Source of the DNA: an uncultured Chloroflexia bacterium
Lineage (GTDB): Bacteria > Chloroflexota > Anaerolineae > Aggregatilineales > UBA3940
NCBI GenBank assembly: GCA_963787375.1
Contig: CAWBCR010000011.1
Location: forward strand, 42,847 to 106,846
Direction of reading: 5' to 3'
DNA length: 64,000 bases
The position numbers and the translations under genes were made by a program. Below are positions 1 to 64,000 of this stretch, piece by piece. The notes beneath the pieces were generated by a model that searched no databases, had not been told where the DNA came from, and was given only the letters and a program-made list of their open reading frames with translations. Positions within the stretch are counted from its first letter, which is position 1, and the number at the start of each line of letters is the position of its first letter.

Positions 1-1627
1 ACGGCTGCCGGGCAACTGTACGACGTGGCCCTGTGCGAGCGCATACGGGCCGGCGTGCTGCTGCGCGAGGGAAACGGCGCGGCGGCGCTGCACGCCTACC
101 AACACAGCGCCGAAGCCCTGGCCGGGCTTGGCCGCACAGAAGCCGCCTGGGAAGCGCAGATCGGCGCTGCCGCCGCGCACCTCGCGCTGAGCCAGCCGGA
201 TCAGGCCGCCGCCGCACTGACGCAGCTCAACACTGCCGAACTGCCGCCTATCCTGAGCTGGCGCTATCACGCCTTGGCCGCGCAGATCGAGGCCCAACAG
301 GATCACCCGACACAGGCGATTGAGTTGTACCTCGAATCGCTGAACCGCATCCGCGCCGCACGGCGCAGCCTGGGCAACGAAGAAGAGATCGGCCACTTCG
401 TGCTGGCCCTCCAGCCAGTGTTCGAAGACGCCTTTGAGTTGGCCGCAGCGCACGACGAGCCCCGCAGCGCGCTGCGCATCGCCGAGCTGTACGGCGCGCA
501 GCTACTCAACACGCGCCTGGGTCGCCCTCACGCTGAAGATAATGCCGCCCTCCCGGACTTGCCCGAACGGTTGGCAGCAGCGCTCTCGGCGCAGCTTGGC
601 GACAACTGGACGGTGCTGCGCACCATGTGGCACCGGGACAACCTGTGGCTGTTTGTGTTGACGCCTTCCGGCTTGTCCAGCCATTTCATCCCGCTTGAGG
701 GGCCGGTGCTGCGAGCGCTCATGACCTGCGCCTCGCCGGATGATTCGTGGAGGCGGCTGATCTACCTGGGAGATCTCGCCGACCGGTGACGATTCGACCG
801 CCCGCAGCGCCGACCACCGTCGCCGCCTGTATGAGGCGCTCATCCCGGCGGAGGTTCGCCGCCGGCTTGCGCCCGACCACACGCTGATCGTCGTGCCGTC
901 TTATCAACTTCACGGGCTGGCCTTCCAGGCGCTGCTCGACGGCGACACTCACCTGATCGAGCAGACACAAATCGACTATGCGCCGTCGCTGGGGGTGCTG
1001 CTGGGGATGCTGGAGCGCGGCCAGCCGAATGGGGCGCAGCACGACGGGCTGATCGTCGCCCAGTCGACTTTCACCCAGCCCGGCTACGACGACCTGCCAC
1101 ACGTCGAGGCCGAAGCGCAGGCCATCCGACAGCAGAGTGCCCGCAGCCGGCGGCTTGAGTCCAGTGAGATCACGCGCGACCGACTGAACGGCATGGGGCG
1201 GTCGGGGGAGATGGCCCGCTACAGGTGGCTGCACTTCGCCACTCATACCCGTTATGACGCCGAGACCGGCGCCTTTACCGGGCTGCTGCTGGGCTCCGGG
1301 GCGATTAACGTCGAGGATATCAAACGCTGGCGGCTGGGCGCCCGGCTGGTGACGCTGTCCGCCTGCCAGGGTGGCATGGGGCGCTGGTTCTACGGCGACG
1401 AGATCGTCGGGCTGGCACAGGCATTCATCGGGGCCGGTGCACAGTCGGTGATCGCCAGCCTGTGGCTGACGGCAGATCGCCACACGGCCGACCTCATGCC
1501 CATACTGTATGCCCGTCTTGACGACGAAGGGCCGGTCGCTACGCTGGCATGCATGCAGCGCAGCGCCATCGCGAGCGGCCTCGAACCCTACTTCTGGGCA
1601 CCGTTCAGCGTCTTTGGCCAGCCCTGA
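1..1627 (+). CDS. TPR-like repeat + CHAT (caspase-like) domain protein, 5'-partial, apparent frameshift near 780
   Basis: Frame open from base 1 with Ala/Leu helical repeats. The second frame continues from ~782 ([22 protein letters not shown]...[17 protein letters not shown]) and has CHAT motifs LHFATH, VTLSAC, SLW and YFWAPF. Confidence 0.85.
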
Positions 1628-1635
1628 CACAAGGC

Positions 1636-1663
1636 AAAAGAGAGAGCGACCTTTCGGTCGCTC
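1636..1663 (-). terminator. Intrinsic terminator
   Basis: Minus strand reads GAGCGACC-GAAA-GGTCGCTC followed by TCTCTTTT. Confidence 0.7.
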
Positions 1664-1679
1664 CTCGCTCGGGTTGCGG

Positions 1680-1739
1680 CTAGACGGGCCCGGGGCCGCC
1701 ACCGCCGCCGGTCGGTCCACCGGAGACACGGGTATTCAT
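1680..1739 (-). CDS. Putative 19-aa Gly/Pro-rich peptide [19 protein letters not shown]
   Basis: AAGGAG lies 6 nt before the ATG, TAG stop, terminator immediately downstream. Too short for the ORF track. Confidence 0.5.
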
Positions 1740-1832
1740 GGCACGCTCCTTCTGAGCTGTATGCCCCGCCTGGGCGGGGGTGAACGTTCACATACAGTCT
1801 CAGCCAGGAGCAGGTGCGCCCCTATAGTGGAT

Positions 1833-1884
1833 CGGACACGCTTCGGACAGAAAACGGACAGGCCGCCGGTGAGTGGCCTGTCCG
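1833..1884. promoter_or_regulatory. Three CGGACA direct repeats at 11-bp period plus one inverted copy
   Basis: CGGACA at 1833, 1844 and 1855; TGTCCG at 1879 (CGGACAGGCC...GGCCTGTCCG inverted repeat). Confidence 0.55.
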
Positions 1885-1991
1885 CAGCTATATCGCGGGG
1901 CAGCCCTCGCAATCTCGGCCTGCCGTGTTACAATTCCGGCGTTATGCTGGCATATACGCTGATCCGAATCACGGTCTGGAGGATCCTGGCA

Positions 1992-4900
1992 GTGAGCCAA
2001 CCGCTATCGTTACAGGACGTTATCATTCGCCTGCAAGAATTCTGGGCCGCGCAGGGCTGCGTCATCTGGCAGCCGTACTACGTGCAAGTCGGCGCGGGGA
2101 CGTATAACCCTGCCACCTTCCTGCGCGTGCTGGGCCCTGAGCCGTGGAATGTGGCCTATGTCGAGCCATCCATTCGCCCCGACGATGGCCGCTTTGGCGA
2201 TAACCCCAACCGCATGTCGTACTTCTATCAGTACCAGGTGATCCTCAAGCCGGACCCCGGCAACCCACAGGAGATCTACCTTCAGAGCCTCGAAGCGCTG
2301 GGCATCGACCGCCGCCAGCACGACATTCGCTTCGTAGAAGACAACTGGGAGTCGCCGGTGCTGGGCGCGTGGGGGCTGGGCTGGGAGGTGTGGCTCGACG
2401 GGCAGGAGATCACGCAGTTCACCTACTTCCAGCAGGCTGGCGGGCAGGACCTGCCGTTGCCGTCTGTCGAGATCACCTACGGCATTGAGCGCATCGTGCT
2501 GGCGCTGCAAGGCGTCAACGCCGTGTGGGATATCGACTGGGTGGGCGGGCTGACCTACGGGGACGTACTGCTCCAGCAGGAGATCGAGCACTGCACCTAC
2601 TACTTCAACGTGGCCGACGTCGACGCGCTGCGGGCGGTGTTCATCACCTACGAGCAGGAAGCGAAACGCGCGCTGGACTATGAGCCGCCGCTGGTCATGC
2701 CGGCGCACGACTACGTGCTGAAGTGCTCGCACCTGTTCAACATCCTCGACACACGCGGTGCGATCGGTGTGGTAGAGCGCGCCGACTACTTCAAGCGAAT
2801 GCAGCGGCTGGCCGCCCGGGTCGCCGACGCATACGCCCGGCAGCGCGCCGCGATGGGCTACCCGATGCTGCCCGCCGGCTGGCAGGTCCACGCCGAAACC
2901 GGCGTGCTGGCCGTCCCGGCGGTCGCGCCGCCGGAGCCGCCGCGCGGCAAGTACCCTGTAAAGCCCGCGCTGTTCCTGCTGGAGATCGGCGTGGAAGAGC
3001 TGCCCGTCGCCGACCTCGACTCGGCGCTGGCGCAGCTTGAGCAGGCCGTCCCGGCGGCGCTCGATGATCTGCGGCTGGAATACGATTCAGTGACCGTCAA
3101 TGGCACGCCGCGCCGCCTCGTCATCAGGGTGGAAGGGCTGTCGCCCAGCCAGCGCGCCGAGGAGAGCGTGCGGCGCGGGCCGCCGGTGCGGGCTGCATTC
3201 GACGTCGGCGGCAAGCCGACCAAAGCGGCGGAGGGCTTCGCCCGCAGCCAGGGCGTCGACGTGGCCGACCTGGAGCGGCGCGAGATCGACGGCGGTGAGT
3301 ACGTGGTCGCGGTGGTGCGGGACGCGGGCCTGCCGGCTGCCGAGGTGCTGGCTGGGCTGCTGCCGGACCTGATCGCCGGCATCCACTTCGACAAGTCAAT
3401 GCGTTGGAACGAGACAGGCGTGGCCTTCTCGCGCCCGATCCGCTGGCTGGTCGCGCTGCTGGGCAGCGAAGTTGTGCCGTTCGTCTACGCCGGCGTCCAC
3501 TCGGGCCGTACGACGCGCGGCACGCGCCTGCTCGGCTCGCCGGATATTGAGATCGAGGATGCTGCTGCTTACGCCGATTTGCTGCGCGGGGAAGGCATCC
3601 TCATCGACCGTGCGGAGCGGCGAGCAGCGATCAAGAAGCAGGTCGACGCGCTGGCGAAGCAGGCAGGTGGCAGCGTCACAGACGATCCCGGCCTGCTGGA
3701 CGAGGTGACCAACCTCGTTGAGCAGCCGACCGCGCTGCTGGGCTCGTTCGCCGAAGAGGACCTTGAGCTGCCGGACGTGGTGCTGATCAGCGTGATGAAG
3801 AAGCACCAACGCTATTTTGCGGTGGTCAACAAGAAGGGCAGTCTGCTGCCGCACTTCATCGCCGTGCGCAACGGCGACGACCAGCACCTCGACAGCGTCA
3901 TCACCGGCAACGAGCACGTCATCCGCGCCCGCTTTGCCGATGCGCGCTTCTTCTATAACGAGGACATCCAGAAGCCGCTGGAAGCCTACCTGCCCGGCCT
4001 GCAACTGCTGACCTTCCAGGAGGACATAGGTTCCTACTACGACAAAGCGGCGCGGCTCGAAGGGTTGACCGCGCGGCTGGGCGGGCTGCTGGGCATCGAG
4101 GACGAGAGCGGTGACATGGATCTGGCGATCCGCGCCGCGCGGCTGGCCAAAGCCGATCTCGTCACCAGCCTGGTTGTCGAGATGACGTCCTTGCAGGGCA
4201 CGATGGGCCGCATCTACGCGCTGCGCTCCGGCGAGCAGCAGATCGTCGCCGACGCCATCGGCGAGCATTACCAGCCGCGCACTGCCGGCGATTCGCTGCC
4301 GCAGACGCCGGCGGGGATCGCCGTCGCGCTGGCCGACCGCTTCGACAGCCTGGTAGGGCTGTTCTCGGTCGGCTTGCAGCCCACTGGCTCCGCCGACCCC
4401 TATGGGCTGCGCCGCGCCGCGCTGGGCGTCGTGCAGATTCTCGTCGGCCACGGCATCGACCTCGACCTGCGCGAGGTGATCGAGTGGGCGGCGTGGGGCT
4501 ACACCCGCGCGCTGGGCGAGAACTTCATCTCCGACGAAGTCAAAGGCCGCCGTGCTCGACTTCGTCGTCGGGCGTCTGCGCGGCCTGCTGCTCGACACAT
4601 TCCGCTACGACGTGGTCGAGGCAGTGCTGGCCGAGCAGGGCCACAATCCCACCCGCGCCCGCGTCTACGCCGAGCAGCTTTCCGCGTGGGTCGCCCGCCC
4701 CGACTGGCCGCCCCTGCTCGACGCCTACGCGCGCTGCGTGCGCATCACCCGCGGCCAGGATCAGCAGTACAAGCTGGCCCCCAAGCTTTTCGCCGAGCCC
4801 GCCGAGCAGGACCTGTACGACGCCTACCAGCAGGCCGCCAACTCGCTGGGCGACACGCCTGACGTCGATACCTTCCTTACGACGTTCGAGCCGCTCGTCC

Positions 4901-5055
4901 CGGCCATCTCCACCTTCTTCGCCCCTGCCGAGGAGGGCGGCGTGCTCGTAATGCACAAAGACGCAAAAATCCGTGCGAACCGCCTCGCCCTGCTCCAGCA
5001 CCTTGTCGCGCTGGCGGGCGGCGTCGCCGACTTCTCGCGGTTGGAAGGGTTCTAG
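1992..5055 (+). CDS. glyQS: Glycine--tRNA ligase, fused alpha/beta; apparent frameshift near 4545
   Basis: Alpha motifs [29 protein letters not shown]; beta motifs [30 protein letters not shown] start after GGAGG. C-terminus lies in frame 4552..5055. Confidence 0.95.
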
Positions 5056-5068
5056 CGCGACAGGAGGA

Positions 5069-5250
5069 TGCGAGGACTTGCCCCCCGCGCCCCCACAGGG
5101 GACACAGTCCCCTTGACCCCGTTCCATCGATACGCTCTACTAATGACAGGCTCCAACGAGAGAACGCCGACCGGCGGTCGGCGTTCTCTCGTTCATTGGG
5201 GGTGCAGGGGCCGCTGGCCCCTGCCAGGGCTTCAGGGGCAGAGCCCCTGA
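5069..5250. repeat. Palindrome-rich intergenic element (REP-like hairpins around an 18-bp perfect inverted repeat)
   Basis: AACGAGAGAACGCCGACC-GGC-GGTCGGCGTTCTCTCGTT (5155-5193). Hairpins GCAGGGGCC..GGCCCCTGC and TCAGGGGC..GCCCCTGA on the right, related hairpins on the left in opposite orientation. Confidence 0.6.
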
Positions 5251-5254
5251 GCCG

Positions 5255-6925
5255 TTAATCCTTCTTCATCATCGGGATCTTCAGATCGTTCTCTGTGGCA
5301 AACTCAATCGCCTCCTCGTAGCCCGCGTCGGCATGGCGAATGACGCCCATCCACGGGTCGGCGGTGAGGACGCGCGCCAGGCGGGCGGCGGCTTCCGGCG
5401 TGCCATCGGCGACGATGACCTGCCCGGCGTGTTGGCTGTAGCCGATGCCGACGCCGCCGCCGTGATGGAACGATACCCACGTCGCGCCGCCGACGGCGTT
5501 CAGCGCGAAGTTGAGCAGCGGCCAGTCAGAGATGGCGTCGGAGCCATCCTTCATGCCTTCTGTCTCGCGGTTAGGCGAGGCGACCGAGCCCGCGTCGAGG
5601 TGGTCGCGGCCAATGACAATCGGCGCGCTAACCTCGCCGCTGGCGACCATATCGTTGAAGGCCAGCCCGGCCTTGATGCGCTCGCCGTAGCCCAGCCAGC
5701 AGATGCGCGACGGCAGCCCCTGGAAGTGCACCTGGTCCTGCGCCATCTTGATCCAGCGCGTCAGGTGCTCCTGCTCTGGGAACAGCTCCATGATCTTGGC
5801 GTCTGTAGCGTAGATATCCTCCGGGTCGCCGGAGAGCGCCACCCAGCGGAACGGCCCCTTGCCCTCGCAGAACAGCGGGCGGATGTAGGCCGGCACAAAG
5901 CCCTGATAGGTGAAGGCATCCTTCACGCCGGCGTCGAAGGCGCGCTGGCGCAGGTTGTTGCCGTAGTCAAACACAACCGCGCCCCGGTTGTGCATCTCGA
6001 CCATCGCGGCGCAGTGGGCGGCCATGGTGCGCATCGACTCACGCTGGTAGGCCTGCGGGTCACGCGCGCGCAGGGCAACGGCCTCGTCAAGCGTCATGTG
6101 GTTGGGCACATACATCAGCGGGTCGTGCGCGTTGGTCTGGTCGGTAACCATGTCGGGCAGCACGTTGCGCTCCAGCAGTTCGGCGAACACGTCGGCGGCG
6201 TTGCCGATCAGGCCAATCGAGACGCCCTCGCCGCGCGCCTTGTATTCGTCGACCATCTTCAGCGCGGTGTCCAGGTCCTCGACCACCACGTCGACGTAGC
6301 CGGTGTCGAGGCGGCGCTGGGCGCGGTGCGGGTCGACCTCCACGATCAGCCCTACACCCTCGTTCATCTTGATCGCCAGCGGCTGCGCGCCGCCCATCTC
6401 GCCCAGGCCCGCCGTCAGCACGAACTTACCTTTGAGCGATTTGTCGGGCCCGTAGTGCTTGCGGGCGGCAGCGGCGAGCGTCTCATAGGTGCCCTGCAAA
6501 ATGCCCTGCGTGCCGATGTATATCCAGGAGCCGGCGGTCATCTGACCGTACATGATCAGCCCTTCGCGCTCCCATTTGTCGAAGTTCTCCTGTGTGGCCC
6601 AGGCCGGGACGATGTTGGAGTTGGCGATGATGACGCGCGGCGCGTCCCGGTGCGTGCGCAGCACGCCCACCGGCTTGCCCGACTGTACCAGCAGCGTCTC
6701 GTCATCTTCGAGGTTGCGTAGCGACTCGAGGATCGCGTCGAACGCTTCCCAGTTCCGGGCCGCCTTGCCGCGCCCGCCGTAGACGATCAGGTTGTCGGGG
6801 TCCCCGGCCACATCCGGGTCGAGGTTGTTCTGGATCATGCGGTAGGCAGCTTCCTGAAGCCAGCCCTTGCATGTCAGGTCGGTGCCGCGCGGCGCGTGGA
6901 TGACGCGCTTTCCCTTGTCGGTCAT
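5255..6925 (-). CDS. hutU: Urocanate hydratase
   Basis: [50 protein letters not shown]. Confidence 0.97.
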
Positions 6926-6938
6926 GGTTTATCCTCTC

Positions 6939-7769
6939 TCACTGATATGCCTGCCGCCCCGCTGCCGGGTACACTTGGCGTGCGCGGCAGCTCAGGCAGG
7001 TTGGCCTTTCGCACAGCATGAAGTTGGGGTCCTGATGGATGCGCTGCTCGGCATAGACCAGCAGCGGTTTGAGCGGGATGAGCTCGCACCGCGCGAGCCC
7101 GATCTGCGTCACGGTGGTGAGGTCGGTCAGGTCGTTCCAGATGGCGTTGAAGCCCTGCATACAGCCGGGGATATTGGGCAATTCTTCGATATCGTTGAGG
7201 GTCAGCGCCCAGCGGATGAACGCCTTTCGCCCGGCACGCTGTTCGGCCAGGTGCAGCGCGTAGTTCTCACGCTGATCGACACCGATCAGCAGCACTGCGC
7301 CGTCACGTGCCTCCAGCCACGCAATTGGCGAGAGCGGGTTCTGGCGGGTCTGACTGGCCAGTACCTCACGCGCGTGCGGCCCCTGTGCCACAAATGATAG
7401 GATTGGGTGAATGCTGCGCAGCGTGTGCGGGCTGGCGCGCAGCGCCTCGGCGACCGCGCCGCAGTCGGGATGCACCGGCAGGTCGGGCCGGAAGATCTCG
7501 GCGCGGGCGTTGGCCTCATCGCCTGAACCATAGACAATGGCGTTGCGCGGCGGCCCGTCCTGTGGGATGACCTGCGTCTGGTAGGTAAAGGCCGGCATGA
7601 CGACTGTCCCAGCGGCGGACAGGATCGCCCCGGCGACGGCTGGCGGTCCGCCCGCGACCTCTCCCAGCGCGGTCATGTTGACGTGCGCGATGAGGTCCAG
7701 GTGCTCACCAATTCCCAGATCGTGGATCAGCTTCTCGCGGATGATAATATCGGTCAGCTTGTCGGCCAT
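6939..7769 (-). CDS. AAC(3)/YokD-family N-acetyltransferase-like protein
   Basis: GTVVMPAFT, RSIHPILSF, LLIGV..NYALHLAE; C-terminal CxxxxCxxC. Confidence 0.75.
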   Translation of the reverse strand: MADKLTDIIIREKLIHDLGIGEHLDLIAHVNMTALGEVAGGPPAVAGAILSAAGTVVMPAFTYQTQVIPQDGPPRNAIVYGSGDEANARAEIFRPDLPVHPDCGAVAEALRASPHTLRSIHPILSFVAQGPHAREVLASQTRQNPLSPIAWLEARDGAVLLIGVDQRENYALHLAEQRAGRKAFIRWALTLNDIEELPNIPGCMQGFNAIWNDLTDLTTVTQIGLARCELIPLKPLLVYAEQRIHQDPNFMLCERPTCLSCRARQVYPAAGRQAYQ

Positions 7770-7780
7770 AGGCTGCGCTG

Positions 7781-8554
7781 CTACTTCCCTTTCCATTCGG
7801 CAGGCCGCTTGTTGACGAAGGCGTCCATGCCCTCTTTCTGGTCCTCGCTGCTGAACAGGAAGTAGAAGTTGCGCCGTTCGTAAGCCAGCCCTTCTTTGAG
7901 CGTCATTTCGTATGCCTTATTGACCAACTCTTTGGCAAGCCGGATCGCCAGCGGCGCGCGTGCGGCGATCTCGTTGGCCAGGTTCAGCGCCTCGTCGAGA
8001 TAGCTCTCGACCGGGTAGACGCGGTTCGCCAGCCCGAACTGGTAGGCTTCCGGGGCGGCCAGGCGGCGGTCGTTGAGGATTATCTCCATCGCCAGCGCCT
8101 TGCCCACCGCGCGGATCAGGCGCTGCGTGCCGCCTGCGCCGGGGATCACGCCCAGGTTGATCTCTGGCTGCCCGAACACCGCCAACTCGCTGGCGACGAT
8201 CATATCGCACATCATGGCCAGCTCGCAGCCGCCGCCTAGCGCGATACCCGACACTGCCGCAATGACCGGCTTCTTCATCCCGGCGATGCGTTCCCATTCG
8301 CCGATGCGATCGCTGGTCAGCATCATGACCGACGTTGCGCCGGACATCTCTTTGATGTCAGCCCCGGCAGCAAAGACGCGGTCGCTGCCGGTGATGACCA
8401 TTGCGCCGACAGCCGGGTCGGCGTCGAACGCCGCCAGCGCGTCGGCCAGTTCACGCATAAGCGCGCTGCTGAGGGCGTTCAGCGCACGGGGCCGGTTCAG
8501 CCGGATGAGGCCCACCCGGTCGTGGATTTCCGTCAGGATAAACTCGTAGGCCAT
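7781..8554 (-). CDS. Enoyl-CoA hydratase (PaaF/EchA8-like)
   Basis: LNRPRALNAL, FAAGADIKEM, ALGGGCELAMMCD, PGAGGTQRL. Confidence 0.92.
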   Translation of the reverse strand: MAYEFILTEIHDRVGLIRLNRPRALNALSSALMRELADALAAFDADPAVGAMVITGSDRVFAAGADIKEMSGATSVMMLTSDRIGEWERIAGMKKPVIAAVSGIALGGGCELAMMCDMIVASELAVFGQPEINLGVIPGAGGTQRLIRAVGKALAMEIILNDRRLAAPEAYQFGLANRVYPVESYLDEALNLANEIAARAPLAIRLAKELVNKAYEMTLKEGLAYERRNFYFLFSSEDQKEGMDAFVNKRPAEWKGK

Positions 8555-8694
8555 CTCCGTTCCTTTCTGGGAGTGCGAGCCGCTATGCCAATCATAACAC
8601 CCTGCGCCGCTTAACTCAACGGCACGCAGTCAAAGCGCGCTACAATTAGTGGGTCCCATTTGCCGAATAGTCTGTCTGCCTGCGAGAGTAAACG

Positions 8695-9192
8695 ATGGCT
8701 GTCTTCAATCAATACTCATTTGTCTTTCTATCGATCTTCGCCGGGCTGATTCTGGCCGTCGGGCTGTGGCGCTGGCGCAAGCCGCCCGTTGCACTGCGCG
8801 CCGGGCTGATGGTGTTGTACATCGTTGGGATGGTGGGGCTGCATTTCGTCTCCCGCTACGCCGACACCTTTGATGGCAGCCTCGCCTCGGCGGACGCTAT
8901 CCTGACCGACGGCAAGCCCACGCTGCTGATGCTGTATTCCAATTATTGAGCGGCCTGCAAAGCCGAGCTGCCTGCCGTGCGCGGGCTTCAGCCTAAACTC
9001 AACCGTGACGGGATCGACCTGCTGCTGGTCAGCATCCACGAGCCAACCGGCCAGGTGCTCACCGAGCGCTACAATTTCCAGCTTTCGCCGACCTTCATCA
9101 TCTTTGACGGGGCCGGGCATGAGCTATGGCGCGGCAGCCGCGCGCCGTCGCTCGAACAGGCGCGGCAAATCACCGGATCGACCGGCGGATAA
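8695..9192 (+). CDS. Membrane-anchored thioredoxin-fold selenoprotein (UxxC), 165 aa; Sec at TGA 8947-8949
   Basis: ORFs 8695..8949 and 8977..9192 are in the same frame. Readthrough gives LLMLYSNY-U-AAC-KAELPAV, with a later SPTFIIFD cis-Pro loop and two N-terminal TM helices. Confidence 0.8.
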
Positions 9193-10539
9193 TCAGCCGG
9201 CAGCCGGCTCGACCTGCTCGCCTGCGGCGTGGTGCGCCTCGCCGCGCGTCACCATGCTCATGCACAGCACCGCCACGACGAAGAACAGCGGGCCGGTCAG
9301 GAAGATGGTGCGATAATTGCTGCCGAACAGGTCGATGACATTGCCGGCAATGAATGGAGCCAGCGCTGAACCGGTCTGCGAGGCCAGGTAGTAGAGGCCG
9401 GTGTAGGTGCCCAGCAGCCGCGCATCGGTCGTCGTGTCGACCACCATGGGCAGCGAGTTGATGTTCACCAGCGCCCAACCGGTGCCGCCAACCGCCAGGA
9501 TCACGCCGATGATCGTCGCGCTGTTGGCGAAAAAGCCCACCACCAACATCACGGCGAACACCACCAGGCCCAGCATGATCGTCTTGCGGCGGCCAAACCG
9601 CTCGCCGATGTAGCCCGCCGGGATGGCGAAGATGATGAAGGCCAGCCCGGCAATGCCGAACAGGGTCGGCGCGAAGCCCTCGCTGACGTGCAGCACGTTG
9701 ACGGCGTATGACGTGAAGAACGTCCCCACCCCATCGTAGGCGATGAACCATGCGAAGATAGCCAGCAGCAGGAAGATCAGGCTGCGCCGCGATTCCCTGG
9801 GGATCACAGTGACGCCTTTCAATGCGCCGACAGCCTGCTCTTCTTCGCTCTCCTCGTGCGTGGCCGGATGCTCCAGGCTGTCGGGGTCGGGCTCCCTGAC
9901 CAGGAAAAACAGCAGCGCTACCGCCAGGATCAGGATCGCCGCGCCGCCAATGAACGGCAGCAGCGGCGTGATGTTGAACAGCAGCGCCAGTCCGAACGAT
10001 GCCACGATAAAGCCAATGCCGCCCATGAAGTTGATCACGCCGTTGGCCTTGCTGCGCAGCGGTGAGGGAATAAGGTCTGGCATCAGCGAGATCACCGGCG
10101 TGCGCAGCACAGCCATCGCCAGCAGCATCAGCATCGCGCCGCCCAGGAAGAAAGTAAAGGCGGCGGTATTGCCGGCCACACTGCCATTGAAGGCCGGGTT
10201 GATCATCCCGGCAGCAATGGGCAGCAGCACGAAGCCGAGCGCCCCCAGCGGCGCAGCCGCCACGATGAACGGGTAGCGTCGCCCGATGGGCGTGCGGACG
10301 CGGTCGCTCCACACGCCAATCAGCGGCAGGATGAAGATCGCCGCCAGGTTGTCCAAACCCATGATGATGCCCGTCGTGCGGGCGTTGAGCCCGAAGCCCA
10401 GCACGTGCCGGGTGCTTTCGAACCCAGCCCGCCCCGATTGCAGGAAGATCGGCACGAAGGAGTTGTAAAGCTGCCAGATCACGCTGATCCCGAAGAAGCC
10501 CAGGCCAATGAGAAAGGTCTTCTTCCAGTCGAGTTTCAC
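9193..10539 (-). CDS. MFS/GPH-type sugar transporter
   Basis: About 12 TM segments; GVWSDRVRTPIGRRYPF, GERFGRRKT, GTYTGLYY. Confidence 0.88.
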   Translation of the reverse strand: MKLDWKKTFLIGLGFFGISVIWQLYNSFVPIFLQSGRAGFESTRHVLGFGLNARTTGIIMGLDNLAAIFILPLIGVWSDRVRTPIGRRYPFIVAAAPLGALGFVLLPIAAGMINPAFNGSVAGNTAAFTFFLGGAMLMLLAMAVLRTPVISLMPDLIPSPLRSKANGVINFMGGIGFIVASFGLALLFNITPLLPFIGGAAILILAVALLFFLVREPDPDSLEHPATHEESEEEQAVGALKGVTVIPRESRRSLIFLLLAIFAWFIAYDGVGTFFTSYAVNVLHVSEGFAPTLFGIAGLAFIIFAIPAGYIGERFGRRKTIMLGLVVFAVMLVVGFFANSATIIGVILAVGGTGWALVNINSLPMVVDTTTDARLLGTYTGLYYLASQTGSALAPFIAGNVIDLFGSNYRTIFLTGPLFFVVAVLCMSMVTRGEAHHAAGEQVEPAAG

Positions 10540-10671
10540 GACAGGCTCTCCTTGATTCGGTTGGGGGTGCTTTCATAAATGGGAGATCGGCCACAAAGGT
10601 ATGTTAACAGTATATGCGACATTTCGTAGAGGCGCAGCACCGATTTTGAGGCTGACGCCGCCACCTGAATC

Positions 10672-10700
10672 AAAAAGACGCCGGGCAGCACCCGGCGTCC
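10672..10700 (-). terminator. Intrinsic terminator
   Basis: Minus strand reads GACGCCGGG-TGCTG-CCCGGCGTC-TTTTT. Confidence 0.7.
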
Positions 10701-10715
10701 TTCTCTCAGCCGTAT

Positions 10716-11394
10716 CTAGCTGCTCTTGGGCAGCCGTGAGATGATCTTGGCAACCAGGTTATTGAGCGGCATCGACTGGAGCCAGATCTTGCCCGGCCCG
10801 CTCAGCGTCGCCAGGAAGATGCCCTCGCCGCCGAACAGGACGTTGCTGACGCCTTTGACTGGCTCGATGTCATACGACACGCTCGCCTCAAACATCGCGA
10901 TGTGGCCAGGGTTGATGCGAATTTTCTCGCCGGCGGCCAGATCCATCTCGATGGTTTCGCCGTCGACCTCAAAGAACGCCACGCCCGGCCCGGTGACTTT
11001 CTGAAGGATGAAGCCCTCGCCACCGAACAGGCCTACGCCCAGCCGCTTCTTGAAGTGTACGGCCAGTTGAACGCCCTGCTGGGCGCACATGAAGGCATCG
11101 CGCTGGGCAATGATCGACTGCCGGCAGCCAGGTCGCGCGCCACGATGGAGCCGGGCGCTTCAGGCGTGAAGGTGACGGTCGCCTGGTCGGAGCTGGCGGT
11201 GTAGGTCGTCAGGAACAGCGACTCGCCTGCCACAGCACGGCCCAGGCCACCCAGCAGCCCGCCCGGCATATTGGTCTTCATGTCGACGCTGCCCCGGTAC
11301 CACGACATCCCGCCGATTTCAGTAAAGACGGAATCACCCTGCATGAGCAGCACATCGAGCGCCTGCATCACGTTCCCGATATTCGGTATTTCAT
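10716..11394 (-). CDS. AIM24 (TIGR00266) family protein; apparent frameshifts near 11378 and 11115
   Basis: AAGGAG then ATG AAA TAC; GESLFLTTY, GLFGGEGFILQK, GGEGIFLATLSGPGKIWLQS spread over shifted frames. Confidence 0.85.
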
Positions 11395-11462
11395 GGCTGG
11401 TTTGCTCCTTTAGGTCGGTTTCAAATCACTTTAACTGCGTGGGGATATTGCCTGTTAGCGTA

Positions 11463-12701
11463 TCATCGTTGCCGGATCGAGGCAACTGCCTCGACGTGGT
11501 AGGTCTGCGGGAACATGTCCACCGGCTGCACGTCTTCCAACGCATAGCCGTGCTGCGCCAGGCGGTGCGCGTCACGCGCCAGCGTGGCGGGGTCACAGCT
11601 CACATACACGATGAGCGGCGCGTCCAGCCGGGCCAATTCGTCGATCACCTCAGGCTCCAGGCCGGTGCGCGGCGGGTCGACCACGACAGCGTCGAACGGC
11701 CCGACCAGATCGAGCAGCACTTCCTCAACTGACCCTTCTACGAGCTCGATGTTGTCCAAGTCGGCCAGGTTCACGTCGGCGTCAGTGACAGCCGGCGGAT
11801 AGCTTTCGACGCTGACCACCAGCCCGGCATGCTGCGCGATGAACGCCGTGAACAGCCCTACTCCGCTGTACAGGTCGAGGATCGTCTCGCCGCCGCGCAG
11901 GCTCAGGCGCTGCATGACCTGCTCAACCAGCACTGCCGCCATCGGCAGGTTGACCTGGAAGAAGCCGCCCGCCGTCACGCGGAATGGGTGGTCGAGGACG
12001 CGGTACGTCACCTGCGGGCTGCCTATCAGGTTGACCGGCTCGTTGTCCTGAAGCAGCAGGTTCACCGATACCGGGATGTCGACTTCGATCTCCGGCGCTG
12101 CGTCGCCCGCCGTCTGGATGACCAGCATCCGGTCGGCAGGGTCGGACCCAACCTGCAGGCGCACCCGCTCGATCTCCGGTGCGTCAAGGTCGAGCACATC
12201 GAACAGTTCGGCCAGCGCCGGGTGGAGGATCTCGCAGCGCTCAATCGGCACCAGGCGGCGGTTGTCGTCGCTGTAGAAGGCCATCTGCCCATCGCCGTCC
12301 AGCGTGAACGTCGCGCGCGTGCGGTAGCCCAGCGGCTCAGGGCTGGGGAGGGTGGGATGCACCAGCGGCGCATCAAAGTGGCCGATCCGCTCAAGCTGGT
12401 CGCGCACGACGGCCTGCTTCAACACAAGCTGGCGCTGGTAGGCAATGTGCTGCCAGTGGCAGCCGCCGCACAGGCCGGGCCCGAAGTGCCGGCATGGCGC
12501 TTCGACGCGATCGGGCGAGACGCTCAACACTTCGACCATCTCGGCGCGGGCGTACTTCTTGCGGTCATCGACGATCCGCGCGCGGACGCGCTCGCCGGGC
12601 AGCGTGTAGGGCACAAATACGACCCGCCCCTCATGCCGACCCAGCCCCAGCCCGCCGTGCGCCATGTCGGTGATATCTATCTCAAATGTGTCGTCACTCA
12701 C
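11463..12701 (-). CDS. rlmD: RNA (uracil-C5)-methyltransferase, RlmD/TrmA family with TRAM domain
   Basis: CxHFxxxxCGGCHWQH, FFQVN, LDLYSGVGLF, VDPPRTG, YVSCDPATLARD, DMFPQTYHVE. Confidence 0.9.
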   Translation of the reverse strand: MSDDTFEIDITDMAHGGLGLGRHEGRVVFVPYTLPGERVRARIVDDRKKYARAEMVEVLSVSPDRVEAPCRHFGPGLCGGCHWQHIAYQRQLVLKQAVVRDQLERIGHFDAPLVHPTLPSPEPLGYRTRATFTLDGDGQMAFYSDDNRRLVPIERCEILHPALAELFDVLDLDAPEIERVRLQVGSDPADRMLVIQTAGDAAPEIEVDIPVSVNLLLQDNEPVNLIGSPQVTYRVLDHPFRVTAGGFFQVNLPMAAVLVEQVMQRLSLRGGETILDLYSGVGLFTAFIAQHAGLVVSVESYPPAVTDADVNLADLDNIELVEGSVEEVLLDLVGPFDAVVVDPPRTGLEPEVIDELARLDAPLIVYVSCDPATLARDAHRLAQHGYALEDVQPVDMFPQTYHVEAVASIRQR

Positions 12702-12853
12702 GGGCGCTCCTGCCATTTCACTACGGTGCTCGCGCAAGAGTGTAGCACACGCGGCCCTCTCGCGGCGAGGCGTACCTTGATCCATTGGCGGGAGCTATGA
12801 TACTATCAGCCTGAGCAACGGAGGCATGCGCCTCAAGCCATCGGAGAATGCTC

Positions 12854-13801
12854 ATGGCCAACTCGCCCAACGCCATCATCCCCGGCTCACGCAGCGGTGA
12901 CCTGCTCGACCAGGCCGTCGACACCTACCTGGCGGGCCTCGCGCCCAACACCCGCCGCGCCTACGAGAGCCGCCTCAACGCCTTTCTCGACTGGCGCAAC
13001 GGGCAGCCACCGGGCGCGCTGGTGACACACCTCAAGCAGTACGTCGCCTATCTCCAGGACGAACAGGACCTCGCACCACGCTCGGTGCAGGCCCACGTCA
13101 ACACCATCAAAGGCATGCTGCGCACCGCCGCCGCGATCCAGCCCGAGCTGTCCGCCGGGCTGCCACAGCTTGAACTGGTCAAGCCGCCCCGCGTGCGCGG
13201 CGAGGTGCAGGGCAGGCGGCTCACCGCGGCCCAGGCCCGCACGCTGCTGCTCACGCCCGGCATGGAAAGCGTCAAGGGGCTGCGTGATTCGGCTATCCTG
13301 GGCCTGCTGCTGATCCTCGGCCTGCGCCGCTCCGAAGTCTGCAACCTGACATGGGGGCATATCACCGACCTCGACGGGCACAAGGTTATCGCCAACCTCA
13401 AGGGCAAGCATGGGCGCATCCGAACGCTCAAAATGCCCGTCTGGCTGTGGCGGGCAGTGATGGCCTGGGGCCAGGCTTCCGGCCTCGACATCGCCAACCC
13501 GGAGCAGCGGGTTTTCGTGCCCATCACCAAAGATGGCAAGGTTCTGCGCTACCGGCACGGCCTGACGCCCCACGCCATCTACAAGCTCGTCAACTATTAC
13601 ACCCGGCTGACTGGCTTGCCGCCGGTCAAGCCGCACGACCTGCGCCGCACGGCGGCGCTGCTGTCGCGGCGGGGTGGGGCGAGCATCGAGCAGGTGCAGC
13701 TGATGCTGGGCCACGCCAGCCCGCAGACGACCAGCAACTACATCGGTGAAACGCTCGACCTCGACGACAACGCAGTCGACTACAACCCGCTGCATCTTTA
13801 G
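12854..13801 (+). CDS. Tyrosine recombinase (XerC/D-like)
   Basis: GLRRSE, GKHGR, PHDLRRT, LGHAS and catalytic Y (TTSNY); N-terminal SAM-like domain. Confidence 0.9.
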   Translation: MANSPNAIIPGSRSGDLLDQAVDTYLAGLAPNTRRAYESRLNAFLDWRNGQPPGALVTHLKQYVAYLQDEQDLAPRSVQAHVNTIKGMLRTAAAIQPELSAGLPQLELVKPPRVRGEVQGRRLTAAQARTLLLTPGMESVKGLRDSAILGLLLILGLRRSEVCNLTWGHITDLDGHKVIANLKGKHGRIRTLKMPVWLWRAVMAWGQASGLDIANPEQRVFVPITKDGKVLRYRHGLTPHAIYKLVNYYTRLTGLPPVKPHDLRRTAALLSRRGGASIEQVQLMLGHASPQTTSNYIGETLDLDDNAVDYNPLHL

Positions 13802-13815
13802 GCTGTGAGGCACCC

Positions 13816-14034
13816 ATGCCGCTCGACCTGCAACCCGGCGATCTGCTGACGCTGAAGAAGCCACATGCCTGCGGCGCGAACGCCTGGCGCGTGTACCGCA
13901 TCGGCGCTGATATTGGCCTGAAGTGCGACGCCTGCGGGCGGATGGTCATGCTGCCGCGCAGCAAGCTGGAGCGGCGCGTTAAGCTCATCCAGCGCGGCGG
14001 CGAGACCATCAAGCCGGCCAGCAGCCACACATAG
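13816..14034 (+). CDS. DUF951 family protein
   Basis: LKKPHACG..W...RIGADIGLKC..CGR.VML.R. Confidence 0.9.
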   Translation: MPLDLQPGDLLTLKKPHACGANAWRVYRIGADIGLKCDACGRMVMLPRSKLERRVKLIQRGGETIKPASSHT

Positions 14035-14062
14035 AAAGACCCCGGCGAGTGCCGGGGTCTTT
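14035..14062. terminator. Bidirectional terminator between DUF951 and the pilin gene
   Basis: AAAGACCCCGGC-GAGT-GCCGGGGTCTTT. Confidence 0.8.
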
Positions 14063-14088
14063 CGAAGAAAATGAGGTCGGGGTTTGGA

Positions 14089-14238
14089 TTATATGCCGTT
14101 GATAATGCTTGAGAAGACGTTACCGATTGCTGGGCCAAGCCACAACACTGCGAGAATGGATACAACTGCGACAAGGACGAGTATGAGTGCATACTCTACC
14201 AAGCCCTGCCCATTCTCTGGATGGGGTTTGAATAACAT
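14089..14238 (-). CDS. flp: Flp-family type IVb pilin (49 aa), absent from the ORF track
   Basis: MLFKPHPENG|QGLVEYALILVLVAVVSILAVLWLGPAIGNVFSSIINGI; prepilin G-QxxxEY motif; RBS GGAAGGGAG. Confidence 0.9.
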   Translation of the reverse strand: MLFKPHPENGQGLVEYALILVLVAVVSILAVLWLGPAIGNVFSSIINGI

Positions 14239-14404
14239 GATGATAACTCCCTTCCAGATTACGAATACCCTATTTTATATCACTTTCTTCTCCAAGTGAG
14301 AATTTCTATCATTTTTGTTACCCCGACATCTCCCTATTTTATATACCAAGTCGCGCAAAAAGCGCATAGGGTATCGGTACTCCTCAAATTACTTAATCCA
14401 TACA

Positions 14405-14433
14405 TTGACAAAATAAATATCAAAACCTATAAT
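14405..14433 (+). promoter_or_regulatory. Consensus sigma70 promoter
   Basis: TTGACA-17 bp-TATAAT upstream of the DUF2089 operon. Confidence 0.85.
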
Positions 14434-14496
14434 ATCAATCAACATGCCATGAAGATGCAGATCAGTGGCGTTATGCCATTGTCAAAGGATTGGCCT

Positions 14497-14886
14497 ATGT
14501 ATTCGATGCCCGGCCATTGCCCAGTTTGCGGCAGCAACCTGGATGTCGTCAAGCTCCACTGCCGACAGTGCGACACGACCATCGAGGGGCATTTTGAGAT
14601 GGGCAGCCTCTCGAATCTCAACACAGAACAGCTCCGGTTTGTCGAGACCTTCCTTCGCTGCGAGGGGACGATCAAGCGCGTCGAGAAGGAGCTCGGCATC
14701 TCCTATCCCACGGTCCGCGCCCGCCTCAAAGAGGTTATCCGCGCGATGGGCTTCGAGGTCATCAGCGATTACGCCGAGGAGCCCGCCAGCGAGCTATCCG
14801 AAGATGCACGCAGCGCCATCCTCGATCAACTCTACAGCGGTGAGATTACGTCAGAAGAGGCGCTGGCGCAACTGCGCGGCGAGTAA
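14497..14886 (+). CDS. DUF2089 family protein (Zn-ribbon + HTH)
   Basis: CPVCG..C..CDT.IEG.F; LGISYPTVRARL; SHOCT-like tail. Confidence 0.9.
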   Translation: MYSMPGHCPVCGSNLDVVKLHCRQCDTTIEGHFEMGSLSNLNTEQLRFVETFLRCEGTIKRVEKELGISYPTVRARLKEVIRAMGFEVISDYAEEPASELSEDARSAILDQLYSGEITSEEALAQLRGE

Positions 14887-14896
14887 GGAGGCCGGC

Positions 14897-16051
14897 ATGG
14901 CAACTGAGAAACTGAACCTGGGGATATCCCCCTACCTCGTGATCATCTGCCGTGGCGACCTTGACATTCGTGGTGTGGACCGTGACGACACACGCGTCCA
15001 ATCCGATTCGGGTGAAACGGAGATCCGCGCCACCGAGAACCGTGCCGAGATTGACTGCCGCAGCGATTGCGCGATCAAGATGCCGCACAATGGCAGCGTT
15101 GAAGCGACCGAAGTCAGGGGCGACCTGCGCGTCAAAGAGGTCAGCGGGCAGATCGCCGCGAACGAGGTCGGAGGCTCGCTGTACGTACGCGAGTTCAGCA
15201 CGCTGGCAGTCGGCAACGTCCTCAGCGAGGCGCGCGTGCACGAATTGAGCGGGGCTGTCACGCTGGGCAGTGTGCAGGGCTGCGTTACCCTGCGGGAGAT
15301 TGGGGGGCCGGTCACCATCGACGAGGTGCGAGGCGATCTGCTGGCGCGTGACGTGCCCCACGGCCTGACCGTTGGCACAGTCAATGGCAACCTGGCGCTG
15401 CGCACCGATTTCAACCTGGGGACCACATCGCGCTTCCAGGTAGACGGATCAGCCTCGGTGCGGGTTGGGGCCAATGCGAGCGTCCGGCTCATCGTATCTG
15501 CAGGGGGTAGCCTATCCATCCCCCGATACATGGAGAGCATCGCCGAGGGCGATTACCAGGTCATCACATTCGGTAGCGGTGAGGCTAGCGTCCAGATCGA
15601 CGCCGGCGGCAGCCTGTCGATCAAGCAGAGCGGCGATTATGACTTAGACGACGACGCAGCGTTCGCCTACACGTTTGCCGCCGCCACCGATCTCAGCGAG
15701 AACCTGGCCGACCTGAGCGAGGAGCTTGATGCACAGACGGCGGTGATTCAGGCCAAAGCCGCCGATATTTCAGAGCGCGTGCGGCGGCAGGTCGAGCAGC
15801 GCCTGAGCGTCGCCCGGCGGCAGGTCGAGGCGGCCCAGCGCCGGGTCGAGCGGGAGGTCGAGCGCGGCACGCGCGGGCCCGGCAGCGGGCGGCTGTCGAT
15901 AGACGTGAATTTTGGCAGGCCAAAGGCGGCACCCAGAGAGCCGATCTCCGAAGAAGAGCGGGTTGCCATCCTCAAGATGCTCGAAGAGGGCAAGATAAGC
16001 GTCGAAGACGCGCAGAGACTGCTGGCTGCCTTAGAGGGCTCCGGCGAGTAA
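14897..16051 (+). CDS. DUF4097 (Toastrack) beta-repeat protein with coiled coil and C-terminal SHOCT-like domain
   Basis: Repeated V.GDL.V..V.G units; EERVAILKMLEEGKISVEDA.RLL.AL; AAGGAGG RBS. Confidence 0.8.
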   Translation: MATEKLNLGISPYLVIICRGDLDIRGVDRDDTRVQSDSGETEIRATENRAEIDCRSDCAIKMPHNGSVEATEVRGDLRVKEVSGQIAANEVGGSLYVREFSTLAVGNVLSEARVHELSGAVTLGSVQGCVTLREIGGPVTIDEVRGDLLARDVPHGLTVGTVNGNLALRTDFNLGTTSRFQVDGSASVRVGANASVRLIVSAGGSLSIPRYMESIAEGDYQVITFGSGEASVQIDAGGSLSIKQSGDYDLDDDAAFAYTFAAATDLSENLADLSEELDAQTAVIQAKAADISERVRRQVEQRLSVARRQVEAAQRRVEREVERGTRGPGSGRLSIDVNFGRPKAAPREPISEEERVAILKMLEEGKISVEDAQRLLAALEGSGE

Positions 16052-16057
16052 CCTGCG

Positions 16058-17080
16058 ATGGCAGCCGCACTGTATCGTCCACGCGCATCTTCGGATGGCA
16101 GCGGCCTCCAGCCGACCAGCCTCCCGCGTGACCTGTACCAGATCGCAGAGCTAATCGAGCTGTGCTTCAGCAGCCGCCTTGACGACAGCGGGCGCTCGGC
16201 CATCCGCGAGATGAAGGCCGTTGCCCAGTTGGGGCCGTTGCTGTGGTTGCTGTCGTTGTTCGGCTCGACCGACCTGGGGCTGGGCAGAGGGTTTGTGTGG
16301 CGCGTCGGCCAGCAGGTAGTGGGCAACGTCAGCGTGTACCGGGCCGGGAAGCATCCCTGGCTGGGTCGTGGGGCGCTGATCGCCAACGTGGCGGTTCATC
16401 CCGATTACCGGCGGCAGGGGATCGCGCACCACCTGATGGAGTCGGCGCTCGCCCTGGCCTTCCGGCAGGGCGCTCACTGGGTAGACCTGCAGGTTGAAGC
16501 GGACAACAGCACCGCGCTGGGATTGTACGACGACCTGGGGTTCATGCGTTACGAAACGCTCAACCACTGGCAGACCAACGGTTACTATGCCAGCGCCCTG
16601 CCCGTAGCGGATGGCCCGTGGCAGGTGCGCCCGCGACAGACGGGCGAGATCAACGCCGAAGCCGATCTGATCTACAAACGCGCCCGGCTGGGGGCCATGG
16701 CCTGGACGCGCACCATCGAGCGTGCCGACCTCGGCGAAACCACGCTGAGCATGTTAAACGTGCTGGCGGGCGGCGGCTACAAAGAGCACCTGGTACAGCC
16801 CAGCCTTGTACAGCATGGGCGTCTCGACGGCGCGCTGTGGATCGAGGTCAACGGCTGGCGGCAGACCCGCCTGACGCTGTTCCTGGACCCATCGTTGCAC
16901 GCCCCGGCAGCGCGGCAGGCGCTGCTGCTGGACGCGCTGCGGCGGCCCGGTTATGAAGGCCGCACGCTGCGGGTCGAGATGGATGCCGGCGATCCGGCGG
17001 TCGAAGAGGTGCTGCAGGCAGCCGGGTTCCGCCATGTGCGCAGTCTGGTGCAGATGAGAATACTGGCCGGCGCGGCGTAG
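16058..17080 (+). CDS. GNAT N-acetyltransferase (tandem-domain)
   Basis: NVAVHPDYRRQGIA; N..ALGLYDDLGF. Confidence 0.85.
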   Translation: MAAALYRPRASSDGSGLQPTSLPRDLYQIAELIELCFSSRLDDSGRSAIREMKAVAQLGPLLWLLSLFGSTDLGLGRGFVWRVGQQVVGNVSVYRAGKHPWLGRGALIANVAVHPDYRRQGIAHHLMESALALAFRQGAHWVDLQVEADNSTALGLYDDLGFMRYETLNHWQTNGYYASALPVADGPWQVRPRQTGEINAEADLIYKRARLGAMAWTRTIERADLGETTLSMLNVLAGGGYKEHLVQPSLVQHGRLDGALWIEVNGWRQTRLTLFLDPSLHAPAARQALLLDALRRPGYEGRTLRVEMDAGDPAVEEVLQAAGFRHVRSLVQMRILAGAA

Positions 17081-17129
17081 GGGTTTCGCGTCGCAAAGCC
17101 GGTTCACCACTCGCAGGAGGTTATGCTAT

Positions 17130-17513
17130 ATGTCTACTGCCGAAGAACGGCTCAAAATCCTCAATATGGTGTCTGAAGGAAAGATCAGCGCGGAAGAGGG
17201 CGCACAACTGCTCAAGGCGCTGCAAAACGCCGCAAGCAAGCCGCAGTCGTCGTCGGCGGCCAGCGTCGGTGGAGAGCCGCACTTTCTGCGCGTGCGCGTC
17301 ACCAGCATCGATTCGGGCCGCGTGCGGGCCAACATTAACATCCCGATGAGCCTGCTAAACGTCGGGCTGCGCATGGGGGCGCGCTTCGCGCCCGACCTCG
17401 AAGGGGTCGATTTTGAAGAGGTGATGGACGCCATCAACAGCGGCATGCGCGGCAAGGTCATCGACGTGGAAGACACCGAGGAGAACGAGCGAGTCGAAAT
17501 CTTCGTCGAGTAG
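17130..17513 (+). CDS. SHOCT-like domain protein (YvlB/LiaX N-terminal-like)
   Basis: EERLKILNMVSEGKISAEEGAQLLKAL; LRVRV..RANINIP; RBS AGGAGG. Confidence 0.8.
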   Translation: MSTAEERLKILNMVSEGKISAEEGAQLLKALQNAASKPQSSSAASVGGEPHFLRVRVTSIDSGRVRANINIPMSLLNVGLRMGARFAPDLEGVDFEEVMDAINSGMRGKVIDVEDTEENERVEIFVE

Positions 17514-17533
17514 GGGACGGGCCATCCCTGTAC

Positions 17534-18361
17534 TCAGCGGCGCATCCGTCGCAGTGGCGACAGCGCCACCAGCGCCAGCAGGACAATCAGCGCGAAGACC
17601 GTCGCGTAGCCCAGCGCAATGCCGATCGGCAGCATGATCCGCCCGGCGCCGCTCTGAGCAGACGCCAGGACCACCTGGGAATCGCCAAACACCTGCAGCA
17701 GCGCAAAAACCGGGAGCAGGATCACCAGCAGGCCAACCAGCACTGGGAAGAACAGCTTGAAATCCTCCGCGCTGGGCGCTGCGCCCATGCCCAGCGACGC
17801 CCCCACATACACTGCGAGGTACGTGCGCCAGTCGGCCCACTGAAGCTGCGTTAAGCCCACCCACAGGGTGTTCGTATATGCGCCCAGCATGCCAAGCGCG
17901 GCGCGCCCCAGACCGCCAGCTTCGATGTCGGCCAGGCTCAGCGTCAGGGCGGCAGGGCGCAGCACGAAGCCGGGCAGCAGCAGCGCCAGCGCCAGCCACG
18001 CCGCCAGCGAACAGCCGAAGAACGGCGCGACAGACGACACCAGCCGCGAGAAAGCCGACGGGTTGCGCGCCGGGACGACCACGCCCGTCGCGCCGCCGTA
18101 CTCCGGCAGCCCGCGCGGCGCGAACAGTACGATGCGGTGCACGCCTGCGCCGGTCACGATGAAGGCGATAGCGTGGCTCAGCTCATGGATCGGCACGCCT
18201 ACCAGCGCCAGCGCCGTCCATAACCCGCGCCCAAACGTGCGCCCGGTGAAGGTCCACAGCGCCCTGCTGACGGCATACAGGATCAGCAACTGGATCAGCA
18301 GTGGGAAGAACAGGGCCAGCGTGAACAGCGCTTCGATCTTGAGGGTAGTGAGCAGACTCAT
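17534..18361 (-). CDS. Membrane protein with HExxH motif (M50-like metalloprotease)
   Basis: IHELSHA..; SVAPFF; multiple TM helices. Confidence 0.6.
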   Translation of the reverse strand: MSLLTTLKIEALFTLALFFPLLIQLLILYAVSRALWTFTGRTFGRGLWTALALVGVPIHELSHAIAFIVTGAGVHRIVLFAPRGLPEYGGATGVVVPARNPSAFSRLVSSVAPFFGCSLAAWLALALLLPGFVLRPAALTLSLADIEAGGLGRAALGMLGAYTNTLWVGLTQLQWADWRTYLAVYVGASLGMGAAPSAEDFKLFFPVLVGLLVILLPVFALLQVFGDSQVVLASAQSGAGRIMLPIGIALGYATVFALIVLLALVALSPLRRMRR

Positions 18362-18591
18362 CGATTCTGTATCCAATCCAGAACACGCGGTTATCGGCGG
18401 GCGACTGTAACTGTAGGGGCATTGGGAGCGCCTGTCAACAGCCAGGATTGGCGTCCCCCTATTTTCTGGGCTGGACGCGCTGCGGCGTTCAGTTATATAA
18501 TGTTGATGACATCAGCATCAAATAAGATGGCAGCCCTCCAATAACTGGAAGTTGTCTTCGTCTGGTTAAACCTGAAAGGAAGTGAGACCGA

Positions 18592-19398
18592 ATGACACAA
18601 GCAGTAGGTACAATACTCTGTCTGGTGGTTGGTCTGATCGTCGTCGCAGTGGCGTTGATCGGCTCGGCAGTGCGGATTGTGCAGGAATATGAGCGGGGCG
18701 TCATCTTCAGGCTGGGGCGTCTCGTCGGCGCGAAAGGGCCCGGCCTGTTCTTCCTGATCCCCATCATCGACCGCATGGTCAAGATCGACCTGCGCACGAT
18801 CACGCTCGAGGTGCCAACGCAGGAAGCGATCACCAACGACAACGTGACGGTCAAAGTGACCGCTGTAGCCTATTTCCGCGTGATCGACCCGCAATTCGCC
18901 GTGGTCCAGGTTGAGGACTACCGCCGCGCCACATACCAGATCGCGCAGACCAGCCTGCGCAGCGTCATCGGCGAGGCCGAGCTGGACGAGCTGCTGGCAC
19001 ACCGCGAGCGGATCAACGACAAGCTGGCCAAGATCATCGACGAGGCCACTGAGCCATGGGGCGTCAAGGTCAGCCTGGTCGAAGTGAAAGACGTCGAGAT
19101 GCCGCCTACGATGCAGCGCGCGATGGCCCGCCAGGCAGAAGCTGAGCGCGAGAAGCGCGCCAAGATCATCAACGCCGAGGGCGAGTTCCAGGCTGCTCAG
19201 CAGCTCCGCGAGGCCGCCACGACGATGTCTTCCGAGCCAATGGCGCTTCAACTACGCTTCCTGCAAACGCTGGTGGAGATCTCGGCGGAGAAGAACAGCA
19301 CGATTATCTTCCCCGTGCCTATTGACATCATCTCCGCCTTCACCGGTATGGCACAAGACATCGCCAAGCTGGCCGCAAACCAGGACAAGGGGAAGTAG
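18592..19398 (+). CDS. SPFH/band-7 stomatin-like protein
   Basis: [52 protein letters not shown]. Confidence 0.95.
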
Positions 19399-19431
19399 CG
19401 GTTAGCGATTAGCTGGTAGCTAAGTTGCATA

Positions 19432-19467
19432 GAAGAGGGACTTCCCGGTTGGGGGGTCCCTCTTTTC
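19432..19467. terminator. Terminator between convergent genes
   Basis: AAGAGGGAC...GTCCCTCTTTT. Confidence 0.7.
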
Positions 19468-19489
19468 GTTGGCACATCCGAGCCAATCG

Positions 19490-20478
19490 CTATTCCAGCC
19501 ACTGCATGGCAAGCTGGGCGCGGTGGCGGTGAACGTCGCGCAGGGTAATGAGGTCCCTGGCCAGCGCAAAGCCAGGCGTGGCCTCCTCCTGGCTGCGCTG
19601 CACCAGCCATTCCGCAATCGCCCACTGCTGGAGGGGCACGGCGGCATTGTACACCGGCGGCCCGGCGAATTCGCGACCGCTCTCGCGCAGGTAGATCGCC
19701 AGAAAACGATCTGCTGCCTCCGCTGCCCCGAAATCGACGAGCTGCATGTAGGTGTTGGCGACATCCCAGCGCGGATCGCCCAGCGCGCAGTACTCCCAGT
19801 CGACAATCCCGCTGATCTCACGGTCGACCAGCAGCGCGTTCAGGAAGTGATAGTCGCCGTGAACCAGCACGGGGCTGCTTTCCTGAACGTCATAGGCGCG
19901 CATCATCGTCCGCTCGACGGCCTGGCGCAGGTCATCCTGTTTGATCTGGAAGGCGAGCGCCATCAGGTTGGCGAGCGCGGAGGGCAGCGTCACCTGCGGT
20001 GCAACACGCCGCACGGCATCAGGCGGAGTCAGGCTGTGCAGGCGGGCCAGCAGCACAGCAAACGGTGCGATGTACGGTTCAACGATATCACGCAGATGTC
20101 GCCCACTGATGGACATTTCCTGGCTGGGCAGCCGCGAGAACAGCACCATGTCACCGGACGGCCCAAACTCGCGGGCATAGACGACAGGCACCGGGAAACC
20201 TTGTTCGAGCAGCCAGCGGCAGACGGTCACTTCGCGCTGCGCCTTGCCCCGATCTTCGGTCCGCCACCAGCTTATCGTGCTGACGTAGCGCCGCACGACC
20301 AGCCCCTCGCGCTGGAGATCGCCGCCGGGGGCCATCCAATTCAGCGCAAACGCGACCATCTCGTGCTGGCGGCTGGGCAGCGGGCGCACCTCTACCACCG
20401 CCTGGTCGGGGCGATCCGGGAAGGCCGCCGGCACAGGTCGACCAGGTCAGCGGGGGTGAGGATCGCGGTATGTGTCAA
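19490..20478 (-). CDS. APH-family phosphotransferase; probable frameshift near 20430
   Basis: LVHGDYHFLN, IVDWE, GDPRWD. Probable TTG start overlaps the upstream stop codon. Confidence 0.8.
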
Positions 20479-22184
20479 TGCTTAGTCGCATGGGCCGCCG
20501 CAGGCTGCCCGGCGGCGTGGGCCAACAGCGGCAGGCGAACCGGCGCGTCTGGCGCAGGCGGCACGCGGCTCATCGCGTACTCGGCCAGCGCGGTGATCGT
20601 CAGGCTGGGGTTGATGCCGGGATTGGCCGGCACAATCGAGCCGTCGACCACATACAGGCCGGGATAGTTGTGCACCTCGCAATTCAGGTCGACGACGCCC
20701 TCGTCCGCCGTGCGGCCAAACGTCACACCACCCAGGATGTGCGCCGTCGTCGGGATGTTGAGCAGGCTCTCGTTGAAGGCCCCCTGCGGTACGCCATTGG
20801 CCCGGGCGGCAAAGGCGCGGGTCACCCGGTGGCCAATGGGGATCTCAGCCTGGATGGGCTTCTTGTCGTCGCGCGTCGAGACCAGCCCGCGCCGTAACAA
20901 GGTCAGCAGGCTGCGGCCCGGGCGCAAGTGCATCAGCGTGTCCTCAGTCTGCATTACCAGCAGAATGGTGGTGCGCTCCGCCCAGCGCGCGAAGAACTTG
21001 GCGTGCAGGAAATCGGCGGGATGGCGCAGCGCGGCTCCCAGCACCTTGAGCACACGGACCAGCGCGCCGCTGCTACCGGCGTCGATCATCGGCGCGGCCA
21101 GCGTGCGCATGAACGACGACCCGGCAGGGTAGCGCACCGGCTCGATGGCCGTCACATCGTCGGCCTGAAACACCGACGTGATGGCGATTCCCTGTGAATA
21201 GTCGATGTCACGGCTGCGCGACGTCGCGCCGATCAGCGCCTCGTTATTGGTGCGCACCTCGTCGCCCAGGCGCGGGGAAATATTGGGCAGCGAACGGGTC
21301 TCGTCGCGGCAGTGGAACAGCAGGCGCAGCGTGCCCAGCACTCCTGCCGACACTACCACGCTGCGGGTGCGGAGCGTGCGCATGGGGTTGGACAACAGCG
21401 CCGTCGCGCTGCGGTAGACGACTTCGTAACGCGCGCCATCGGGCTGGCCTTCGGGCAGGGGGCGGATATCCTGCACATCGGCCTCGGCACGAATTTCCGC
21501 ACCCCATTTTTCAGCGAAGTACAGGTAGTTCTTGACGAGCGTGTTCTTGGCGTTATAGCGGCAGCCGACCATACAGCCACCGCACTGCGTGCAGCCCGCG
21601 CGGTCGGGGCCTGCGCCGCCAAAGAAGGGGTCGGGGATCGTCTCACCCTCGTGGCCCGGCTCGCCGAAGAAGACCGACACGTCGGCGGCACGAAACGTGC
21701 TGCCCATGCCCATCTCGCCCGCGACCTCGCGCAGCGTGCCGTCGGCGGGCCACAGGCGCGGGTTGGTCACCACGCCCAGCATGCGGCGGGCGGTCTCGTA
21801 GTGAGGCCGCAGGACGGCCCTCCAGTCGGCCAGCGCGCTCCAGCCCGGCGCGTCGAACAGCGCGTCCTCAGGCTCCATGAGAACGTTGGCGTACACCAGG
21901 CTGCCGCCGCCGACCCCGCTGCCGTGCAGCACCAGCACCCCGTTGAGCAGCGTAAGCTGCTGGATGCCAAAGCAGCGCAGCACGGGCAGCCACAGGTATT
22001 TGAAGATGTTCCAGTTGGTTTTGGCGAAGTCGTCGTCGTGCAGGCGCTTGCCGCGCTCCAGCACGGTGACGCGGTAGCCCTTTTCGGCGAGGCGCATCGC
22101 CGTGACGCTGCCGCCAAACCCGGAGCCGATCACCACGTAATCACACGCGGCGTTGGCCTGCTGCTCACGCTGGTCTGCTGTCAT
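20475..22184 (-). CDS. GMC oxidoreductase, cholesterol oxidase (ChoD)-like
   Basis: VIGSGFGGSV, GVGGGSLVYAN, CxxCGGCMVGC..NAKNTL, TAHILGG, NPSLTITALAE. Confidence 0.88.
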   Translation of the reverse strand: MTADQREQQANAACDYVVIGSGFGGSVTAMRLAEKGYRVTVLERGKRLHDDDFAKTNWNIFKYLWLPVLRCFGIQQLTLLNGVLVLHGSGVGGGSLVYANVLMEPEDALFDAPGWSALADWRAVLRPHYETARRMLGVVTNPRLWPADGTLREVAGEMGMGSTFRAADVSVFFGEPGHEGETIPDPFFGGAGPDRAGCTQCGGCMVGCRYNAKNTLVKNYLYFAEKWGAEIRAEADVQDIRPLPEGQPDGARYEVVYRSATALLSNPMRTLRTRSVVVSAGVLGTLRLLFHCRDETRSLPNISPRLGDEVRTNNEALIGATSRSRDIDYSQGIAITSVFQADDVTAIEPVRYPAGSSFMRTLAAPMIDAGSSGALVRVLKVLGAALRHPADFLHAKFFARWAERTTILLVMQTEDTLMHLRPGRSLLTLLRRGLVSTRDDKKPIQAEIPIGHRVTRAFAARANGVPQGAFNESLLNIPTTAHILGGVTFGRTADEGVVDLNCEVHNYPGLYVVDGSIVPANPGINPSLTITALAEYAMSRVPPAPDAPVRLPLLAHAAGQPAAAHATKH

Positions 22185-22360
22185 ATCGGCACCCGCCTCC
22201 TGGCGACGCCCGCCGGTCTCGACGCCGGCAGTTGGTTCTACGCCTAGTCTAGCCGCGCACGGTGGGCTTGTCCAGCGGGGGGCGCGGATCGCATTTCGTA
22301 ACGCAGTTCTGGGACCATTTCAGGACATTTGGTGTGTGACAAAAAGCGCCTGAAAGACCA

Positions 22361-22388
22361 TTGACGTATCGAGGCAACGTGCTATAAT
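22361..22388 (+). promoter_or_regulatory. sigma70 promoter of the cysteine-synthesis operon
   Basis: TTGACG-16 bp-TATAAT. Confidence 0.75.
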
Positions 22389-22422
22389 CATTTTGACGAA
22401 AGTGATATAGTTTATCTGTTGG

Positions 22423-22497
22423 ATGATATTTGTGATGATACCTTACACCTGCACATGTCTTGAGCGGGGGCGCTGTTACCCTCGCACGAGGTGCTGA
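22423..22497 (+). CDS. Cys-rich leader peptide MIFVMIPYTCTCLERGRCYPRTRC (alternative starts 22432/22435)
   Basis: Four Cys codons in 24, between the promoter and cysM, overlapping the antiterminator arm. Confidence 0.75.
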   Translation: MIFVMIPYTCTCLERGRCYPRTRC

Positions 22498-22596
22498 CCG
22501 AACCACACCCGTCGCTAGTTGACCTCCGAGGGCAACACCGTCTCCGCCATTGCAGAACCCTGTTCTGCGGCCCGGCGAAGTGAGTGTGCCCTTTTT
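22464..22596 (+). promoter_or_regulatory. Transcription attenuator (antiterminator versus terminator)
   Basis: 22464-22484 pairs with 22527-22547 (19 of 21 positions, counting G-U). Alternatively GGGCAACAC (22530-38) pairs with GTGTGCCC (22584-91), followed by TTTTT. Confidence 0.7.
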
Positions 22597-22730
22597 GCTG
22601 CCCCTTTGCTGTGCCGCACGTGAGCCTTAAGCACGCCAATCTGCAAAACAGGCCCGTGATAAAGCACCCGGCCAACCCACACGCCACAAGCGCGCTGCCG
22701 GACATGCTCACGGGATAGCAAGGGAACCTG

Positions 22731-23714
22731 ATGACCAACCTGACCAACTCTCTCACCCGCGCGCACCCGGCCCTTGCCAACTCCGCGCCGGGCATCACCT
22801 ACCGACCGGGCAGCGCCGTCGACACGCTGGTCGGCAACACGCCGCTGCTGGCGTTCCGCCGCGTGACAGCAGGCCTGTCGCCGCGTGTCAGGCTGCTGGC
22901 TAAAGCCGAATGGGCCAACCCTGGCGGCTCGGTGAAAGATCGCCCCGCGCTGAACATCATCCGGCAGGCCGAGCGGCGCGGCGACCTGCGGCCCGGCATG
23001 ACGCTGCTCGACAGCACGTCGGGCAACATGGGCATCGCCTACGCGATGTTGTGCCGGGCGCTGGGCTACGCCGTGAAGCTGGTCGTGCCGGCCAACGCCA
23101 GCCCGGAGCGGCTGGCAACGCTGCGTGCGTATGGCGTCGACCTGACGCTGAGCGACCCCGCCGAGGGCACTGACGGCGCGATCCGGCTGGTGCACGATCT
23201 TTACGCAGCCGAGCCGGGTCGCTATTTCTTCGCCGATCAGTACAATAACCCGGACAACTGGCAGGCACACTATTTCAGCACCGGCGTCGAGATCTGGGAA
23301 CAGACCGGCGGGCAGGTGACGCATTTCGTGGCCGGGATCGGCACCAGCGGGACGCTGATGGGGGTCGGGCGGCGTCTGAAGGCCTATGATCCGTCGGTTC
23401 GACTGCTGGCCGTACAGCCTGACGCGGCGTTCAACGGCCTGGAAGGGCTGAAATACATGCCAACGGCCATCGTGCCCGGCATCTACGACGCCTCGCTGCC
23501 CGACGAGATCGTGCCGGTGCAAACCGAGGACGCCTACGCCATGTGCCGCCGGCTGGCCCGCGAAGAAGGCGTGCTGGTAGGCGTCTCGGCGGGGGCGGCG
23601 ATGGTCGCCGCGCTGGCGCTGGCCAAATCGCTCGACGAGGGCGTGGTCGTCACGCTGCTGCCGGATGGCGCGTCGAAGTACCTGAGCGAACCATTCTGGA
23701 CCGAGGGAGACTGA
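22731..23714 (+). CDS. cysM: PLP-dependent cysteine synthase (CysM-type)
   Basis: VGNTPL, NPGGSVKDR, TSGNMG, GIGTSGT, EGLK; operon context with mec, cysO and moeZ. Confidence 0.88.
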   Translation: MTNLTNSLTRAHPALANSAPGITYRPGSAVDTLVGNTPLLAFRRVTAGLSPRVRLLAKAEWANPGGSVKDRPALNIIRQAERRGDLRPGMTLLDSTSGNMGIAYAMLCRALGYAVKLVVPANASPERLATLRAYGVDLTLSDPAEGTDGAIRLVHDLYAAEPGRYFFADQYNNPDNWQAHYFSTGVEIWEQTGGQVTHFVAGIGTSGTLMGVGRRLKAYDPSVRLLAVQPDAAFNGLEGLKYMPTAIVPGIYDASLPDEIVPVQTEDAYAMCRRLAREEGVLVGVSAGAAMVAALALAKSLDEGVVVTLLPDGASKYLSEPFWTEGD

Positions 23715-23720
23715 ACGCCG

Positions 23721-24167
23721 ATGAGCATTGTCCTGATCGCACCTGAGCACCTGCAAGCCATCGAGGCGCACGGCATGGCGACCTATCCCAATGAAGGGGC
23801 AGGCTTCATGCTGGGGCGTGTCGACGGCGACACGTGGCTCATCGCGGCGCTGCTGCCCATCGACAACCGGCGCGAGCTCGAAGCACAGCACAACCGCTTC
23901 GAGCTAAGCCCAAGGGACTTCATGCAGGCCGAGGCCGAGGCGGACCGGCGCGGGCTGGACCTGATCGGCGTGTTTCACTCGCATCCCGATCACCCAGCAG
24001 AGCCGAGCGCGTTTGACCGCGACCACGCACTGCCCAACTTCAGCTATCTGATCACGTCGGTGCAGAAAGGGCAGGCGCAGGTCACCCGCGCCTGGCGGCT
24101 CAATCCGGACCGTTCTGCATTCGACGAAGACACACTGGAAATGACCGAGCACACAGGAGAAGCGTAA
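23721..24167 (+). CDS. mec: JAB/M67 metallopeptidase (Mec-like CysO-Cys peptidase)
   Basis: YPNE, FHSHPDHPAEPSAFD (JAMM motif). Confidence 0.88.
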   Translation: MSIVLIAPEHLQAIEAHGMATYPNEGAGFMLGRVDGDTWLIAALLPIDNRRELEAQHNRFELSPRDFMQAEAEADRRGLDLIGVFHSHPDHPAEPSAFDRDHALPNFSYLITSVQKGQAQVTRAWRLNPDRSAFDEDTLEMTEHTGEA

Positions 24168-24170
24168 GCA

Positions 24171-24905
24171 ATGGCAAGTATCCGGATACCTACCCCGCTG
24201 CGGGCCTACACCGGCGGCAGCGACACGATAGACGTCAGGGGCGACACGGTCGGGCAGGCGCTCGACGACCTGGTACGGCAGCACCCCGACCTCAGGCAGC
24301 ACCTGTTCAAGGACAGCACATTGCGCAGCTTCGTCAACATCTACGTGGGCGAGGACGACATCCGCTACCTAGACGGCGTCGATACGGCCATCACGCCGGA
24401 AACGCGGCTGTTGCTGGTACCATCGGTGGCGGGCGGCTCGCAGGAGGGGCTGCGCCAGGTGGACCATTCGGCGCTGCGCACCAACCAGGCATTCATCATC
24501 GGCTTTCTGCTGGCGGCCTTCGTGGTGAACAGCGCGGCGCTGGTCGCGTTCGTCGCCGCCGTGATGCTGGTCGGGACACTTTGGCCCGCGCTGGGGCTGT
24601 TCAAGCGCATCTACCGCCACGTGCTGAGGCCGTTGGGGATCGTGCGGCCCGACGTGATCCGCGACAATCCGGAGCCGCACCGCTTCGCACAGGGGCTGGG
24701 CGGGACGTTCCTGGTGGCGGGGCTGGCGGCGCTGCTGGCCGGCGTGCCGGTAGCAGGCTGGGCACTGGTGTGGGTCGTGATCGGGCTGGCGGCGCTCAAC
24801 CTGTTCGCCGGGTTCTGCGCGGGATGCTTCGTCTACTACCAGCTTAACCGGCTGGGCGTACCCGGCTTTGGCGTGAGCCGTATTGAGCGAGGTGAGCGTC
24901 TGTGA
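24171..24905 (+). CDS. MoaD/CysO-like sulfur carrier fused to a DUF4395 membrane domain
   Basis: IRIPTPLRAYTGG..FVNIYVG.DDIRYL..VPSVAGG continues in frame into VDHSALRTNQ..PHRFAQG..FCAGC. Confidence 0.85.
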   Translation: MASIRIPTPLRAYTGGSDTIDVRGDTVGQALDDLVRQHPDLRQHLFKDSTLRSFVNIYVGEDDIRYLDGVDTAITPETRLLLVPSVAGGSQEGLRQVDHSALRTNQAFIIGFLLAAFVVNSAALVAFVAAVMLVGTLWPALGLFKRIYRHVLRPLGIVRPDVIRDNPEPHRFAQGLGGTFLVAGLAALLAGVPVAGWALVWVVIGLAALNLFAGFCAGCFVYYQLNRLGVPGFGVSRIERGERL

Positions 24906-25354
24906 TCGAACGCGCGCTGATCGCCGCGCTGCTGATTGGGCTGGGCTTCGGGGCGGTGGTGCTGGGCTCGCGCTGGCAGGCCCGCCGTACGGGCCGCACC
25001 CGGCGCGGCGATGCGATTCTCGACGCGCTGCGTCCTGGCGTTCCAGCGGTGGTCTATTTCTGGTCCGAGACGTGCGCGCCATGCAAGACGGTCCAGAAGC
25101 CAGCGCTGGAACAGCTCCAGGCCGAGATGGGCCCCGATGGCGTGCAGGTGTACGCCATCAACGCGGTCGAACGGCCCGACCTAGCCGACGGCTGGGGCGT
25201 GTTGAGCCTGCCGACGACGTTCATCGTCGACGCAGGCCGGACGCCGCGCCGGGTGAATCACGGCGTGGCGCGCGCCGAACAGCTCAAGCGGCAGATCGCC
25301 GCCGTAGCGAATTGCGGCGACGTGAGCGTGGGTGGCGGGGAGCCATCGGCATGA
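24902..25354 (+). CDS. Membrane-anchored thioredoxin-like protein
   Basis: N-terminal TM; YFWSETCAPC; LSLPTTFI. Confidence 0.85.
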   Translation: MIERALIAALLIGLGFGAVVLGSRWQARRTGRTRRGDAILDALRPGVPAVVYFWSETCAPCKTVQKPALEQLQAEMGPDGVQVYAINAVERPDLADGWGVLSLPTTFIVDAGRTPRRVNHGVARAEQLKRQIAAVANCGDVSVGGGEPSA

Positions 25355-25513
25355 CAGCCACAGAAATAGATTTGCCAGCAGCTACGACCGGCAATCAATT
25401 GCCGGCCTATAGCGCGGGCTCGCTGCGCTCACCTGCGGATAAGTCGGTTAGAAACCGACTCAAATGCGCGCACAATTCCCGTGCTTAGCGTGATACATAG
25501 AGGATAAATCAGC

Positions 25514-26710
25514 ATGACAGTCTCTCAACACATCGCCCCGGAGGCAATCAACCTCTCACATGACGAAATCAAGCGCTACAGCCGGCACCTGATCATGCCC
25601 GAAGTGGGCATGGCCGGGCAGCGCAAGCTAAAGGCGGCCAGCGTGCTGCTGATCGGCGCGGGCGGGCTGGGCTCGCCGCTGGCGATGTACCTGGCCGCGG
25701 CAGGCGTGGGGCGCATCGGGCTGGTCGACTACGACACGGTCGATGCGTCAAACCTCCAGCGGCAGGTGATCCACGGCACGAAGGACATCGGGCGGTCCAA
25801 GCTGGAAAGCGCCAAGGCACGCATCACGGACATCAACCCCTACGTGCAGGTCGACACCTACGCCGCACCGCTGACCTCCGACAACGCGCTGGAGGTGCTG
25901 GCACCGTACGACGTGATCGTCGACGGCACCGACAATTTCCCGACGCGCTACCTGGTCAACGACGCGTGCGTGATGCTGGGCAAGCCAAACGTGTATGGCA
26001 GCATCTTCCGCTTCGAGGGGCAGGCCAGCGTGTTCGACGCGACGCAGGGACCATGCTACCGCTGCCTGTTCCCCGCGCCGCCGCCGCCCGGCCTGGTGCC
26101 AAGCTGCGCCGAAGGCGGCGTGCTGGGCGTGCTGCCCGGCACAATCGGGGCCATCCAGGCGACAGAGACGATCAAGCTGATCCTGGGCACGGGCGAGACG
26201 CTGATGGGACGGCTACTGCTATACGACGCGCTGAAGATGAGCTTCGAGTTTGTGAAACTGCGCAAGAACCCGGACTGCCCGGTGTGCGGCGAGCACCCGA
26301 CGCTGACCGAGCTGATCGACTACGAGCAGTTCTGCGGGATGCCGGGCCACGACCACAGCGCCTTCCACAGCGACAACGAGGCGATAGTGCCGACCATCAG
26401 CGTTAAGGAAGTCAAGCGCAAGCTCAACTCCGGCGAAGACTTCGTGCTGCTCGACGTGCGCGAGCCGCACGAGTGGCAGATCTCAAACATCGACACACCG
26501 CTGACGGTGCACATCCCCAAGGGGCAGATCCTTGAGCAGCTCGGCAAGCTGGACACCGCCCATGAGATCGTGGTGTACTGCAAGACGGGCGGGCGCTCGG
26601 CAGACGTGGTCGCCACGCTGAAAGAGCACGGCTACACGCATCTCAAGAACATGGCGGGCGGGATCAACGCGTGGGCCACGCAGGTGGACCCGGAGCTGCC
26701 GACGTACTGA
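25514..26710 (+). CDS. moeZ: MoeB/MoeZ E1-like adenylyltransferase with C-terminal rhodanese
   Basis: RYSRH, GAGGLGSP, SNLQRQ, DGTDNFPTRYL, CYRC, LDVREPHE, YCKTGGRS. Confidence 0.92.
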   Translation: MTVSQHIAPEAINLSHDEIKRYSRHLIMPEVGMAGQRKLKAASVLLIGAGGLGSPLAMYLAAAGVGRIGLVDYDTVDASNLQRQVIHGTKDIGRSKLESAKARITDINPYVQVDTYAAPLTSDNALEVLAPYDVIVDGTDNFPTRYLVNDACVMLGKPNVYGSIFRFEGQASVFDATQGPCYRCLFPAPPPPGLVPSCAEGGVLGVLPGTIGAIQATETIKLILGTGETLMGRLLLYDALKMSFEFVKLRKNPDCPVCGEHPTLTELIDYEQFCGMPGHDHSAFHSDNEAIVPTISVKEVKRKLNSGEDFVLLDVREPHEWQISNIDTPLTVHIPKGQILEQLGKLDTAHEIVVYCKTGGRSADVVATLKEHGYTHLKNMAGGINAWATQVDPELPTY

Positions 26711-26712
26711 CA

Positions 26713-26773
26713 GCAGGGGCAGGGACAATACAAGAGGGCAGGTGCAAAGGGCAGGGACAAGCCCTGCCCCTAC
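26713..26773 (-). repeat. GTAG-type REP-like palindrome with a degenerate inverted partner
   Basis: Minus strand GTAGGGGCAGGGCTTGTCCCTGCCC (26749-26773); plus strand GCAGGGGCAGGG at 26713. Confidence 0.6.
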
Positions 26774-26796
26774 AGAACCCATCGGATGATGGTACG

Positions 26797-27609
26797 CTAC
26801 AGATCGAGGGTCCACACAGGGGCGCTAGGCCCTAGAACCTCGAAGCCCAGGCGATGGTAGAGCCGCTGCGAGCGAAGGTTGTCCGCCTGGGTATTGACGG
26901 TAATCAGGCTGATGCTGCGCTGCTGGAAAAAGCGCAGCATCCCGCCGACAAGCAGCGCACCCAGCCCGCGCCCCTGTAGTTCAGGCAGCACGGCCAGCCG
27001 CGCCAGGTGGCCGGTCCCATCGTGGCGGGTGCTGAGCTGGTAGCCAATGGGCTGCCCATCCTGTTCAAGCAGGGTGAAGGTGGCGGACTGCGACGCTGCC
27101 ACTTCGAGCGTTGCCTTGCTGTACTGCCACAGCGGCTCAAACGACGCCGCATCGATGCGCTCCACGACGTCGAGGTCGGCGGCAGATACCTCGCGGATGG
27201 CATACGGTGAAGCCGGATCGGGTGGGACCTCGCCGCGCACGCGGCGCAGCGTTATGACCGCCGTCGCCTCGACAAACCCCCACCGTGCCGCCAGCGCGCC
27301 AACCCACGGCTCAATGAACAACAAAGCCACCTGCCGGACGCTGCGCGCGCGCAGATCATCGCGCAGCGCCTGCCACAGCTCGTCCAGTGCGCGATCAGAG
27401 CCGAGGATCGACGGCGGCACCAGGAAGCGCAGCCAAGCGATACACGCGCCGGGCGCGTTCAGCGGCTGGTGAACCGTCGCACCGGCCAGCGCGTGGATCG
27501 CACCGTTCTTGTGCAGCACGCGGCAGCACAGGTTGGGGTCTGACAGCCAGTCTTCGAGGCTGCGCCAGTCGAGGTGCTTGTGCTGCCGGACGGCGCGCCG
27601 GAAGAGCAT
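26797..27609 (-). CDS. GNAT N-acetyltransferase (RimI-like C-domain); true start possibly ~27685
   Basis: HLARLAVLPELQGRGLG; VNTQADN..SQRLY.RLGF. Confidence 0.85.
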   Translation of the reverse strand: MLFRRAVRQHKHLDWRSLEDWLSDPNLCCRVLHKNGAIHALAGATVHQPLNAPGACIAWLRFLVPPSILGSDRALDELWQALRDDLRARSVRQVALLFIEPWVGALAARWGFVEATAVITLRRVRGEVPPDPASPYAIREVSAADLDVVERIDAASFEPLWQYSKATLEVAASQSATFTLLEQDGQPIGYQLSTRHDGTGHLARLAVLPELQGRGLGALLVGGMLRFFQQRSISLITVNTQADNLRSQRLYHRLGFEVLGPSAPVWTLDL

Positions 27610-27754
27610 CAGGGCCTTCTGGTGATCGGCGGGTGTGAGGGAAACAGGGGACGGGCCGGGTGCAGTCAGGCTGTTCGTACGTCACCACCTTGCGAGAAAG
27701 CCACACAATCGCCTTTATGGTACTCCACATGGCGCGCCATGCCAGCAGGCGGCG

Positions 27755-28723
27755 CTACGAAGTCGAATCCGCAGCAGGCGGTGGGCCGCCGCGATCCAGC
27801 GCCAGTCGCCACGCGTCACGGTCGAACGGCCAGGTGCGCACCGCCTCCCAGCCCAGCGCCTGAGACAGCTCGGCGGCGGAGCCGCCCCAGCTTTCCAGAC
27901 GATGCGCCCATTCAACCAGGTTCGCCGCGCGGTGCCGCTGGCGAGCAGCAAGCCCCATCTGCCCATAGCGCAGCGCGATAGCGTCGCCGGCCTCGTCGGC
28001 GTCGGTTGTCTCCGCGCCGTGTGCCGCGCGCTCGTCGGCGAGGCGGCAGGCCAGCGCCACGAAATCGCGGTACGCATCCGCCTGCTCGACACAGGGACGG
28101 GATGCGCGAAAAGTGGTGGTGACCAGCGGGCTGGTCACAGCAGCCAGTTTGTGCGAATCGGCCAGCCGCAGCCACAGGTCAAGGTCGGCGGCGTGGCGCA
28201 GCGACTGCCGACAGCCGCCCAGCGCCATCACGGCCTCGCGACGCAGCATCATCATGCCGGGCAGGGCACAGTCCGACTGCCGCAGCGCGCTGACCAGCGC
28301 CGCGTGGCGGGTGGGATGCAACTCGCTGCGCAGCGCGCGCCCGCCCCTGTCGACCCACTCCACGCCACAGACGACCGCTGCCGCGTCCTTGCGGCGCGCC
28401 AGCAGCGCGGCCTGCTTCTCCAGCCGCTGCGGCGCAGACACGTCGCCCGCTCCCTGCCCGGCGATGATTTCGCCCGAAGCCCATTGCAGCGCGAGGTTCA
28501 GCGAGGCGGCCCGGCCCTGTGGCTTGAGATTGCGATGCACCCGCATACGGGCGCGCTGCGCCGCTGAGATCACGTCCCAACTGCGGTCGGTCGAGCCATC
28601 GTCGATGACGATCAGCTCGAAGTCCTGGAGCGTCTGCTGCGCCAGGCTGTCGAAGGCCCGCGCGAGGGTCTCGGCGTGGTTGTGGACCGTCATGATGACG
28701 GTGATCGTCGGTGCATCTGGCAC
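27755..28723 (-). CDS. Glycosyltransferase family 2
   Basis: TVIMTVHN, QTLQDFELIVIDDGSTD, RLEKQ, DLDLWLRL. Confidence 0.85.
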   Translation of the reverse strand: MPDAPTITVIMTVHNHAETLARAFDSLAQQTLQDFELIVIDDGSTDRSWDVISAAQRARMRVHRNLKPQGRAASLNLALQWASGEIIAGQGAGDVSAPQRLEKQAALLARRKDAAAVVCGVEWVDRGGRALRSELHPTRHAALVSALRQSDCALPGMMMLRREAVMALGGCRQSLRHAADLDLWLRLADSHKLAAVTSPLVTTTFRASRPCVEQADAYRDFVALACRLADERAAHGAETTDADEAGDAIALRYGQMGLAARQRHRAANLVEWAHRLESWGGSAAELSQALGWEAVRTWPFDRDAWRLALDRGGPPPAADSTS

Positions 28724-28727
28724 TGGT

Positions 28728-29837
28728 CTACCCTGCCTGGCCGGGAAATTCCATCGCAAGCTGGCCACTCTCACCGCGCAGGGCGGCGATGATCTTCTGG
28801 TCGGTGGATGGGAACGCGTAGGCATCCATCTCGTCGAGCGTCACCCACGCCCAGTTGGCGCACTCAATGGCCCGCGGCTCGCCGCTGAGATAATCGCAGT
28901 CGAAGACGTACAGCGTAATGCGGAAATGGGTGTAGGCGTGCTTAAAGGCCAGCAACTGCCCACCGACCGCAATCTCAATGCCCAGCTCCTCGCGTATCTC
29001 GCGGCGCAGGCAGTCGGCCAGCGTTTCGCCCGGCTCGACCTTGCCGCCGGGGAACTCCCACAGCCCACCCAGCAGCCGGTCGGGCAGGCGCTGGGCGATC
29101 AGCACCCGCCCGTCGGGGTGGCGGATAACGCCCGCCGCCACATCGTAGTGCGGGGTGCGCGCCTTGCGCGTTTTGACGGGACGATCCTCCTGCGTGCCGT
29201 GTGCCAGCGACTTACAGCCTTCGGCGACCGGGCAGGCGTCGCAGCGCGGCACGCGTGGGGTGCAGATGCGCCGGCCCAGTTCCATCAGGCCCTCATTCCA
29301 GGCTGCCGCACGCCCAGCCGGGAGAATATCAGCGACCAGCGCCCACAGATCGCGCCTAACGGCGGGCCGGGTCACGTCACCATCGAGGTCGAACAGCCGA
29401 GTGAGGATGCGGATCACGTTGCCGTCGAGCAGCGGCACATCAAGCCCGAAGGCCAGACTGCCGACCGCGCCCGCCGTGTAGGGTCCGACGCCGGGCAGCC
29501 GCCGCAGATCGTCGACATCAGGCGGGAACTGCCCGCCGAACTCGTCGACGACCACCCGAGCGGCGCGGTGCAGGTTGCGGGCGCGGCTGTAGTAGCCCAG
29601 CCCTTCCCACAGCTTGAGCACATCGTCCAGCGGGGCGGCAGCCAGCGCGCTAACGGTCGGGAAGCGCGCGAGAAAGCGCTCGTAGTACGGGATCACGGTA
29701 GCGACCTGCGTCTGCTGGAGCATGATCTCAGACAGCCAGATCGCATACGGATCGGCGGAGCGCCGCCAGGGCAGGTCCTCTTTTTCGGCCTCAAACCAGG
29801 AGATGAGGGCGTTGTGCAGGGCATCGATGTCGGTCAT
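28728..29837 (-). CDS. mutY: A/G-specific adenine glycosylase with C-terminal Nudix domain
   Basis: LPWR, SEIMLQQTQV, GLGYYSRARNL, LPGVGPYTA, 4Fe-4S Cys cluster, GLWEFPGG. Confidence 0.95.
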   Translation of the reverse strand: MTDIDALHNALISWFEAEKEDLPWRRSADPYAIWLSEIMLQQTQVATVIPYYERFLARFPTVSALAAAPLDDVLKLWEGLGYYSRARNLHRAARVVVDEFGGQFPPDVDDLRRLPGVGPYTAGAVGSLAFGLDVPLLDGNVIRILTRLFDLDGDVTRPAVRRDLWALVADILPAGRAAAWNEGLMELGRRICTPRVPRCDACPVAEGCKSLAHGTQEDRPVKTRKARTPHYDVAAGVIRHPDGRVLIAQRLPDRLLGGLWEFPGGKVEPGETLADCLRREIREELGIEIAVGGQLLAFKHAYTHFRITLYVFDCDYLSGEPRAIECANWAWVTLDEMDAYAFPSTDQKIIAALRGESGQLAMEFPGQAG

Positions 29838-29950
29838 AACGGCGCTGATCATACCGCAGCGGCGGCGTCTGTAACAATCGTCACCACGCGGGGCGCGCTG
29901 GCCTTCGCCGACGGCTGTGGTGTATACTGTTCGACAACCCGGAGCCACAT

Positions 29951-30925
29951 TTGAGGGAACCTGTCTTGTTTGCGGGCAGCCATGCCACCGAACCTAACCT
30001 GACCATCCGCCCCCTGACCTTCCTCCAGACGTTCCGGTCAGCGGGGAGCGTGGCAGAGATGCTGCTCGACAGCGACGCACGAGTCCAGTGCTGGTTTGGC
30101 ACGTCACGCCGGGCGCGCCTGGCCGCGCGGATGACGGCGATGCCGTTCTTTTATCACTACATGACTTCCGGGTATGGCGCATTCGTGGGCGAAGAGCTGG
30201 CCGGCTGGCTGTACGTGCGCGGCTGGTACCAGGTGCTGTACGTCGAGGCGCTGGCCGTGCGGCCTGAGTGGCGGCGGCACGGGATCGGCACGATGCTGAT
30301 GGATTTCGCCGAGGCGCAGGCGCGCGAGCAGCACCGCGAATGGTTGGGGCTGACCATATCACTGGCCAGCACGGCGGCCATGCGGCTGGTCGAAGCGCAC
30401 GGCTGCGAGCGCGGCCACTGGCACATTTTGCAGCGCAGCGGGCCGCCGGGAACACCTTCCACAGATGGCGTGCGCCTTCAGCCGGTGATCGGGCAGGCCG
30501 CCCGGTACGCTTACCGCCACTTCGCGGCGCGCGACCTGACCGCCGGGGATACGTCGGACAAGGTCACGCTGACACGCTTCCTCACGCGGGACCCGTATCA
30601 TCAGCCGGGCCGGCATTGGGTGGCCCTGTATGAGGGACAACCCATCGCCTACCTGAACCGCCACACTGCGCCCGGCGGGCTGGTCGTGTACGTGGCCGGC
30701 GAGCCTAAATGGTGGGGGCAGGAACCCCTGCTGCGGGCGGTGACGCTGGCGCTGGCGGCGTCGCCGATGCCCGGCACACCGGGCGAGGTCGTGGTGCGGC
30801 TGGGCAGCAGCGGCCATCACGACGCGGCGCGCACGGCATTCGAGCAGAGAGGCTTCAGCGAAGGCGAGGCCGTCGTCACCCGGATGGTCAAACGTCTCGC
30901 CGCCGCACAGACAGCCCATTCCTGA
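29951..30925 (+). CDS. GNAT N-acetyltransferase
   Basis: LAVRPEWRRHGIGTML. Confidence 0.75.
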   Translation: MREPVLFAGSHATEPNLTIRPLTFLQTFRSAGSVAEMLLDSDARVQCWFGTSRRARLAARMTAMPFFYHYMTSGYGAFVGEELAGWLYVRGWYQVLYVEALAVRPEWRRHGIGTMLMDFAEAQAREQHREWLGLTISLASTAAMRLVEAHGCERGHWHILQRSGPPGTPSTDGVRLQPVIGQAARYAYRHFAARDLTAGDTSDKVTLTRFLTRDPYHQPGRHWVALYEGQPIAYLNRHTAPGGLVVYVAGEPKWWGQEPLLRAVTLALAASPMPGTPGEVVVRLGSSGHHDAARTAFEQRGFSEGEAVVTRMVKRLAAAQTAHS

Positions 30926-30958
30926 AGCGACCTTGTCAACAAGAGGGAGAGTTCAGCC

Positions 30959-31721
30959 ATGAGCGACGCCCCCGTTTACATCGGGATTGATACCACTGCC
31001 GGCAACAGGCCGATCACTCTGGCCGTGCTGGACAGCGCCCTGCGCGTGAGGCAGATCGAAGCACTGCCGTTCGACGCCGTTGTCGAGGCGGTGCTGGCTT
31101 ATCCTGCCGCTGTGTGCGGGATTGACGCGCCCATCGGGCGCAACAGCGGGCTGCTGGCCGACCCGGATTACCGGACGCGGCGTAACCTGAACCCGCACCG
31201 AGTCCGCTACAGTAACTACCGCGTGTGCGAGTTCGAGCTGCGGCGGCGCGGCATTTACGTGTACAACACGCCCAGCGAGGAGTTGCGCGTCGCCTCGTGG
31301 ATGCAAACGTCGTGGCACTGTATGACCGGCTGCGCGGCGGCGGGCTACGTCGACGCGCCACAGCGCGGCCCGCGCAGCCTGTTCGAGACGTATCCGTATG
31401 CGATCTTCACGGTGCTGGCTGGCACCCGCCCGTACCCGAAGAACAGCATCGAGGGGCGGCTTCAGCGGCAGCTGATCCTGTATGAGGAAGGCGTCGACCT
31501 GTTCGACCCGATGCGCGTGCTCGAAGAATGGACCCGCCACCACCTGCGGGCGGGGCGGCTCAACATGGAAGGCATCTACGAGCATGACGGGCTGGAACGC
31601 GCTAGCTGCCGCCTTTACGGCCTACGTGCTGGACCGGGAGCCGCAGCGCACCACCGCCGTCGGCGACCCGGCAGAAGGGCAGATCGTGCTGCCTTCCTCT
31701 GGTCTGCGGGATGCGTACTGA
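30959..31721 (+). CDS. DUF429-like RNase H-fold protein; apparent frameshift near 31600
   Basis: YIGID, GIDAP, FETYPY; shifted tail ALAAAFTAY..GDPAEGQIVLP. Confidence 0.75.
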
Positions 31722-31843
31722 TGGTCATTGGTGCGTGCTGCTAACAATGAGGGGCGGTCAAGTGAGCCCGGCCCGCGCCTCTGAAAGCCTGTTGCTGATG
31801 GCCTACAGCGATAGCCGGACCACAAGCTATCAGCCATGGGCAA

Positions 31844-32371
31844 TTAGCTGCGCCCGTAGCCCAGGAACCCGCGCGATACGCTGCGCGTCTCCTCAACGGT
31901 CACAAACGCCTTGGGATCGGCCTCGGTGGCAATCTGTACGATCTGAGGCACGTTCTTGCGCCGCGCAACGACGAAGACCAGCCCCACCGTCCCGGTCGAC
32001 CCCTCACCAGAGGTGCGCGTCGCGCCAAAGCCCGCCTCGCGGATGGCCTTGGCGACCGACAGCGACATGCCCATCGAGACGATGTTGACCGTCGCGAAGC
32101 CCTGGCCCATGCGTTGCTCAATCATCATTCCGACCCACGTCCCGGCGGCGAACCCGCCGCAGTACGCGCCCAGATACCACAGGTTGGTCAGGTCGCTGGC
32201 CACCACGCCGAACGTCAGCGCGAAGGTCAGCGCCTCAACGAAGGCGATACCCGACACGAGCAGCCGGTTGGCGCGCCCCATGATCAGCAGTCGCATGGTC
32301 GACAGCGTGATGCTAAACACCCGCACCAGGAAGATCAGCAGCGCAGCGAGGATAATGTTATCGGGTATCAT
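31844..32371 (-). CDS. DUF2179/DUF5698 (YebE-like) membrane protein
   Basis: AYCGGFAAGTWVG; GFGAT..GEG; DPKAFVTVEE. Confidence 0.85.
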   Translation of the reverse strand: MIPDNIILAALLIFLVRVFSITLSTMRLLIMGRANRLLVSGIAFVEALTFALTFGVVASDLTNLWYLGAYCGGFAAGTWVGMMIEQRMGQGFATVNIVSMGMSLSVAKAIREAGFGATRTSGEGSTGTVGLVFVVARRKNVPQIVQIATEADPKAFVTVEETRSVSRGFLGYGRS

Positions 32372-32450
32372 GGTGTTCTCTTTCCAGTTTCAGAAACAAC
32401 ACCGGGCATGCGAACCATGCCCGGTATTTGTGCCTGGGTCAACCTGAGGC

Positions 32451-33612
32451 TCAGCCGTGGCGGCGCATGAAACGCTCGATGCGCTCCAGCGCCTGCTCGA
32501 TCTTCTCGTAGGCGGTCGCATACGAGGCGCGCATGAAGCCCGCGCCGCTCGCGCCGAAGGCCGTGCCGGGGACCATCGCGACACGCTCCTCGTGCAGCAG
32601 CTTCTCAGCGAAGACGTTCTCGTCCATGCCCGACGCGACAATCGACGGGAAGGCGTAGAACGCGCCGTGCGGCTCGAAGGTCGGTAGGCCAAGCTGGTTG
32701 AAGCCACCCACGATCAGCTTACGCCGCCGGTCGTATTCGGCGCGCATCTCCTCGACATAGGGCCGGCCTTCCTCCAGCGCCACAATCGCCGCGACCTGGG
32801 CCGTCGTCGGGGCCGACATGATGGTGTACTGGTGGATCTTGCGCATCGCAGCCAGGATATCGGCGGGAGCGGCAGCATAGCCGATGCGCCAGCCGGTCAT
32901 GGCATAGTCTTTCGAGAAGCCGCCCAGCGTGATCGTCCGGCTGTGCATGTTGGGCAGGCCCGCAAAACAGACGTGCTCGACGCCGTACACCAACTGGTCG
33001 TAGATCTCGTCGGAGATCACCAGCAGGTCGCGCTCCTCGGCCAGCTTCGCGATCTCTTCCAGCCGCTCGCGCGACATCACCGCGCCGGTAGGGTTGTTGG
33101 GGTAGCTGAGCAGGATCGCCTTGGTCCGCTCGGTGAGCGCCTCGCGGATCGCCACGCCGGTCACCTGGAAGTTATGCTCGACGTGCGTGGCGATGGTCAC
33201 CGCCTTGCCGCCTGCCAGCACCACTTCCGGCACGTAAGATACAAAACGACGGCTCTGGCACGATCACCTCGTCGCCGGGGTCGAGGATAGCGTTCAGCGC
33301 TAGGTACAGTGCCTCCGACACGCCAACCGTGATCAGCAACTCGCTTTCCGGGTCGTAGCTGACGCCATACAGCGCCTTGAGGTGCGCGGACAGCGCCTGG
33401 CGAAGCTCCAGCAGGCCGGAGTTCGAGGTGTAGTGCGTCTCGCCGCCCTCAAGCGAATGGACACCGGCCTTGAGGAACGGCGCAGGCGTCGTGAAATCCG
33501 GCTCGCCGATACCCAGCGAGATCACGTCATCCATCGTCGCAGCGATGTCAAAGAATTTGCGGATGCCTGACGGCGGGATGCCTTCCACCCGCCGGGCGAC
33601 AAAGTCACGCAT
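32451..33612 (-). CDS. Class I/II PLP aminotransferase; apparent frameshift near 33240
   Basis: SLGIGEPDF, YPNNPTG, SDEIY, GFSKDYAMTGWRIGY. Confidence 0.92.
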
Positions 33613-33628
33613 GATGCTGCTCCCTTAG

Positions 33629-33660
33629 GTGTTTGACCGAAAGTCCTTTCGGTCAAACAC
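33629..33660. repeat. 15-bp perfect inverted repeat inside an operon
   Basis: GTGTTTGACCGAAAG-TC-CTTTCGGTCAAACAC. Confidence 0.8.
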
Positions 33661-34647
33661 TAACTGAAGTCGACCGACGACGCATCGCCGACGTTGAGCG
33701 TGAAGTAGCGGCCCGTCACCCGCGCGTCGCGCCCGATCAGCGAATCGTCGAGGATGATCTTGTGCACCTGTGCGCCATCGTCGACAATTGAGTTCTTGAT
33801 GATGCTGTCGCGGATGTCGCAGCCCGCGGCGATGGTTGCATAGGGCCCGACGACCACGTTTTCGAGCGTGGCCGAGGGATGGATATGCACCGGCGGGATG
33901 ATCTTGACGCCGGTCCGCTCAACCTGGCTGCTATTGTCGCTGCCGTGTTCCAGCAGGTAGCGGTTCGTTCTCGAGCACCGTCTCCGGCTTGCCGCAATCC
34001 AGCCACACGTCGACATTCTGCGTGCGGAAGACCGCCCCCTGCTCGATCATCACCTGGAAGGCGTCGGCCAGGAAGAACTCGCCTTTGGTCATCTGGTTGC
34101 GCTGCATCTGGATTTCGATGGCGCGGATCATCGCCTCGCTGTCGCGGATGTAATACAGGCCGATGACGACGTTCTTGTTGTCCATGCTGTCGGGCTTCTC
34201 GACGAAGCGCGTGACGCAGCCGTCCCCATCGAGCGAGACGACGCCAAAGCGGCGCGGGTCCTCGACCTCTTTCACGAAGGCGATGGCGTCGGCACCGGTG
34301 GTTTTGATCACGCTCAGGTCGGTCTCGAACAGCGTATCGGCAAACAGCACCATCGACGGGCCTTCCAGATAATCACGCGCCAGGTAGATGGCGTGCGCCT
34401 GGCCGATCAGTTCTTCCTGCACCACGAAGCGCGCTTTGAAGTCGTAGTTCTTGCGGATGAACGCTTCGATCTGCTCGCCCAGGTAGCCGACGATAAAGAT
34501 GTATTCGTCAACGTCGAGCCCTTCGAAGGCGTCGATCAGGTACTTGAGCATCGGCTGCCCGGCGACGTTGATCAGCGGCTTGGGGCGGCTGAACGTGTGT
34601 GGCCGCATCCGCGTGCCCAGCCCCGCCATCGGAATGACGACTTTCAT
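33660..34647 (-). CDS. Sugar-phosphate nucleotidyltransferase (long RmlA-like, LbH tail); apparent frameshift near 33970
   Basis: PMAGLGTRMRPHT..PKPL, EDPRRFGV, FVEKP, WLDCGK. Confidence 0.9.
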
Positions 34648-34755
34648 GTAGGGTTATCTCTCCTGCTGATAATGTGCCATCAACAGCGCGAACGTGTGGT
34701 ATAATCGCACCCACAAATCCACGTGCCGTTTTTCGATTGAGGGCCGCATCCGATC

Positions 34756-35541
34756 ATGACCGATACTCTGAGCGATGTCGAGCGTGTGATCCAGCAAAAC
34801 GCTCACCACCTTGAACGGTTGTTGTTTGTGCTGGTCGGGCCGTCCGGTGTGGGTAAGAATACCATTATCCGCGAGCTGCTGGCAACATATCCTGAAATGG
34901 AGCGGGTGCGCACCTATACCACGCGCAAGAAACGCGAGGATGAAGTCGACGGCGCGCAGTATCACTTCATCTCGCCGCAACGCTTCCTTGAGCTGGCCAG
35001 CACCGGGAGGCTGATGGAAGCCGACGCCCAGAAAGCCACCGAAATCCTGGCTCATGCCGACCTTGACGGGCTGGCCGGCTCTATCGGGATTGACGTGTAC
35101 GGGCTGGGCGACGTATACAGCATGCCGGAAGACCTCTACGAAGAAATCCCGCCGGAAAAGCACCTGGTCATCGCCGAGGTGGACGTGAACGGCGCAGAAC
35201 TGCTGCGCAGACGCTACCCCGGCTGCGTGACGATCTTCGTCACCGCCCCGCCGTTGGACCTCATCCATCGCATCCGCGAGCGGCCCGACGGCGAGATGAA
35301 CTCGCAGAAGCTGGCGCAGCGCATGAAGACCGCGCATGAGCAGGTCCGCGCCGCCAAGGAATTCGACTACGTCGTCTTCAACCGCAAAGACCGCCTGGCC
35401 GGAACTATCGAAGCCGTGAACAGCATTGTGATGGCCGAGCGGATGCGCGTGCGGGACGGTTTCGACCTGGAAGCCAGCCTGCCTGACGACGCCTTCGACG
35501 TGCCCAACGAAGACAGGACCACAATAGGCCACAACGGATGA
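34756..35541 (+). CDS. gmk: Guanylate kinase-like protein
   Basis: GPSGVGKNT, YTTR..R.DEVDG.QYHF, EVDVNGA, FDYVVFN; extended -10 TGTGGTATAAT upstream. Confidence 0.75.
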   Translation: MTDTLSDVERVIQQNAHHLERLLFVLVGPSGVGKNTIIRELLATYPEMERVRTYTTRKKREDEVDGAQYHFISPQRFLELASTGRLMEADAQKATEILAHADLDGLAGSIGIDVYGLGDVYSMPEDLYEEIPPEKHLVIAEVDVNGAELLRRRYPGCVTIFVTAPPLDLIHRIRERPDGEMNSQKLAQRMKTAHEQVRAAKEFDYVVFNRKDRLAGTIEAVNSIVMAERMRVRDGFDLEASLPDDAFDVPNEDRTTIGHNG

Positions 35542-37130
35542 CGGCCCCTCTCGATCCAGACCCGGTTACGCTCGAAATCTTCAAGCACCTGTTCGCGTCT
35601 GTCTCGGAAGAGATGGGCCTCACGCTGGGGCGCACCGGTTATTCGCCCAACATCAAGGAGCGGCGCGATTATTCGTGCGCGGTGTTCCTGGGCGATGGGC
35701 GCATGCTGGCGCAGGCAGCGCACATCCCGGTGCACCTGGGGGCAATGCCGGCCTCGGTGCGGGCGGCCATCGAGCACACTGCGCCTTTTGCGCCAGGGGA
35801 CGTGGTCGCGCTGAACGACCCGTATCTGGGCGGCACTCACCTGCCCGATATCACGCTTGTCTCGCCGGTGTTCGTCGACGCTGGGCAGACCCCGACCTTT
35901 TTCGTCGGGTCGCGCGCCCACCATGCCGACGTGGGCGGCATGTCGCCGGGCTCGATGCCGCTGTCGACCGAACTGTACCAGGAAGGGATCATCATCCCGC
36001 CAATCAAGCTGGTCGAGGCGGAGCGAGTCAACCAGGCCGCGCTCGACCTGATCGTGCGCAACTCCCGCACGCCCGACGAGCGGCGCGGCGACCTGGCTGC
36101 GCAGCGTGCCTCACATGAGGTCGGCGCGCGGCGGCTGCTGGAGATCGTCGGACGCTATGGGCTTGAGGAAGCCAACCGGCAGGCGGAGGCGCTGATCGCC
36201 TACGCCGAGCGGCTGACGCGCGCCATGCTGGCCGGCCTGCCCGACGGCGTCTATAGCTTCGAAGACGCGCTCGACGACGACGGCATCAGCGCCGAACCGG
36301 TGCCGATCCGGGTGACGATCCGCCTGAAGGGCGGTGAGATGACCGTTGATTTCAGCGGCTCGGCTCCGGCGGTACGCGGCTCGGTCAACGCGGTGCGCGC
36401 GATTGTCGACTCGGCGGTAAGCTACGTCGTGCGCTGCATCGCAGGGGAAGCGCTGCCGATGAACCACGGCGTGTTTGCGCCGATCACGGTGACTATCCCG
36501 CCACACAGCGTGCTCGACCCCGGCCCGCCGCACGCTGTCGCGGGTGGCAACGTCGAGACGTCGATGCGAATCGTCGACGTGCTGTATGGCGCGCTGGCGC
36601 AGGCGCTGCCGGAACAGATCCCGGCGGCCAGCCAGGGCACGATGAACAACCTGACCTTCGGCGGCATCGACCCGCGCAGCGAGAAGTCCTTTGCCTACTA
36701 TGAGACGATGGGCGGTGGCGCGGGCGCTGGTCCGCAGGCGGACGGCGCGAGCGGCATCCACTGCCACATGAGCAACACGCTCAACACACCTGTCGAGGCG
36801 CTGGAATACGCGCTGCCGGTGCGGGTGCGGCGCTACGCGCTGCGACATGGATCAGGCGGGGCGGGGCAGCATCACGGCGGGGATGGGCTGATCCGCGAGA
36901 TCGTCTTCCTAGCCCCGGCGCGCGCCACACTGCTGACAGATCGGCGGCGGCGCGGGCCATACGGCCTGAACGGCGGCCAGCCCGGCCAGCCCGGCGAGAA
37001 CACCCTGATCCACGCAGATGGCTCCGAGCAGCTTCCAGGCAAGGCGAGTTTTGACGTCGCACCCGGCGACGTGCTGCGCATCGCCACGCCGGGCGGCGGC
37101 GGCTGGGGCAAGCCGCCTGCCGACGACTAG
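35538..37130 (+). CDS. Hydantoinase B/oxoprolinase family protein
   Basis: SPNIKERRDYSCA, HIPVHLG, NDPYLGGTHLPD, TPGGGGWG. Confidence 0.92.
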   Translation: MTAPLDPDPVTLEIFKHLFASVSEEMGLTLGRTGYSPNIKERRDYSCAVFLGDGRMLAQAAHIPVHLGAMPASVRAAIEHTAPFAPGDVVALNDPYLGGTHLPDITLVSPVFVDAGQTPTFFVGSRAHHADVGGMSPGSMPLSTELYQEGIIIPPIKLVEAERVNQAALDLIVRNSRTPDERRGDLAAQRASHEVGARRLLEIVGRYGLEEANRQAEALIAYAERLTRAMLAGLPDGVYSFEDALDDDGISAEPVPIRVTIRLKGGEMTVDFSGSAPAVRGSVNAVRAIVDSAVSYVVRCIAGEALPMNHGVFAPITVTIPPHSVLDPGPPHAVAGGNVETSMRIVDVLYGALAQALPEQIPAASQGTMNNLTFGGIDPRSEKSFAYYETMGGGAGAGPQADGASGIHCHMSNTLNTPVEALEYALPVRVRRYALRHGSGGAGQHHGGDGLIREIVFLAPARATLLTDRRRRGPYGLNGGQPGQPGENTLIHADGSEQLPGKASFDVAPGDVLRIATPGGGGWGKPPADD

Positions 37131-37137
37131 CGGACGA

Positions 37138-38520
37138 CTAACCCACAGCCTGCCCGGCGGCGTCGACCGGGATCACGGCCACCTCACCCGCGTCACGCGA
37201 TGCGACGGCGCGCATAGCCGGGCGGCTGCGCAGCCACAGCCAGGCCGTCTGCGCCAGCGTGGCAATCGTGTAGGCAGCCAGCGCGAAGTACAGCCCCTCT
37301 GATTGCTGCCACACGATGCCGACTCCCAGCACGACCGCGCTGACCAGCAGAAAGACAACAATCGCCTCGGTGATGCCGCGCGTACGGCGGCTGTGGAGGA
37401 TCGTGCCCTGATACCAGCTTTGCAGGGCGATCAGGATCGGCAGCGGCAGCAGCATCCACAGGCCGGCACGTGACATATCAGCCAGGGCAGTCGGCAGGGC
37501 GGATACGTCACGCAGCCAGAAATGTGCCAGCGGCGTCGTCACCACGGCCAGCAGCAAGACCGTGAGGACCGATCCCAGCAGCAGCGCAAAGCGGCGCAGC
37601 GTGCGGATCGCGTCCGGCCATTCGAGCAGCGCAACAACCACCTCGTTATAGGCGACAGCCGGGCTGCGGAACATGAAGCTCAAGCCGGAGACGACCGGCC
37701 ATGCCGCCAGCGACCCCAGCGCGAAGGGCATGCGGCTCATCGCCGCGCTGCCAATGGGCTGGGCGAGCATCGTCAGAAGCTGGGTCATGACCAGCGGCAC
37801 GTAGAACGCCACGAACTCGGCGAAGGTGAGCGGCGGGTCGACCGGCTGCGCGGCGCGCAGCTCACCACGCAGCACGGGTCTGACTCTCAGCCCAATGTAA
37901 GCCGCCTCGCAGATCACACCGGTTGCGACCGCGCAGGTCGCGACGACCACGCCGGGGATAGTGTGGATCAGGTAGAGGATGGTCAGCACCAGCCCGTTTG
38001 AGCCCAGCCGCACGGCTGTGCCGACGCCCACCGCCTGTGAGTGGTCGAATCGGATCAGCACACCCTGGTTGAAACGCCGGTAGGCAATCGAGCCCGTCCA
38101 GGGCGTCATGATGATCAGGCCGATGCGGGCTGGCTCGATGATCTCCGGCGGCGCGCCGATGATGCCGCGCACGACGACATAGTACAGCGGCGTCAGCGCG
38201 ATAAGCAGATGCAGACCGGTCAGCAGCGCGCTGAGGCGAACCATGAAGCGGCGGATCCTGACATACGACGCCCAGTCCTTGCTGAGAGCCGTCGAAGCGG
38301 CCAGCAGCATGATGATCGGCAATTCGACGATCAGCGCAAGCGGGAAGACGATGCCGCCATAGGCCGCCAGGTTGATCTCGGCGTTGGGCAGGCGTGCGAC
38401 CACCGCGCTCAGCGCCGGCAGCTCAAGCGACATCAGCAGCCAGCTCGCGGCCAGCGGCCACCAGGTCCGGATCACGCGCCGCATAGGGAGGGGAGAAGCA
38501 ACCGGGGGGGATGTCGTCAT
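37138..38520 (-). CDS. MATE/ANKH-like multipass membrane transporter
   Basis: Two repeats of about 6 TM; WWPLAASWLLM; QGVLIR...T..VG. Confidence 0.65.
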   Translation of the reverse strand: MTTSPPVASPLPMRRVIRTWWPLAASWLLMSLELPALSAVVARLPNAEINLAAYGGIVFPLALIVELPIIMLLAASTALSKDWASYVRIRRFMVRLSALLTGLHLLIALTPLYYVVVRGIIGAPPEIIEPARIGLIIMTPWTGSIAYRRFNQGVLIRFDHSQAVGVGTAVRLGSNGLVLTILYLIHTIPGVVVATCAVATGVICEAAYIGLRVRPVLRGELRAAQPVDPPLTFAEFVAFYVPLVMTQLLTMLAQPIGSAAMSRMPFALGSLAAWPVVSGLSFMFRSPAVAYNEVVVALLEWPDAIRTLRRFALLLGSVLTVLLLAVVTTPLAHFWLRDVSALPTALADMSRAGLWMLLPLPILIALQSWYQGTILHSRRTRGITEAIVVFLLVSAVVLGVGIVWQQSEGLYFALAAYTIATLAQTAWLWLRSRPAMRAVASRDAGEVAVIPVDAAGQAVG

Positions 38521-38711
38521 CGCTGCGATCAGGCTCGCTTTCTACAGGATGTTCAGATGCTCACCGGACGAGTCTATCGCAGAATCGGCAGGACACCAGA
38601 GGCCGTACAAAGAGCGTGCAGACAGAGTCTGCACGCTCGGGATGACAAGCCATCCGGCGCGCGGTGCTATGCGCGCCGCCGGAGTCTATTCAGAAAGCAC
38701 CGCCGAAAGCG

Positions 38712-39357
38712 TCAGGCGGTGTGGCGCACCACGGCTACCACGCGGCCCTGCACCTGCACCGTCGACGGGTCGTCGACGTAGATCGGGCCCATGGTCGGGT
38801 TGGCCGGCTGGAGACGAATCCGCGTACCCTCTTTGTAAATGCGCTTGAGGGTCGTCTCCTCGCGGTCGGTCAGCCACACGGCCACCAAATCGCCGTTGCC
38901 AACGTCCTCGTGCGGGCGCATGATGACGATGTCGCCGTCATTGATCATGGCATCGACCATCGAGTTCGCCCTTGACCTCCAGCGCGAACAGGTCGTCGTG
39001 TGGGTCAACAATGTCGCGTGTCAGCTCGATGGCTTCGTCAGCGCCCAGGATGGCGAAGTCGCTGCCCGGCACCGGGGCCGGCTCGCTGGCGACGATCCGC
39101 CCGACGAGCGGGACGCGGATCAGGTTCGTGTCGAATTCCACGCCAACCAGGCGAAGCCCGCGCGAAACCTCGCGGTCGCGCATTAATAGCCCTTCGCGCT
39201 CAAGCTTGTTCAGGTTGTAGTTGACGACGGATGTCGAAGAGATTCCACACGCCTTACCGATTTCACGGATGGTCGGCGGGTAGCCATTATCATCAAGGAA
39301 CAACTCGATGAAATTGACGATGGCTTCCTGCCGCTTGGACAGCTTCACGTCCGACAT
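38712..39357 (-). CDS. lexA: SOS repressor LexA; apparent frameshift near 38965
   Basis: GYPPTIREIG..SSTSVV; VPLVGRIVA; SMVDAMINDGDIVI; TLKR; LQPAN. Confidence 0.93.
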
Positions 39358-39403
39358 GGACTGCCTCCTTCAGGCCCCTGCGCTATTCTGAAAGAATACC
39401 ATA

Positions 39404-39473
39404 CAACACCTGTTCGATAGCACATGGGTTCGAGTTCAGCGCCATTATAGCACGAACGTGCGTTCTAAGTCAA
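39404..39473 (-). promoter_or_regulatory. lexA promoter with SOS boxes
   Basis: TTGACT-18-TATAAT on minus. GAAC-GTGC-GTTC (39454-65) in the spacer; degenerate CAAC-ACCT-GTTC (39404) and GCAC-ATGG-GTTC (39420). Confidence 0.85.
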
Positions 39474-39479
39474 GCGCGC

Positions 39480-41209
39480 TCAGCGCCGTAGCCAGCGCCA
39501 CACCATGCCCGCCGCGCCGCCAAGGTCGCCAGAACGCACGTGATCCCATAGCACAACACCCTTCTGTATCAGCAGATCGTAGAAGTTCTGCGTGCCATGC
39601 GCGAAAGTCTTGGGTGATACACAGCCCCCCTGATACACGCCAACCATATTCTCCGGGTCCGACCTAATATGGAAAACACCGCTGGGCGAGCGCGGCCACC
39701 ATACCACAAGTGTGTCGGTTGCACCTTGGGCCTGTTCAGCCAGGCGCTGCGCCAGCCTGTTCAGCTTGGCCGGTCCGACGTTGTAGGCCTCGATGCGCGC
39801 CGGGGCAAACAGCGTCCGGCTGGGATAGGTGGTGACGATGTAATCAGCCGAGTCGACCTGTGGATCAGCTTCCAGTGCGTTGAGCATCGACGAACTGGCA
39901 CTCTCAAAGATCAGCACGGCCTGCTGATCACCGGTGACGATGTCGACCGAATCCTCGTTGATACTCACTTCAACGCCATAGCGCTGCCCATAATACTGGG
40001 CGACCTGGAACGTGCCAAAATAGCGCACCGGCAGGCCAGCCTGTGCAGCCTGCGCCATCACCTGATCGACAGCCGGATAAGCTGTCTGCGAGCCTGCAAA
40101 CGCGTCAAGCGCGTGGCTGAACATGTTCAGCGGCAGCCCCAGCACGATGATCAAAACACCGGCAGCCCGCTGAAGCGACTGCCAGCGCACCGGGGTGCGC
40201 AACTTCACCCAGGCAACCGCGCGCATCGCCGTTACGGTCGAGGCTACTGCGAGCAGCGGGTAGGCCCCGGCGAACATACGCGGCGTCAGGAATGTATTGT
40301 GCATCAGGCTGACGCGCAGGCTGTAGAAGATAACGATCGACCAGCCGCTGGCGTAAATCGCATCCAGCAACGGTTCGCCCTGCCTGCGCATCAGCGGATA
40401 GCTCACGCCGAGCACGATCAGAGCAGCATTCAGCCAGCCGTTAGCCACACTCATCATGTGAATGAGATGCGTGACCGGCCATCCACCCGCCTTCACGCCG
40501 GAATTCGAGAGACGCAGCGCATCCGCGATCTCGCTGCGCACCCACTCAAAGGGAATACCGGTGTACAGGAAGTGAGCGGTCTCCAGGACCACAAGCGGCA
40601 GCAGCACACCGGCGACCAATGCCGCCAGATGGCGGAGCTGGCGGGTATCCGGGTCGAACAGCGCCGAGAAACCCAGCCAGGCAGCGACCGGCACCATGAA
40701 GTTGAAGTGTGAGGTGAATGCCAGCCCCAGCCCAATGCCCGCCCACAGATAGCGGCGGTCAGCGTGCAGCATCAGGCCCAGGGCAAAGAAGGCCAGCGGA
40801 TAGCCGATATGCATGCGGGTGTAGTACAGAATCGCGGGTAGGCTGATAAACCACAGTGTCCCGACCAGCGCCCAGCGCCGCGACCCGCTCAAGCGGGCCG
40901 TCAGACGGAACAGCGCCACAGCCATCAGCGCGCCCAGCAGAGTCAGGATCAGCATCTCCCACACGGGGTTGGGGCCAAACAGCGCGAAGGGCACACTCAA
41001 TATAACCATCGGCGCGAGGGTGGCAGCCGTGTAGCCCCAGCAGCCGTGGATCAGGTCGATGGCGGCCACATCCTGTGTGACGGTGTCCTGGTGCAAGAAG
41101 AGGAGCCTGGGCCCAACGAGCCTGCCGCCACCAGCAAGAAAACCAGGCCTGCCAGCAGCCACGTGCGAGCCTTGAGCGCCGCAAACCATGCAGCCCAATC
41201 GACATTCAT
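39480..41209 (-). CDS. GT-C-like (ArnT/PMT-type) multipass membrane protein; apparent frameshift near 41110
   Basis: About 11 TM plus a soluble C-terminal domain; GIGLGLAFTSHF; start MNVDWAAW after GGAG. Confidence 0.55.
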
Positions 41210-41230
41210 GGGATGCTCCAGGTAGAAACG

Positions 41231-44052
41231 TTATTTCAGGTCACCCCAGCTTTGACCGGCGCGGGCATCGACCTTGAGCGGCACATCCATGGGGTAGGCG
41301 TTCTCCATCACATCACGCACCAGCCCGATGACTTCGTCCGTCTCGGAGTCGGGCGCTTCTAGCAGCAGCTCGTCGTGCACCTGGAGGATCATGCGGCTGC
41401 GCAGCTCGCGCTCCGTGAGCGCGTCGTGCAGCCTGACCATCGCGATCTTGATGATGTCGGCGGCAGTGCCCTGGATCGGCATGTTGACCGCTTCACGCTC
41501 GGCGGCGCGCCGAGCGATCATCGCCTGCTGGCTGGTATCGCCCGATTGGAAGATGGAGAAGTAGCGGCGGCGGCCCAGCAGCGTCTCGACATAGCCCCGT
41601 TCGATGGCCTGCTGTTTGGTCGTTTCGAGATAGTCGCGCACCTTCGGGAAGCGCTCGAAGTATGTCTTGATGAAATCCTCCGCTTCGGGCAGCGTCAACT
41701 CTGAATCGCGCGCCAGCCGGAAGGCCCCCATGCCGTACAGCAGCCCGAAGTTCACCGCTTTGGCAAAGCTGCGCATGGCGGGCGTCACCTCAGCCAGCGG
41801 GATGTTGAATACGGTCGCGGCGGTGGTGGCGTGGATGTCCTGCCCCTCGCGGAAGGCCTGGCGCAGCGCCTCATCACCGGAGATGTGGGCCATGACGCGC
41901 AGCTCTACCTGCGAGTAGTCGGCGCCGACCAGTTTGTGGCCCGGCGCGGAGATGAAGGCATCGCGCACGCGGCGGCCAAAGTCCCTGCGGATGGGGATGT
42001 TTTGCAGATTGGGGTCGCTGGAGCTAATGCGCCCGGTGATGGCCCCGGTCTGGTTAAAGGAGGAATGGATCCGCCCGGTGCGCGGGTTAACCATCTGCGG
42101 CAGCGCGTCGACGTAGGTCGAGCGCAGCTTCTCCAACTCGCGGTAGTCGAGGATGGCCTGCACCACGCCCGACGTGTCCTGCTCCAGCAGTCGAGTCGAG
42201 CACGTCGGCGGCGGTCGAGTAGTAGCCGCTCTTGGTCTTGCGCAGCCCCTGCGTGGGCAACTGGAGCTTTTCGAACAGCACTTCACTAAGCTGCTGCGTC
42301 GAGTTGAGATTGAACTCATTGCCAACGGTGTTGGTGATGCTGCGAACGATCTCGTCCAGCGATCCGGCGATCTCCGCGGACATCTTCTCCAGCAGCTTCA
42401 CGTCGACCAGCACGCCAGCCATCTCCATGTCGGCCAGCACAGGCACCAGCGGCATCTCGACCTCGTAGAACAGCTTCTCAAGCTGCTGGTCGGCGAGGTC
42501 TTTGCGGATCGGCGCGACAAGCTGAAGCGTCATGTCGGCGTCGGCGGCAGCATAGGGCGCGGCCTTGTCGACGGGCACCAGGTCCATCGTGATCTGCTTT
42601 TTGCCAGTGCCCAGCAGGTCGGCAATCTCAGTCATCTGGACGCCCAGCCGGAAGAAGGCAACCGCCTTCAGGCCCAGCTTGCGCTGCGCCGAATCGGGAC
42701 GCACCAGCCACTCGCCGATCATCGTGTCGAAGCTCAACGGCTGCACATCAAGTCCATGGCGGGTGAGCATCACAGCGTCATATTTGATGTTGTGCCCGTA
42801 CTTGGGAATATCGGGGTTGGTCAGCGCAGGACGCAGCCGCTCGACGACGGTCTCAATCGGAAGCTGCGGCGACGCGTCGCCCCCTTGGTGCCCGACCGGG
42901 ATGTAATAGCCCTCGCCCGGCTCGACGGCCAGCGAGATACCGACGAGCTCCGCCTGCATCTGATCGGTGCTGGTGGTCTCGGTGTCAAAGGCGATGCCCT
43001 GTGCCTGCTCCAGCCGCCTCGCCAGCGCGTCGAGCGCCTGTGCGTCGCGCACGATGACCGTCGCGGTCACCGGCTCCGGCAGCGGTGCGCCGGTCAGCGC
43101 CGAGGTGGCCGGGGCCTCGCCAAACAGCGAAAGCTGCTGGCCGTCGGACGGCGGCGCATCCGGCTCGCCATCACCGGCGGAAAGCTCCCGGAGGAATGTG
43201 CGAAACTCAAGCTCGCGAAATATCTCCACCACTTCGTCGCGGTTGAAGTCATGGGTGCGGCACGCCTCCAGATCGAACGCAAGCGGCACGTCGGTGACGA
43301 TCTGCGCCAGCTTATAGCTCAAATAGGCCGCGTCGCGATTCGCTTCAAGCGCCATGCGCGTGCGTTTGCTGGTAATCTCTGCAAGGTGGGCATAGATGTT
43401 GTCGAGCGTGCCATATTTCTGGATCAGATCGGTGGCCGACTTCTCACCCACCCCGGCCACGCCAGGGATATTGTCGGACTTGTCGCCGACGAGCGCCTTG
43501 AAGTCGACGATGCGCAGCGGGTCGAAGCCGAAGCGGTCGCGCACGGCCTGGATGTCGTACAGTTCGACCTCGCCGCTGCGGCGACCCGGAAGCTGCACGA
43601 GCGTGTGCTCGCTGACCAACTGGAGCAAGTCTTTGTCGCCAGTAACGATCAGCGTCTCGACGCCCTGCTGCTCGGCCAGCCGCGAGATGGTGCCGCAGCA
43701 CGTCGTCCGCCTCGAAGCCGTCGACCTCCAGCACCGGGACGTTGAAGGCGCGCAGTACGTCATGCATCCTGCCGATCTGCACGTGCAGGCTGTCGGGCAT
43801 TTTCTCGCGGGTGCCCTTGTACGCCTCGAACAGGTCGTCGCGGAAGGTCGCGCCCACGTCGAAGCTGACTGCCAGGTAATCGGGCGGGTCCTCGCCCGTG
43901 ATCAGGTTGATCAGCGTGCGGGTGAAGCCGTAGGTTGCGTTGGTTGGCTCGCCGCTGCGGGTTGTCATGTCGACCTGGAGAGCAAAGAACATGCGATAGG
44001 CAAGCCCGTGCCCGTCGATGATGACCAGTCGCTTGCCGGCCGATTCTGGCAT
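41231..44052 (-). CDS. polA: DNA polymerase I; apparent frameshifts near 43695 and 42190
   Basis: IDGHGLAYR, GFEADDV, TGDKDLLQL, FDTETT, TGRISSSDPNLQNIP, ADYSQVELR, QVHDEL. Confidence 0.96.
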
Positions 44053-44211
44053 TCGTCCCCACCTTACGCTGCGGCCAAACAGAACACTCGTGCGATGCCC
44101 CGATCATACCACAGCCCGGCGCAGAATGCTGAATGCGGGTGTGCAAAAAAGCCCGCTGTTCGCACGAACTGCGGGCCATGGATCGTCACAGTGAGAGACG
44201 TACAGACCACA

Positions 44212-44510
44212 TTACGTCACGACGACCGAGTTTTCGCCCCCGTAGGGATGGGCTGCAAACCTGTCGGCCTGCTCGTCGTTGGCCCACGTGTTGCCGTTGA
44301 CAAAGAAGCGGTACTGGTATTCCTGGCCCGTTTCCAGATCGACGACGGCCTGCCACGCGCCATCTGCGCCCTGAGTCATGGGCGTCGCATCTCTGTCCCA
44401 ACTGTTGAAATCACCCACGACCGACGCGGATTTCGCCTGCATCGACGACGGCAGGACAAAGGTCACGCGGCAGATACCGCTATTCTGCCGGGATAGTCCT
44501 TGTGAATCAT
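44212..44510 (-). CDS. CBM48/isoamylase early-set domain protein; apparent frameshift near 44490
   Basis: VTF.LP, VVGDFNSW, YQYRFFVNG.W.ND; AAGGAG RBS. Confidence 0.85.
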
Positions 44511-44580
44511 GAGCACTCCTTTCCTAACTACGCCGTCCTGAGCCGCAAGCACGGGGCCTCCCGCCCGGACGTATGGCACA

Positions 44581-45321
<741 letters not shown>

Positions 45322-45329
<8 letters not shown>

Positions 45330-46200
45330 CTTGGCGCAACCGCCTTTCCAGCACCCGCACCAGCAGCGACAGGGCCACCGTCATGGTCAGATACAGCACC
45401 GAGAGGGTGATATAAGCCTCGCGAAAGCGGAAGGTGCGGCCTGCGTACAACCGCGCGACCTGGGTGATATCGCGCACGGCCAGCACCGAGACCAGCGACG
45501 AGTCTTTGACCATCGCCACGAAGTCGTTGCCCAGCGCGGGCAGCACGTTCTTGACGGCTTGCGGCAAAATAATGAAGCGCATGGCCTGGCCGTAGCTCAT
45601 CCCTAGCGAGCGGGCGGCTTCCATCTGCCCGCGCCCGATGGACTGGATGCCGGCGCGGAAAATCTCGGCCAGAAACGCGCCGTAGGTCACCGCCAGCGCG
45701 ACAATCGCGCGAATATTCATGTCGACCTGGTCGTTCTTGATGGCCGTCAGCAAGCCGCCGATCGAGGTAACGCCCATACCGTTGAGCAGGCGACCCAGGT
45801 TGTTCATCAAGTCTACGGCCATCGGGACGCCCACCAGCGCGATGAAGAAGATCAGCACCAGCATGGGAATGCCACGCACCAGCTCAATATACAACGTGGC
45901 CAGGTTGTTGAAGAAGACATTGCGCGAAATGCGGCCCAGCCCGGCCAGCAGCCCCAGAACGACGGCAACCGCGTAAGCCGCCAACGATGTCGTGATGGTG
46001 ACGAGCAGGCCCATCCTGATGAACAGGAACGCCTGGCGGTAATCTGTGTTGAAAAAGATGACCAGGCTAGCGCCAATAGCGATAAAGATCAGCGCGACGA
46101 ACCACCATGGGAAGCGGCGCAGCTTATCACTCATGGACAGCTCGTCGACAATTACATCGGGCGTTTCTTGCATGATCGACAGAGATGGGTTATCGGCCAC
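45322..46200 (-). CDS. Amino-acid ABC transporter permease
   Basis: [34 protein letters not shown]. Confidence 0.93.
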
Positions 46201-46300
46201 ATGCCTCTCCAATCACTTGCGGCGGGGGGTCAGAAAGGTCGGTGCGCAGAACGGGCTTGTCCTGCACACCGACCCTTGGAGATCATGGTAGAGACGACGC

Positions 46301-47248
46301 TTACGGGGTTGCCGTAGGCTCTTCGGTGGCATACACACCGGGGCCAACCTGGTCGTAGGTCAGGTTGAAGCTGGGGCCGAAGTACTTGACGTTCAGGGTG
46401 TTAAGCGTGCCATCAGCCTTCATCGCTTCCAGTGCCTGGTTCACCGAGGCAACCAGCGCGCTGCCCTTGGGGAAGATGAAGCCAAGCTGGTCGCTGGAAA
46501 TCGAGGGGCCGATCAGGTCAAGCTGGTCGGAGTTCTCGCCCTTGTAGCCCTGGCCGGCTGTCTCGTCGATGATCACCGCGTCCACGTCGCCGGCGATCAG
46601 AGCCTGCACGGCAAACGGGAACTGCTCAAAGGCCTTGATACGCGACTCGTCCAAGAACTTGGTAGCAGTCTCGTAGTTGGTGGTGCCGGTCTGCGTGCCG
46701 AGGATCAGGGCATCGTTCGCAGCGAAGTCCTCGATGCTGGTGAAGCGATCCTCGCCCTTGCGGACCAGCAGACGCTGATCGATATTGATGTAGCCTTCCG
46801 AGAAGTCGACGACCTCGGCGCGATCGGGTGTGATGGTGATACCATCCGCAGCCGCGTCAAACTGCCCATCAGACACTGCCTGGATCATGCCTTCCCAGCC
46901 AGCTTCCTTGAAGACGGGCTCGCAGTGCAGCCGCTTGCAGATCTCGGCCCACGCATCGTAGTCCCAGCCGCCGGCCTTGCCCGTGTCCAACTCTACATAG
47001 TTGAAGGGCAGATAGGCGTTTTCGACGGCGATGGTGACCTGCTGGCAGTTCAGGTCGGTGAGAGCCTGGTCGGCGGTGCCCAGGCAGCCGTACGATGGCA
47101 TGTAGCTCTGCCCACCGCTGGTAGGCTGGCTACCGGTGTCACCACCGCCGCTTGAGGGTGCCTGTGTCGTAGCAGCCGCGCCACCACAAGCAGCCAGGGT
47201 AAGGCTCAGGGCGACCAGCAGCACCACAACTGAGTACTTCCGCATCAT
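46301..47248 (-). CDS. Amino-acid ABC substrate-binding lipoprotein
   Basis: Lipobox LAAC; YLPFNY, GITITPDRAEVVDFS. Confidence 0.92.
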   Translation of the reverse strand: MMRKYSVVVLLVALSLTLAACGGAAATTQAPSSGGGDTGSQPTSGGQSYMPSYGCLGTADQALTDLNCQQVTIAVENAYLPFNYVELDTGKAGGWDYDAWAEICKRLHCEPVFKEAGWEGMIQAVSDGQFDAAADGITITPDRAEVVDFSEGYINIDQRLLVRKGEDRFTSIEDFAANDALILGTQTGTTNYETATKFLDESRIKAFEQFPFAVQALIAGDVDAVIIDETAGQGYKGENSDQLDLIGPSISSDQLGFIFPKGSALVASVNQALEAMKADGTLNTLNVKYFGPSFNLTYDQVGPGVYATEEPTATP

Positions 47249-47556
47249 TTCCTTCCTCTCCTTTAGAACTCGTTTTGGTGATAGACAACACCAGTTGTCC
47301 TGACGGAGGTACAACGTCACCGCGCTCGCGGGGCGTACCGCAGCGGTTGGTCACTCGTGACGTTTTCCACAGGCAACTGAATGTTGGTCAACAGTATATG
47401 TGAAGCCTCCCTGCTTGTCAATCTGTTCAAAAGCGGGTAACTTTGCAACTATACGGGGGTTTCCTTTCACGAAGCGCAATGGGGATAGGGAGGCCCTCAC
47501 CTGCGATTCTGGCGATGGGCCGGGCCACTGTCGGGCCTTAGCATCAGGGGGATGCG

Positions 47557-48759
47557 ATGGACACAGCTAAGCAAGAACGGGTGGATATTTTCGACAAGAT
47601 AAAGGGCTTCACACGTGCCAGGGAAGCTCAAGCGGCGGGCGTTTACCCCTTCTTTATCCCATTTGACGATTCAGAGGGCACCATCGTCCGCTACCAGGGG
47701 CGCGAGATCATCATGATCGGCTCGAATAACTACCTCGGGCTGACCACCCACCCCAAAGTGCGCGAGGCGGCAGAGGCAGCCGTCCGGCGCTACGGCACCA
47801 GCTGCACCGGCTCGCGCTTCATGAACGGCACCCTTGCTATACATGAGGAGCTTGAACATCGCCTGGCGAAGTTCGTCGGCAAGGAACGAGCGCTGGTGTT
47901 CAGCACCGGCTACCAGACCAACCTGGGCACGATCTCGGCCATCGTCGGGCGCGGCGACTTCATCATCACCGACAAGGAAGACCATGCGAGCATCGTCGAC
48001 GGCTGTATGCTGTCTCTCGGCGAGCTCAAACGCTTCAAGCACAGCGACATGGACGACCTCGACCGCGTGCTGAGCAAGCTGCCGACTGAGGCCGGCAAGA
48101 TCGTCATCGTCGACGGGGTGTACAGCATGGGCGGCGACATCGCGCCGCTGCCCGAGATTATCAAGCTGTGCAAGAAGTACGGCGCTCGCCTGATGGTCGA
48201 CGACGCGCACAGCATGGGCGTTCTGGCCGGGGGGCGCGGCACGTCGGCCCATTTCGGCGTCACAGACGACGTGGACCTGATCACCGGCACCTTCAGCAAG
48301 TCGTTCGCGTCCATCGGCGGGTTTGTCGCGGGCGACGACGACGTGCTGCACTTTATCCAGCACCACGCCCGCGCGCTGATCTTCAGCGCCAGCCTGCCGG
48401 CATCGAACGTGGCAGCGGTGCTGGCCGCGCTCGACGTGATCGAGACGGACCCCAGCTACGTCCAGCGCGTATGGGACAACGCCGATTACATGAAGAAGGG
48501 CCTGAGCGAACTAGGCTTCAACATCGGCAACAGCCAGACGCCGATCATTCCCATCATCGTCAACGACGACATGCGGGCCCTCCTGTTCTGGAAGGCGCTG
48601 TTCGAAGCGGGCCTGTTTACGAACCCGGTCATTCCGCCTGCGGTCCCGCCGAACATGGCGCTGCTGCGCACCAGCTACATGGCTACCCACACCACCGAAC
48701 AGCTCGACCGCGCGTTGAGCATCCTCGACGAGGTCGGGCACCAACTGAACATCATCTAG
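47557..48759 (+). CDS. Alpha-oxoamine synthase, serine palmitoyltransferase-like
   Basis: AAGVYPFF N-terminus, GSNNYLGLT, GSRFMNGT, DHASIVDG, VDDAH, GTFSKS, IFSAS. Confidence 0.8.
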   Translation: MDTAKQERVDIFDKIKGFTRAREAQAAGVYPFFIPFDDSEGTIVRYQGREIIMIGSNNYLGLTTHPKVREAAEAAVRRYGTSCTGSRFMNGTLAIHEELEHRLAKFVGKERALVFSTGYQTNLGTISAIVGRGDFIITDKEDHASIVDGCMLSLGELKRFKHSDMDDLDRVLSKLPTEAGKIVIVDGVYSMGGDIAPLPEIIKLCKKYGARLMVDDAHSMGVLAGGRGTSAHFGVTDDVDLITGTFSKSFASIGGFVAGDDDVLHFIQHHARALIFSASLPASNVAAVLAALDVIETDPSYVQRVWDNADYMKKGLSELGFNIGNSQTPIIPIIVNDDMRALLFWKALFEAGLFTNPVIPPAVPPNMALLRTSYMATHTTEQLDRALSILDEVGHQLNII

Positions 48760-48770
48760 ACCTGTATGAC

Positions 48771-48805
48771 AAAAGGCGCACACCCCGGCGGGGTGTGCGC
48801 CTTTT
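48771..48805. terminator. Bidirectional terminator
   Basis: AAAAGGCGCACACCCC-GGC-GGGGTGTGCGCCTTTT. Confidence 0.85.
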
Positions 48806-48825
48806 CCTTTGCGCGCAGAGAAGGA

Positions 48826-49728
48826 TCAGAGCCGTCTCAGCCGGCTAACCACCGAGCGCCACAGGCGGGCAAGAAATGGCCGCGACGCCTCGCCCACTTC
48901 GTCGGCAGCCTGCGCCAGGCTGGCAATGCCGCGCCCCTGAAGCTCCTGATTGTGCCGCCACACCCATACGAACAGGTCGGCCTCGGTGCGGTTCGGGAAG
49001 CGTTCGAGCAAGCCCCGCTCCTTGATGATCTGCACGGCGGGCGTATAGATCATGTCATACCAGGCCGGGACGGCATCCTCGTAGGAAAACGGCTCCCCAT
49101 CGATCTGCTCCAGCACCTGCCGGAACAGTGCGATCTGGTATTCCAGCTCGCGATAGTGGCCCGGCGTGGTGAAGACAACGCTCTGCTCAGGCCGCAGACG
49201 GTCGAGGTGGGTGCGATCCAGAAAGTCAGCATACTCGGCCCTGATCAGCACCTCGTCGAGGTCGGCGTCCTCGCTGAGGCCAACCGGTGTCACGAACTCC
49301 CAGACGTGCGCCAGGATGCTGCCCATCCCCGATTGGCGCGCAACCGACACGCGGTGATTGCCGTCCAGCACGAAATACGCGTCACCAACCTGGTAGACCT
49401 CAATCGGCGGCGCGCCCCGCGTGAAGGTCACCGTGTTGACGCGCATCCAGCGGTCGCGCATGTCGTCTTTGCGGGGCAGGTACGTGCTCGTAAAATCACG
49501 ATAGCGCCCCACACTGCCCCGGATGGCCGACAGTGGTATCTCCTGCAGGCCGCGGTAGTTCTTCTGGCTGAGGCGAAGCTGCTCCTTAACCTGGTCAAAC
49601 GACAGCAGGTCCGTCGATTTCCGGCTGAACACAGACAGCACGTCCTCAATACCGGCGCTGTGGCGCGCGCGTTCCCAGTTGCGATGGGCTTCCTGCCGGG
49701 CGAGCATGTTGTCTTCGTCGAACGCCAT
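48826..49728 (-). CDS. ParB-like/DUF4032-type protein
   Basis: IRGSVGRYRDF, PPIEVYQVG..YFV.DGNHRVSVAR, TEADLF.W. Confidence 0.75.
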   Translation of the reverse strand: MAFDEDNMLARQEAHRNWERARHSAGIEDVLSVFSRKSTDLLSFDQVKEQLRLSQKNYRGLQEIPLSAIRGSVGRYRDFTSTYLPRKDDMRDRWMRVNTVTFTRGAPPIEVYQVGDAYFVLDGNHRVSVARQSGMGSILAHVWEFVTPVGLSEDADLDEVLIRAEYADFLDRTHLDRLRPEQSVVFTTPGHYRELEYQIALFRQVLEQIDGEPFSYEDAVPAWYDMIYTPAVQIIKERGLLERFPNRTEADLFVWVWRHNQELQGRGIASLAQAADEVGEASRPFLARLWRSVVSRLRRL

Positions 49729-49859
49729 GAACCTTTACCTCATCAAGCGGAGACGTGCAGGCGTAGTATAACATCTGGATCTAACCGGTGCATGAAGAAA
49801 AGGGGCCCGGAGGCATAAACCGCCGGGCCCAACACATCGATGCGCCAACAGGCAGCGCG

Positions 49860-50993
49860 TTACGCTTTCTTGGCCCTGGATTTCGACTTGGCAGCCGCTT
49901 TAGGCTTATCGGCGGTGGCGCTATCGCCCCGGATGAAGGCTTCCGTCTTGTTGCGGGCAATGTCGTCAGGATACTGCTCAGGCGGCGACTTCATAAAATA
50001 GCTGGCGGGCGCGTACAGCGGGCCGCTCAGGCCGCGGTCGAGGCCCAGCTTGGCGCAGCGCACCGCGTCGATCACGACGCCGGCTGAATTGGGACTGTCC
50101 CACACTTCCAGCTTCAACTCGACGTTCAGCGGCACGTCGCCGAAGGTGCGGCCTTCCAGCCGGATATACGCCCACTTGCGGTCGGTGAGCCACGGGACGT
50201 AGTCGCTGGGGCCAATGTAGACGTTGTCGGGGTCCATCTTCTCGCTGAGCTGCGAGGTGACCGCCCCGGTCTTGCTGATCTTCTTGCTCTCCAGCCGCTC
50301 GCGCTCCAGCATGTTGTAGAAGTCCATGTTGCCGCCGACGTTGAGCTGGCTGGTGCGCTCCAGCCGGACGCCACGATCTTCAAACAGGCGGGCCAGCACG
50401 CGGTGAACGATTGTCGCGCCGACCTGGCTCTTGATGTCGTCGCCGATAACCGGCAGGCCGCGATCGATAAAGCGCTGCTGCCAGTATTCCTCGCGCGCGA
50501 TAAAGACCGGGATGCAGTTGACCAGTGCGCAGCCAGCGTTCAGGATGTGCTCGATGTACCACTTGGTGGCCTGCTCGCTGCCGACCGGCAGGTAATTGAC
50601 TACCACGTCAGTGCCGGTGTCTTTGAGGATCTGCTCGATGTTGGCTGTCTTGCCGGGCGCTTTGGTGATCTTCATGCTCAGGTATTTGCCCAGCCCGTCG
50701 TGGGTCATTCCACGGTGGACAGGCACGTTCATCTTAGGCACATCGGCAAACTTGATGGTGTTGTTCTGCCCGGACCAGATCGCGTCAGACAGGTCTTTGC
50801 CGACCTTCTCGATGTCAATGTCAAACGCAGCGCTGAATTCGATGTCGCTGACGTGATAGCCGCCCAGGTTAACGTGCATCAGGCCGGGGACGCGCTCGTC
50901 GTCTTTGGCGTTACGATAGAATTGAATCCCCTGCACCAGGGACGAGGCACAATTGCCAACGCCGATAATGGCAACACGCACTTTCTTGCTCAA
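49860..50993 (-). CDS. ino1: myo-inositol-3-phosphate synthase
   Basis: [53 protein letters not shown]. Confidence 0.96.
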
Positions 50994-51087
50994 CGAAACC
51001 TCCTGACGGATTGTGCTGGAAGAACGGGCCGATCCACTGGCCGAACCCGGAAAGGGACCACTCCCCCGATAGTATACGCCGCGATGC

Positions 51088-51339
51088 TCAGCTTATCCAG
51101 TCGCGATGAATGGGATCCCAGTTCCGGTGGGCATACGAGCGATGGCACTCGCGGCAAATCTGCGCAGTGGCGATCTCGTGCCCCGGCGTACGCCAGCGCC
51201 AGCGAACATTCACCAGATGATAGCGGCAGGTTGGCCGATGGCAGATCGGGCACTCCTGGCCGCCCGATAAGCCGGCGCTCCCCCAGTGACGTCCCTCATC
51301 CGGATCCTGTTCGCAGATGTAGCAATGCGTAATGGGCAT
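51088..51339 (-). CDS. Small Cys/His-rich (Zn-finger-like) hypothetical protein
   Basis: CxxC, CxxC-x3-CxxH, CxxC in 83 aa. Confidence 0.7.
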
Positions 51340-51605
51340 GTTTGTGAACACTCTTACGGCCCGGCTGAAGCGGGCGATGGATCAGGCCGCGCGGCGATTA
51401 TACCAGCCCCGGCAGGTTTACCAAAGAGCCCACCCCGGCTGTCATATCCATTCTGTCGTGTGTCATATTCAGGGGGTGATATCCGTCACTTGTGGACAAT
51501 AACGGCCTGAATTACGCTTAACTTGACTATTCAGATGTCCAGTGCCCGAATTGCGCTTATTGGCTGCCAATCAGACATGTGGCACCTAACTAAAGTGAGG
51601 TAACC

Positions 51606-52037
51606 ATGCTAGAGATAACCCGCCAGGCGGATTATGCCCTGCGTGCCAGCGTTGAGGTCGCACGGCTGCCCGAGGGCGAACGCGCACCGACGGCTGCCAT
51701 CGCCGAGCGCCAGCAGATACCGCTGCCGTTCCTGGCCAAGATTGTATCCCAGCTTGTCGTCCGCGGAGTTCTGGAAGCGACACGCGGCGCCAGCGGCGGC
51801 GTCAGCCTAGCCCGCCCGGCTGACAACGTGACCATGCTGGAGATCATCGAGGCGATTGACGGTCCGATCACCATCAACCGCTGCACACGCGATGCCTCTG
51901 CCTGTGACATGTCGCCGGCCTGCCCATTCTGCGAGATCTTCACCGAGGCGCAGCGGGCACTCGTCGACAAGCTCCATAACACCACGCTGGCCCAGCTCGT
52001 CGCGCGATCTGAAGAGCTGGAAGGCGCTGCGGCCTGA
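51606..52037 (+). CDS. Rrf2-family transcription regulator
   Basis: DYALRA, IAERQQIP..FLAKI, RGASGG..LAR, EAIDG; Cys cluster. Confidence 0.92.
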   Translation: MLEITRQADYALRASVEVARLPEGERAPTAAIAERQQIPLPFLAKIVSQLVVRGVLEATRGASGGVSLARPADNVTMLEIIEAIDGPITINRCTRDASACDMSPACPFCEIFTEAQRALVDKLHNTTLAQLVARSEELEGAAA

Positions 52038-52052
52038 TCCGCGCGCCAGCAC

Positions 52053-52994
52053 CTACTTCTCAACCCGTTCCAGGGGCTGCTCGCTCTTGACACTGAAGTG
52101 GTCAAAGTCGCGGGCGACCACAGCCCCTGGGAAGTACTCTTCTGCTTCTGCCTGAATATCCCGCTCCCGGTAGCGCCGTGACACGTGCGTGATGATTAAA
52201 TTCCTGACGCCGCATGACACGGCCAGCTCCGCTGCCTGCCGCACGGTGAGGTGTCCGAACCGCTGCGCCAGGTCTGTTTCGTAGTTCAGGTAAGTCCCCT
52301 CGACGACCAGCGCATCCGCGCCCCGAACATAGGCCGCCAACGCCTCTGCGCGGCCCACATCGCCAGTAATGCACAGCTTCTCACCCGGCTGCGATGGCCC
52401 CAGCACCTCGTCCGGCGCGACCACGCGCCCATCCGGCAGCGTGACGGGCCTGCCATCGACCAGATCGCGGCGCTCCGGCCCACGCGGCACGCCCAGCGCC
52501 TCGGCACGGTCGGCCAGAAAAGGGCGGCGCGGCTTGCGCTCGAACGTATAGCCAAAGCAGTCCGGCCCGCGATGCTCCACCGGGAAGGCAGTTACCGCGA
52601 ACTCGTCGTCCTCTATCAGCAAGCCGGGCTTCACCTCGTACAGATCGATGCCAACCGGCGTTCGCGCGCCGCGCAGCACGACGCCGAAGATCAGGTCGTG
52701 GACGCGGTCCAGCGTGGACTTACCACCCCATATCTCGATGCGCTCGGCGGCCTCCCAGCGGGCGAAGGTCGAGATCAGACCGGCCAGCCCCAGAATATGA
52801 TCGAGATGGCTGTGAGTCAGCAGAATTTTGTCAAGCCGGCGAAAGCCCAGCCGGCTGCGCAGAATCTGGCGCTGGGTGCCTTCGCCGCAGTCGACGAGAA
52901 AGCGATACTCTTTGTGCATCACGATCTGGGCGCTCAGCCCGCGCTGAATCGATGGCGCGCTGGCCGACGTGCCCAGGAAGACAATCTCAAACAC
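52053..52994 (-). CDS. rnz: Ribonuclease Z
   Basis: FLGTSAS.P, DCGEGTQ, THSHLDHILGL, GP exosite, HLT, THVS.RY. Confidence 0.92.
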   Translation of the reverse strand: MFEIVFLGTSASAPSIQRGLSAQIVMHKEYRFLVDCGEGTQRQILRSRLGFRRLDKILLTHSHLDHILGLAGLISTFARWEAAERIEIWGGKSTLDRVHDLIFGVVLRGARTPVGIDLYEVKPGLLIEDDEFAVTAFPVEHRGPDCFGYTFERKPRRPFLADRAEALGVPRGPERRDLVDGRPVTLPDGRVVAPDEVLGPSQPGEKLCITGDVGRAEALAAYVRGADALVVEGTYLNYETDLAQRFGHLTVRQAAELAVSCGVRNLIITHVSRRYRERDIQAEAEEYFPGAVVARDFDHFSVKSEQPLERVEK

Positions 52995-53060
52995 GCAGTA
53001 TCCTTCGATAAGTCACCGGCGAAGGCCGGGCAGGGAACATCTCGTGCGTCGCGGCGATGG

Positions 53061-53795
53061 CTATGGGCGCACACGCTCCGACTGGAACCAGCGGATATCC
53101 AGCCAAGCGATGAGCTGCCGCGCCACCGGGTGCGTCAGCCGAACAGAGGCCTCAAAGCGCTGCGGCGAAAACGAGTACATGCGCACGTAATGCGGACGCA
53201 GCACGAAGATACAGTAATCGTCTTCCCAGCGGCGGCTGCTCCATAGAAAGGCCACACCGGCATCGCGCTGCATGAGGTCCAGCCAGCGACGCTTGTCGTA
53301 GCTGCTCAGGTTGCCGATGTGGAAGCGCAGGGCCAGCATGTGGTTCAGCGTGAAGGTCGCCTCGGTGGCGTCCTGGTCACCGTACAGGTCAAACGACAGC
53401 ATCGCGCTGGAGTCCTGGCTGGTGAGCATGGCCGTGGCCCGGCTGGCGGCGCGCGTGTCCTGCGGTGAGCGCGCAATCGAGGTCAGCAGCGGCGCCTTAG
53501 CAAAGCGGCGAGCCAGCTCGGTGTCGAGGTCGATTTCACCGCGCAGGAACTGCTTGATGGTCAGGGGGGCCTGGTCGATCTTGATGCTGCGGCGCAGCGA
53601 CCCGGTGCCGCTCAGGTCACGCAGCAGGCGCTGGCGATCCTGCGCCGAGATATGCGCATGGGAAGCCAACGCCGCCGGGTTCAGACGTCCGGTTCCGGGC
53701 GGAAGACCCTCACGCTGGAATCCTTCGTCATCTTTCCGGGGCGCCGGCGCGCCAATGGTTGGCGTATCGCCGGGATCAAAGTCGAAGTTGCTCAT
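53061..53795 (-). CDS. Hypothetical protein
   Basis: 244-aa ATG ORF filling the gap, plausible codon usage; FLWSSRRWEDDY. Confidence 0.65.
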   Translation of the reverse strand: MSNFDFDPGDTPTIGAPAPRKDDEGFQREGLPPGTGRLNPAALASHAHISAQDRQRLLRDLSGTGSLRRSIKIDQAPLTIKQFLRGEIDLDTELARRFAKAPLLTSIARSPQDTRAASRATAMLTSQDSSAMLSFDLYGDQDATEATFTLNHMLALRFHIGNLSSYDKRRWLDLMQRDAGVAFLWSSRRWEDDYCIFVLRPHYVRMYSFSPQRFEASVRLTHPVARQLIAWLDIRWFQSERVRP

Positions 53796-54078
53796 GCTCG
53801 CTGCCCTTCAACAGGCGCCAGACTGTGATGGCTACCAGTCCTGTCTGGATGTTGTTTCACTATAGCACGCCGCTGGCATCGAGGGCAAATATCGAGCGCA
53901 TCCGCCGCTGTTGCGTCCTGCCTGGCTTTGCTGTAACCTTGACACAGTTAATCCCTTGATCGACATCCTGTGACGCAAGGTGTCACACCTGCGCAGTATA
54001 CTGAATTCAACACCGGATTACTGGGACGATATGCGCCTGCTGCCAGACGGCAGGCGGCATCAGACAAAGGAGTTTGAC

Positions 54079-54480
54079 GTGTTTCAGCAATGCATTATTG
54101 TTGGCAATCTGGGGCGCGATCCTGAGATGCGCTACATGCCCGACGGAAAGCCGGTCACGAACTTCACGGTGGCCGTCAACCGCCGCTGGACGTCGCAGGA
54201 TGGCACACAGAGCGAAAAGACGTGGTGGTTCCGCGTGGCCTGCTGGGGCCGCCTGGCCGAGACAACCAACCAGTACCTCAAGAAGGGCCGCCAGGTGATG
54301 GTCATCGGCGAGGTCGACGCTTCAGCATTCACGGGGCAGGACGGCCAGGCGCGCGCTTCGCTGGAGCTGACCGCGCGTGATGTCAGGTTCCTGGGTGGCC
54401 GCGACGAATCGGCAGGCGGCGATATGATGGGCGGAAGCGCCAGCGGGCCGGCGCAGGACGAGGAAGACATCCCATTCTAA
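54079..54480 (+). CDS. ssb: Single-stranded DNA-binding protein
   Basis: GNLGRDPEMRY, C-terminal EDIPF; AAGGAG then GTG. Confidence 0.95.
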   Translation: MFQQCIIVGNLGRDPEMRYMPDGKPVTNFTVAVNRRWTSQDGTQSEKTWWFRVACWGRLAETTNQYLKKGRQVMVIGEVDASAFTGQDGQARASLELTARDVRFLGGRDESAGGDMMGGSASGPAQDEEDIPF

Positions 54481-54485
54481 ACCTT

Positions 54486-55179
54486 ATGGAACCCCTTGAC
54501 ACCATTGGCGATGACATTCGCACCGAGTTCGAAGTCACGGAACAGCGCCCGCGATCAGGCCCTGGCCCGATCGCGGGAGCTTGTACGCCGCTGCGCCGCG
54601 ACGATCAAGGCCGTCCATCGCCAGAACTGGGACGATGCCCGGTCGGGCCTCGAAACCGTGCGGGCGGCTGCGCAAGAACTGATCAAAGGGGTAGCGCCCT
54701 ACCCGGACCTGTTCCACTCGGGCTATACGCAGGATGGGCTGAAAGAGTACGTCGAGGCATTCGCGACGTTTGCGCTGGTGCGCGGCGAGGACCTCCCCAC
54801 ACCGCAGGAGCTCGACGTGCCGGGGGCGACATATCTCAACGGCCTGTGCGAAGCGGCCAGCGAGCTGCGCCGCACGGTGCTCGACATCATCCGGCAGGGG
54901 CACAGCGAGGAGGCCGAACGCCTGCTCGATCAGATGGACACGATCTACAACCTGTTGATGACGTTCGACTTTCCCGACGCGATCACCGGCGGGCTGCGCC
55001 GCCGTGTCGACAGCCTGCGCGGGGTGCTGGAGCGCACGCGCGGCGACCTGACCAACAGCCTGCGGCAGGAGCGCCTGCGGCTAGCTCTGATCGACCTGGA
55101 GCAGCGGCTCGGGTTGTCGATAGACGCAGCAGGCTTCAGCGAGCAGGAAGATGACTTGGACGAACCTCCGCCGGATTGA
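54486..55179 (+). CDS. Translin/TRAX-family protein; apparent frameshift near 54537
   Basis: RDQAL..SRELVR, KEYVEA, YLNGLCEAASELRR, LRRRVD. Confidence 0.85.
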
Positions 55180-55300
55180 CCGGCGCGGATCGTTTATCGC
55201 CACGCGCTGCGGCCAACGCAGATAGATTGCGCGCACCCATCAACGCCCGGACCCGCCGGGATAATACCGTCTGTGATCTGGCATGGAGTAGATCGCACCC

Positions 55301-55933
55301 ATGGTCTCAATACCTGCAATGCTGACCATCATCGAGGGTGAGGGCAAAGACCAGCGATTCATCCTGGAAGAAACCCCCTTTACCATCGGGCGCGCGCCGG
55401 AATGCAGCATGACACTGACGGCCATCGGCGTCTCGCGGCTGCACGCGCGCATCGACTCGGCCTATGGCCAGTACACGATCACCGACATGAGCAGCACGAA
55501 CGGCACATTCGTCAACGACCAGCGCGTCGAGGGCGCGGTGCCGCTGCATCACGGTGACCGCGTCCGCTTCGCGTCGGCCATCGAGACGCTGTTTGAGGAC
55601 CCCTCCGCCACCGCGCAGATCGACGTGGGCCAACTGAGCCTGGGCGGGCTGCGCATCGACGAGACGCGCAAGGAAGTGTTCGTAGATGGGCACCTGGTCG
55701 ACCCGTCGCTCTCTCCGCAGCAGTACGCACTGCTCGAAGTGCTGGTCCACCACGAGGGACAGATCGTCACCCGTGACGAGATCGCCGAAGTGGTATGGCC
55801 CGACCAGGTCGGCGTCAGCGACCAGATGATCGATACGCTCGTCTCCCGCCTGCGCAGCCGGCTGTCCGAGTACAGCCCCGACGATTTCATCGTCACGCGG
55901 CGCGGGTTCGGGTTGATGTTCACCCAGGGATAA
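55301..55933 (+). CDS. FHA domain + winged-helix regulator
   Basis: IGR, VSRLHA, STNGTFVN; VSRLRSRL, IVTRRGFG. Confidence 0.9.
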   Translation: MVSIPAMLTIIEGEGKDQRFILEETPFTIGRAPECSMTLTAIGVSRLHARIDSAYGQYTITDMSSTNGTFVNDQRVEGAVPLHHGDRVRFASAIETLFEDPSATAQIDVGQLSLGGLRIDETRKEVFVDGHLVDPSLSPQQYALLEVLVHHEGQIVTRDEIAEVVWPDQVGVSDQMIDTLVSRLRSRLSEYSPDDFIVTRRGFGLMFTQG

Positions 55934-56046
55934 GGCCGGGACGCCCCTTCGCCTACCCCCCAACGGCAAAGAGGCTCTATAATGACCGGGCCGCTGCGGC
56001 TGCTCAGGCGTGGCGGATCACATCGTCTCTCGCCGGGAGGGTAAGG

Positions 56047-57180
56047 ATGCGCATTCACGAAGTCGACACGACCAGCCGCCGCGACGTCAACCGCTTCATC
56101 AATATCCCCTTCAAACTTTATAAGGACTGCCCGCAGTGGGTGCCCCCCATCCTCCCGGATGCGCGGCTTCAGCTTAACCGCAAGAAATTCCCCTTCTATA
56201 AGCACAACGATGCGACGTTCTTCATCGTCGAGCAGGACGGGCAAGACGTGGGGCGGATGGCGGCGCTGCATCCCAAGTTCTATAACGAGTTCAAAGGGCT
56301 GCAAAACGCTCACTTCTGGCTGTTTGACAGCATCGACGACCAGGATGCCGCCAATGCGCTGTTCGATGCCGGCCTAGACTGGGCGCGCCAACGCGGGCTG
56401 AAGGTCTTTCGCGGGCCGCTAGGCTTTATGGCCGCCGACGGGATCGGGATGCTGGCCAAAGGCTTCGAGTACCTGCCGGCGGTGAGCATCCCCTACAACT
56501 ACGAGTACTATCCACGGCTGGCCGAAACGTGGGGCTTCAAGCTGGAGGAGCGGGTCTATTCCGGCTCTATCGACCTGCCCCGGCTGCGCGAGGACTTTCC
56601 GCAGCGCGTGCTGGACGTGGCAGAGAAGGTCAAGAAGCGCTACGGGTTCACGGTCAAGACGTTCAAGAACAAGCGCGAGCTGCGCACATGGGTCGCGCCA
56701 CGCCTGGCCGAAGTCTACAACCGCACGCTGACGCACATCGCCGGCGACCCGCCGCTGTCGCAGGAAGAGGTCGACACCGTCGCCGACAACCTGCTGATGA
56801 TCACCGACCCACAGCTTCTCAAGTTCGTGATGAAGGACGACGAGATCGTCGGCTTCCTGTTCTGCTTCCTCAACATCTCGAAGGGCATCCAGAAAGCAAG
56901 AGGGCGGCTGTTCCCGTTCGGCATCTTCCACATTCTGCTTGACCTGCGGCGCACCACCATGCTCGATCTAAACGGCATGGGCATCGTGCCCGAATACCAG
57001 GGCATGGGCGGCACCGCCGTGATGTACGCCGAGCTGTACCACGCCACCATGAACTTTCCGCGCTTCACGCACGGCGAGGCAGTGCAGATCTCCGAGTTCA
57101 ACGCCAAGAGCCTTAACGAGATGCCCAAATTCGGCGCGAAGTGGTACAAGACGCACCACATCTACCGCCGAGAGGTGTAA
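56047..57180 (+). CDS. YghO-like GNAT protein, bacterial ceramide synthase (bCerS)-like
   Basis: F..IP.KLY..CPQWVPP, VGRMAA, FDSIDD..AA.ALF, RGP, GML..GF, PYN..YY, GIVPEYQGMG. Confidence 0.7.
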   Translation: MRIHEVDTTSRRDVNRFINIPFKLYKDCPQWVPPILPDARLQLNRKKFPFYKHNDATFFIVEQDGQDVGRMAALHPKFYNEFKGLQNAHFWLFDSIDDQDAANALFDAGLDWARQRGLKVFRGPLGFMAADGIGMLAKGFEYLPAVSIPYNYEYYPRLAETWGFKLEERVYSGSIDLPRLREDFPQRVLDVAEKVKKRYGFTVKTFKNKRELRTWVAPRLAEVYNRTLTHIAGDPPLSQEEVDTVADNLLMITDPQLLKFVMKDDEIVGFLFCFLNISKGIQKARGRLFPFGIFHILLDLRRTTMLDLNGMGIVPEYQGMGGTAVMYAELYHATMNFPRFTHGEAVQISEFNAKSLNEMPKFGAKWYKTHHIYRREV

Positions 57181-57207
57181 CGGGCCGCAAGCTCAACTCT
57201 CATACAT

Positions 57208-57240
57208 AAAAAGCGCCCGGCTGATGTGGCCGGGCGCTTT
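57208..57240. terminator. Bidirectional terminator
   Basis: AAAGCGCCCGGC-7-GCCGGGCGCTTT. Confidence 0.8.
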
Positions 57241-57251
57241 GCATTCACCGC

Positions 57252-58622
57252 CTATGGCAGCGGGATCGTCGCCTGATCAATGACCTCGCCGCCGAGCGCG
57301 ATGGCCGTCAGGTCGATGTGGTCGGCGAAGACCTCCAACAGCACGTAGTGGGTCTGCCGGGCGAAAGCCTGGAGGCCGTCGGGGGTCTGGGTTTGCGCGT
57401 ACAGCGTCGCGGAGCCGCCGCCGGAGATGACATAGGTCGTCCCATTCTCAACGAACCGCTGGTAGTTGTGGTCGTGGCCGGAGAGAACCAGCGGCACCCC
57501 CGCCGCCTCAAACTGCGGCGACCAGTCCGCCTGCACGGGTGGGCTGTCCGTGACGTGCCGCCCGGCGTCATATGGCGACACGTGGAACACGACGATGGTG
57601 TGCCTGAAACGGCTGTCGGCCAGCCGCCCGGCGAGCCACGCGTCCTGCGCGGCTGAGCCACCTTCGCCAAAGAAGGCCTGCGTATCGAGCATCACGAACT
57701 GGAGATCGCCATAGGCGAAGGCGTACCAGCGCCGCTTACCAGCATCGTCCGAGGGGCCGAACTGCGGATCGGCAAATGGCGGGAAGACGTGGTAGTAAAA
57801 CGGGACCGCGTTCCACAGCGTCGCCGACTCGATGTCGTGGTTGCCGACGACCGGGTAAATCACGGTGCTGTGCAGCAGCGGCGAGAACACGTCGAACCAC
57901 TTGCGGCGGTAGGCGTCGAAGGCACTGGCATCCTCACCCATGCTGTAGACCACGTCGCCGGTGTGGATGACGAAGTCAAGCGGCTGGTTTGCCATCTCAC
58001 GGACAAGCTGCTGCGTCGCGGTGTCGCCAAAGCCCGCGTCGCCGATGACGCCGATGCGCAGCGGAAACGTTCCAGAAGGCGTGTGGAAGGTCACCGCACC
58101 CCATGCCTGCCCTCCATATGGCACCGGATGGTACGCGCCGTCTGCATCCGGGCCAAGCAGCACCTCCGCCTGATAGCTCACGCCGGGCGCGAGCCCACCA
58201 AGCGCGACCTGCTGGTAGGCCTGGCCGGAGTCGATGGGCATCTGCGCCACCTGCGCGGGCTGATCGATGGGGTAATAACGCACTAACCCCAGCTCGGGCT
58301 GGGCCAGCTCGAACAGGAGCGTGGCTGCATCTGTGGTGACGTGCTGGACGGTCAGCGGCAGCGCGAAGGCCACGTCAGATGGCGTATCGCTGACCGGCAG
58401 CGGGGTGGAGGTGGGCGCAGGCATCGACGAGGCCGGCGGCGCTGTGACGGTCGGGGTTGCTGCCAGTGCGGCGGTCGGTGTGGGCGACGGTGGGACAATT
58501 GTGGCAGTAGCCGGCGGCAGGGCAGCCGGGCCACACGCCGCCAGCGCAGCAGTCAGGGCCACAAGGGCCAGCGCCGCCTTGAGCGGCGGCCTCAGCGCCA
58601 CAAGTTTGAGCATTGGCAGCAT
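57252..58622 (-). CDS. Purple-acid-phosphatase-like metallophosphoesterase lipoprotein
   Basis: LAAC lipobox, Pro/Thr linker, IGD, HTGDVVY, GNHD, SGHDHNY. Confidence 0.88.
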   Translation of the reverse strand: MLPMLKLVALRPPLKAALALVALTAALAACGPAALPPATATIVPPSPTPTAALAATPTVTAPPASSMPAPTSTPLPVSDTPSDVAFALPLTVQHVTTDAATLLFELAQPELGLVRYYPIDQPAQVAQMPIDSGQAYQQVALGGLAPGVSYQAEVLLGPDADGAYHPVPYGGQAWGAVTFHTPSGTFPLRIGVIGDAGFGDTATQQLVREMANQPLDFVIHTGDVVYSMGEDASAFDAYRRKWFDVFSPLLHSTVIYPVVGNHDIESATLWNAVPFYYHVFPPFADPQFGPSDDAGKRRWYAFAYGDLQFVMLDTQAFFGEGGSAAQDAWLAGRLADSRFRHTIVVFHVSPYDAGRHVTDSPPVQADWSPQFEAAGVPLVLSGHDHNYQRFVENGTTYVISGGGSATLYAQTQTPDGLQAFARQTHYVLLEVFADHIDLTAIALGGEVIDQATIPLP

Positions 58623-58847
58623 CCATCCCTCCCTATCAGGTGATAGATCAACTATAACGCGAACGCCCGGCGGCTGATATACGATCCGCCAACGCGCCCA
58701 CAGCGCAGGCCGGGCCGGGCACTCGCGGCGATTGCAGGTGGTAGATCGCAATGGTATAATCCTGCGGGCCGGGCCTCTTTAGTCTGGCCCATATTTCAGT
58801 TTTGTACCACCTATCATCCGGGCAGCGCCCACTCTGGAGCACACTGC

Positions 58848-59909
58848 GTGTTTACCCCCCTAAACTGGCTTCTTGGCCTGTTTTCATTGGATATTGGCAT
58901 CGATCTGGGCACAGCAAACACGCTCGTCGCCGTCCGGGGCCGCGGTATCGTGATTAACGAGCCTTCGTGGGTGGCCATCGACAAGAAAAGGCGCACCCCG
59001 CTGGCCATTGGCGCAGAAGCGCGCCAGATGGTCGGGCGGACGCCGGCGAACATCATCGCCATCCGCCCTCTGCGCGACGGCGTCATCTCGGAGTTTGAAA
59101 TCACGCAGGCCATGCTGGAATACTTTATCGGCAAGGCGCACGAGCAGTCGCTGGTACCACTGCCGCGCCCACGCGTGGTGGTCGGCGTCCCCAGCGGCGT
59201 CACGGAAGTTGAGAAGCGTGCCGTGTACGACGCGACAATGTCCGCCGGCGCGCGTGAAGCGTTCCTGATCGAAGAGCCGATGGCGGCAGCGATTGGCGCG
59301 GGGCTGCCCATCACCGAGAGCCGGGGCAGTATGATCGTCGACATCGGCGGTGGCACGACCGAAGTCGCCATCTTCGCGCTGGGCGGCATTGTCATCAGCC
59401 GCTCGATCCGTGTGGCGGGCGACGAGATGGACGAGGACGTCATCCGCTACCTGCGCACCAAGTACAACCTGCTGATCGGCGAGCGCATGGCCGAACGCGC
59501 CAAGATCGAGTGCGGCTCGGCTTACCCGCTGCCTGAAGAGCACACGATCACCATGCGCGGGCGTAACCTCGTCACCGGGCTGCCCGAAGCAGTCGACGTG
59601 TCGTCGATTGAGCTGCGCGAGGCGCTGTCGACGTCGGTTCAGGTGGTGGTCGACACGATCAAAGACACACTCGAAGAGACGCCACCGGAGCTAATCTCCG
59701 ACCTGATGGAAAGCGGCGTGTGCATGGCCGGCGGCGGCTCGCAGCTTTCCGGGCTGACCGAGCGCATCTCGGAAGAGATCAACATGCGCGTGTGGCTGGC
59801 CGAAGATCCGATGACCTGTGTGGCGCGCGGTGCAGGCCGGGTGCTCGAAGACTACGACAACCTGCGCCGGGTGCTGGTGGGGCTTCAGCGCGGCAGCACG
59901 CAGCATTAA
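58848..59909 (+). CDS. mreB: Rod shape protein MreB
   Basis: GIDLGTANT, IEEPMAAAIG, VDIGGGTTE. Confidence 0.96.
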   Translation: MFTPLNWLLGLFSLDIGIDLGTANTLVAVRGRGIVINEPSWVAIDKKRRTPLAIGAEARQMVGRTPANIIAIRPLRDGVISEFEITQAMLEYFIGKAHEQSLVPLPRPRVVVGVPSGVTEVEKRAVYDATMSAGAREAFLIEEPMAAAIGAGLPITESRGSMIVDIGGGTTEVAIFALGGIVISRSIRVAGDEMDEDVIRYLRTKYNLLIGERMAERAKIECGSAYPLPEEHTITMRGRNLVTGLPEAVDVSSIELREALSTSVQVVVDTIKDTLEETPPELISDLMESGVCMAGGGSQLSGLTERISEEINMRVWLAEDPMTCVARGAGRVLEDYDNLRRVLVGLQRGSTQH

Positions 59910-60032
59910 GGCCGTCGCGCCGCCCGACGACAGGCGCGCAGGCCACAAAAGAACTTGTTGCAATCCGGGTGTGGCCTCTGTACTCTATAACAGGGACCAC
60001 ACCCGGTGGTTTTAATGGTAGGTGAGTTTGCG

Positions 60033-60890
60033 ATGTTTCGGCGTGAAAACAGCCGTCTGTTGACTTTAGGAGCACTGCTGATTGCGGCCATTCTGCTGCT
60101 TACAGTGGGCACGCGCTCCGGCGTGCTGCGCCCGCTGGTGAGCATCGTGATGGCCCCCCTGTCACCCATCACGCGGCTGGTGACCGGCGGGACCAACGCC
60201 GCAGTCGACCTGTCAAGGCCGCAGGAGGATTATGCCGCCCTCCAGCAGCACTCGCTTGAGCTGGAGAAATCCATCGCGCAACTTCAGGTCGAGATTGTGC
60301 GGCTGCGTGAGATCGAGCAGGATTACTACCGCCTGTCCGCGCTGGTCGATTATTCAGCCCAGCACCCCGACCAGAACCTCGTCACCGGCGACGTGATCGC
60401 ACAGGACACCAGCGGCTACTTGCGCTGGATCATCATCAACCGGGGAGCCCGCGACGGCATCCAGGTTGGCAACCCGGTCATCAGCGACCTGGGGCTGGTG
60501 GGGCGCGTCGAGAAGGTGGCGGCCAACGCCGCCTGGATTCGCCTCGAAATCGACCAGGCCAGCGCCATCAACGCCATCCTGCAAACCTCCCGCGCAGAGG
60601 GGACCGTCGTCGGCCAGCTTCAGGGCGGCCTGCGGATGGAGTACATCCCACAGCAGGCGCAGATCGAGGCGGATGACCTGGTGCTGACATCGGGCCTGGG
60701 CGGCGACTTCCCGGCAGACATCGTGATCGGGCAGGTGACCAGCGTCAGGCGGCAGCAAGCCGATCTGTTCCAGGAAGCGGAGATCCGCCCTACCGTCGAC
60801 TTCAACTCGCTGAAGATCGTGTCGGTGATTACCAGCTTCAAGCCGGTCGATATTTCGTCGTTTCAACAGACCACGCCGACCGCGCCATGA
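60033..60890 (+). CDS. mreC: Rod shape protein MreC
   Basis: TM, coiled coil, INRG..DGI, GLVGRV, TSGLGG.FP. Confidence 0.92.
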   Translation: MFRRENSRLLTLGALLIAAILLLTVGTRSGVLRPLVSIVMAPLSPITRLVTGGTNAAVDLSRPQEDYAALQQHSLELEKSIAQLQVEIVRLREIEQDYYRLSALVDYSAQHPDQNLVTGDVIAQDTSGYLRWIIINRGARDGIQVGNPVISDLGLVGRVEKVAANAAWIRLEIDQASAINAILQTSRAEGTVVGQLQGGLRMEYIPQQAQIEADDLVLTSGLGGDFPADIVIGQVTSVRRQQADLFQEAEIRPTVDFNSLKIVSVITSFKPVDISSFQQTTPTAP

Positions 60891-61390
60891 GCCTCCAGCT
60901 TGGCATCCCGCTGTTTCTTGTCGCCATGATCGTACAGGCCAGCATCCTGCCGCACCTGCGCGTGTTCGGCGGGCAGCCCGACCTGATCGTGCTGCTGGTG
61001 CTGGCGTGGTCCACCCTGGACGACGGCCAGGAGGGTATGGCATGGGCATTCACCGGTGGCCTGTTCCTGGACCTGCTATCCGGCGCGCCACTGGGAATCT
61101 CGTCGCTGGCGCTGGTGCCAATTGCATACTTGGTCGGGCTGACCGAGGCGCAGGTTTACCGTAATAATGTGGCGCTCCCGCTGCTGCTGGGGTTCGCCGG
61201 CACGCTGGGTTATCACGTCCTGTACCTGCTGCTGCTGCGCTTTCTGGCCGGCTTTCCGGTCGACTGGACAGGCATCATCTGGTACGTTACAGTCCCCTCA
61301 ATCCTGTTCGACATGATCTTTATCCTGCCGATTCTCAGGGTACTCGCTCGCTGGTACGCACGGTTACACCCGCGCCAGGTCACGATCTGA
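60887..61390 (+). CDS. mreD: Rod shape protein MreD
   Basis: PDLIVL, GGLFLDLLS; synteny. Confidence 0.9.
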   Translation: MSLQLGIPLFLVAMIVQASILPHLRVFGGQPDLIVLLVLAWSTLDDGQEGMAWAFTGGLFLDLLSGAPLGISSLALVPIAYLVGLTEAQVYRNNVALPLLLGFAGTLGYHVLYLLLLRFLAGFPVDWTGIIWYVTVPSILFDMIFILPILRVLARWYARLHPRQVTI

Positions 61391-61405
61391 TGCGGATAGA
61401 GAGCG

Positions 61406-63499
61406 ATGGCTGCTATGAGACCCAATCAGAACCGCCCGGATCAACGCCGGGCCCGACATCTGATATTCGAAGTGGTGGTGCTGCTGGCATTTGTCGTACT
61501 GGCGGTGCGCATTTACCAGATACAGATCCTCCAGCACCGTCAATACGCAGGGGAGGCCGACACCAACCGCTACGACACGGTCAGCATCGCCGCAACGCGC
61601 GGCATCATCGAGGATCGCAACGGCGTGCAGTTGGCGGTCAACGTCGCCAGCGCCAACGTGACAGTCACCCCGGCACTGCTGCCCGACGACGAGGCGCAGA
61701 CCAACGCCGAGATGGAACGGCTGGCCGGCCTGCTGAACATCCCGCTCAGCGGTGAGCTGAACACCGTCGACGAGCGCGGCATCCCGCAGCGCAGCCTGAT
61801 GACGATGATCCAGGAAGGGCAGGGCATCGCCCCGTACAAGCCCATCGTCGTCAAGTCTGACGTGGACGAAGGCATCGCACGGCAGATCATCGCGGAGCAC
61901 CTGAATTTCCCCGGCGTAGACGTCGAGTGGGTGTCGGTGCGCGACTACCCGACCGGCGCGCTGACCTCGCAGATCATCGGCTACATGGGCCCGATTCCCG
62001 GCGAGCGCGCCCAGGATTTTGAGGCTCAGGGTTACGTGCTCGACCGCGACCGCATCGGCTATGACGGCGCTGAATTCGCCTTCCAGGATCTACTGGCCGG
62101 GACGCCGGGGCTGCAGATCGTCGAGCGCGACGTCGCGGGACAGATCATCCGCACCATCGGCGAGTCGCGACCGGCCCAGCCCGGCTACAGCATCCGTCTG
62201 ACTATCGACGCGGACCTACAGCGCGCAGCGCAGAAGGCGCTGGTCGACCAGATCAACGCTCTCAAGAAGCTGCATCCCGACAACCCGATCGGCTACGACC
62301 GGGGTGTGGTCATCGCGTCGAACCCCAGGACGGGTGAAATCCTGGCGATGGTAAGCTGGCCGACTTACGACAACAGCCGCTTCGCGCGCAGCATTGACTA
62401 CCCGTACTACCTGCAGGTGTGGCAGGACCCGCTGCACCCGCTGTTCAACCAGGCGGTGAACTCACTGTACCCGCCCGGCTCGATCTTCAAGCTGATGACC
62501 GGCACCGCCGTGATCGAGGAAGGCGTCGTCACGCCCGACCAGAAGATCAACGACCCCGGCAAAATCCAGCTTGAGAACCGCTACTATCCCAACGACCCCG
62601 GCCAGGCGCAGACGTTCGTGTGCTGGAAGAAGGACGGCCACGGCGAGGTCGACTTCATCCACGCCATTGCGTGGTCATGCGATGTGTACTTCTACAAAGT
62701 CGGCGGCGGATTTCAGGACGAAGTGCCCGGCTTCGGGCTGGGCATCACCCGGCTGGGGGCCTGGATGAAGATCTTCGGGCTGGGCCAGCCGACAGGCATC
62801 GAGCTGGCCGGAGAGGCGGCGGGCTTTATCCCCACCCCGGCGTGGAAGCGGCAGACCTGGGGTGAGAACTGGTCAACCGGCGACACTTACAACTCGGCGT
62901 TCGGACAGGGCTACGTGCTGGCGACCCCGCTCCAGATGCTGGGGGTGGTGAACGCCGTCGCCAACAATGGGATGCGCCCCACACCGACGCTGGTACGCGA
63001 GATCATCGACGCGGATGGCCGGGTGGTGAAGGGCTTCCAGCCAATGTACACCGACATGCACCAGGCCGTGGCCGACTACTGGAAAACGACCTACGGCGTC
63101 GACTACCCCGCTACGCTCGACCACACGCTGAGCCTGGTACAGCAGGGCATGCGCGGCGCGGTGACCTTCGAGGGCGGCACCGCCCTGGCTGCGCAGACGG
63201 ATTACCTGCCCTACGTGCCCATCGCCGGTAAGACCGGCACCGCCGAGTTCTGCGACAACATCGCCGCCGCGCTCGACCAGTGCATCCCCGGCAACTGGCC
63301 CTCACACGCGTGGTTCATGGGCTACGCGCCCTACGGCAACCCGGAGATATCGGTGGTGGCGTTCATCTACAACGGCGGCGAGGGCTCGATCATCGCCATG
63401 CCGGTGGCCGCGGAGGTCATGGATGCCTACTTCAAGCTGAAGACCGAGCGCGCGCTGGCTGCGCAGCAGACGCCGCAGGCCCCCACCCCCCAGCCATAA
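61406..63499 (+). CDS. mrdA: Penicillin-binding protein 2
   Basis: RGIIEDRNG, PGSIFK (SxxK), SCDVYFY, AGKTGTA. Confidence 0.93.
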   Translation: MAAMRPNQNRPDQRRARHLIFEVVVLLAFVVLAVRIYQIQILQHRQYAGEADTNRYDTVSIAATRGIIEDRNGVQLAVNVASANVTVTPALLPDDEAQTNAEMERLAGLLNIPLSGELNTVDERGIPQRSLMTMIQEGQGIAPYKPIVVKSDVDEGIARQIIAEHLNFPGVDVEWVSVRDYPTGALTSQIIGYMGPIPGERAQDFEAQGYVLDRDRIGYDGAEFAFQDLLAGTPGLQIVERDVAGQIIRTIGESRPAQPGYSIRLTIDADLQRAAQKALVDQINALKKLHPDNPIGYDRGVVIASNPRTGEILAMVSWPTYDNSRFARSIDYPYYLQVWQDPLHPLFNQAVNSLYPPGSIFKLMTGTAVIEEGVVTPDQKINDPGKIQLENRYYPNDPGQAQTFVCWKKDGHGEVDFIHAIAWSCDVYFYKVGGGFQDEVPGFGLGITRLGAWMKIFGLGQPTGIELAGEAAGFIPTPAWKRQTWGENWSTGDTYNSAFGQGYVLATPLQMLGVVNAVANNGMRPTPTLVREIIDADGRVVKGFQPMYTDMHQAVADYWKTTYGVDYPATLDHTLSLVQQGMRGAVTFEGGTALAAQTDYLPYVPIAGKTGTAEFCDNIAAALDQCIPGNWPSHAWFMGYAPYGNPEISVVAFIYNGGEGSIIAMPVAAEVMDAYFKLKTERALAAQQTPQAPTPQP

Positions 63500-63504
63500 T
63501 CAGA

Positions 63505-63534
63505 CGGGGGCAGCCATTGCGATGACTGCCCCCG
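63505..63534. terminator. Hairpin between convergent mrdA and pyk
   Basis: CGGGGGCAG...CTGCCCCCG. Confidence 0.55.
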
Positions 63535-63544
63535 CACGCCCCGC

Positions 63545-64000
63545 TCACTTCTTACTGTGTGATTTCTTGCCTTTGATGGACGCCTGCCCGCCGTCGGGCT
63601 GGACCATCTCGACGGTCATCAGGTTGGTCGCGCCCGGCATATTGGGCGTGATGCCTGCCGTCAGCACGACCCGTGCCCCTTCCTTGACCCAGCCCGCCTT
63701 AAAGGCCGCGCTGATCCCGCCCTGCAGGACAGCATCGGCGCTGGTGGTGCGCGTGCCCAGCAGCGGGCAGACTCCCCACGAGAGCATCAACTGGCGCTGC
63801 ACGATGCGGTTGGGCGTCACGGCGATGAGCCGGGTGTGCGGGCGATACTTGGCGATGTTGCGCGCCGTCTTGCCGCTGGCCGTCGAGGCGATGATAGCCG
63901 CCACGTTCAGGTCGCATGCCGTCTCACAGGTTGCGTGGCTGACTGCGTCGGTCACGTCGCCGGCGCTGCGCGACAGGTGCACAGGCATGCGCCATGGTCC
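63545..64000 (-). CDS. pyk: Pyruvate kinase C-terminal domain, 5'-partial
   Basis: TASGKTARNIAKYRP, LSWGVCP, G.TNLM. Confidence 0.9.
   Translation of the reverse strand, partial: GPWRMPVHLSRSAGDVTDAVSHATCETACDLNVAAIIASTASGKTARNIAKYRPHTRLIAVTPNRIVQRQLMLSWGVCPLLGTRTTSADAVLQGGISAAFKAGWVKEGARVVLTAGITPNMPGATNLMTVEMVQPDGGQASIKGKKSHSKK

Follow-up and report, generated by a model that had tools for sequence, protein, structure and literature searches.

A 64,000-nucleotide stretch of DNA from an uncultured Chloroflexia bacterium, hereafter the window, contains two forward-strand open reading frames (8695–8949 and 8977–9192) that share one frame and are parted only by a TGA codon at 8947–8949. The question raised by this locus is whether the TGA is a true stop codon or is decoded as selenocysteine (Sec) within a single gene. 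The initial annotation, made from the letters of the window, had favored the latter, since the TGA falls exactly at the first Cys position of a thioredoxin motif, with two transmembrane helices ahead of it and a cis-Pro loop behind it.

The reading frame and its predicted product

According to the list of open reading frames and the translation, positions 8695–9192 form a single frame that is broken solely by the TGA, and translation of this codon as U yields a protein of 165 residues containing YSNY-U85-AA-C88 and S-P132-T-F, which confirms the position of the TGA at the motif and that of the cis-Pro loop (Table 1). The AlphaFold model, built with 66 homologues, has a mean pLDDT of 92.9 and a pTM of 0.83, and comprises two helices, as had been proposed, followed by a short thioredoxin fold. 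In structure and in sequence it most closely matches thioredoxins and the C-terminal domain of DsbD, with soluble thioredoxins as the best structural matches.

Table 1. Features of the candidate selenoprotein gene, in positions of the window
Feature	Position	Strand	Basis and remarks
Possible ribosome-binding site, GAGAG	8684..8688	+	Sequence, 6 nt 5′ of ATG; function presumed
Whole gene, 165 codons and TAA, one internal TGA	8695..9192	+	Open reading frames, translation
Predicted transmembrane helix 1, residues 8–26	8716..8772	+	Model helix, hydropathy; preceded by the family start motif N-Q/R-Y-S (alignment)
Basic inter-helix loop, residues 26–35, four K/R	8770..8799	+	Predicted to be cytoplasmic from the positive-inside rule
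Predicted transmembrane helix 2, residues 32–52	8788..8850	+	Model helix, hydropathy
Thioredoxin-fold domain, residues 63–161, classic short fold	8881..9177	+	Profile, model, structure matches
TGA, predicted selenocysteine 85, position 1 of U-A-A-C	8947..8949	+	Translation, comparison of homologues
Cys88 codon TGC, predicted resolving cysteine	8956..8958	+	Near-invariant among 66 homologues
Predicted bacterial SECIS, 6-bp stem 8970–75/8981–86, loop CGUGC 8976–80	8970..8986	+	Folding, covariation
Pro132 at the thioredoxin cis-Pro position, here S-P-T-F (S-P, 9085–9090)	9088..9090	+	Alignment; cis conformation suggested by the fold

The gene is free-standing, with a divergent enoyl-CoA hydratase gene on one side and an abutting, convergent MFS gene on the other. 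A promoter and terminator scan returned none for the selenoprotein gene, its single promoter-like site being on the minus strand. Synteny of the locus is shared with the nearest relative only, and no conserved neighbor for the window's clade was found among those listed for the 57 loci with 1.5 kb flanks, nor in 12 wider loci. Elsewhere in the window, an aminoglycoside 3-N-acetyltransferase family gene (6939–7796; PF02522, function predicted) sits between urocanate hydratase-like and enoyl-CoA hydratase genes, and a lone tyrosine recombinase gene (12848–13801) lies beside a TRAM-domain RNA methyltransferase gene and DUF951.

A true stop at 8947–8949, arising from a sequencing error or a nonsense mutation or separating two small genes, would agree with the two open reading frames made by gene callers and with the frameshift-like breaks found elsewhere in the window's assembly. 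These breaks had been described as indels and not nonsense substitutions, which fits both of the two genes checked: glyS (alpha-beta fusion; 1944–4862/4552–5055) and the AIM24 gene (11033–11368/10716–11090) are each split across overlapping frames, in the way that indels in an assembly would produce. Regions 33172–33612/32451–33233, 38712–39357 and 41231–43628 look split too. The downstream open reading frame of the present locus, however, starts at a GTG that lies past Cys88, within the loop of the hairpin described below, so that neither half would carry the redox pair. A true stop is further opposed by the homologues, in which the same codon is TGA in 34 loci and 12 held-out loci and Cys stands opposite it in others, and by a covarying hairpin that accompanies only the TGA; we consider it very improbable. 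Contigs of relatives, at a depth of about 4, show no other letter at 8947–8949, and since only 24–30 letters lie on their left side, they are not counted as bridging the codon. No RNA run containing the genome was found in a listing of sequencing runs, and the DNA run shares were below 0.2.

Selenocysteine decoding and the SECIS hairpin

The selA, selB, selC (tRNA-Sec) and selD genes, whose presence had been raised as a check, were all found over curated cut-offs in the genome to which the window belongs (83% complete), and its selD carries its own TGA. The commonest stop codon in this genome is TGA, which ends 860 of 1854 long coding-like open reading frames, indicating that the genetic code is standard, and the sole tRNA found with a TCA anticodon is tRNA-Sec. 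Both observations argue against a changed code in which every TGA would be read as Trp or Gly and the site would become W-x-x-C or G-x-x-C. Such a code might account for eight of 150 database matches that have W at the site, all seen as proteins and not as DNA, but these W forms are more simply explained as gene calls made under code 4, and a changed code is judged extremely improbable.

Homologues with TGA and homologues with Cys were both found, in the same alignment column. A close orthologue (E ≤ 1e-20) is present in 13 of 61 related genomes, with TGA in seven (own genome included) and Cys in six; selB was identified in all six of the other TGA-orthologue genomes vs. two of the six Cys-orthologue genomes. 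A class-wide profile search gave matches in 37 of 301 genomes, with TGA in 28 of 38 matches, and a phylum-wide search gave matches in 50 of 401 genomes, with TGA in 44 of 57 matches (position checked only in the fetched loci). On the tree, which like the others reported here is a quick tree, the Sec and Cys forms interleave in several clades. The Atlas clusters nearest to a Cys homologue are mostly from Chloroflexota, the class probably being Anaerolineae, and a scan of named genomes with the single protein as query returned two weak, unrelated loci. Among the 150 database matches, 30 terminate immediately ahead of the Sec site and 13 are lone C-terminal halves, and the family proteins bear the name "hypothetical" or generic names; a recurring annotation error, whereby databases cut the family at the UGA, is corrected here.

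The initial annotation had placed the SECIS in a stem starting 10 nucleotides after the UGA (AAGCC 8960–8964 with GGCTT 8984–8988). A hairpin near the UGA is supported, and these two segments are complementary, but the conserved stem is the overlapping one at 8970–8986, and the AAGCC/GGCTT pairing is not conserved: it was rejected as the SECIS because 57% of its cells are paired across the TGA forms and 47 of 500 shuffles were as high. The criteria given for a bacterial SECIS in the relevant part of PMC13188914 are a loop of 3–9 nt, a stem of 4–16 bp, a G within the first two loop positions, a distance of 16–37 nt from the UGA and a folding energy of at most −7.5 kcal/mol. The 8970–8986 element falls within all of these limits, as its 5-nt loop begins 26 nt past the UGA and has G at position 2, its stem has 6 bp and its energy is −9.0 kcal/mol.

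At least five of the six stem pairs are formed in 33 of 34 TGA loci vs. 2 of 23 Cys loci and, among held-out loci fetched after the register had been fixed, in 11 of 12 Sec loci and none of nine Cys loci; since the genomes are kin, these counts lack independence. The alignment leaves out L045 and L052, which are thioredoxins of other types, as well as three duplicated loci, and the held-out set excludes a U-x-x-S tandem copy. Across the TGA loci 92.4% of cells are paired, with 51 two-sided changes that affect all six pairs, whereas none of 500 shuffles reached this level and slid controls gave 21–46%; in the Cys forms 52.2% of cells are paired, and some of this pairing is still above that of the shuffles. 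For the Val of the loop, 32 of 34 Sec loci use the codon GTG, vs. 8 of 23 Cys loci. Under a strict filter the hairpin is absent from L026, a close TGA orthologue. When the region was folded alone, its stability was no greater than that of shuffles (z 0.23, 0.92 and 0.82), so the evidence for the SECIS is comparative. Two differences seen in contigs of relatives (depth of about 4) bear on the two stems: with T8973C the conserved stem stays intact, and C8964A disrupts the AAGCC/GGCTT stem. An identical CGUGC loop is found in a hairpin after the TGA of the genome's formate dehydrogenase gene.

The machinery, the Sec/Cys pairs and the covariation together support the annotation of this gene as encoding a U-x-x-C selenoprotein with a membrane anchor, and we conclude that the gene very likely encodes a selenoprotein of a kind listed before, that the support for this is good and that databases still mis-annotate it.

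A genome-wide filter for TGA read-through retained 60 candidates out of 112,037 TGA triplets, and its one other site within the window is an ordinary gene boundary. Other candidates in the genome (G000) are C28:55008, which we take to be formate dehydrogenase alpha-like; C8:53876, presumably an AhpD-like C-x-x-U protein; C16:14895, assumed to be a TlpA-like lipoprotein with U-I-N-C; C31:168558, presumably a GrdB/PrdB-like U-P-I-C protein; and C4:20731–21666, named SelD by the library, the hairpin of which differs in loop and position. Variants of the family were also observed in other genomes. A shorter, one-helix branch of about 140 residues (L037, L039–L041, L043, L044, L048, L081, L085 and L086) has Sec in 8 of 10 loci, with the hairpin in the same register. 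Locus L131 (G527:C1:654346–655583) contains tandem family genes, both with TGA (U-A-G-C and U-G-G-S); six genomes of its genus have two adjacent family matches each, of which only L131 was read. At L092 (G028), an Rdx-family (SelT/SelW/SelH-like) gene at 6291–6491 is located just upstream of a Cys orthologue. In this orthologue one half of the hairpin persists, which would fit a recent loss of Sec, and the genome retains selB.

Relation to the "Trx-like 3" family and other thioredoxin-like proteins

A UxxC selenoprotein family termed "Trx-like 3" was listed in the Global Ocean Sampling data with 212 sequences and with cd02950 at e>0.001 (Zhang and Gladyshev, 2008; PMC2398784), and the entries under this name in supplement 3 of that paper display the family start motif together with two helices, YSDY-U-LG-C and T-P-T-Y, the string YSDYU occurring 193 times in the file. 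In common with this family, the window family has an N-[RQ]-Y-S start, two hydrophobic helices, Y-S-[DN]-Y-U-x-x-C and T/S-P-T-[YF]. The earlier suggestion of a poorly described family therefore holds insofar as the family is without a curated model and is mis-called in databases, but not insofar as it was listed as "Trx-like 3" in 2008. No paper on Chloroflexota members was found in literature searches, and BSepDB may already contain these genes.

For comparison with the ocean family, a short motif scan yielded 118 metagenome loci, 86 of which score on the family profile and 32 of which are chance matches. Metagenome locus L244 matches by eye a read placed under "Trx-like 3" in supplement 3 of PMC2398784. 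An ocean-type hairpin with all six pairs lies in the register of the window family in 84 of the 86 loci; these had been picked by the TGA motif and are near kin. The 74 full-length ocean-type proteins score 67–85 bits on the family profile, which contains some members of the paralogous clade, vs. 38–52 bits for the genome's three canonical thioredoxins. The window protein alone is distant from the ocean sequences (about 10–37 bits), and in its own genome the ocean profile gives 61 bits for a Cys paralogue, 33 for the window gene and 14 for a canonical thioredoxin. In a quick tree of thioredoxin domains, in which the ocean branch is long and of odd composition, 36 family rows, including five ocean-type rows that are nested among them, are separated from seven outgroups (SH-aLRT 92, not starred). 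The two groups differ in that the ocean sequences come from low-GC marine contigs and the window from a Chloroflexota-type genome of 65% GC, and in that their charge biases around the helices are opposite. By sequence comparison, the window gene is thus likely to be a member of the "Trx-like 3" family in a broad sense, in a different subfamily. The ocean-metagenome family of 2008 is thereby tied to a family that is widespread in Chloroflexota and whose SECIS (loop C-G-U-G-x) is well supported, which suffices for a curated model.

Relations to other known proteins are looser. The fold, the U-x-x-C motif and a bacterial SECIS are shared with Sec thioredoxin (PF00085, UxxC) and with other UxxC rows in Table 1 of PMC13188914, among the row names of which "Trx-like 3" does not appear. 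Unlike Sec thioredoxin, the window protein has a membrane anchor and no W-C-G-P-C-type motif, and it falls below the cut-offs for canonical thioredoxins (TIGR01068, 15.5 vs. 96.8 bits; PF00085, 23.4 vs. 23.5 bits). TlpA, ResA and CcmG resemble it as membrane-anchored C-x-x-C reductases predicted to face outward, but the matches are weak (about 17–22 bits vs. NCBIfam cut-offs of 123–359), and the model differs from them in its short thioredoxin fold, with top matches to thioredoxins and the DsbD C-terminal domain. When the 66 homologues were compared with NCBIfam models of thioredoxin-like selenoproteins (SaoT, TsoA/B/X, HUIPC, WAxxUGC, GOS_C and others), no cut-off was reached; among the 25 of 28 families listed, the best E values were 5e-14 for a generic thioredoxin, 2e-7 for TsoB and 0.004 for WAxxUGC.

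Membrane orientation and possible redox role

The orientation score is the K/R count of the loop, from which the K/R preceding helix 1 and those immediately following helix 2 are subtracted. This crude count leaves out the 10 one-helix loci and retains the mis-parsed L035 and L080 and the mis-trimmed L034. In the window's clade the mean score is +2.2 and 12 of 13 close orthologues are positive, where the loop holds two to four K/R, helix 1 is preceded by none and helix 2 is followed by zero to two, a pattern from which the loop is predicted to lie inside and the domain outside. A Cys clade linked to murJ has a mean of −2.1, with 9 of 10 rows negative, and the ocean-type rows have a mean of −6.1, with all 12 scored (of 60 unique) negative; the domain tree joins these two groups (support 89, long branch). 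Further family clades score +1.2 (10 of 17 rows positive, seven weakly negative) and +0.7 (six of seven positive), and one-helix relatives have a mean of 1.73 K/R before the helix vs. 0.82 after it (11 rows). The Cys paralogue in the same genome (G000:C22:22044–22535, L051) carries C-M-G-C and is located after murJ and before genes for a SAM methyltransferase (TPMT/TehB-like matches) and a metalloenzyme; it belongs to that clade and shares its opposite charge bias. Of the 61 related genomes, 14 contain this clade, and these 14 are of a single family.

The fresh point of this analysis is the orientation difference predicted from this charge bias, by which the window's clade would place its Sec domain outside, whereas a cytoplasmic orientation would be expected for the Cys paralogue in the genome and for the ocean family. 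The orientation may have flipped in evolution: the Chloroflexota forms, mostly selenoproteins, would be outward-facing; a duplicate beside murJ, in the family to which this genome belongs, would have lost Sec, shifted its positive charges and turned inward; and ocean "Trx-like 3" would stem from this inverted branch, leaving the genome with Sec outside and Cys inside. Because the charge count is crude, this account is advanced as a hypothesis, and a somewhat doubtful one. If it is true, the same enzyme occurs on both membrane faces, a natural pair for asking why one compartment keeps Sec, and with the two paralogues, topology inversion and the use of selenocysteine at the surface could be tested in a simple way. 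An obligate heterodimer of the window protein with its inverted paralogue was considered and rejected on distribution, as both occur in only two genomes, compared with 13 for the close clade and 14 for the inverted clade, of 61.

The explanation that we favor with good confidence is that the UGA is very likely decoded as Sec in one gene, and that the product, predicted to be a "Trx-like 3"-type thioredoxin with a two-helix membrane anchor, is likely a thiol-disulfide reductase at the outer face. SelB would almost certainly bind the 8970–8986 hairpin and insert Sec85. The chemistry of a UxxC thioredoxin is familiar, and judging from the fold and from thioredoxins in general, Sec85 would very probably attack a substrate disulfide, with Cys88 resolving the intermediate to leave a selenenyl-sulfide. 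The charge bias suggests that the domain probably lies outside the cytoplasm, and an outward domain would need a membrane partner. The working analogy is plastid HCF164/CCS5 with CcdA, a membrane-anchored thioredoxin that faces away from the cytoplasm (PMC3842002): CcdA might re-reduce the window protein with cytoplasmic electrons, so that surface proteins stay reduced or disulfides are reshuffled, a step for which the prospects are nearly balanced. Cyanobacterial clusters are present among the lower Atlas matches, and one such protein matches the profile at E 1e-16 over the domain. Proteins of the HCF164/TxlA type (we take cd02950 to be cyanobacterial TxlA) differ, however, in that they fall outside the family on the tree and use Cys, and the window gene shows no link to cytochrome c assembly. 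The genome contains CcdA, cytochrome c assembly genes and several TlpA/CcmG-like genes, as well as two DsbA-like genes and two VKOR genes, one a thioredoxin(C-P-H-C)-VKOR fusion (G000:C2:108726–110027) and the other stand-alone (C17:112627–113088). A CcdA-fed role is thus weakened by the presence of other TlpA/CcmG-like candidates for CcdA and of the VKOR and DsbA-like genes, and the neighborhood of the selenoprotein gene names no partner.

The argument for an outward domain is itself weakened by the simplicity of the charge count and by the flips in other family clades. The same selenoprotein could instead hold its domain in the cytoplasm, be recycled by thioredoxin reductase and act on membrane proteins from inside. 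The opposite bias of the murJ-linked and ocean rows, the weakly negative rows in other class clades and the structural resemblance to soluble thioredoxins would agree with this, but the window's own clade is positive almost throughout, its K/R being concentrated in the loop, and a cytoplasmic domain is accordingly rated as unlikely.

With the domain outside, the protein might also act in disulfide formation, as an oxidase or isomerase from which electrons pass to the stand-alone VKOR, which has no fused thioredoxin; DsbB was not found in the 83%-complete genome. The residue before the cis-Pro is Thr in 39 of 57 loci, and Thr or Ser in 43, and Thr at this position, a typical feature of DsbC/DsbG, makes the redox potential higher. 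The VKOR proteins could, however, already be served by the two DsbA-like genes and the thioredoxin-VKOR fusion, the fold is without the helical insertion of DsbA, and selenenyl-sulfides are in general more reducing than their disulfide counterparts. An oxidase or isomerase is therefore regarded as rather improbable, and an outward-facing reductase is preferred.

A further set of thioredoxin-related genes was observed in the window at 22731–26710, where a PLP enzyme (cysteine synthase-like), a JAB-domain protein, a ThiS-DUF4395 fusion and a ThiF-rhodanese gene are clustered with a one-helix thioredoxin-like protein carrying C-A-P-C (24902–25354). The cluster resembles a sulfur-carrier system for cysteine synthesis, extended by two membrane redox parts.

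Follow-up and report, generated by a model that had tools for sequence, protein, structure and literature searches.

A putative cysteine leader-peptide attenuator ahead of a predicted cysteine operon in Anaerolineae

We describe here a leader RNA that probably acts (we would put the odds at roughly 85%) as a ribosome-coupled transcription attenuator sensing charged tRNA-Cys and controlling a predicted cysteine operon. The leader was analysed within a 64,000-nucleotide stretch of genomic DNA, hereafter the window, from an uncultured bacterium whose closest named relatives are Anaerolineae, and sits between a divergent cholesterol-oxidase-like gene (start at 22184, minus strand) and a cysteine synthase gene (22731). 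It combines a short upstream open reading frame (uORF), carrying two conserved Cys codons (Cys1 and Cys2), with four pairing segments whose alternative helices would be selected by the position of the translating ribosome (Table 1).

Anatomy of the leader and the genes behind it

The sigma70 promoter proposed in an earlier note on this DNA lies where that note placed it, matching 11 of 12 consensus positions with 0.2 equally good sites expected in shuffled sequence, and would start transcription near 22394-96. A TTGA...TA(T/C)A(A/C)T pair occupies the same place in 13 of the 15 cysM leaders of the window's family, with a partial pair in L019 and none listed for L010. The uORF that follows translates as previously described, with four Cys codons in its 24-codon form, and GGA at 22421-23 is a weak candidate for its ribosome-binding site. 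Its length is doubtful, however, since the nearest ATG in relatives mostly lies 3-6 codons before Cys1, which makes a start at 22432 or 22435 more probable than one at 22423, and of the four Cys codons the third and fourth (22474 and 22492) are not conserved across the family, whereas Cys1 and Cys2 are.

Downstream of the Cys codons, the near-perfect complementarity noted earlier between 22464-84 and 22527-47 holds at 19 of 21 positions, and the alternative hairpin with 22530-38 as its 5' arm is recovered at the foot of a bulged hairpin spanning 66 nt (22528-22593; -34.5 kcal/mol), in which GGGCAACAC at 22530-38 pairs with GTGTGCCC at 22584-91 immediately ahead of T5 at 22592-96. Antiterminator and terminator do exclude each other, as had been suggested, but the three-segment logic then put forward was incomplete: the leader has four segments, and a conserved 1:2 hairpin (22458-22491, -17.1 kcal/mol) had been overlooked. 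A simple terminator scan did not call the window's terminator, which is long and bulged and ends in a U-tract of 5 U only, and the stability of the whole 341-nt leader is not unusual (z -1.3).

The genes that follow are arranged as cysM-mec-cysO::DUF4395-trx-moeZ, an operon predicted to make cysteine; gene functions are family matches, and the pathway is drawn by analogy to the mycobacterial CysM/CysO/MoeZ cysteine route, which the operon resembles in the available part of its description (PMC3227635). A true cysE, hisG and the rhodanese query were not found with the queries used in the organism's own, 83%-complete genome. The CysO/ThiS carrier is joined after its Gly-Gly to DUF4395, a fusion found in 5 of the 38 loci holding both, the two being separate in the other 33; the JAB peptidase next door would presumably be needed to release the Gly-Gly end of the fused carrier.

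Table 1. Features of the leader and downstream genes (window coordinates)
Feature	Position	Strand	Remarks
Sigma70-type promoter	22361..22388	+	-35 TTGACG at 22361-66, 16-nt spacer, extended -10 TGcTATAAT ending at 22388
Leader uORF, longest form 24 codons	22423..22497	+	likely start GTG 22432 or ATG 22435
Control codons TGC-ACA-TGT (Cys1, Cys2)	22450..22458	+	Cys2 at 22456-58, likely sensor
Segment 1, core GCGGGGG 22464-70	22458..22470	+	5' arm of 1:2; alternative partner segment 3b
Segment 2, core CCCTCGC 22479-85	22471..22491	+	3' arm of 1:2, or 5' arm of 2:3 antiterminator
Segment 3	22527..22538	+	pairs with segment 2 (antiterminator) or segment 4 (terminator)
Segment 3b	22539..22549	+	lengthens antiterminator by pairing with segment 1
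Inner hairpin atop terminator	22550..22570	+	fits either fold
Segment 4 and U-tract, predicted intrinsic terminator	22584..22596	+	predicted 3' end at about 22596-22600
Cysteine synthase, CysM/CysK family	22731..23714	+	best model TIGR01138, 362.6 bits, cut-off of 394.2 not reached
JAB-domain peptidase (Mec-like)	23721..24167	+	family match
ThiS/CysO-like sulfur carrier fused to DUF4395	24171..24905	+	family match
Thioredoxin-like protein	24902..25354	+	family match, below cut-off
MoeZ/MoeB-like adenylyltransferase-sulfurtransferase	25514..26710	+	family match

Conservation, codons and spread of the uORF

The leader exceeds what chance would produce, since it is conserved. Searched by blastn, its non-coding sequence matched 6 of 23 genomes of the same family and none of the 37 that represent the order's other families; all 6 matches lie ahead of a cysM orthologue and contain a C-x-C uORF, and the near-palindromic long helix (2:3 continued by pairing of segments 1 and 3b) places 3 of them on the opposite strand. 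Pooling 17 family loci with 80 from a genome collection, and removing 10 duplicates, gave 87 non-redundant cysM loci, 65 of which carry the uORF leader motif, in keeping with the earlier expectation that orthologous leaders would share a Cys uORF; the invariance of the two Cys codons and of GCGR among them is not evidence, since the search motif fixed these positions. As for the 22 motif-less loci, 17 have a label from outside Chloroflexota or no label, 3 are truncated at a contig end (with the 3' half of the leader kept in two of them), one has cysM inside an operon and one is a Chloroflexi record without the leader. Among the 65, L084 is labelled Sulfomarinibacteraceae (Acidobacteriota) and matches Chloroflexota L067 almost exactly in its leader and cysM start, suggesting either a misbinned contig or a recent transfer.

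Together with 18 leaders from model searches, these 65 form a set of 83 in which the uORF bears the marks of a translated frame. A stop-free, in-frame ATG lies at most 16 codons before C-x-C in 78 of the 83 leaders, against 4 and 3 of 83 in the other two frames (59 against 4 and 2 after de-replication to 63 leaders), and an SD-like core precedes 53 of the 78 starts. A stop stands exactly eight codons (+24 nt) after Cys1 in 61 of 83 (TAG 28, TAA 25, TGA 8), and both the frame-specific ATG and the use of all three stop codons read as coding signatures. This fixed stop is mostly lost in the window's family, where 1 of 15 cysM leaders retains it and the stop falls at +36 to +60 in the rest; in the window its position is occupied by the third Cys codon. 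Three leaders have no in-frame ATG near the Cys codons, with GTG in L011 and L012 and an in-frame stop three codons upstream of the Cys codons in L024, and possibly use an alternative start or are broken.

Codon choice within the pair is uneven. Cys1 is TGC in 74 leaders and TGT in 9, Cys2 is TGT in 83 of 83, and the genome-wide share of TGT among Cys codons is 20%; UGU likewise stands at Cys2 in 17 of 17 leader-type matches to a pattern in which UGC was allowed. A single tRNA-Cys(GCA) was found in the organism's own genome. Base pairing proved insufficient as the full reason for the invariant UGU, since the third base of Cys2 is paired in 36 of 63 leaders and its change to C leaves 1:2 unaltered (0.94 versus 0.92). 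We infer that selection has probably favoured a slower, wobble-read codon at Cys2; PMC3862929 contains nothing on UGU versus UGC.

Covariance models of the leader were run on the organism's own genome, on family genomes and on class genomes, and returned 1 copy, 20 matches in 16 of 24 genomes, and at least 15 matches in at least 14 of 151 genomes, respectively, the last being a lower bound and not a distribution because 21 candidates per genome were scored and the plain pattern, run over 301 genomes of the phylum, matched 19 of 20 genomes of one Anaerolineae family. Neither the pattern (5 matches versus 4 in controls) nor the RNA model revealed paralogous leaders in the own genome, and its cysS has no leader of this kind. 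The 19 further model matches beyond the family cysM leaders all precede sulfur genes (19 of 19), a link that was not part of the search design: 8 stand before cysM (L131, L133, L134, L137-L141), 8 before a rhodanese-type sulfurtransferase (three named from the translated start alone), in most cases with sufE or a ThiS-like gene next in line, and one each before ThiS-ThiF, DUF4395 and sulfite reductase. Of 30 pattern loci fetched, 17 are leader-type, all in Anaerolineae genomes, and precede cysM, cysK-like or DUF4395-like genes (named by translated starts). Pattern matches outside the class were set aside as chance-like, judging by the frames, TGG ends and unrelated genes in the 7 inspected loci.

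Several members have variant layouts. L143 (G172; minus strand, about 1990 down to 1330) carries two complete leaders in tandem behind one promoter, MCTCRRRG... with a short terminator and then MARFSTRCICMRRGQ with a second terminator, ahead of a nitrite/sulfite reductase gene; such a double attenuator would sharpen the response. About 330 nt upstream of cysM in L056, a Blastocatellia record, a uORF with four consecutive UGU Cys codons precedes GCGAGGG and a strong terminator ending in a U-tract; this counterpart from Acidobacteriota is polycysteine and likewise relies on UGU. Finally, in L063, L065 and L066 (Caldilineales/Anaerolineae) a variant leader ends in C-S-C-I-G-R-A-stop and is apparently almost leaderless, with the ATG about 6 nt past the -10 box, another hairpin layout and a terminator farther away.

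Alternative helices and the proposed switch

Comparative analysis shows the predicted helices 1:2, 2:3 and 3:4 to be mutually exclusive, with 3:4 ending in a U-tract. Given a family alignment of 14 of the 15 leaders (L019 left out) and no hint, RNAalifold returned 1:2 and 3:4 with 8 of 24 pairs compensatory; the long helix is 90.6% paired in the same alignment, against 46-56% for slid controls, and its covariation within this family is weak (4 of 20 pairs, 142/500 shuffles). On a distant alignment of 31 of 50 leaders (the 19 left out being Thermoflexus, Caldilineales, U-tract-less members and near-duplicates), RNAalifold returned the terminator alone. With shuffles that ignore relatedness, and for structures that came from member sequences, compensatory changes are found in the distant alignment at 16 of 21 antiterminator pairs and 6 of 7 terminator pairs (0/500 shuffles each), covarying stems of the kind the earlier note envisaged, while 1:2 is 86% paired with 15 compensatory cells (0/500 shuffles) and pair-level covariation that is not significant (5 of 11, 71/500 shuffles). 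Furthermore, each of the four helices forms a stronger duplex with the leader's own partner than with one from another species, the 3:4 comparison being biased because segment 4 was chosen by best pairing; for 2:3 the energies are -18.8 and -12.5 kcal/mol, respectively (41 leaders). The terminator helix abuts a U-run in 57 of the 62 leaders scored outside Caldilineales. A scan found no U-tract in 5 of 65 leaders (L014, L019, L041, L058 and L079), nor did inspection in L142; these, like L135 and L136, have the uORF and the long helix and no clear U-tract, and are either degenerate or moved to another output. One RNA run, looked at for transcripts of the leader, contained 7% of the words and gave no coverage there, and was thus uninformative.

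We then folded the leaders with a ribosome mask of assumed footprint. Transcripts truncated ahead of segment 3 adopt 1:2 in 58 of 62 leaders. When truncation falls ahead of segment 4, a ribosome placed at Cys1 or Cys2 gives 2:3 in 40-41 of 42 leaders, and one placed at the stop does so in 2 of 42, matching the earlier proposal that stalling at the first Cys codons yields the antiterminator and onward translation the terminator. That proposal had treated the codons at 22450 and 22456 alike, and a stall at either does give 2:3, but the second is the likely sensor: when the mask extends 11 nt past the start of the A site, the 1:2 hairpin persists in 57 of 62 leaders stalled at Cys1 and in 1 of 62 stalled at Cys2, so that only the Cys2 stall melts it. 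This split hinges on footprint size, as at +7 the 1:2 hairpin survives a Cys2 stall in 39 of 62 leaders and at +14 it is already lost to a Cys1 stall in 34 of 62. Stalls at the third or fourth Cys codon of the window would favour termination. At full-length equilibrium, a ribosome at the stop gives the terminator in 39-40 of 42 leaders, and the terminator is still favoured under a Cys stall in 23-34 of 42 (in the window, P 0.98 for Cys2 at +13), which implies that the switch must be kinetic. Without a ribosome, the antiterminator is the equilibrium fold in 41 of 42 leaders.

These foldings are consistent with a model where RNA polymerase would first make segments 1 and 2, which would close as the 1:2 hairpin and possibly impose a pause. 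With cysteine plentiful, the ribosome would pass both Cys codons, cover segment 2 and stop; after its release 1:2 would re-form, leaving segment 3 free for 3:4, and transcription would end near 22596. With cysteine short, it would wait at the Cys2 UGU, wobble-read by the single tRNA-Cys(GCA), melting 1:2 and leaving segment 2 exposed, so that 2:3 would form as segment 3 emerges, ahead of segment 4 synthesis, and the polymerase would read into cysM. The order of synthesis, and not equilibrium, would set the choice; without translation, the long helix would win at equilibrium, yet 1:2 would form first. A more far-reaching version, which we regard as rather improbable, has a class-wide attenuator with a single wobble-read UGU sensor, opened only by a stall there, that may report the sulfur or Fe-S status of tRNA-Cys in addition to its charging. 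It is raised by the sulfur- and Fe-S-dependent ms2i6A37 on the E. coli tRNA that reads UGU (PMC5699536), along with the presence of miaA and miaB in the own genome, and if true would fit the use of the leader before rhodanese-sufE and sulfite-reductase genes.

The fixed stop described above, restricted residues between and after the Cys codons, and a U-tract that lies 118-185 nt after Cys1, a long wait with segment 2 unavailable, could also be accommodated if the nascent peptide, C-x-C-x-x-R-G-(R/S)-stop, were a TnaC/SpeFL-like arrest peptide that keeps the ribosome on the stop codon and thereby over segment 2; alternatively, its non-adjacent C-x-C, which resembles a metal-binding motif, could sense thiol, metal or persulfide instead of tRNA-Cys charging. 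We consider such a peptide quite unlikely, as conservation of R-G seems to act on the nucleotides (the last base of codon 4 is G, partly fixed by the search motif, and the codon encodes R, G, K, E or W), the bases of the R-G codons pair with compensatory partners, the window's family has largely abandoned the fixed stop, and hairpin 1:2 accounts for segment 2 protection without arrest.

Relation to known regulators and meaning of the family

Attenuation by charged tRNA-Cys would make the leader work like trpL and hisL, and four features of classical attenuators are seen in its sequence: a conserved short uORF with codons for the amino acid of the operon, a position between promoter and predicted biosynthetic operon, an exclusive antiterminator/terminator pair with U-tract and covariation (that of the antiterminator being weak in the window's own family), and a 1:2 protector or pause hairpin, pausing itself being a prediction. 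The matching geometry, in which segment 2 is freed by a stalled ribosome and covered by a finishing one, is seen under the assumed footprint in transcripts ending ahead of segment 4, and not cleanly at full-length equilibrium. The trp-type 1:2/2:3/3:4 architecture is shared with E. coli trpL, hisL and pheL and mycobacterial ilvB1, whereas the Anaerolineae leader would sense cysteine through two control codons that are not adjacent and include an invariant UGU, adds pairing of segments 3b and 1 for a 20-pair antiterminator, and has a long terminator with a nested hairpin. As in uORFC-8-2 of Rhodobacterales cysS, for which ribosome-mediated attenuation was proposed, a predicted Cys-codon uORF is coupled to an intrinsic terminator; judged by the accessible part of its published description (PMC8632094), uORFC-8-2 belongs to Alphaproteobacteria and precedes cysS with tandem Cys codons at 14-15 and UGC dominant, whereas the Anaerolineae leader, which has neither the tandem codons nor a place upstream of cysS, features C-x-C with UGU before biosynthetic genes. 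NCBIfam models matched none of 3 leader peptides of 23-34 aa.

T-box RNAs (RF00230) likewise read tRNA charging through a terminator/antiterminator choice, but the T-box core GGTGGNACC occurs in 0 of 83 leaders and no stem I match is seen, a conserved, translated-looking uORF being found instead. Rfam at its gathering score gave no match to the leader in the window or to 11 homologous loci, and none to the leader at E 10. These results, together with the coding signatures and with simple alternative helices with variable loops that explain the conserved bases, make it highly improbable that the uORF is incidental to a ligand- or protein-binding RNA switch (a riboswitch or T-box-like element), as could be suspected from the strong nucleotide conservation (GCGRGG; invariant UGU) and from T-box-like trpE control in the same organism. 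There, a T-box-like leader with a terminator lies before trpE (L146:1076-1351, G000 contig C31; 79.1 bits, E 1e-17); its score below the gathering score of 93 bits means that Rfam can miss RNAs of this organism at default threshold. The organism thus appears to use a T-box for trp and a leader peptide for cys.

Mycobacterial polycysteine sORFs such as Ms5788A are also Cys-codon uORFs before cysteine and sulfur genes, including the rhodanese gene cysA2; in the available parts of their descriptions they are leaderless, lack conserved terminators and hide the Shine-Dalgarno site (10.1101/834739; PMC1262725), and translational control by Cys uORFs is also described in the parts seen of PMC13096801 and PMC13236596. 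The Anaerolineae uORF, by contrast, is leadered, with two spaced Cys codons and helices that end 135 nt before cysM. A translational or Rho-dependent output, with the hairpin as a weak or constitutive terminator, would agree with the mycobacterial attenuators acting on translation (10.1101/834739, in part) and with the six leaders listed above that lack a clear U-tract, and has very little chance of being correct given a cysM start 135 nt past the U-tract, outside the switching helices, and a terminator helix that covaries and, outside Caldilineales, usually abuts a U-run. As the earlier note had supposed, our search of the literature, with most subscription journals outside its reach, found no published description of a cysteine attenuator family in Chloroflexota, and neither PMC2965389 nor PMC4833913 with its supplements contains a passage relevant to one.

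Within the literature covered, and in the parts of it available, cysteine sensing by uORFs has been shown as translational in mycobacteria and predicted for Rhodobacterales cysS. The Anaerolineae family would bring the complete trp-type architecture to cysteine, comes with over 80 aligned natural variants, and yields sharp predictions on the 3' end, on UGU versus UGC and on Cys1 versus Cys2. Its most testable additional features are the invariant UGU and the doubled leader ahead of sulfite reductase. Overall, the proposed attenuator would imply transcription-translation coupling in Anaerolineae, and the leader appears to mark a small sulfur regulon of cysM-mec-cysO-moeZ, rhodanese-sufE, DUF4395 and sulfite reductase genes, an association that points DUF4395 to cysteine/sulfur metabolism.

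Follow-up and report, generated by a model that had tools for sequence, protein, structure and literature searches.

The CysO/CysM/Mec+/MoeZR system is a cysteine pathway of M. tuberculosis (PMC3227635), in which Mec+ hydrolyses the CysO-cysteine adduct; the same 2011 account calls the sulfur donor of MoeZ-CysO pathways unknown. A ThiS/MoaD carrier encoded together with an E1-rhodanese, a JAB protease and a cysteine synthase defines operon class 4c of Iyer et al. 2006, for which Chloroflexus is listed (PMC1779556). Carriers made as precursors have also been described. Linear MoaD-MoaE fusions include M. tuberculosis MoaX (PMC4326299) and D. radiodurans DR2607/DR0402 (PMC8832034), and an engineered SAMP1-MoaE fusion has been combined with HvJAMM1 (PMC4443979). 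JAMM proteases cut such linear fusions after the terminal Gly (PMC4443979, PMC8832034), and MoaX requires cleavage for activity (PMC4326299). QbsE/QbsD and the proposed CxnE/CxnF represent short-tailed carrier precursors trimmed by a cluster-encoded JAMM protease; the trimming of QbsE is described through PMC5925218. DUF4395 is named in PMC10937449 and scarcely elsewhere in the searched literature. No description of a ThiS/CysO-DUF4395 fusion was found in the main texts searched, a partial coverage of the literature, and the data file of PMC1779556 might list one.

In this study, we analysed a window (a 64,000-nucleotide stretch of one contig from an uncultured Chloroflexia bacterium) in which an operon of this kind contains a carrier fused to a membrane domain. 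Five genes lie on the + strand in the order cysM-like synthase, JAB, fusion, N-anchored thioredoxin and E1-rhodanese. The CysM-type PLP cysteine synthase (PALP; 22731-23714) scored 362 bits against TIGR01138, under its cut-off of 394. The JAB/JAMM metalloprotease (Prok-JAB, Mec+-like; 23721-24167) has an intact motif of E25, H86-S-H88, S96 and D99. Downstream of the fusion lie a thioredoxin with an N-terminal membrane anchor and a C58-A-P-C61 motif (24902-25354), the start of which overlaps the stop of the fusion (GTGA), and a MoeZ-type E1 (ThiF) plus rhodanese protein recognised by profile matches (25514-26710). An earlier note, written from the letters of the window, had placed a JAB protease, a membrane thioredoxin (CAPC), CysM and an E1-rhodanese around the fusion, and all four were found by domain matches. 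The gap of 160 nt ahead of moeZ (25354-25514) holds inverted repeats, one of which is terminator-like on the - strand (25372-25394).

The fusion ORF (24171-24905, +) encodes 244 amino acids with no internal stop on translation. Residues 1-89 (24171..24437, +) were identified by Pfam and PDB matches as a CysO-type beta-grasp sulfur carrier, which ends in VPSVAGG, with G88-G89 at codons 24432-24437. A 7-residue, unconserved linker, SQEGLRQ (24438..24458, +), follows the terminal Ala-Gly-Gly, and the predicted scissile bond is G89|S90. The remaining part (24459..24905, +) is a DUF4395 membrane domain by Pfam and topology prediction, with four predicted transmembrane helices and a C216-A-G-C219 motif (C216-x-G-C219 in the family) predicted at the cytoplasmic membrane face. 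Pfam placed ThiS at 4-89 (E 4e-7) and DUF4395 at 97-227 (E 1e-30); the latter match is full-length, keeps CxGC and reached 106.9 bits against a cut-off of 24.5. Translation and Pfam thereby confirmed what had been read from the letters, namely that the carrier runs without a stop through VPSVAGG into a DUF4395 domain with CAGC. In the primary product 155 residues follow Gly-Gly, and the carrier has no free C-terminal Gly-Gly; the released carrier (residues 2-89) would have a mass of 9622 Da. The AlphaFold model of the fusion (mean pLDDT 93) shows a beta-grasp domain connected by a linker of low confidence to four long helices. A structure search with the whole model returned beta-grasp proteins at Z 14-17, and the helices matched generic four-helix bundles at Z < 8. 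The closest solved relatives of the carrier are the CysO proteins 4n6e_B (Z 16.3, rmsd 2.0, 89 residues aligned) and 3dwg_C. A protein atlas search with residues 92-244 returned DUF4395 clusters only.

Compared with the CysO pathway and class 4c, the window's operon has all four gene types, and its carrier is nearest to CysO structures. It differs in that the carrier has no free C-terminus, that DUF4395 and an anchored thioredoxin are inserted, and that the synthase scores nearer E. coli CysM (250 bits) than the M. tuberculosis enzyme 3dwg_A (187 bits). Among the carrier and gene-content features of the CysO pathway, the fusion departs from strict membership in the free C-terminal GG, which it lacks before the predicted cleavage. 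Like the MoaX-type fusions, it has an internal Gly-Gly behind a beta-grasp carrier and an intact E-x(n)-H-S-H-x7-S-x2-D JAMM protein in the genome, and the window's genome encodes a MoaD-MoaE fusion too; unlike them, its partner is the integral membrane DUF4395 rather than the carrier's catalytic subunit, and the fusion is sporadic. Like QbsE and CxnE, it has residues beyond GG and a JAMM gene in the cluster, and 74 of 120 stand-alone carrier orthologues bear tails of 1-23 residues, with 46 ending at GG; unlike QbsE and CxnE, its extension is a whole 155-residue membrane protein. Plain DUF4395 proteins (PF14340) lack the N-terminal carrier. On this comparison the system appears to work like the CysO/CysM/Mec+/MoeZ pathway combined with MoaX-type JAMM processing. 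Freeing a carrier from a fusion by cutting is a known trick; the DUF4395 membrane partner is new, and the system is no new class.

Related loci came nearly all from Anaerolineae/Chloroflexota records. The gene content of 80 loci included E1 at 77, JAB at 75 and CysM at 49, where some loci are truncated and others have MetY/MetX-like genes in place of CysM. Operon context suggests that the window's CysM uses the carrier, and the likely role of the carrier is to bring sulfur to cysteine synthesis. CysE, PAPS reductase and sulfite reductase gave no match in the window's genome, which at 83% completeness does not imply their absence. In another genome of the set (G114; L096 / L138) the operon has MetY/MetX-like genes in place of cysM, and its carrier is joined to a divergent DUF4395; this arrangement suggests that some members of the order use the carrier to make homocysteine.

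The fusion ORF was confirmed to be real rather than an assembly error because the same two domains (PF02597 and PF14340) are joined in all of the best 120 of 3197 homologues, at 53-68% identity, and because 37 of 80 GTDB loci are fused in frame. The architecture sought in other genomes thus proved to be present. Among contigs of four of 14 sequencing runs, two contigs of low depth span the GG codons and run to 24457-24460; extending fewer than 31 letters past GG, such contigs were not counted as bridging the junction. All 121 fusion proteins compared keep Ala87-Gly88-Gly89 unchanged, and the residues beyond vary in sequence and length; these proteins are top-scoring homologues, for which some conservation bias is expected. 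Their linkers are mostly 3-14 residues long (median 7, shortest 3), and in eight of the 121 a 3-residue linker leads to a conserved Val-Asp that is predicted to lie at the membrane surface.

Among relatives, fused genes are scattered. The 80 GTDB loci, a set biased towards in-frame cases, comprised 37 fused in frame, 34 with GG plus a tail of 1-11 residues and nine with a stop at GG. An even class sample of 251 genomes had a strong DUF4395 match in 53, with six clearly fused and one more ambiguous. Within the window's own family, carrier and DUF4395 are adjacent in 14 genomes, fused in five and split in nine. Orthologues with a stop after GG had been named in the earlier note as grounds for rejecting its reading; many orthologous loci do have such a stop, but the window's gene does not. 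On a quick tree of 96 loci, built without duplicates and L089, the fused state underwent 14 changes, of which at least four were forced by well-supported branches; the tree does not separate repeated fusion from repeated fission. A single fused clade was rejected on a quick 95-row tree that also left out the long branch L096. Met is still present in five fused linkers, and losing a stop several times seems a simpler history than gaining a start several times.

The carrier is also joined to other proteins. Among the best 120 longer homologues, 82 were carrier-MoeZ/ThiF, 34 carrier-DUF4395, one carrier-TusA (P0297) and two JAB-carrier (P0305, P0307), and one had a long tail only. Carrier-GG-MoeZ fusions occur at L180:1498-2952, L105 and L122, and the fusion proteins of the longer set lie within P0242-P0338; one long homologue, P0296, has Gly-Ala in place of Gly-Gly. 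The fusion is sporadic, flips on the tree, and has a carrier that elsewhere ends at GG, bears a tail or is fused to MoeZ, so it is probably a tolerated by-product rather than a purposeful arrangement.

The earlier note regarded the product as a polyprotein that the adjacent JAB must cleave. Comparative evidence (invariant GG, the JAMM motif, a bias at the P1'-like position and the lack of a free carrier among the genes found) supports this well, and we consider cleavage after Gly88-Gly89 by the adjacent JAB likely. The JAB motif is intact at 43 of 45 fused loci; of the two others, one contig begins inside JAB, and the second is a short cut-out whose longer copy matches JAB. A JAB was present in 79 of 80 genomes checked (from 131 with a match), a set with no JAB-less group to show dependence of the tails on JAB. 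Pro after GG blocks ubiquitin proteases. Across 228 rows, residue +1 after GG was Pro in none and Asp/Glu in three, with about 107 changes at this position on the tree, whereas positions +2/+3/+4 had Pro in 15/6/40 and Asp/Glu in 76/46/23. Residues after GG in the proteins of the window's genome are Pro in 4.8% and Asp/Glu in 11.3%, which gives binomial p values of 0.005 and 0.001; these statistics are rough, as the rows are related sequences. The avoidance of Pro, Asp and Glu right after GG fits a protease site. In addition, the bond in the CysO-cysteine adduct is a GG|X peptide bond on the carrier type seen here, and a carrier placed ahead of its own activating enzyme, as in the MoeZ fusions, makes most sense if it is cut.

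No free-ended stand-alone carrier was found in the window's genome (G000, 83% complete), and G114 (98% complete) and G073 (97%) likewise gave no stand-alone carrier; G012 and G058 are fused, yet have several further ThiS-family genes. The sole other ThiS-family match in the window's genome is a MoaD-GG-MoaE fusion beside a MoaC-like ORF (L131; G000:C17:80205-80942, -), which is a second likely JAB substrate. As a counterpoint, the 3-residue linkers at the predicted membrane surface may hinder a protease. The genome has a further stand-alone JAB gene, which encodes an HSH motif, at G000:C17:25755-26198 (+); its product could also process fusions, and the adjacent JAB need not be the sole protease.

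The best explanation of these observations is as follows. The JAB protein would cut the fusion after Gly88-Gly89 and release a 9.6 kDa carrier. By analogy with the M. tuberculosis CysO/CysM/Mec+/MoeZR pathway, MoeZ would adenylate and thiocarboxylate the released carrier, CysM would form carrier-GG-Cys, and JAB would then free the cysteine. JAB already hydrolyses a GG|X peptide bond in each catalytic cycle on this scheme, so residues after GG are likely to be removed as well, and removal of anything after GG would relax selection on the carrier's stop codon. Lineages would then repeatedly lose the stop and gain short random tails or a fusion to the next gene, which is DUF4395 here and MoeZ or TusA elsewhere. 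Once the fusion is cut, the cell would contain the same two proteins as its split-gene relatives, and DUF4395 would act with the membrane thioredoxin as a module apart from the carrier.

Several other readings of the fusion were weighed against this explanation. The frame could be an assembly error, or the parts could be made separately through an internal start or recoding. Relatives more often have split forms, a carrier of 94% identity (P0122, a split gene or a contig end) has a different 9-residue tail, and AGGAGG stands 11 nt ahead of the GTG of Val97; however, the architecture recurs in 120 independent proteins, and an internal start would leave the carrier without a free C-terminus, which makes this reading highly unlikely. 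The internal GTG start at Val97 was rejected, as GTG occurs there in 18 of 76 loci, no more than at other Val codons. Almost as unlikely is a fusion that stays uncleaved, in which the beta-grasp domain would dock MoeZ or CysM at the membrane and the GG would be kept for binding. The shortest linkers would suit it, another role has been proposed for ThiF-fused Ubl domains that co-occur with stand-alone ThiS, and a YukD-like beta-grasp domain joined to a 12-helix membrane domain is on record (PMC1779556). E1 chemistry, however, requires a free C-terminal carboxylate (PMC3227635, PMC4326299), a further CysO-type carrier was not found in G000, G073 or G114, and the residue bias after GG fits proteolysis.

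A fusion that is cleaved and nevertheless selected deserves more consideration, and we still regard it as improbable. It would fix a 1:1 ratio of carrier to DUF4395, deliver the carrier to the membrane beside a DUF4395-thioredoxin sulfur source, or have the beta-grasp domain assist folding of the membrane protein, and JAB cleavage would be the control point. Consistent with this, fusion recurs in several lineages, some clades on the tree are uniformly or almost uniformly fused, residual uncleaved MoaX has been observed in vivo (PMC4326299), and the charge distribution (positive-inside rule) predicts the carrier, the DUF4395 CxGC and the thioredoxin domain all on the cytoplasmic side. Against it, nine of 14 close relatives in the same family are split, the carrier joins whatever gene comes next, the linker has no conserved sequence or length, and other operons have the carrier at a distance of 2-6 kb or behind the thioredoxin. 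The tolerated, JAB-processed fusion remains our preferred explanation.

DUF4395 is consistently accompanied by the membrane thioredoxin rather than by the carrier. Of 130 loci (duplicates included), 128 have a thioredoxin ORF clustered next to DUF4395, and the Cys pairs of both proteins are invariant (105 of 105 each). Among 44 further Chloroflexota loci, a thioredoxin was next to DUF4395 in 39, one of them as a single DUF4395-thioredoxin ORF; the 37 of these loci that belong to other classes had no carrier within 1.5-3 kb among the genes found. The DUF4395 family is also present in Thermus thermophilus and Corynebacterium glutamicum. The pair often sits among sulfur genes, including cysteine synthases, tandem rhodaneses and MetY/MetX-like and CysE-like genes; other DUF4395-thioredoxin loci have unrelated neighbours. 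The earlier suggestion of a membrane sulfur/redox relay, to which the fusion would tie DUF4395 and the thioredoxin, is weaker than the cleavage reading. The link of the pair to sulfur metabolism comes from operon context and not from the fusion: the majority of orthologous operons are split, fused genes are spread over the tree, the carrier equally fuses to MoeZ or TusA, and DUF4395-thioredoxin pairs without an adjacent carrier occur across Chloroflexota. Tentatively, and with somewhat more doubt than belief, DUF4395 and the thioredoxin may act as a thiol/persulfide redox pair whose CxxC motifs face the cytoplasm, providing or recycling sulfur for the MoeZ rhodanese domain; electron input to the thioredoxin and sulfur uptake are possible alternatives. 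It is unlikely that the pair is the widespread missing sulfur donor module of MoeZ-CysO, with the fused carrier born tethered and its release regulated by JAB. If true, the tethered carrier and its JAB release would amount to a bacterial ubiquitin-precursor design on a membrane protein. No solved membrane thiol oxidoreductase (VKOR/DsbB/CcdA-like) was among the 50 structure matches to the whole fusion model, and complex prediction for DUF4395 with the thioredoxin scored 0.08, indecisive either way. A plasmid search with DUF4395 gave no match. At L224:2603-3424 (+), DUF4395 is fused to a thioredoxin-like domain and both DUF4395 halves contain CxxC, which suggests an internal two-fold repeat in this DUF4395.

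The region upstream of the operon was also characterised. A candidate sigma-70-like promoter, TTGACG-16-TATAAT with an extended TG, lies at 22361..22388 (+) and matches the consensus at 11 of 12 positions, the consensus match being its basis. It is followed by an unannotated leader ORF (22423..22497, +) with a Cys-x-Cys-x-x-Arg-Gly motif, a candidate cysteine-sensing attenuator. Its Cys codons (TGC..TGT) occupy 22450-22452 and 22456-22458, and an overlapping hairpin spans 22464-22485. Of 48 Anaerolineae cysM-JAB upstream regions, 43 have the leader Cys motif, compared with 0 of 48 antisense sequences and 7 of 960 shuffles. The leader ORF and hairpin are consistent with a predicted cysteine-responsive operon, and the conserved Cys-codon leader points to a role of the operon in cysteine supply. 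An Rfam scan of window 22000-27000 gave no match. Ms5788 of M. smegmatis may be a DUF4395 protein. The gene for this hydrophobic protein of 159 residues heads a cysteine-attenuated cysA2 operon (10.1101/834739).

These results would extend JAMM processing of bacterial ubiquitin-like precursors from the soluble MoaD-MoaE to an integral membrane partner. One operon provides a natural series of GG-stop, GG-tail, GG-DUF4395 and GG-MoeZ forms, which suggests that selection on the carrier's stop codon is lifted by a recycling protease whose specificity can be read at the residue after GG. The fusion also provides a testable handle on DUF4395 and on the MoeZ-CysO sulfur donor. Elsewhere in the window, an aminotransferase-like gene (31711-33612, -) is apparently split over two frames (33172-33612 and 32451-33233), and the frame of 30959-31744 seems to shift near its end; these breaks are possible assembly indels in the contig. 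In the same genome, G000:C17:263557-269226 (+) encodes an E1-like protein with an N-terminal segment that reads as GntR-like, two JAB-domain proteins and small ORFs, a cluster that looks like a separate bacterial ubiquitin-like system.

Follow-up and report, generated by a model that had tools for sequence, protein, structure and literature searches.

The window, by which we mean the whole 64,000-nucleotide stretch of DNA analyzed here, encodes an alpha-oxoamine synthase whose identity as an Spt-like enzyme rather than BioF/Kbl is supported by its sequence, and this protein likely has Spt activity. The host is an uncultured, sediment-type member of the Anaerolineae (Chloroflexota; order Aggregatilineales/Phototrophicales, as judged by which sources are named for close homologues of a window protein), which we take to have the monoderm envelope of its phylum. 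Because its genome (G000; 83% complete) holds candidates for the full Spt-acyltransferase-reductase set, ceramide-type lipids are likely, as a preliminary description of this DNA had supposed, and the bacterium probably makes ceramide. We consider it fairly probable that the pathway as a whole is initiated by Spt, that its remaining genes are scattered, and that ino1 is separate from it. The three genes on which the preliminary description was built (synthase, ino1, and GNAT) were found where it had placed them (Table 1).

Table 1. Features of the window discussed in the text
Feature	Position	Strand	Details
Spt-like alpha-oxoamine synthase, Bacteroidota/CFB type	47557..48759	+	400 aa; intact ORF; Schiff-base lysine K248, stacking His143
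Conserved hypothetical protein between spt and ino1	48826..49728	-	300 aa; neighbor outside the assigned pathway
myo-Inositol-1-phosphate synthase ino1, mycobacterial type	49860..50993	-	377 aa; TTG start; PF01658, TIGR03450
Orphan protein, Anaerolineae/Chloroflexi	53061..53795	-	244 aa
YghO/bCerS-family GNAT acyltransferase	56047..57180	+	377 aa; one of five genome paralogues

The alpha-oxoamine synthase

All four motifs singled out in the preliminary description (GVYPFF, GSRFMNGT, GTFSKS, and IFSAS) are present in the synthase. Among the NCBIfam profiles, the CFB Spt model NF047600 gives the best score (536 bits, compared with 379 for BioF, 358 for Kbl, and 235 for HemA). This score is below the curated NF047600 cut-off of 640 bits, so the protein is not filed in that equivalog; the cut-off is passed by 0 of the 121 genomes of the class, in which 73 matches score 491 to 566 bits. 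The window enzyme is 46 to 50% identical to three Bacteroidota proteins that do pass it. In a PDB search, the top match is the Spt of Sphingobacterium multivorum (SmSPT; 8GUH/3A2B) at 426 bits, with a Kbl/BioF enzyme at 289 bits and a cysteate acyltransferase at 276 bits. The alignment with SmSPT extends over residues 12 to 393 with one gap and pairs K248, H143, D215, H218, and T245 of the window synthase with K244, H138, D210, H213, and T241. The alpha-oxoamine synthase fold is thus intact, with its PLP lysine, stacking His, and Asp/His pair.

Of the active-site residues named in the available passages of PMC10196870, 13 of 14 are identical in the window synthase, and the one that differs is a main-chain contact, where M271 of SmSPT is replaced by Ile275. 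The serine-contacting residues N52, G80, S81, H138, and S243 (SmSPT numbering) are all retained. So is A274, and the combination of G80/S81 with A274 is absent from the three Kbl and two BioF rows compared. The phylogeny that the preliminary description had proposed as a check falls on the Spt side: in two trees, the synthase groups with curated Spt of Bacteroidota, Sphingomonas, and E. coli, apart from Kbl/BioF (SH-aLRT 99 and 93 to 95). These were quick trees with separately checked reference labels, and they left out HemA, cysteate acyltransferase, and the characterized Caulobacter, B. thetaiotaomicron, and Sphingobacterium proteins. In contrast to the S. multivorum enzyme, the window enzyme belongs to a separate Anaerolineae clade, and its host belongs to the Chloroflexota. 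An Spt orthologue is present in 39 of 40 relatives, and Spt was found in 73 of the 121 Anaerolineae genomes of the class.

Candidate acyltransferases and reductase

As had been recognized from the start, the three genes do not form a single operon: 7.3 kb separate the GNAT from the synthase, and this interval contains ino1 plus eight further genes, with both strands used. The conserved hypothetical protein encoded next to spt had no family match in Pfam and NCBIfam searches; 11 of 37 loci, each belonging to the window's own family, have a homologue close to spt. The orphan gene, whose named homologues are all from Anaerolineae/Chloroflexi, is near spt in 13 of 37 loci, from three families. The best Foldseek match of its predicted structure (pLDDT 82.6) has an E value of 4.6e-3, and this weak hint of a Whirly/PUR/SsgA-like fold suggests that the orphan is likely unrelated to lipids. 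The stretch contains no reductase or CDP-alcohol transferase, in agreement with the preliminary description, and candidates for both are found elsewhere in the genome.

Gene order in relatives points to likely partners of Spt. Among 40 spt loci, mainly from other orders, an extended reductase is at most about 2 kb from spt in 11 and a YghO-like GNAT in 6. Same-strand runs of GNAT, reductase, and spt occur in G221 and G251, and G047 has a same-strand run of spt, GNAT, a glycosyltransferase-like gene, and reductase.

The assignment of the window GNAT to the YghO/bCerS family holds. A ribosome-binding site precedes its ATG, its orthologues align from residue 1 or 2, and in a tblastn search it is 25.8% identical to E. 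coli YghO across 98% of its length (E = 2e-24); YghO served here as a stand-in for Caulobacter bCerS, whose listed counterpart it is in the available passages of PMC9386255. In the ESM Atlas the protein falls in GNAT clusters (score, 0.98). Its suggested role as the ceramide synthase fared less well, since another of the five YghO/bCerS-like paralogues of G000 groups with the GNATs of spt operons. In the tree, the window GNAT is outside the clade of spt-operon GNATs and belongs to an Anaerolineae-dominated clade adjoining Bacteroides/Prevotella homologues (SH-aLRT 99). The G000:C15:23351-24523 paralogue is the best or tied-best match of five of the six spt-linked GNATs from other orders and groups with them; only that of G107 is of the window type. 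An AU test rejected the window GNAT and the C15 group as one clade (p 1e-12; the groups were named after the tree had been seen). Participation of the window GNAT in ceramide synthesis thus appears possible but doubtful. In a 111-genome sample of the phylum, a YghO-like GNAT is present in all 6 Spt-positive genomes and also in 12 of 105 genomes without CFB-type Spt, one of which (G130) showed only a Kbl-like synthase, indicating that YghO-like GNATs are not ceramide specific.

The best reductase candidate is an HpnA-like extended reductase, G000:C17:552247-553317, the gene for which is surrounded by unrelated genes. It forms a clade with five spt-adjacent Anaerolineae reductases (support, 98), but the sub-clade of spt-linked enzymes from E. 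coli, Sphingomonas, and Streptomyces does not include it. It resembles the E. coli enzyme weakly (30%, E = 6e-14), far short of the 1e-30 that Ding et al. required for CerR. Of the 41 genomes of the order, 36 contain a match to it.

From the observed genes, homologies, tree positions, distribution, and neighborhoods, we infer every activity, substrate, and product of the following scheme. A soluble Spt would catalyze the first ceramide step, condensing L-serine with a fatty acyl thioester and so giving a 3-keto long-chain base. The base would be N-acylated by a YghO/bCerS-family GNAT, for which the C15 paralogue is the best candidate and the window GNAT the second, and the 3-keto group would be reduced by the C17 reductase. 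In the available passages of PMC9386255 and PMC11087976, the pathways of Caulobacter crescentus (Spt-bCerS-CerR) and E. coli (ECD_02854/yghO/ECD_02852) share with this genome an Spt homologue, YghO-family GNATs, and extended-SDR reductases, which relatives of the window genome encode in operons. Here, in contrast, the genes are spread over three contigs, the GNAT has five paralogous forms, and the most promising reductase candidate is HpnA-like and falls outside the proteobacterial spt-linked sub-clade. A genome search for the specialized ACP of the E. coli ceramide cluster gave no match. CerR is described as periplasmic in Caulobacter in the passages of PMC11087976, and a different arrangement would be needed here.

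The inositol question and alternative readings

The ino1 gene is convergent with the synthase gene and 1,100 bp from its end, close to the 1 kb originally estimated. Its product matches PF01658 and TIGR03450 (566 bits; cut-off, 638) and resembles the mycobacterial enzyme (PDB 1GR0, 509 bits) rather than that of B. thetaiotaomicron (7NWR, 30 bits). Across the class, 48 of the 73 genomes with Spt and 33 of the 48 without it have ino1 (Fisher p 0.84). The synteny check proposed earlier gave a divided answer: within the window's own order, 16 of 37 spt loci, from two families, include ino1, but none of the 40 loci taken mainly from other orders has it near spt. The genome search for a PI(P) synthase yielded a candidate. 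This PIP-synthase-like CDP-alcohol transferase (G000:C27:106694-107365, on a contig other than the window's) matches PDB 6H5A (E = 1.7e-24), scores best with the AIP/PIP synthase models, under their cut-offs (152/180 and 126/170 bits), and carries the motif DxxDGxxAR...GxxxDxxxD; such a gene occurs in 30 of the order's 41 genomes.

G000 thus has both MIPS and a PIP-synthase-like CDP-alcohol transferase, as does the B. thetaiotaomicron BT_1522-BT_1526 system in the available passages of PMC9246714, according to which PI-ceramide requires BT_1522. However, MIPS is of the mycobacterial type here and the genes are unclustered. No BT_1522/Aur1-like PAP2_3 protein (PF14378) over the cut-off was found in the 83% complete G000, which has one weak 23.4-bit match; B. 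thetaiotaomicron, the control, does match, as do 10 of 41 genomes of the order. This search covered the Aur1/BT_1522 type of phosphoinositol transfer; an alternative NTP-transferase/HAD route has also been proposed. We regard ino1 as a probable neighbor inherited in a conserved chromosome block. It likely serves ordinary phosphatidylinositol instead of ceramide: its product would supply inositol phosphate to the C27 enzyme for glycerol-based phosphatidylinositol. The inositol-sphingolipid reading of the preliminary description is not supported, and production of inositol-phosphoceramide appears improbable.

That spt, ino1, and the window GNAT are a loosened functional cluster making inositol-phosphoceramide as in B. 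thetaiotaomicron is correspondingly hard to credit. It would account for the ino1-containing spt loci of the order, for the four consecutive genes GNAT, orphan, spt, and ino1 in G028 and G040, for the PIP-synthase-like gene, and for the position of the window GNAT clade beside Bacteroides and Prevotella. However, the spt-adjoining GNATs of G028, G034, and G040 belong to the other clade, housekeeping neighbors are retained near spt about as often in the family (ABC binding protein, 12/37; RNase Z-like, 8/37), and the class-wide independence of ino1 from Spt, its absence near spt in the loci mainly from other orders, and the PAP2_3 results all oppose it. A bolder version, which we likewise think improbable, is a monoderm Aggregatilineales with a eukaryote-like membrane of ceramides and inositol-phosphoceramide made without an Aur1/BT_1522-type enzyme, in which up to seven YghO-type acyltransferases per genome would set different N-acyl chains and the spt-ino1-GNAT block in two families would be a pathway remnant.

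Two further alternatives concern the synthase itself. It is unlikely, if less so than an inositol pathway, that the enzyme makes a different amino-lipid backbone from another amino acid or acyl donor (e.g., a 1-deoxy base built on alanine or glycine, or a long-chain base that is short), with the GNATs acting on that product or on other amines. The score below the curated Spt cut-off, the binding of Gly, Ala, homoserine, and Thr by SmSPT itself (in the passages of PMC10196870), and a number of GNAT paralogues that exceeds the needs of one ceramide step are consistent with this, as is a related family of the class in which a divergent synthase carrying N52Y and S81V accompanies window-type GNATs. 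In the window enzyme, however, the serine contacts are all retained, cysteate acyltransferase trails Spt by 150 bits, and the spt-GNAT-reductase operons of relatives are laid out like known ceramide clusters. That the synthase is a divergent BioF or Kbl without any role in lipids, among unrelated neighbors, is less probable still. An AU test did not formally reject a grouping of the Anaerolineae enzymes with Kbl/BioF (p 0.057), and spt has no dedicated operon in the window's order. Yet the profiles, the PDB search, the trees, and the pocket residues consistently point to Spt, and orthologues are located in operons with reductase and GNAT genes. The housekeeping Kbl role is already filled, since a separate Kbl on another contig (G000:C1:23143-24333) passes the Kbl and BioF/Kbl cut-offs. 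No bio or tdh neighbors, the absence of which had been noted before, are found among the ORFs of positions 40000 to 64000 (10 of which were profile scanned), and among 14 control genomes, B. thetaiotaomicron alone has a match at the threshold that the window synthase passes.

Relation to earlier proposals

The ceramide pathway initiated by Spt, which we favor, fits what has been proposed for this group. Sphingolipid production was predicted as likely for Chloroflexota/Anaerolineae by Ding et al. in 2024 (PMC11334938). The available passages of that paper and its 2025 successor (PMC12619533) report 218 Chloroflexota MAGs, infer sphingolipid capacity from an Spt-like gene, and state that the three ceramide genes are frequently not co-located; the lineage and the inference from an Spt-like gene are the same as ours. 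In the Black Sea, ceramides and glycosyl- and lysine-ceramides track Anaerolineae abundance (passages of PMC11334938), and in anoxic sediments Anaerolineae are among the most abundant bacteria and a proposed source of sedimentary sphingolipids (passages of PMC12619533). Potential producers also include Gram-positive Actinobacteria (PMC12134224), and plasmids of Streptomyces and Rubrobacter carry spt-GNAT-reductase operons. The novelty implied by the preliminary description was thus too high: the capacity was already predicted for the group in 2024, and the window is a credible new example and no new system. This order may also be among those treated in the supplement of PMC11334938. The passages of PMC11334938 and PMC12619533 do not specify the GNAT paralogue or the reductase that partners Spt in Anaerolineae, and the word inositol has 0 occurrences in their main texts as available. 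Our literature search found neither direct lipid proof of Anaerolineae sphingolipids nor a long-chain-base analysis of any cultured Anaerolineae.

The idea itself is not new, and its striking inositol twist is unsupported. Nevertheless, the proposal of Anaerolineae sphingolipids is now testable gene by gene, with a likely acyltransferase and reductase that can be named from the operons of relatives and with Spt nearly universal in the order. If confirmed, ceramides would be core membrane lipids in a lineage without a classical outer membrane, and the order of acylation and reduction, argued in Caulobacter from the periplasmic CerR, would become testable where that compartment is likely missing.

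Identity and distribution of the alpha-oxoamine synthase

The NCBIfam model that best matches the window synthase is that of the CFB-type serine palmitoyltransferase (Spt; NF047600) at 536 bits, which is under its cut-off of 640, followed by BioF (379 bits), Kbl (358 bits), and HemA (235 bits). Among solved structures, its best match is Spt from S. multivorum (426 bits), with Sphingomonas Spts at 301 to 320 bits, a Kbl/BioF enzyme at 289 bits, and a cysteate acyltransferase at 276 bits in the same comparison. Thirteen of the 14 active-site residues named in the available excerpt of PMC10196870 are identical in the window enzyme (the exception is M271, which is Ile), and most of these residues also occur across the family. 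The combination of G80/S81 with A274 is found in the Spt rows and in 0/3 Kbl and 0/2 BioF rows. In a quick tree of 37 sequences, a branch with an SH-aLRT of 99 has the window synthase, within a clade of Anaerolineae enzymes, on its Spt side; the Spt references in this tree are limited to proteins that pass curated Spt cut-offs, three from Bacteroidota and one each from Sphingomonas and E. coli, rather than the characterized enzymes. Grouping of the Anaerolineae enzymes with Kbl/BioF is not formally rejected by the AU test (p 0.057). The housekeeping role is filled in the source genome, since a second synthase exceeds the Kbl and BioF/Kbl cut-offs. Based on model ranking, structure matches, pocket residues, and the quick tree, we conclude that the window synthase is Spt-like by sequence rather than BioF/Kbl, as the preliminary description had proposed, with the AU value as a caveat.

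Features of the window and of the source genome
Feature	Contig and position	Strand	Remark
Alpha-oxoamine synthase (Spt-like)	window 47557-48759	+	intact, 400 aa
ino1	window 49860-50993	-	
GNAT (YghO/bCerS family)	window 56047-57180	+	377 aa
Orphan protein	window 53061-53795	-	named homologues all Anaerolineae/Chloroflexi
Second synthase	C1:23143-24333		
Paralogous GNAT	C15:23351-24523		
NDUFA9-like reductase	C15:21100-22026		
HpnA-like reductase	C17:552247-553317		CerR-like by context
PIP/AIP-synthase-like	C27:106694-107365		
Glycosyltransferase-like homologue	C17:450395-451591		
MshA-like	C17:165831-167120		383/462 bits
MshB-like	C22:45764-46606		161/224 bits

Of 40 relatives spanning 8 families of the order, 39 have an spt orthologue (62 to 85% identity); the remaining one, G006, is 89% complete. 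At a threshold of E 1e-135, which B. thetaiotaomicron alone among 14 controls reaches, NF047600 matches 73/121 class genomes and 6/111 phylum genomes (counts including the source genome). Spt belongs to the core genes of the order and is common across the class. In G031, a second copy of Spt, with a HAD hydrolase after it, lies on contig C154 (L094:1406-2080). Outside the phylum, a plasmid of Priestia megaterium (Bacillota; NZ_CP137804.1, L187:5001-6215) encodes a homologue of CFB-type Spt that scores 525 bits, shares 52% identity with the window enzyme, and adjoins an acyltransferase-family and a methyltransferase gene; no YghO-type GNAT is annotated within its 11-kb stretch.

The synthase, ino1, and the GNAT lie where the preliminary description placed them and, as it also stated, are not one operon: 7.3 kb separates synthase from GNAT, with other genes on both strands between. 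Besides ino1 and the orphan, these are a hypothetical gene of 300 aa, a small ORF rich in Cys, genes for an Rrf2 regulator, an RNase Z-like metallo-beta-lactamase, and an FHA-wHTH regulator, and two genes that we take, by recognition, to be ssb-like and translin-like. The source genome totals 3.9 Mb at 83% completeness, and the window comes from its contig C11. In the window, the polA-like gene (41231-44052), ABC ATPase (44528-45329), and translin-like gene (54486-55179) are each broken across at least two frames, most likely by single-base assembly errors; spt, ino1, and the GNAT are unaffected and intact. A promoter/terminator scan gave 8 promoter-like sites versus 2.0 expected, none of them on the + strand ahead of spt or the GNAT. 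One 180-base RNA-library contig maps within spt with one mismatch, although such contigs cannot demonstrate transcription, and no RNA-library run covers half of the window.

The orphan, whose named homologues are labeled Anaerolineae, Chloroflexi, Aggregatilineales, or Phototrophicales, lies 70 to 300 bp from spt on the same strand in G024, G028, G031, and G040. Its predicted model is confident (pLDDT 82.6), with two beta-sheet/helix repeats. It was dropped as a pathway partner, having no Pfam or Atlas match and only Whirly/PUR/SsgA-like fold hints (E 4.6e-3 or weaker).

Candidate acyltransferases and reductases

The window GNAT and E. coli YghO are homologous over their full length, and excerpts of PMC9386255 list YghO as corresponding to CC_1154, an acyltransferase of Caulobacter. 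The best match of the window GNAT among PDB sequences has an E value of 0.46. The source genome encodes five YghO-type proteins, namely the window and C15 copies and those at C11:224734-225867, C17:177434-178564, and C21:44428-45540; relatives have up to seven matches. In a quick tree of 58 sequences, the window GNAT belongs to an Anaerolineae-dominated clade (support 100) adjoining Bacteroides and Prevotella homologues (99), and the C15 paralogue groups with GNATs of spt operons. The Bacteroides GNAT that precedes parE is reportedly the B. thetaiotaomicron ceramide synthase, a point that was not used as evidence. Forcing the window-GNAT and C15 groups together is rejected (p 1e-12, for groups named after the tree was seen). 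For five of the six spt-linked GNATs among 40 spt loci, the C15 protein is the best or tied-best match; that of G107 is window-type. The C15 paralogue is therefore the first candidate acyltransferase by sequence and the window copy the second, so that the preliminary description was right to call the latter YghO/bCerS-like, but it is not the copy that groups with spt-operon GNATs.

YghO-like GNATs are associated with Spt without being confined to it, as they occur in 6/6 Spt-positive and 12/105 Spt-negative genomes of the phylum sample. Of five GNAT-carrying, Spt-negative genomes examined, one has a Kbl-like enzyme only and four (G134, G089, G059, and G080; L194:6559-7767, L195:6879-8087, L196:6518-7726, and L197:6281-7489) have divergent synthases that form a clade outside Spt and apart from Kbl/BioF. 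In their amino-acid pocket these synthases have N52Y and S81V, and they may use another amino acid. The family of the class that has them is mostly without CFB-type Spt, yet window-type GNATs are present.

The 40 loci, picked for long contigs, comprise 36 of the 72 other matches in the class and 4 of the 5 others in the phylum, mainly from other orders. An extended short-chain reductase lies within about 2 kb of spt in 11/40 and a YghO-like GNAT in 6/40. In G221 (L160:5617-9908) and G251 (L171:8433-12833), genes for a classical reductase, a GNAT, an HpnA-like reductase, and Spt follow one another on one strand, with two reductase types within one spt operon; for experiments, these four genes are a better choice than those of the window. 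G047, of another class (L138:7698-12130), has the order spt, GNAT, glycosyltransferase-like gene, reductase. The three-gene layout of spt, GNAT, and reductase is also found on plasmid records of E. coli, Streptomyces, Rubrobacter, and Aureispira. In G047 and G126 (L140:6809-10139), both of other Chloroflexota classes, a putative glycosyltransferase-like gene stands between spt or GNAT and the reductase, which suggests glycosylceramide there; a homologue in the source genome is 33% identical.

The C17 HpnA-like reductase is the best source-genome match of five spt-adjacent HpnA-like reductases (39 to 47% identity), forms one clade with them (support 98), and has a match in 36/41 genomes of the order. 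It is not part of the sub-clade that holds the spt-linked reductases of Proteobacteria and Streptomyces, its match to the E. coli one is at E 6e-14 at best, and it is therefore a ceramide reductase (CerR)-like candidate by context rather than a shown CerR. The NDUFA9-like reductase lies 1.3 kb from the C15 GNAT, but it is not favored as CerR: it is on a long branch off the spt-linked groups, and the E. coli and Streptomyces spt-linked reductases do not match it at E 1e-4. The classical short-chain reductase that precedes spt in G143, G168, G221, and G251, presumably KDSR-like from a sequence motif, has no clear orthologue in the source genome (best matches E 1e-13 to 1e-25). KDSR of B. thetaiotaomicron is described in excerpts of PMC9278070. 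DegV-family fatty-acid-binding genes, identified by Pfam, annotation, or recognition from sequence depending on the locus, adjoin spt or YghO-type GNATs in several Chloroflexota (L063 of G004, L102, and L203 of G080), a possible link to acyl supply.

ino1 and the use of inositol phosphate

The window ino1 belongs to the mycobacterial type, scoring 509 bits with PDB 1GR0 versus 30 bits with 7NWR. It lies within the fetched spt locus in 16/37 loci of the order, some of which stop early at contig ends (13/21 in the window's family and 3/3 in one other), and housekeeping neighbors are kept near spt about as often. In the 40 wider loci, mainly of other orders, it is near spt in none. Among 121 class genomes, ino1 is present in 48/73 Spt-positive and 33/48 Spt-negative genomes (p 0.84, with kin not independent). 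According to the part of PMC9246714 available, PI-ceramide in B. thetaiotaomicron requires BT_1522, an Aur1/PAP2_3-like enzyme, besides MIPS and PIP synthase. The source genome, in contrast, has MIPS and a PIP-synthase-like gene, but at 83% completeness yields no PAP2_3 protein above cut-off; 10/41 genomes of the order have one. The inositol-sphingolipid link of the preliminary description is thus rejected by co-occurrence, by neighborhood, and by the missing Aur1-like enzyme.

A search for CerR and PI(P) synthase, which the preliminary description had proposed, yielded a candidate for the latter: one of two CDP-alcohol transferases is PIP/AIP-synthase-like, with a match in 30/41 genomes of the order, while the reductase is CerR-like by context only. 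Since the second (451 aa) is without an NCBIfam match, no clear PGP synthase is seen in this 83% complete genome. Cultured Chloroflexota reportedly contain phosphatidylinositol (PI), and glycerol-based PI is the simplest sink of inositol phosphate. MshA-like and MshB-like genes are also present, and MshC is not found over cut-off (best 261/485 bits, with stops within the matched region); from the MshA-like gene, mycothiol is a possible second use.

A predicted ceramide pathway

From the genes, homologies, trees, distributions, and neighborhoods observed, we infer the following activities. Spt, in the cytoplasm, would form a 3-keto long-chain base; its N-acylation would fall to a YghO-type GNAT (C15 first, window copy second) and the reduction of its keto group to the C17 reductase, and sequence cannot tell the order of these two steps. 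The ceramide part of the preliminary interpretation is thus supported, with an Spt-like enzyme, GNATs, and a reductase candidate in the genome, but its inositol-sphingolipid part is not.

Ceramide production is already predicted for this lineage. Excerpts of PMC11334938 report Spt-like proteins in 218 Chloroflexota MAGs, a correlation of Anaerolineae with ceramides, glycosylceramides, and lysine-ceramides, and the three sphingolipid genes often apart in genomes; PMC12619533, also in excerpt, repeats the Anaerolineae proposal for sediments. Predictions of monoderm hosts have precedents, because the portions available of PMC11087976 and PMC12134224 predict some Gram-positive producers. New here are the naming of a likely acyltransferase and reductase and the separation of ino1 from the pathway by test. 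Ceramide in Streptomyces aurantiacus was reportedly described by Stankeviciute et al. in 2022, a finding that was not used as evidence. Judged from its gene content, the organism likely makes ceramides, as had been predicted before for its lineage.
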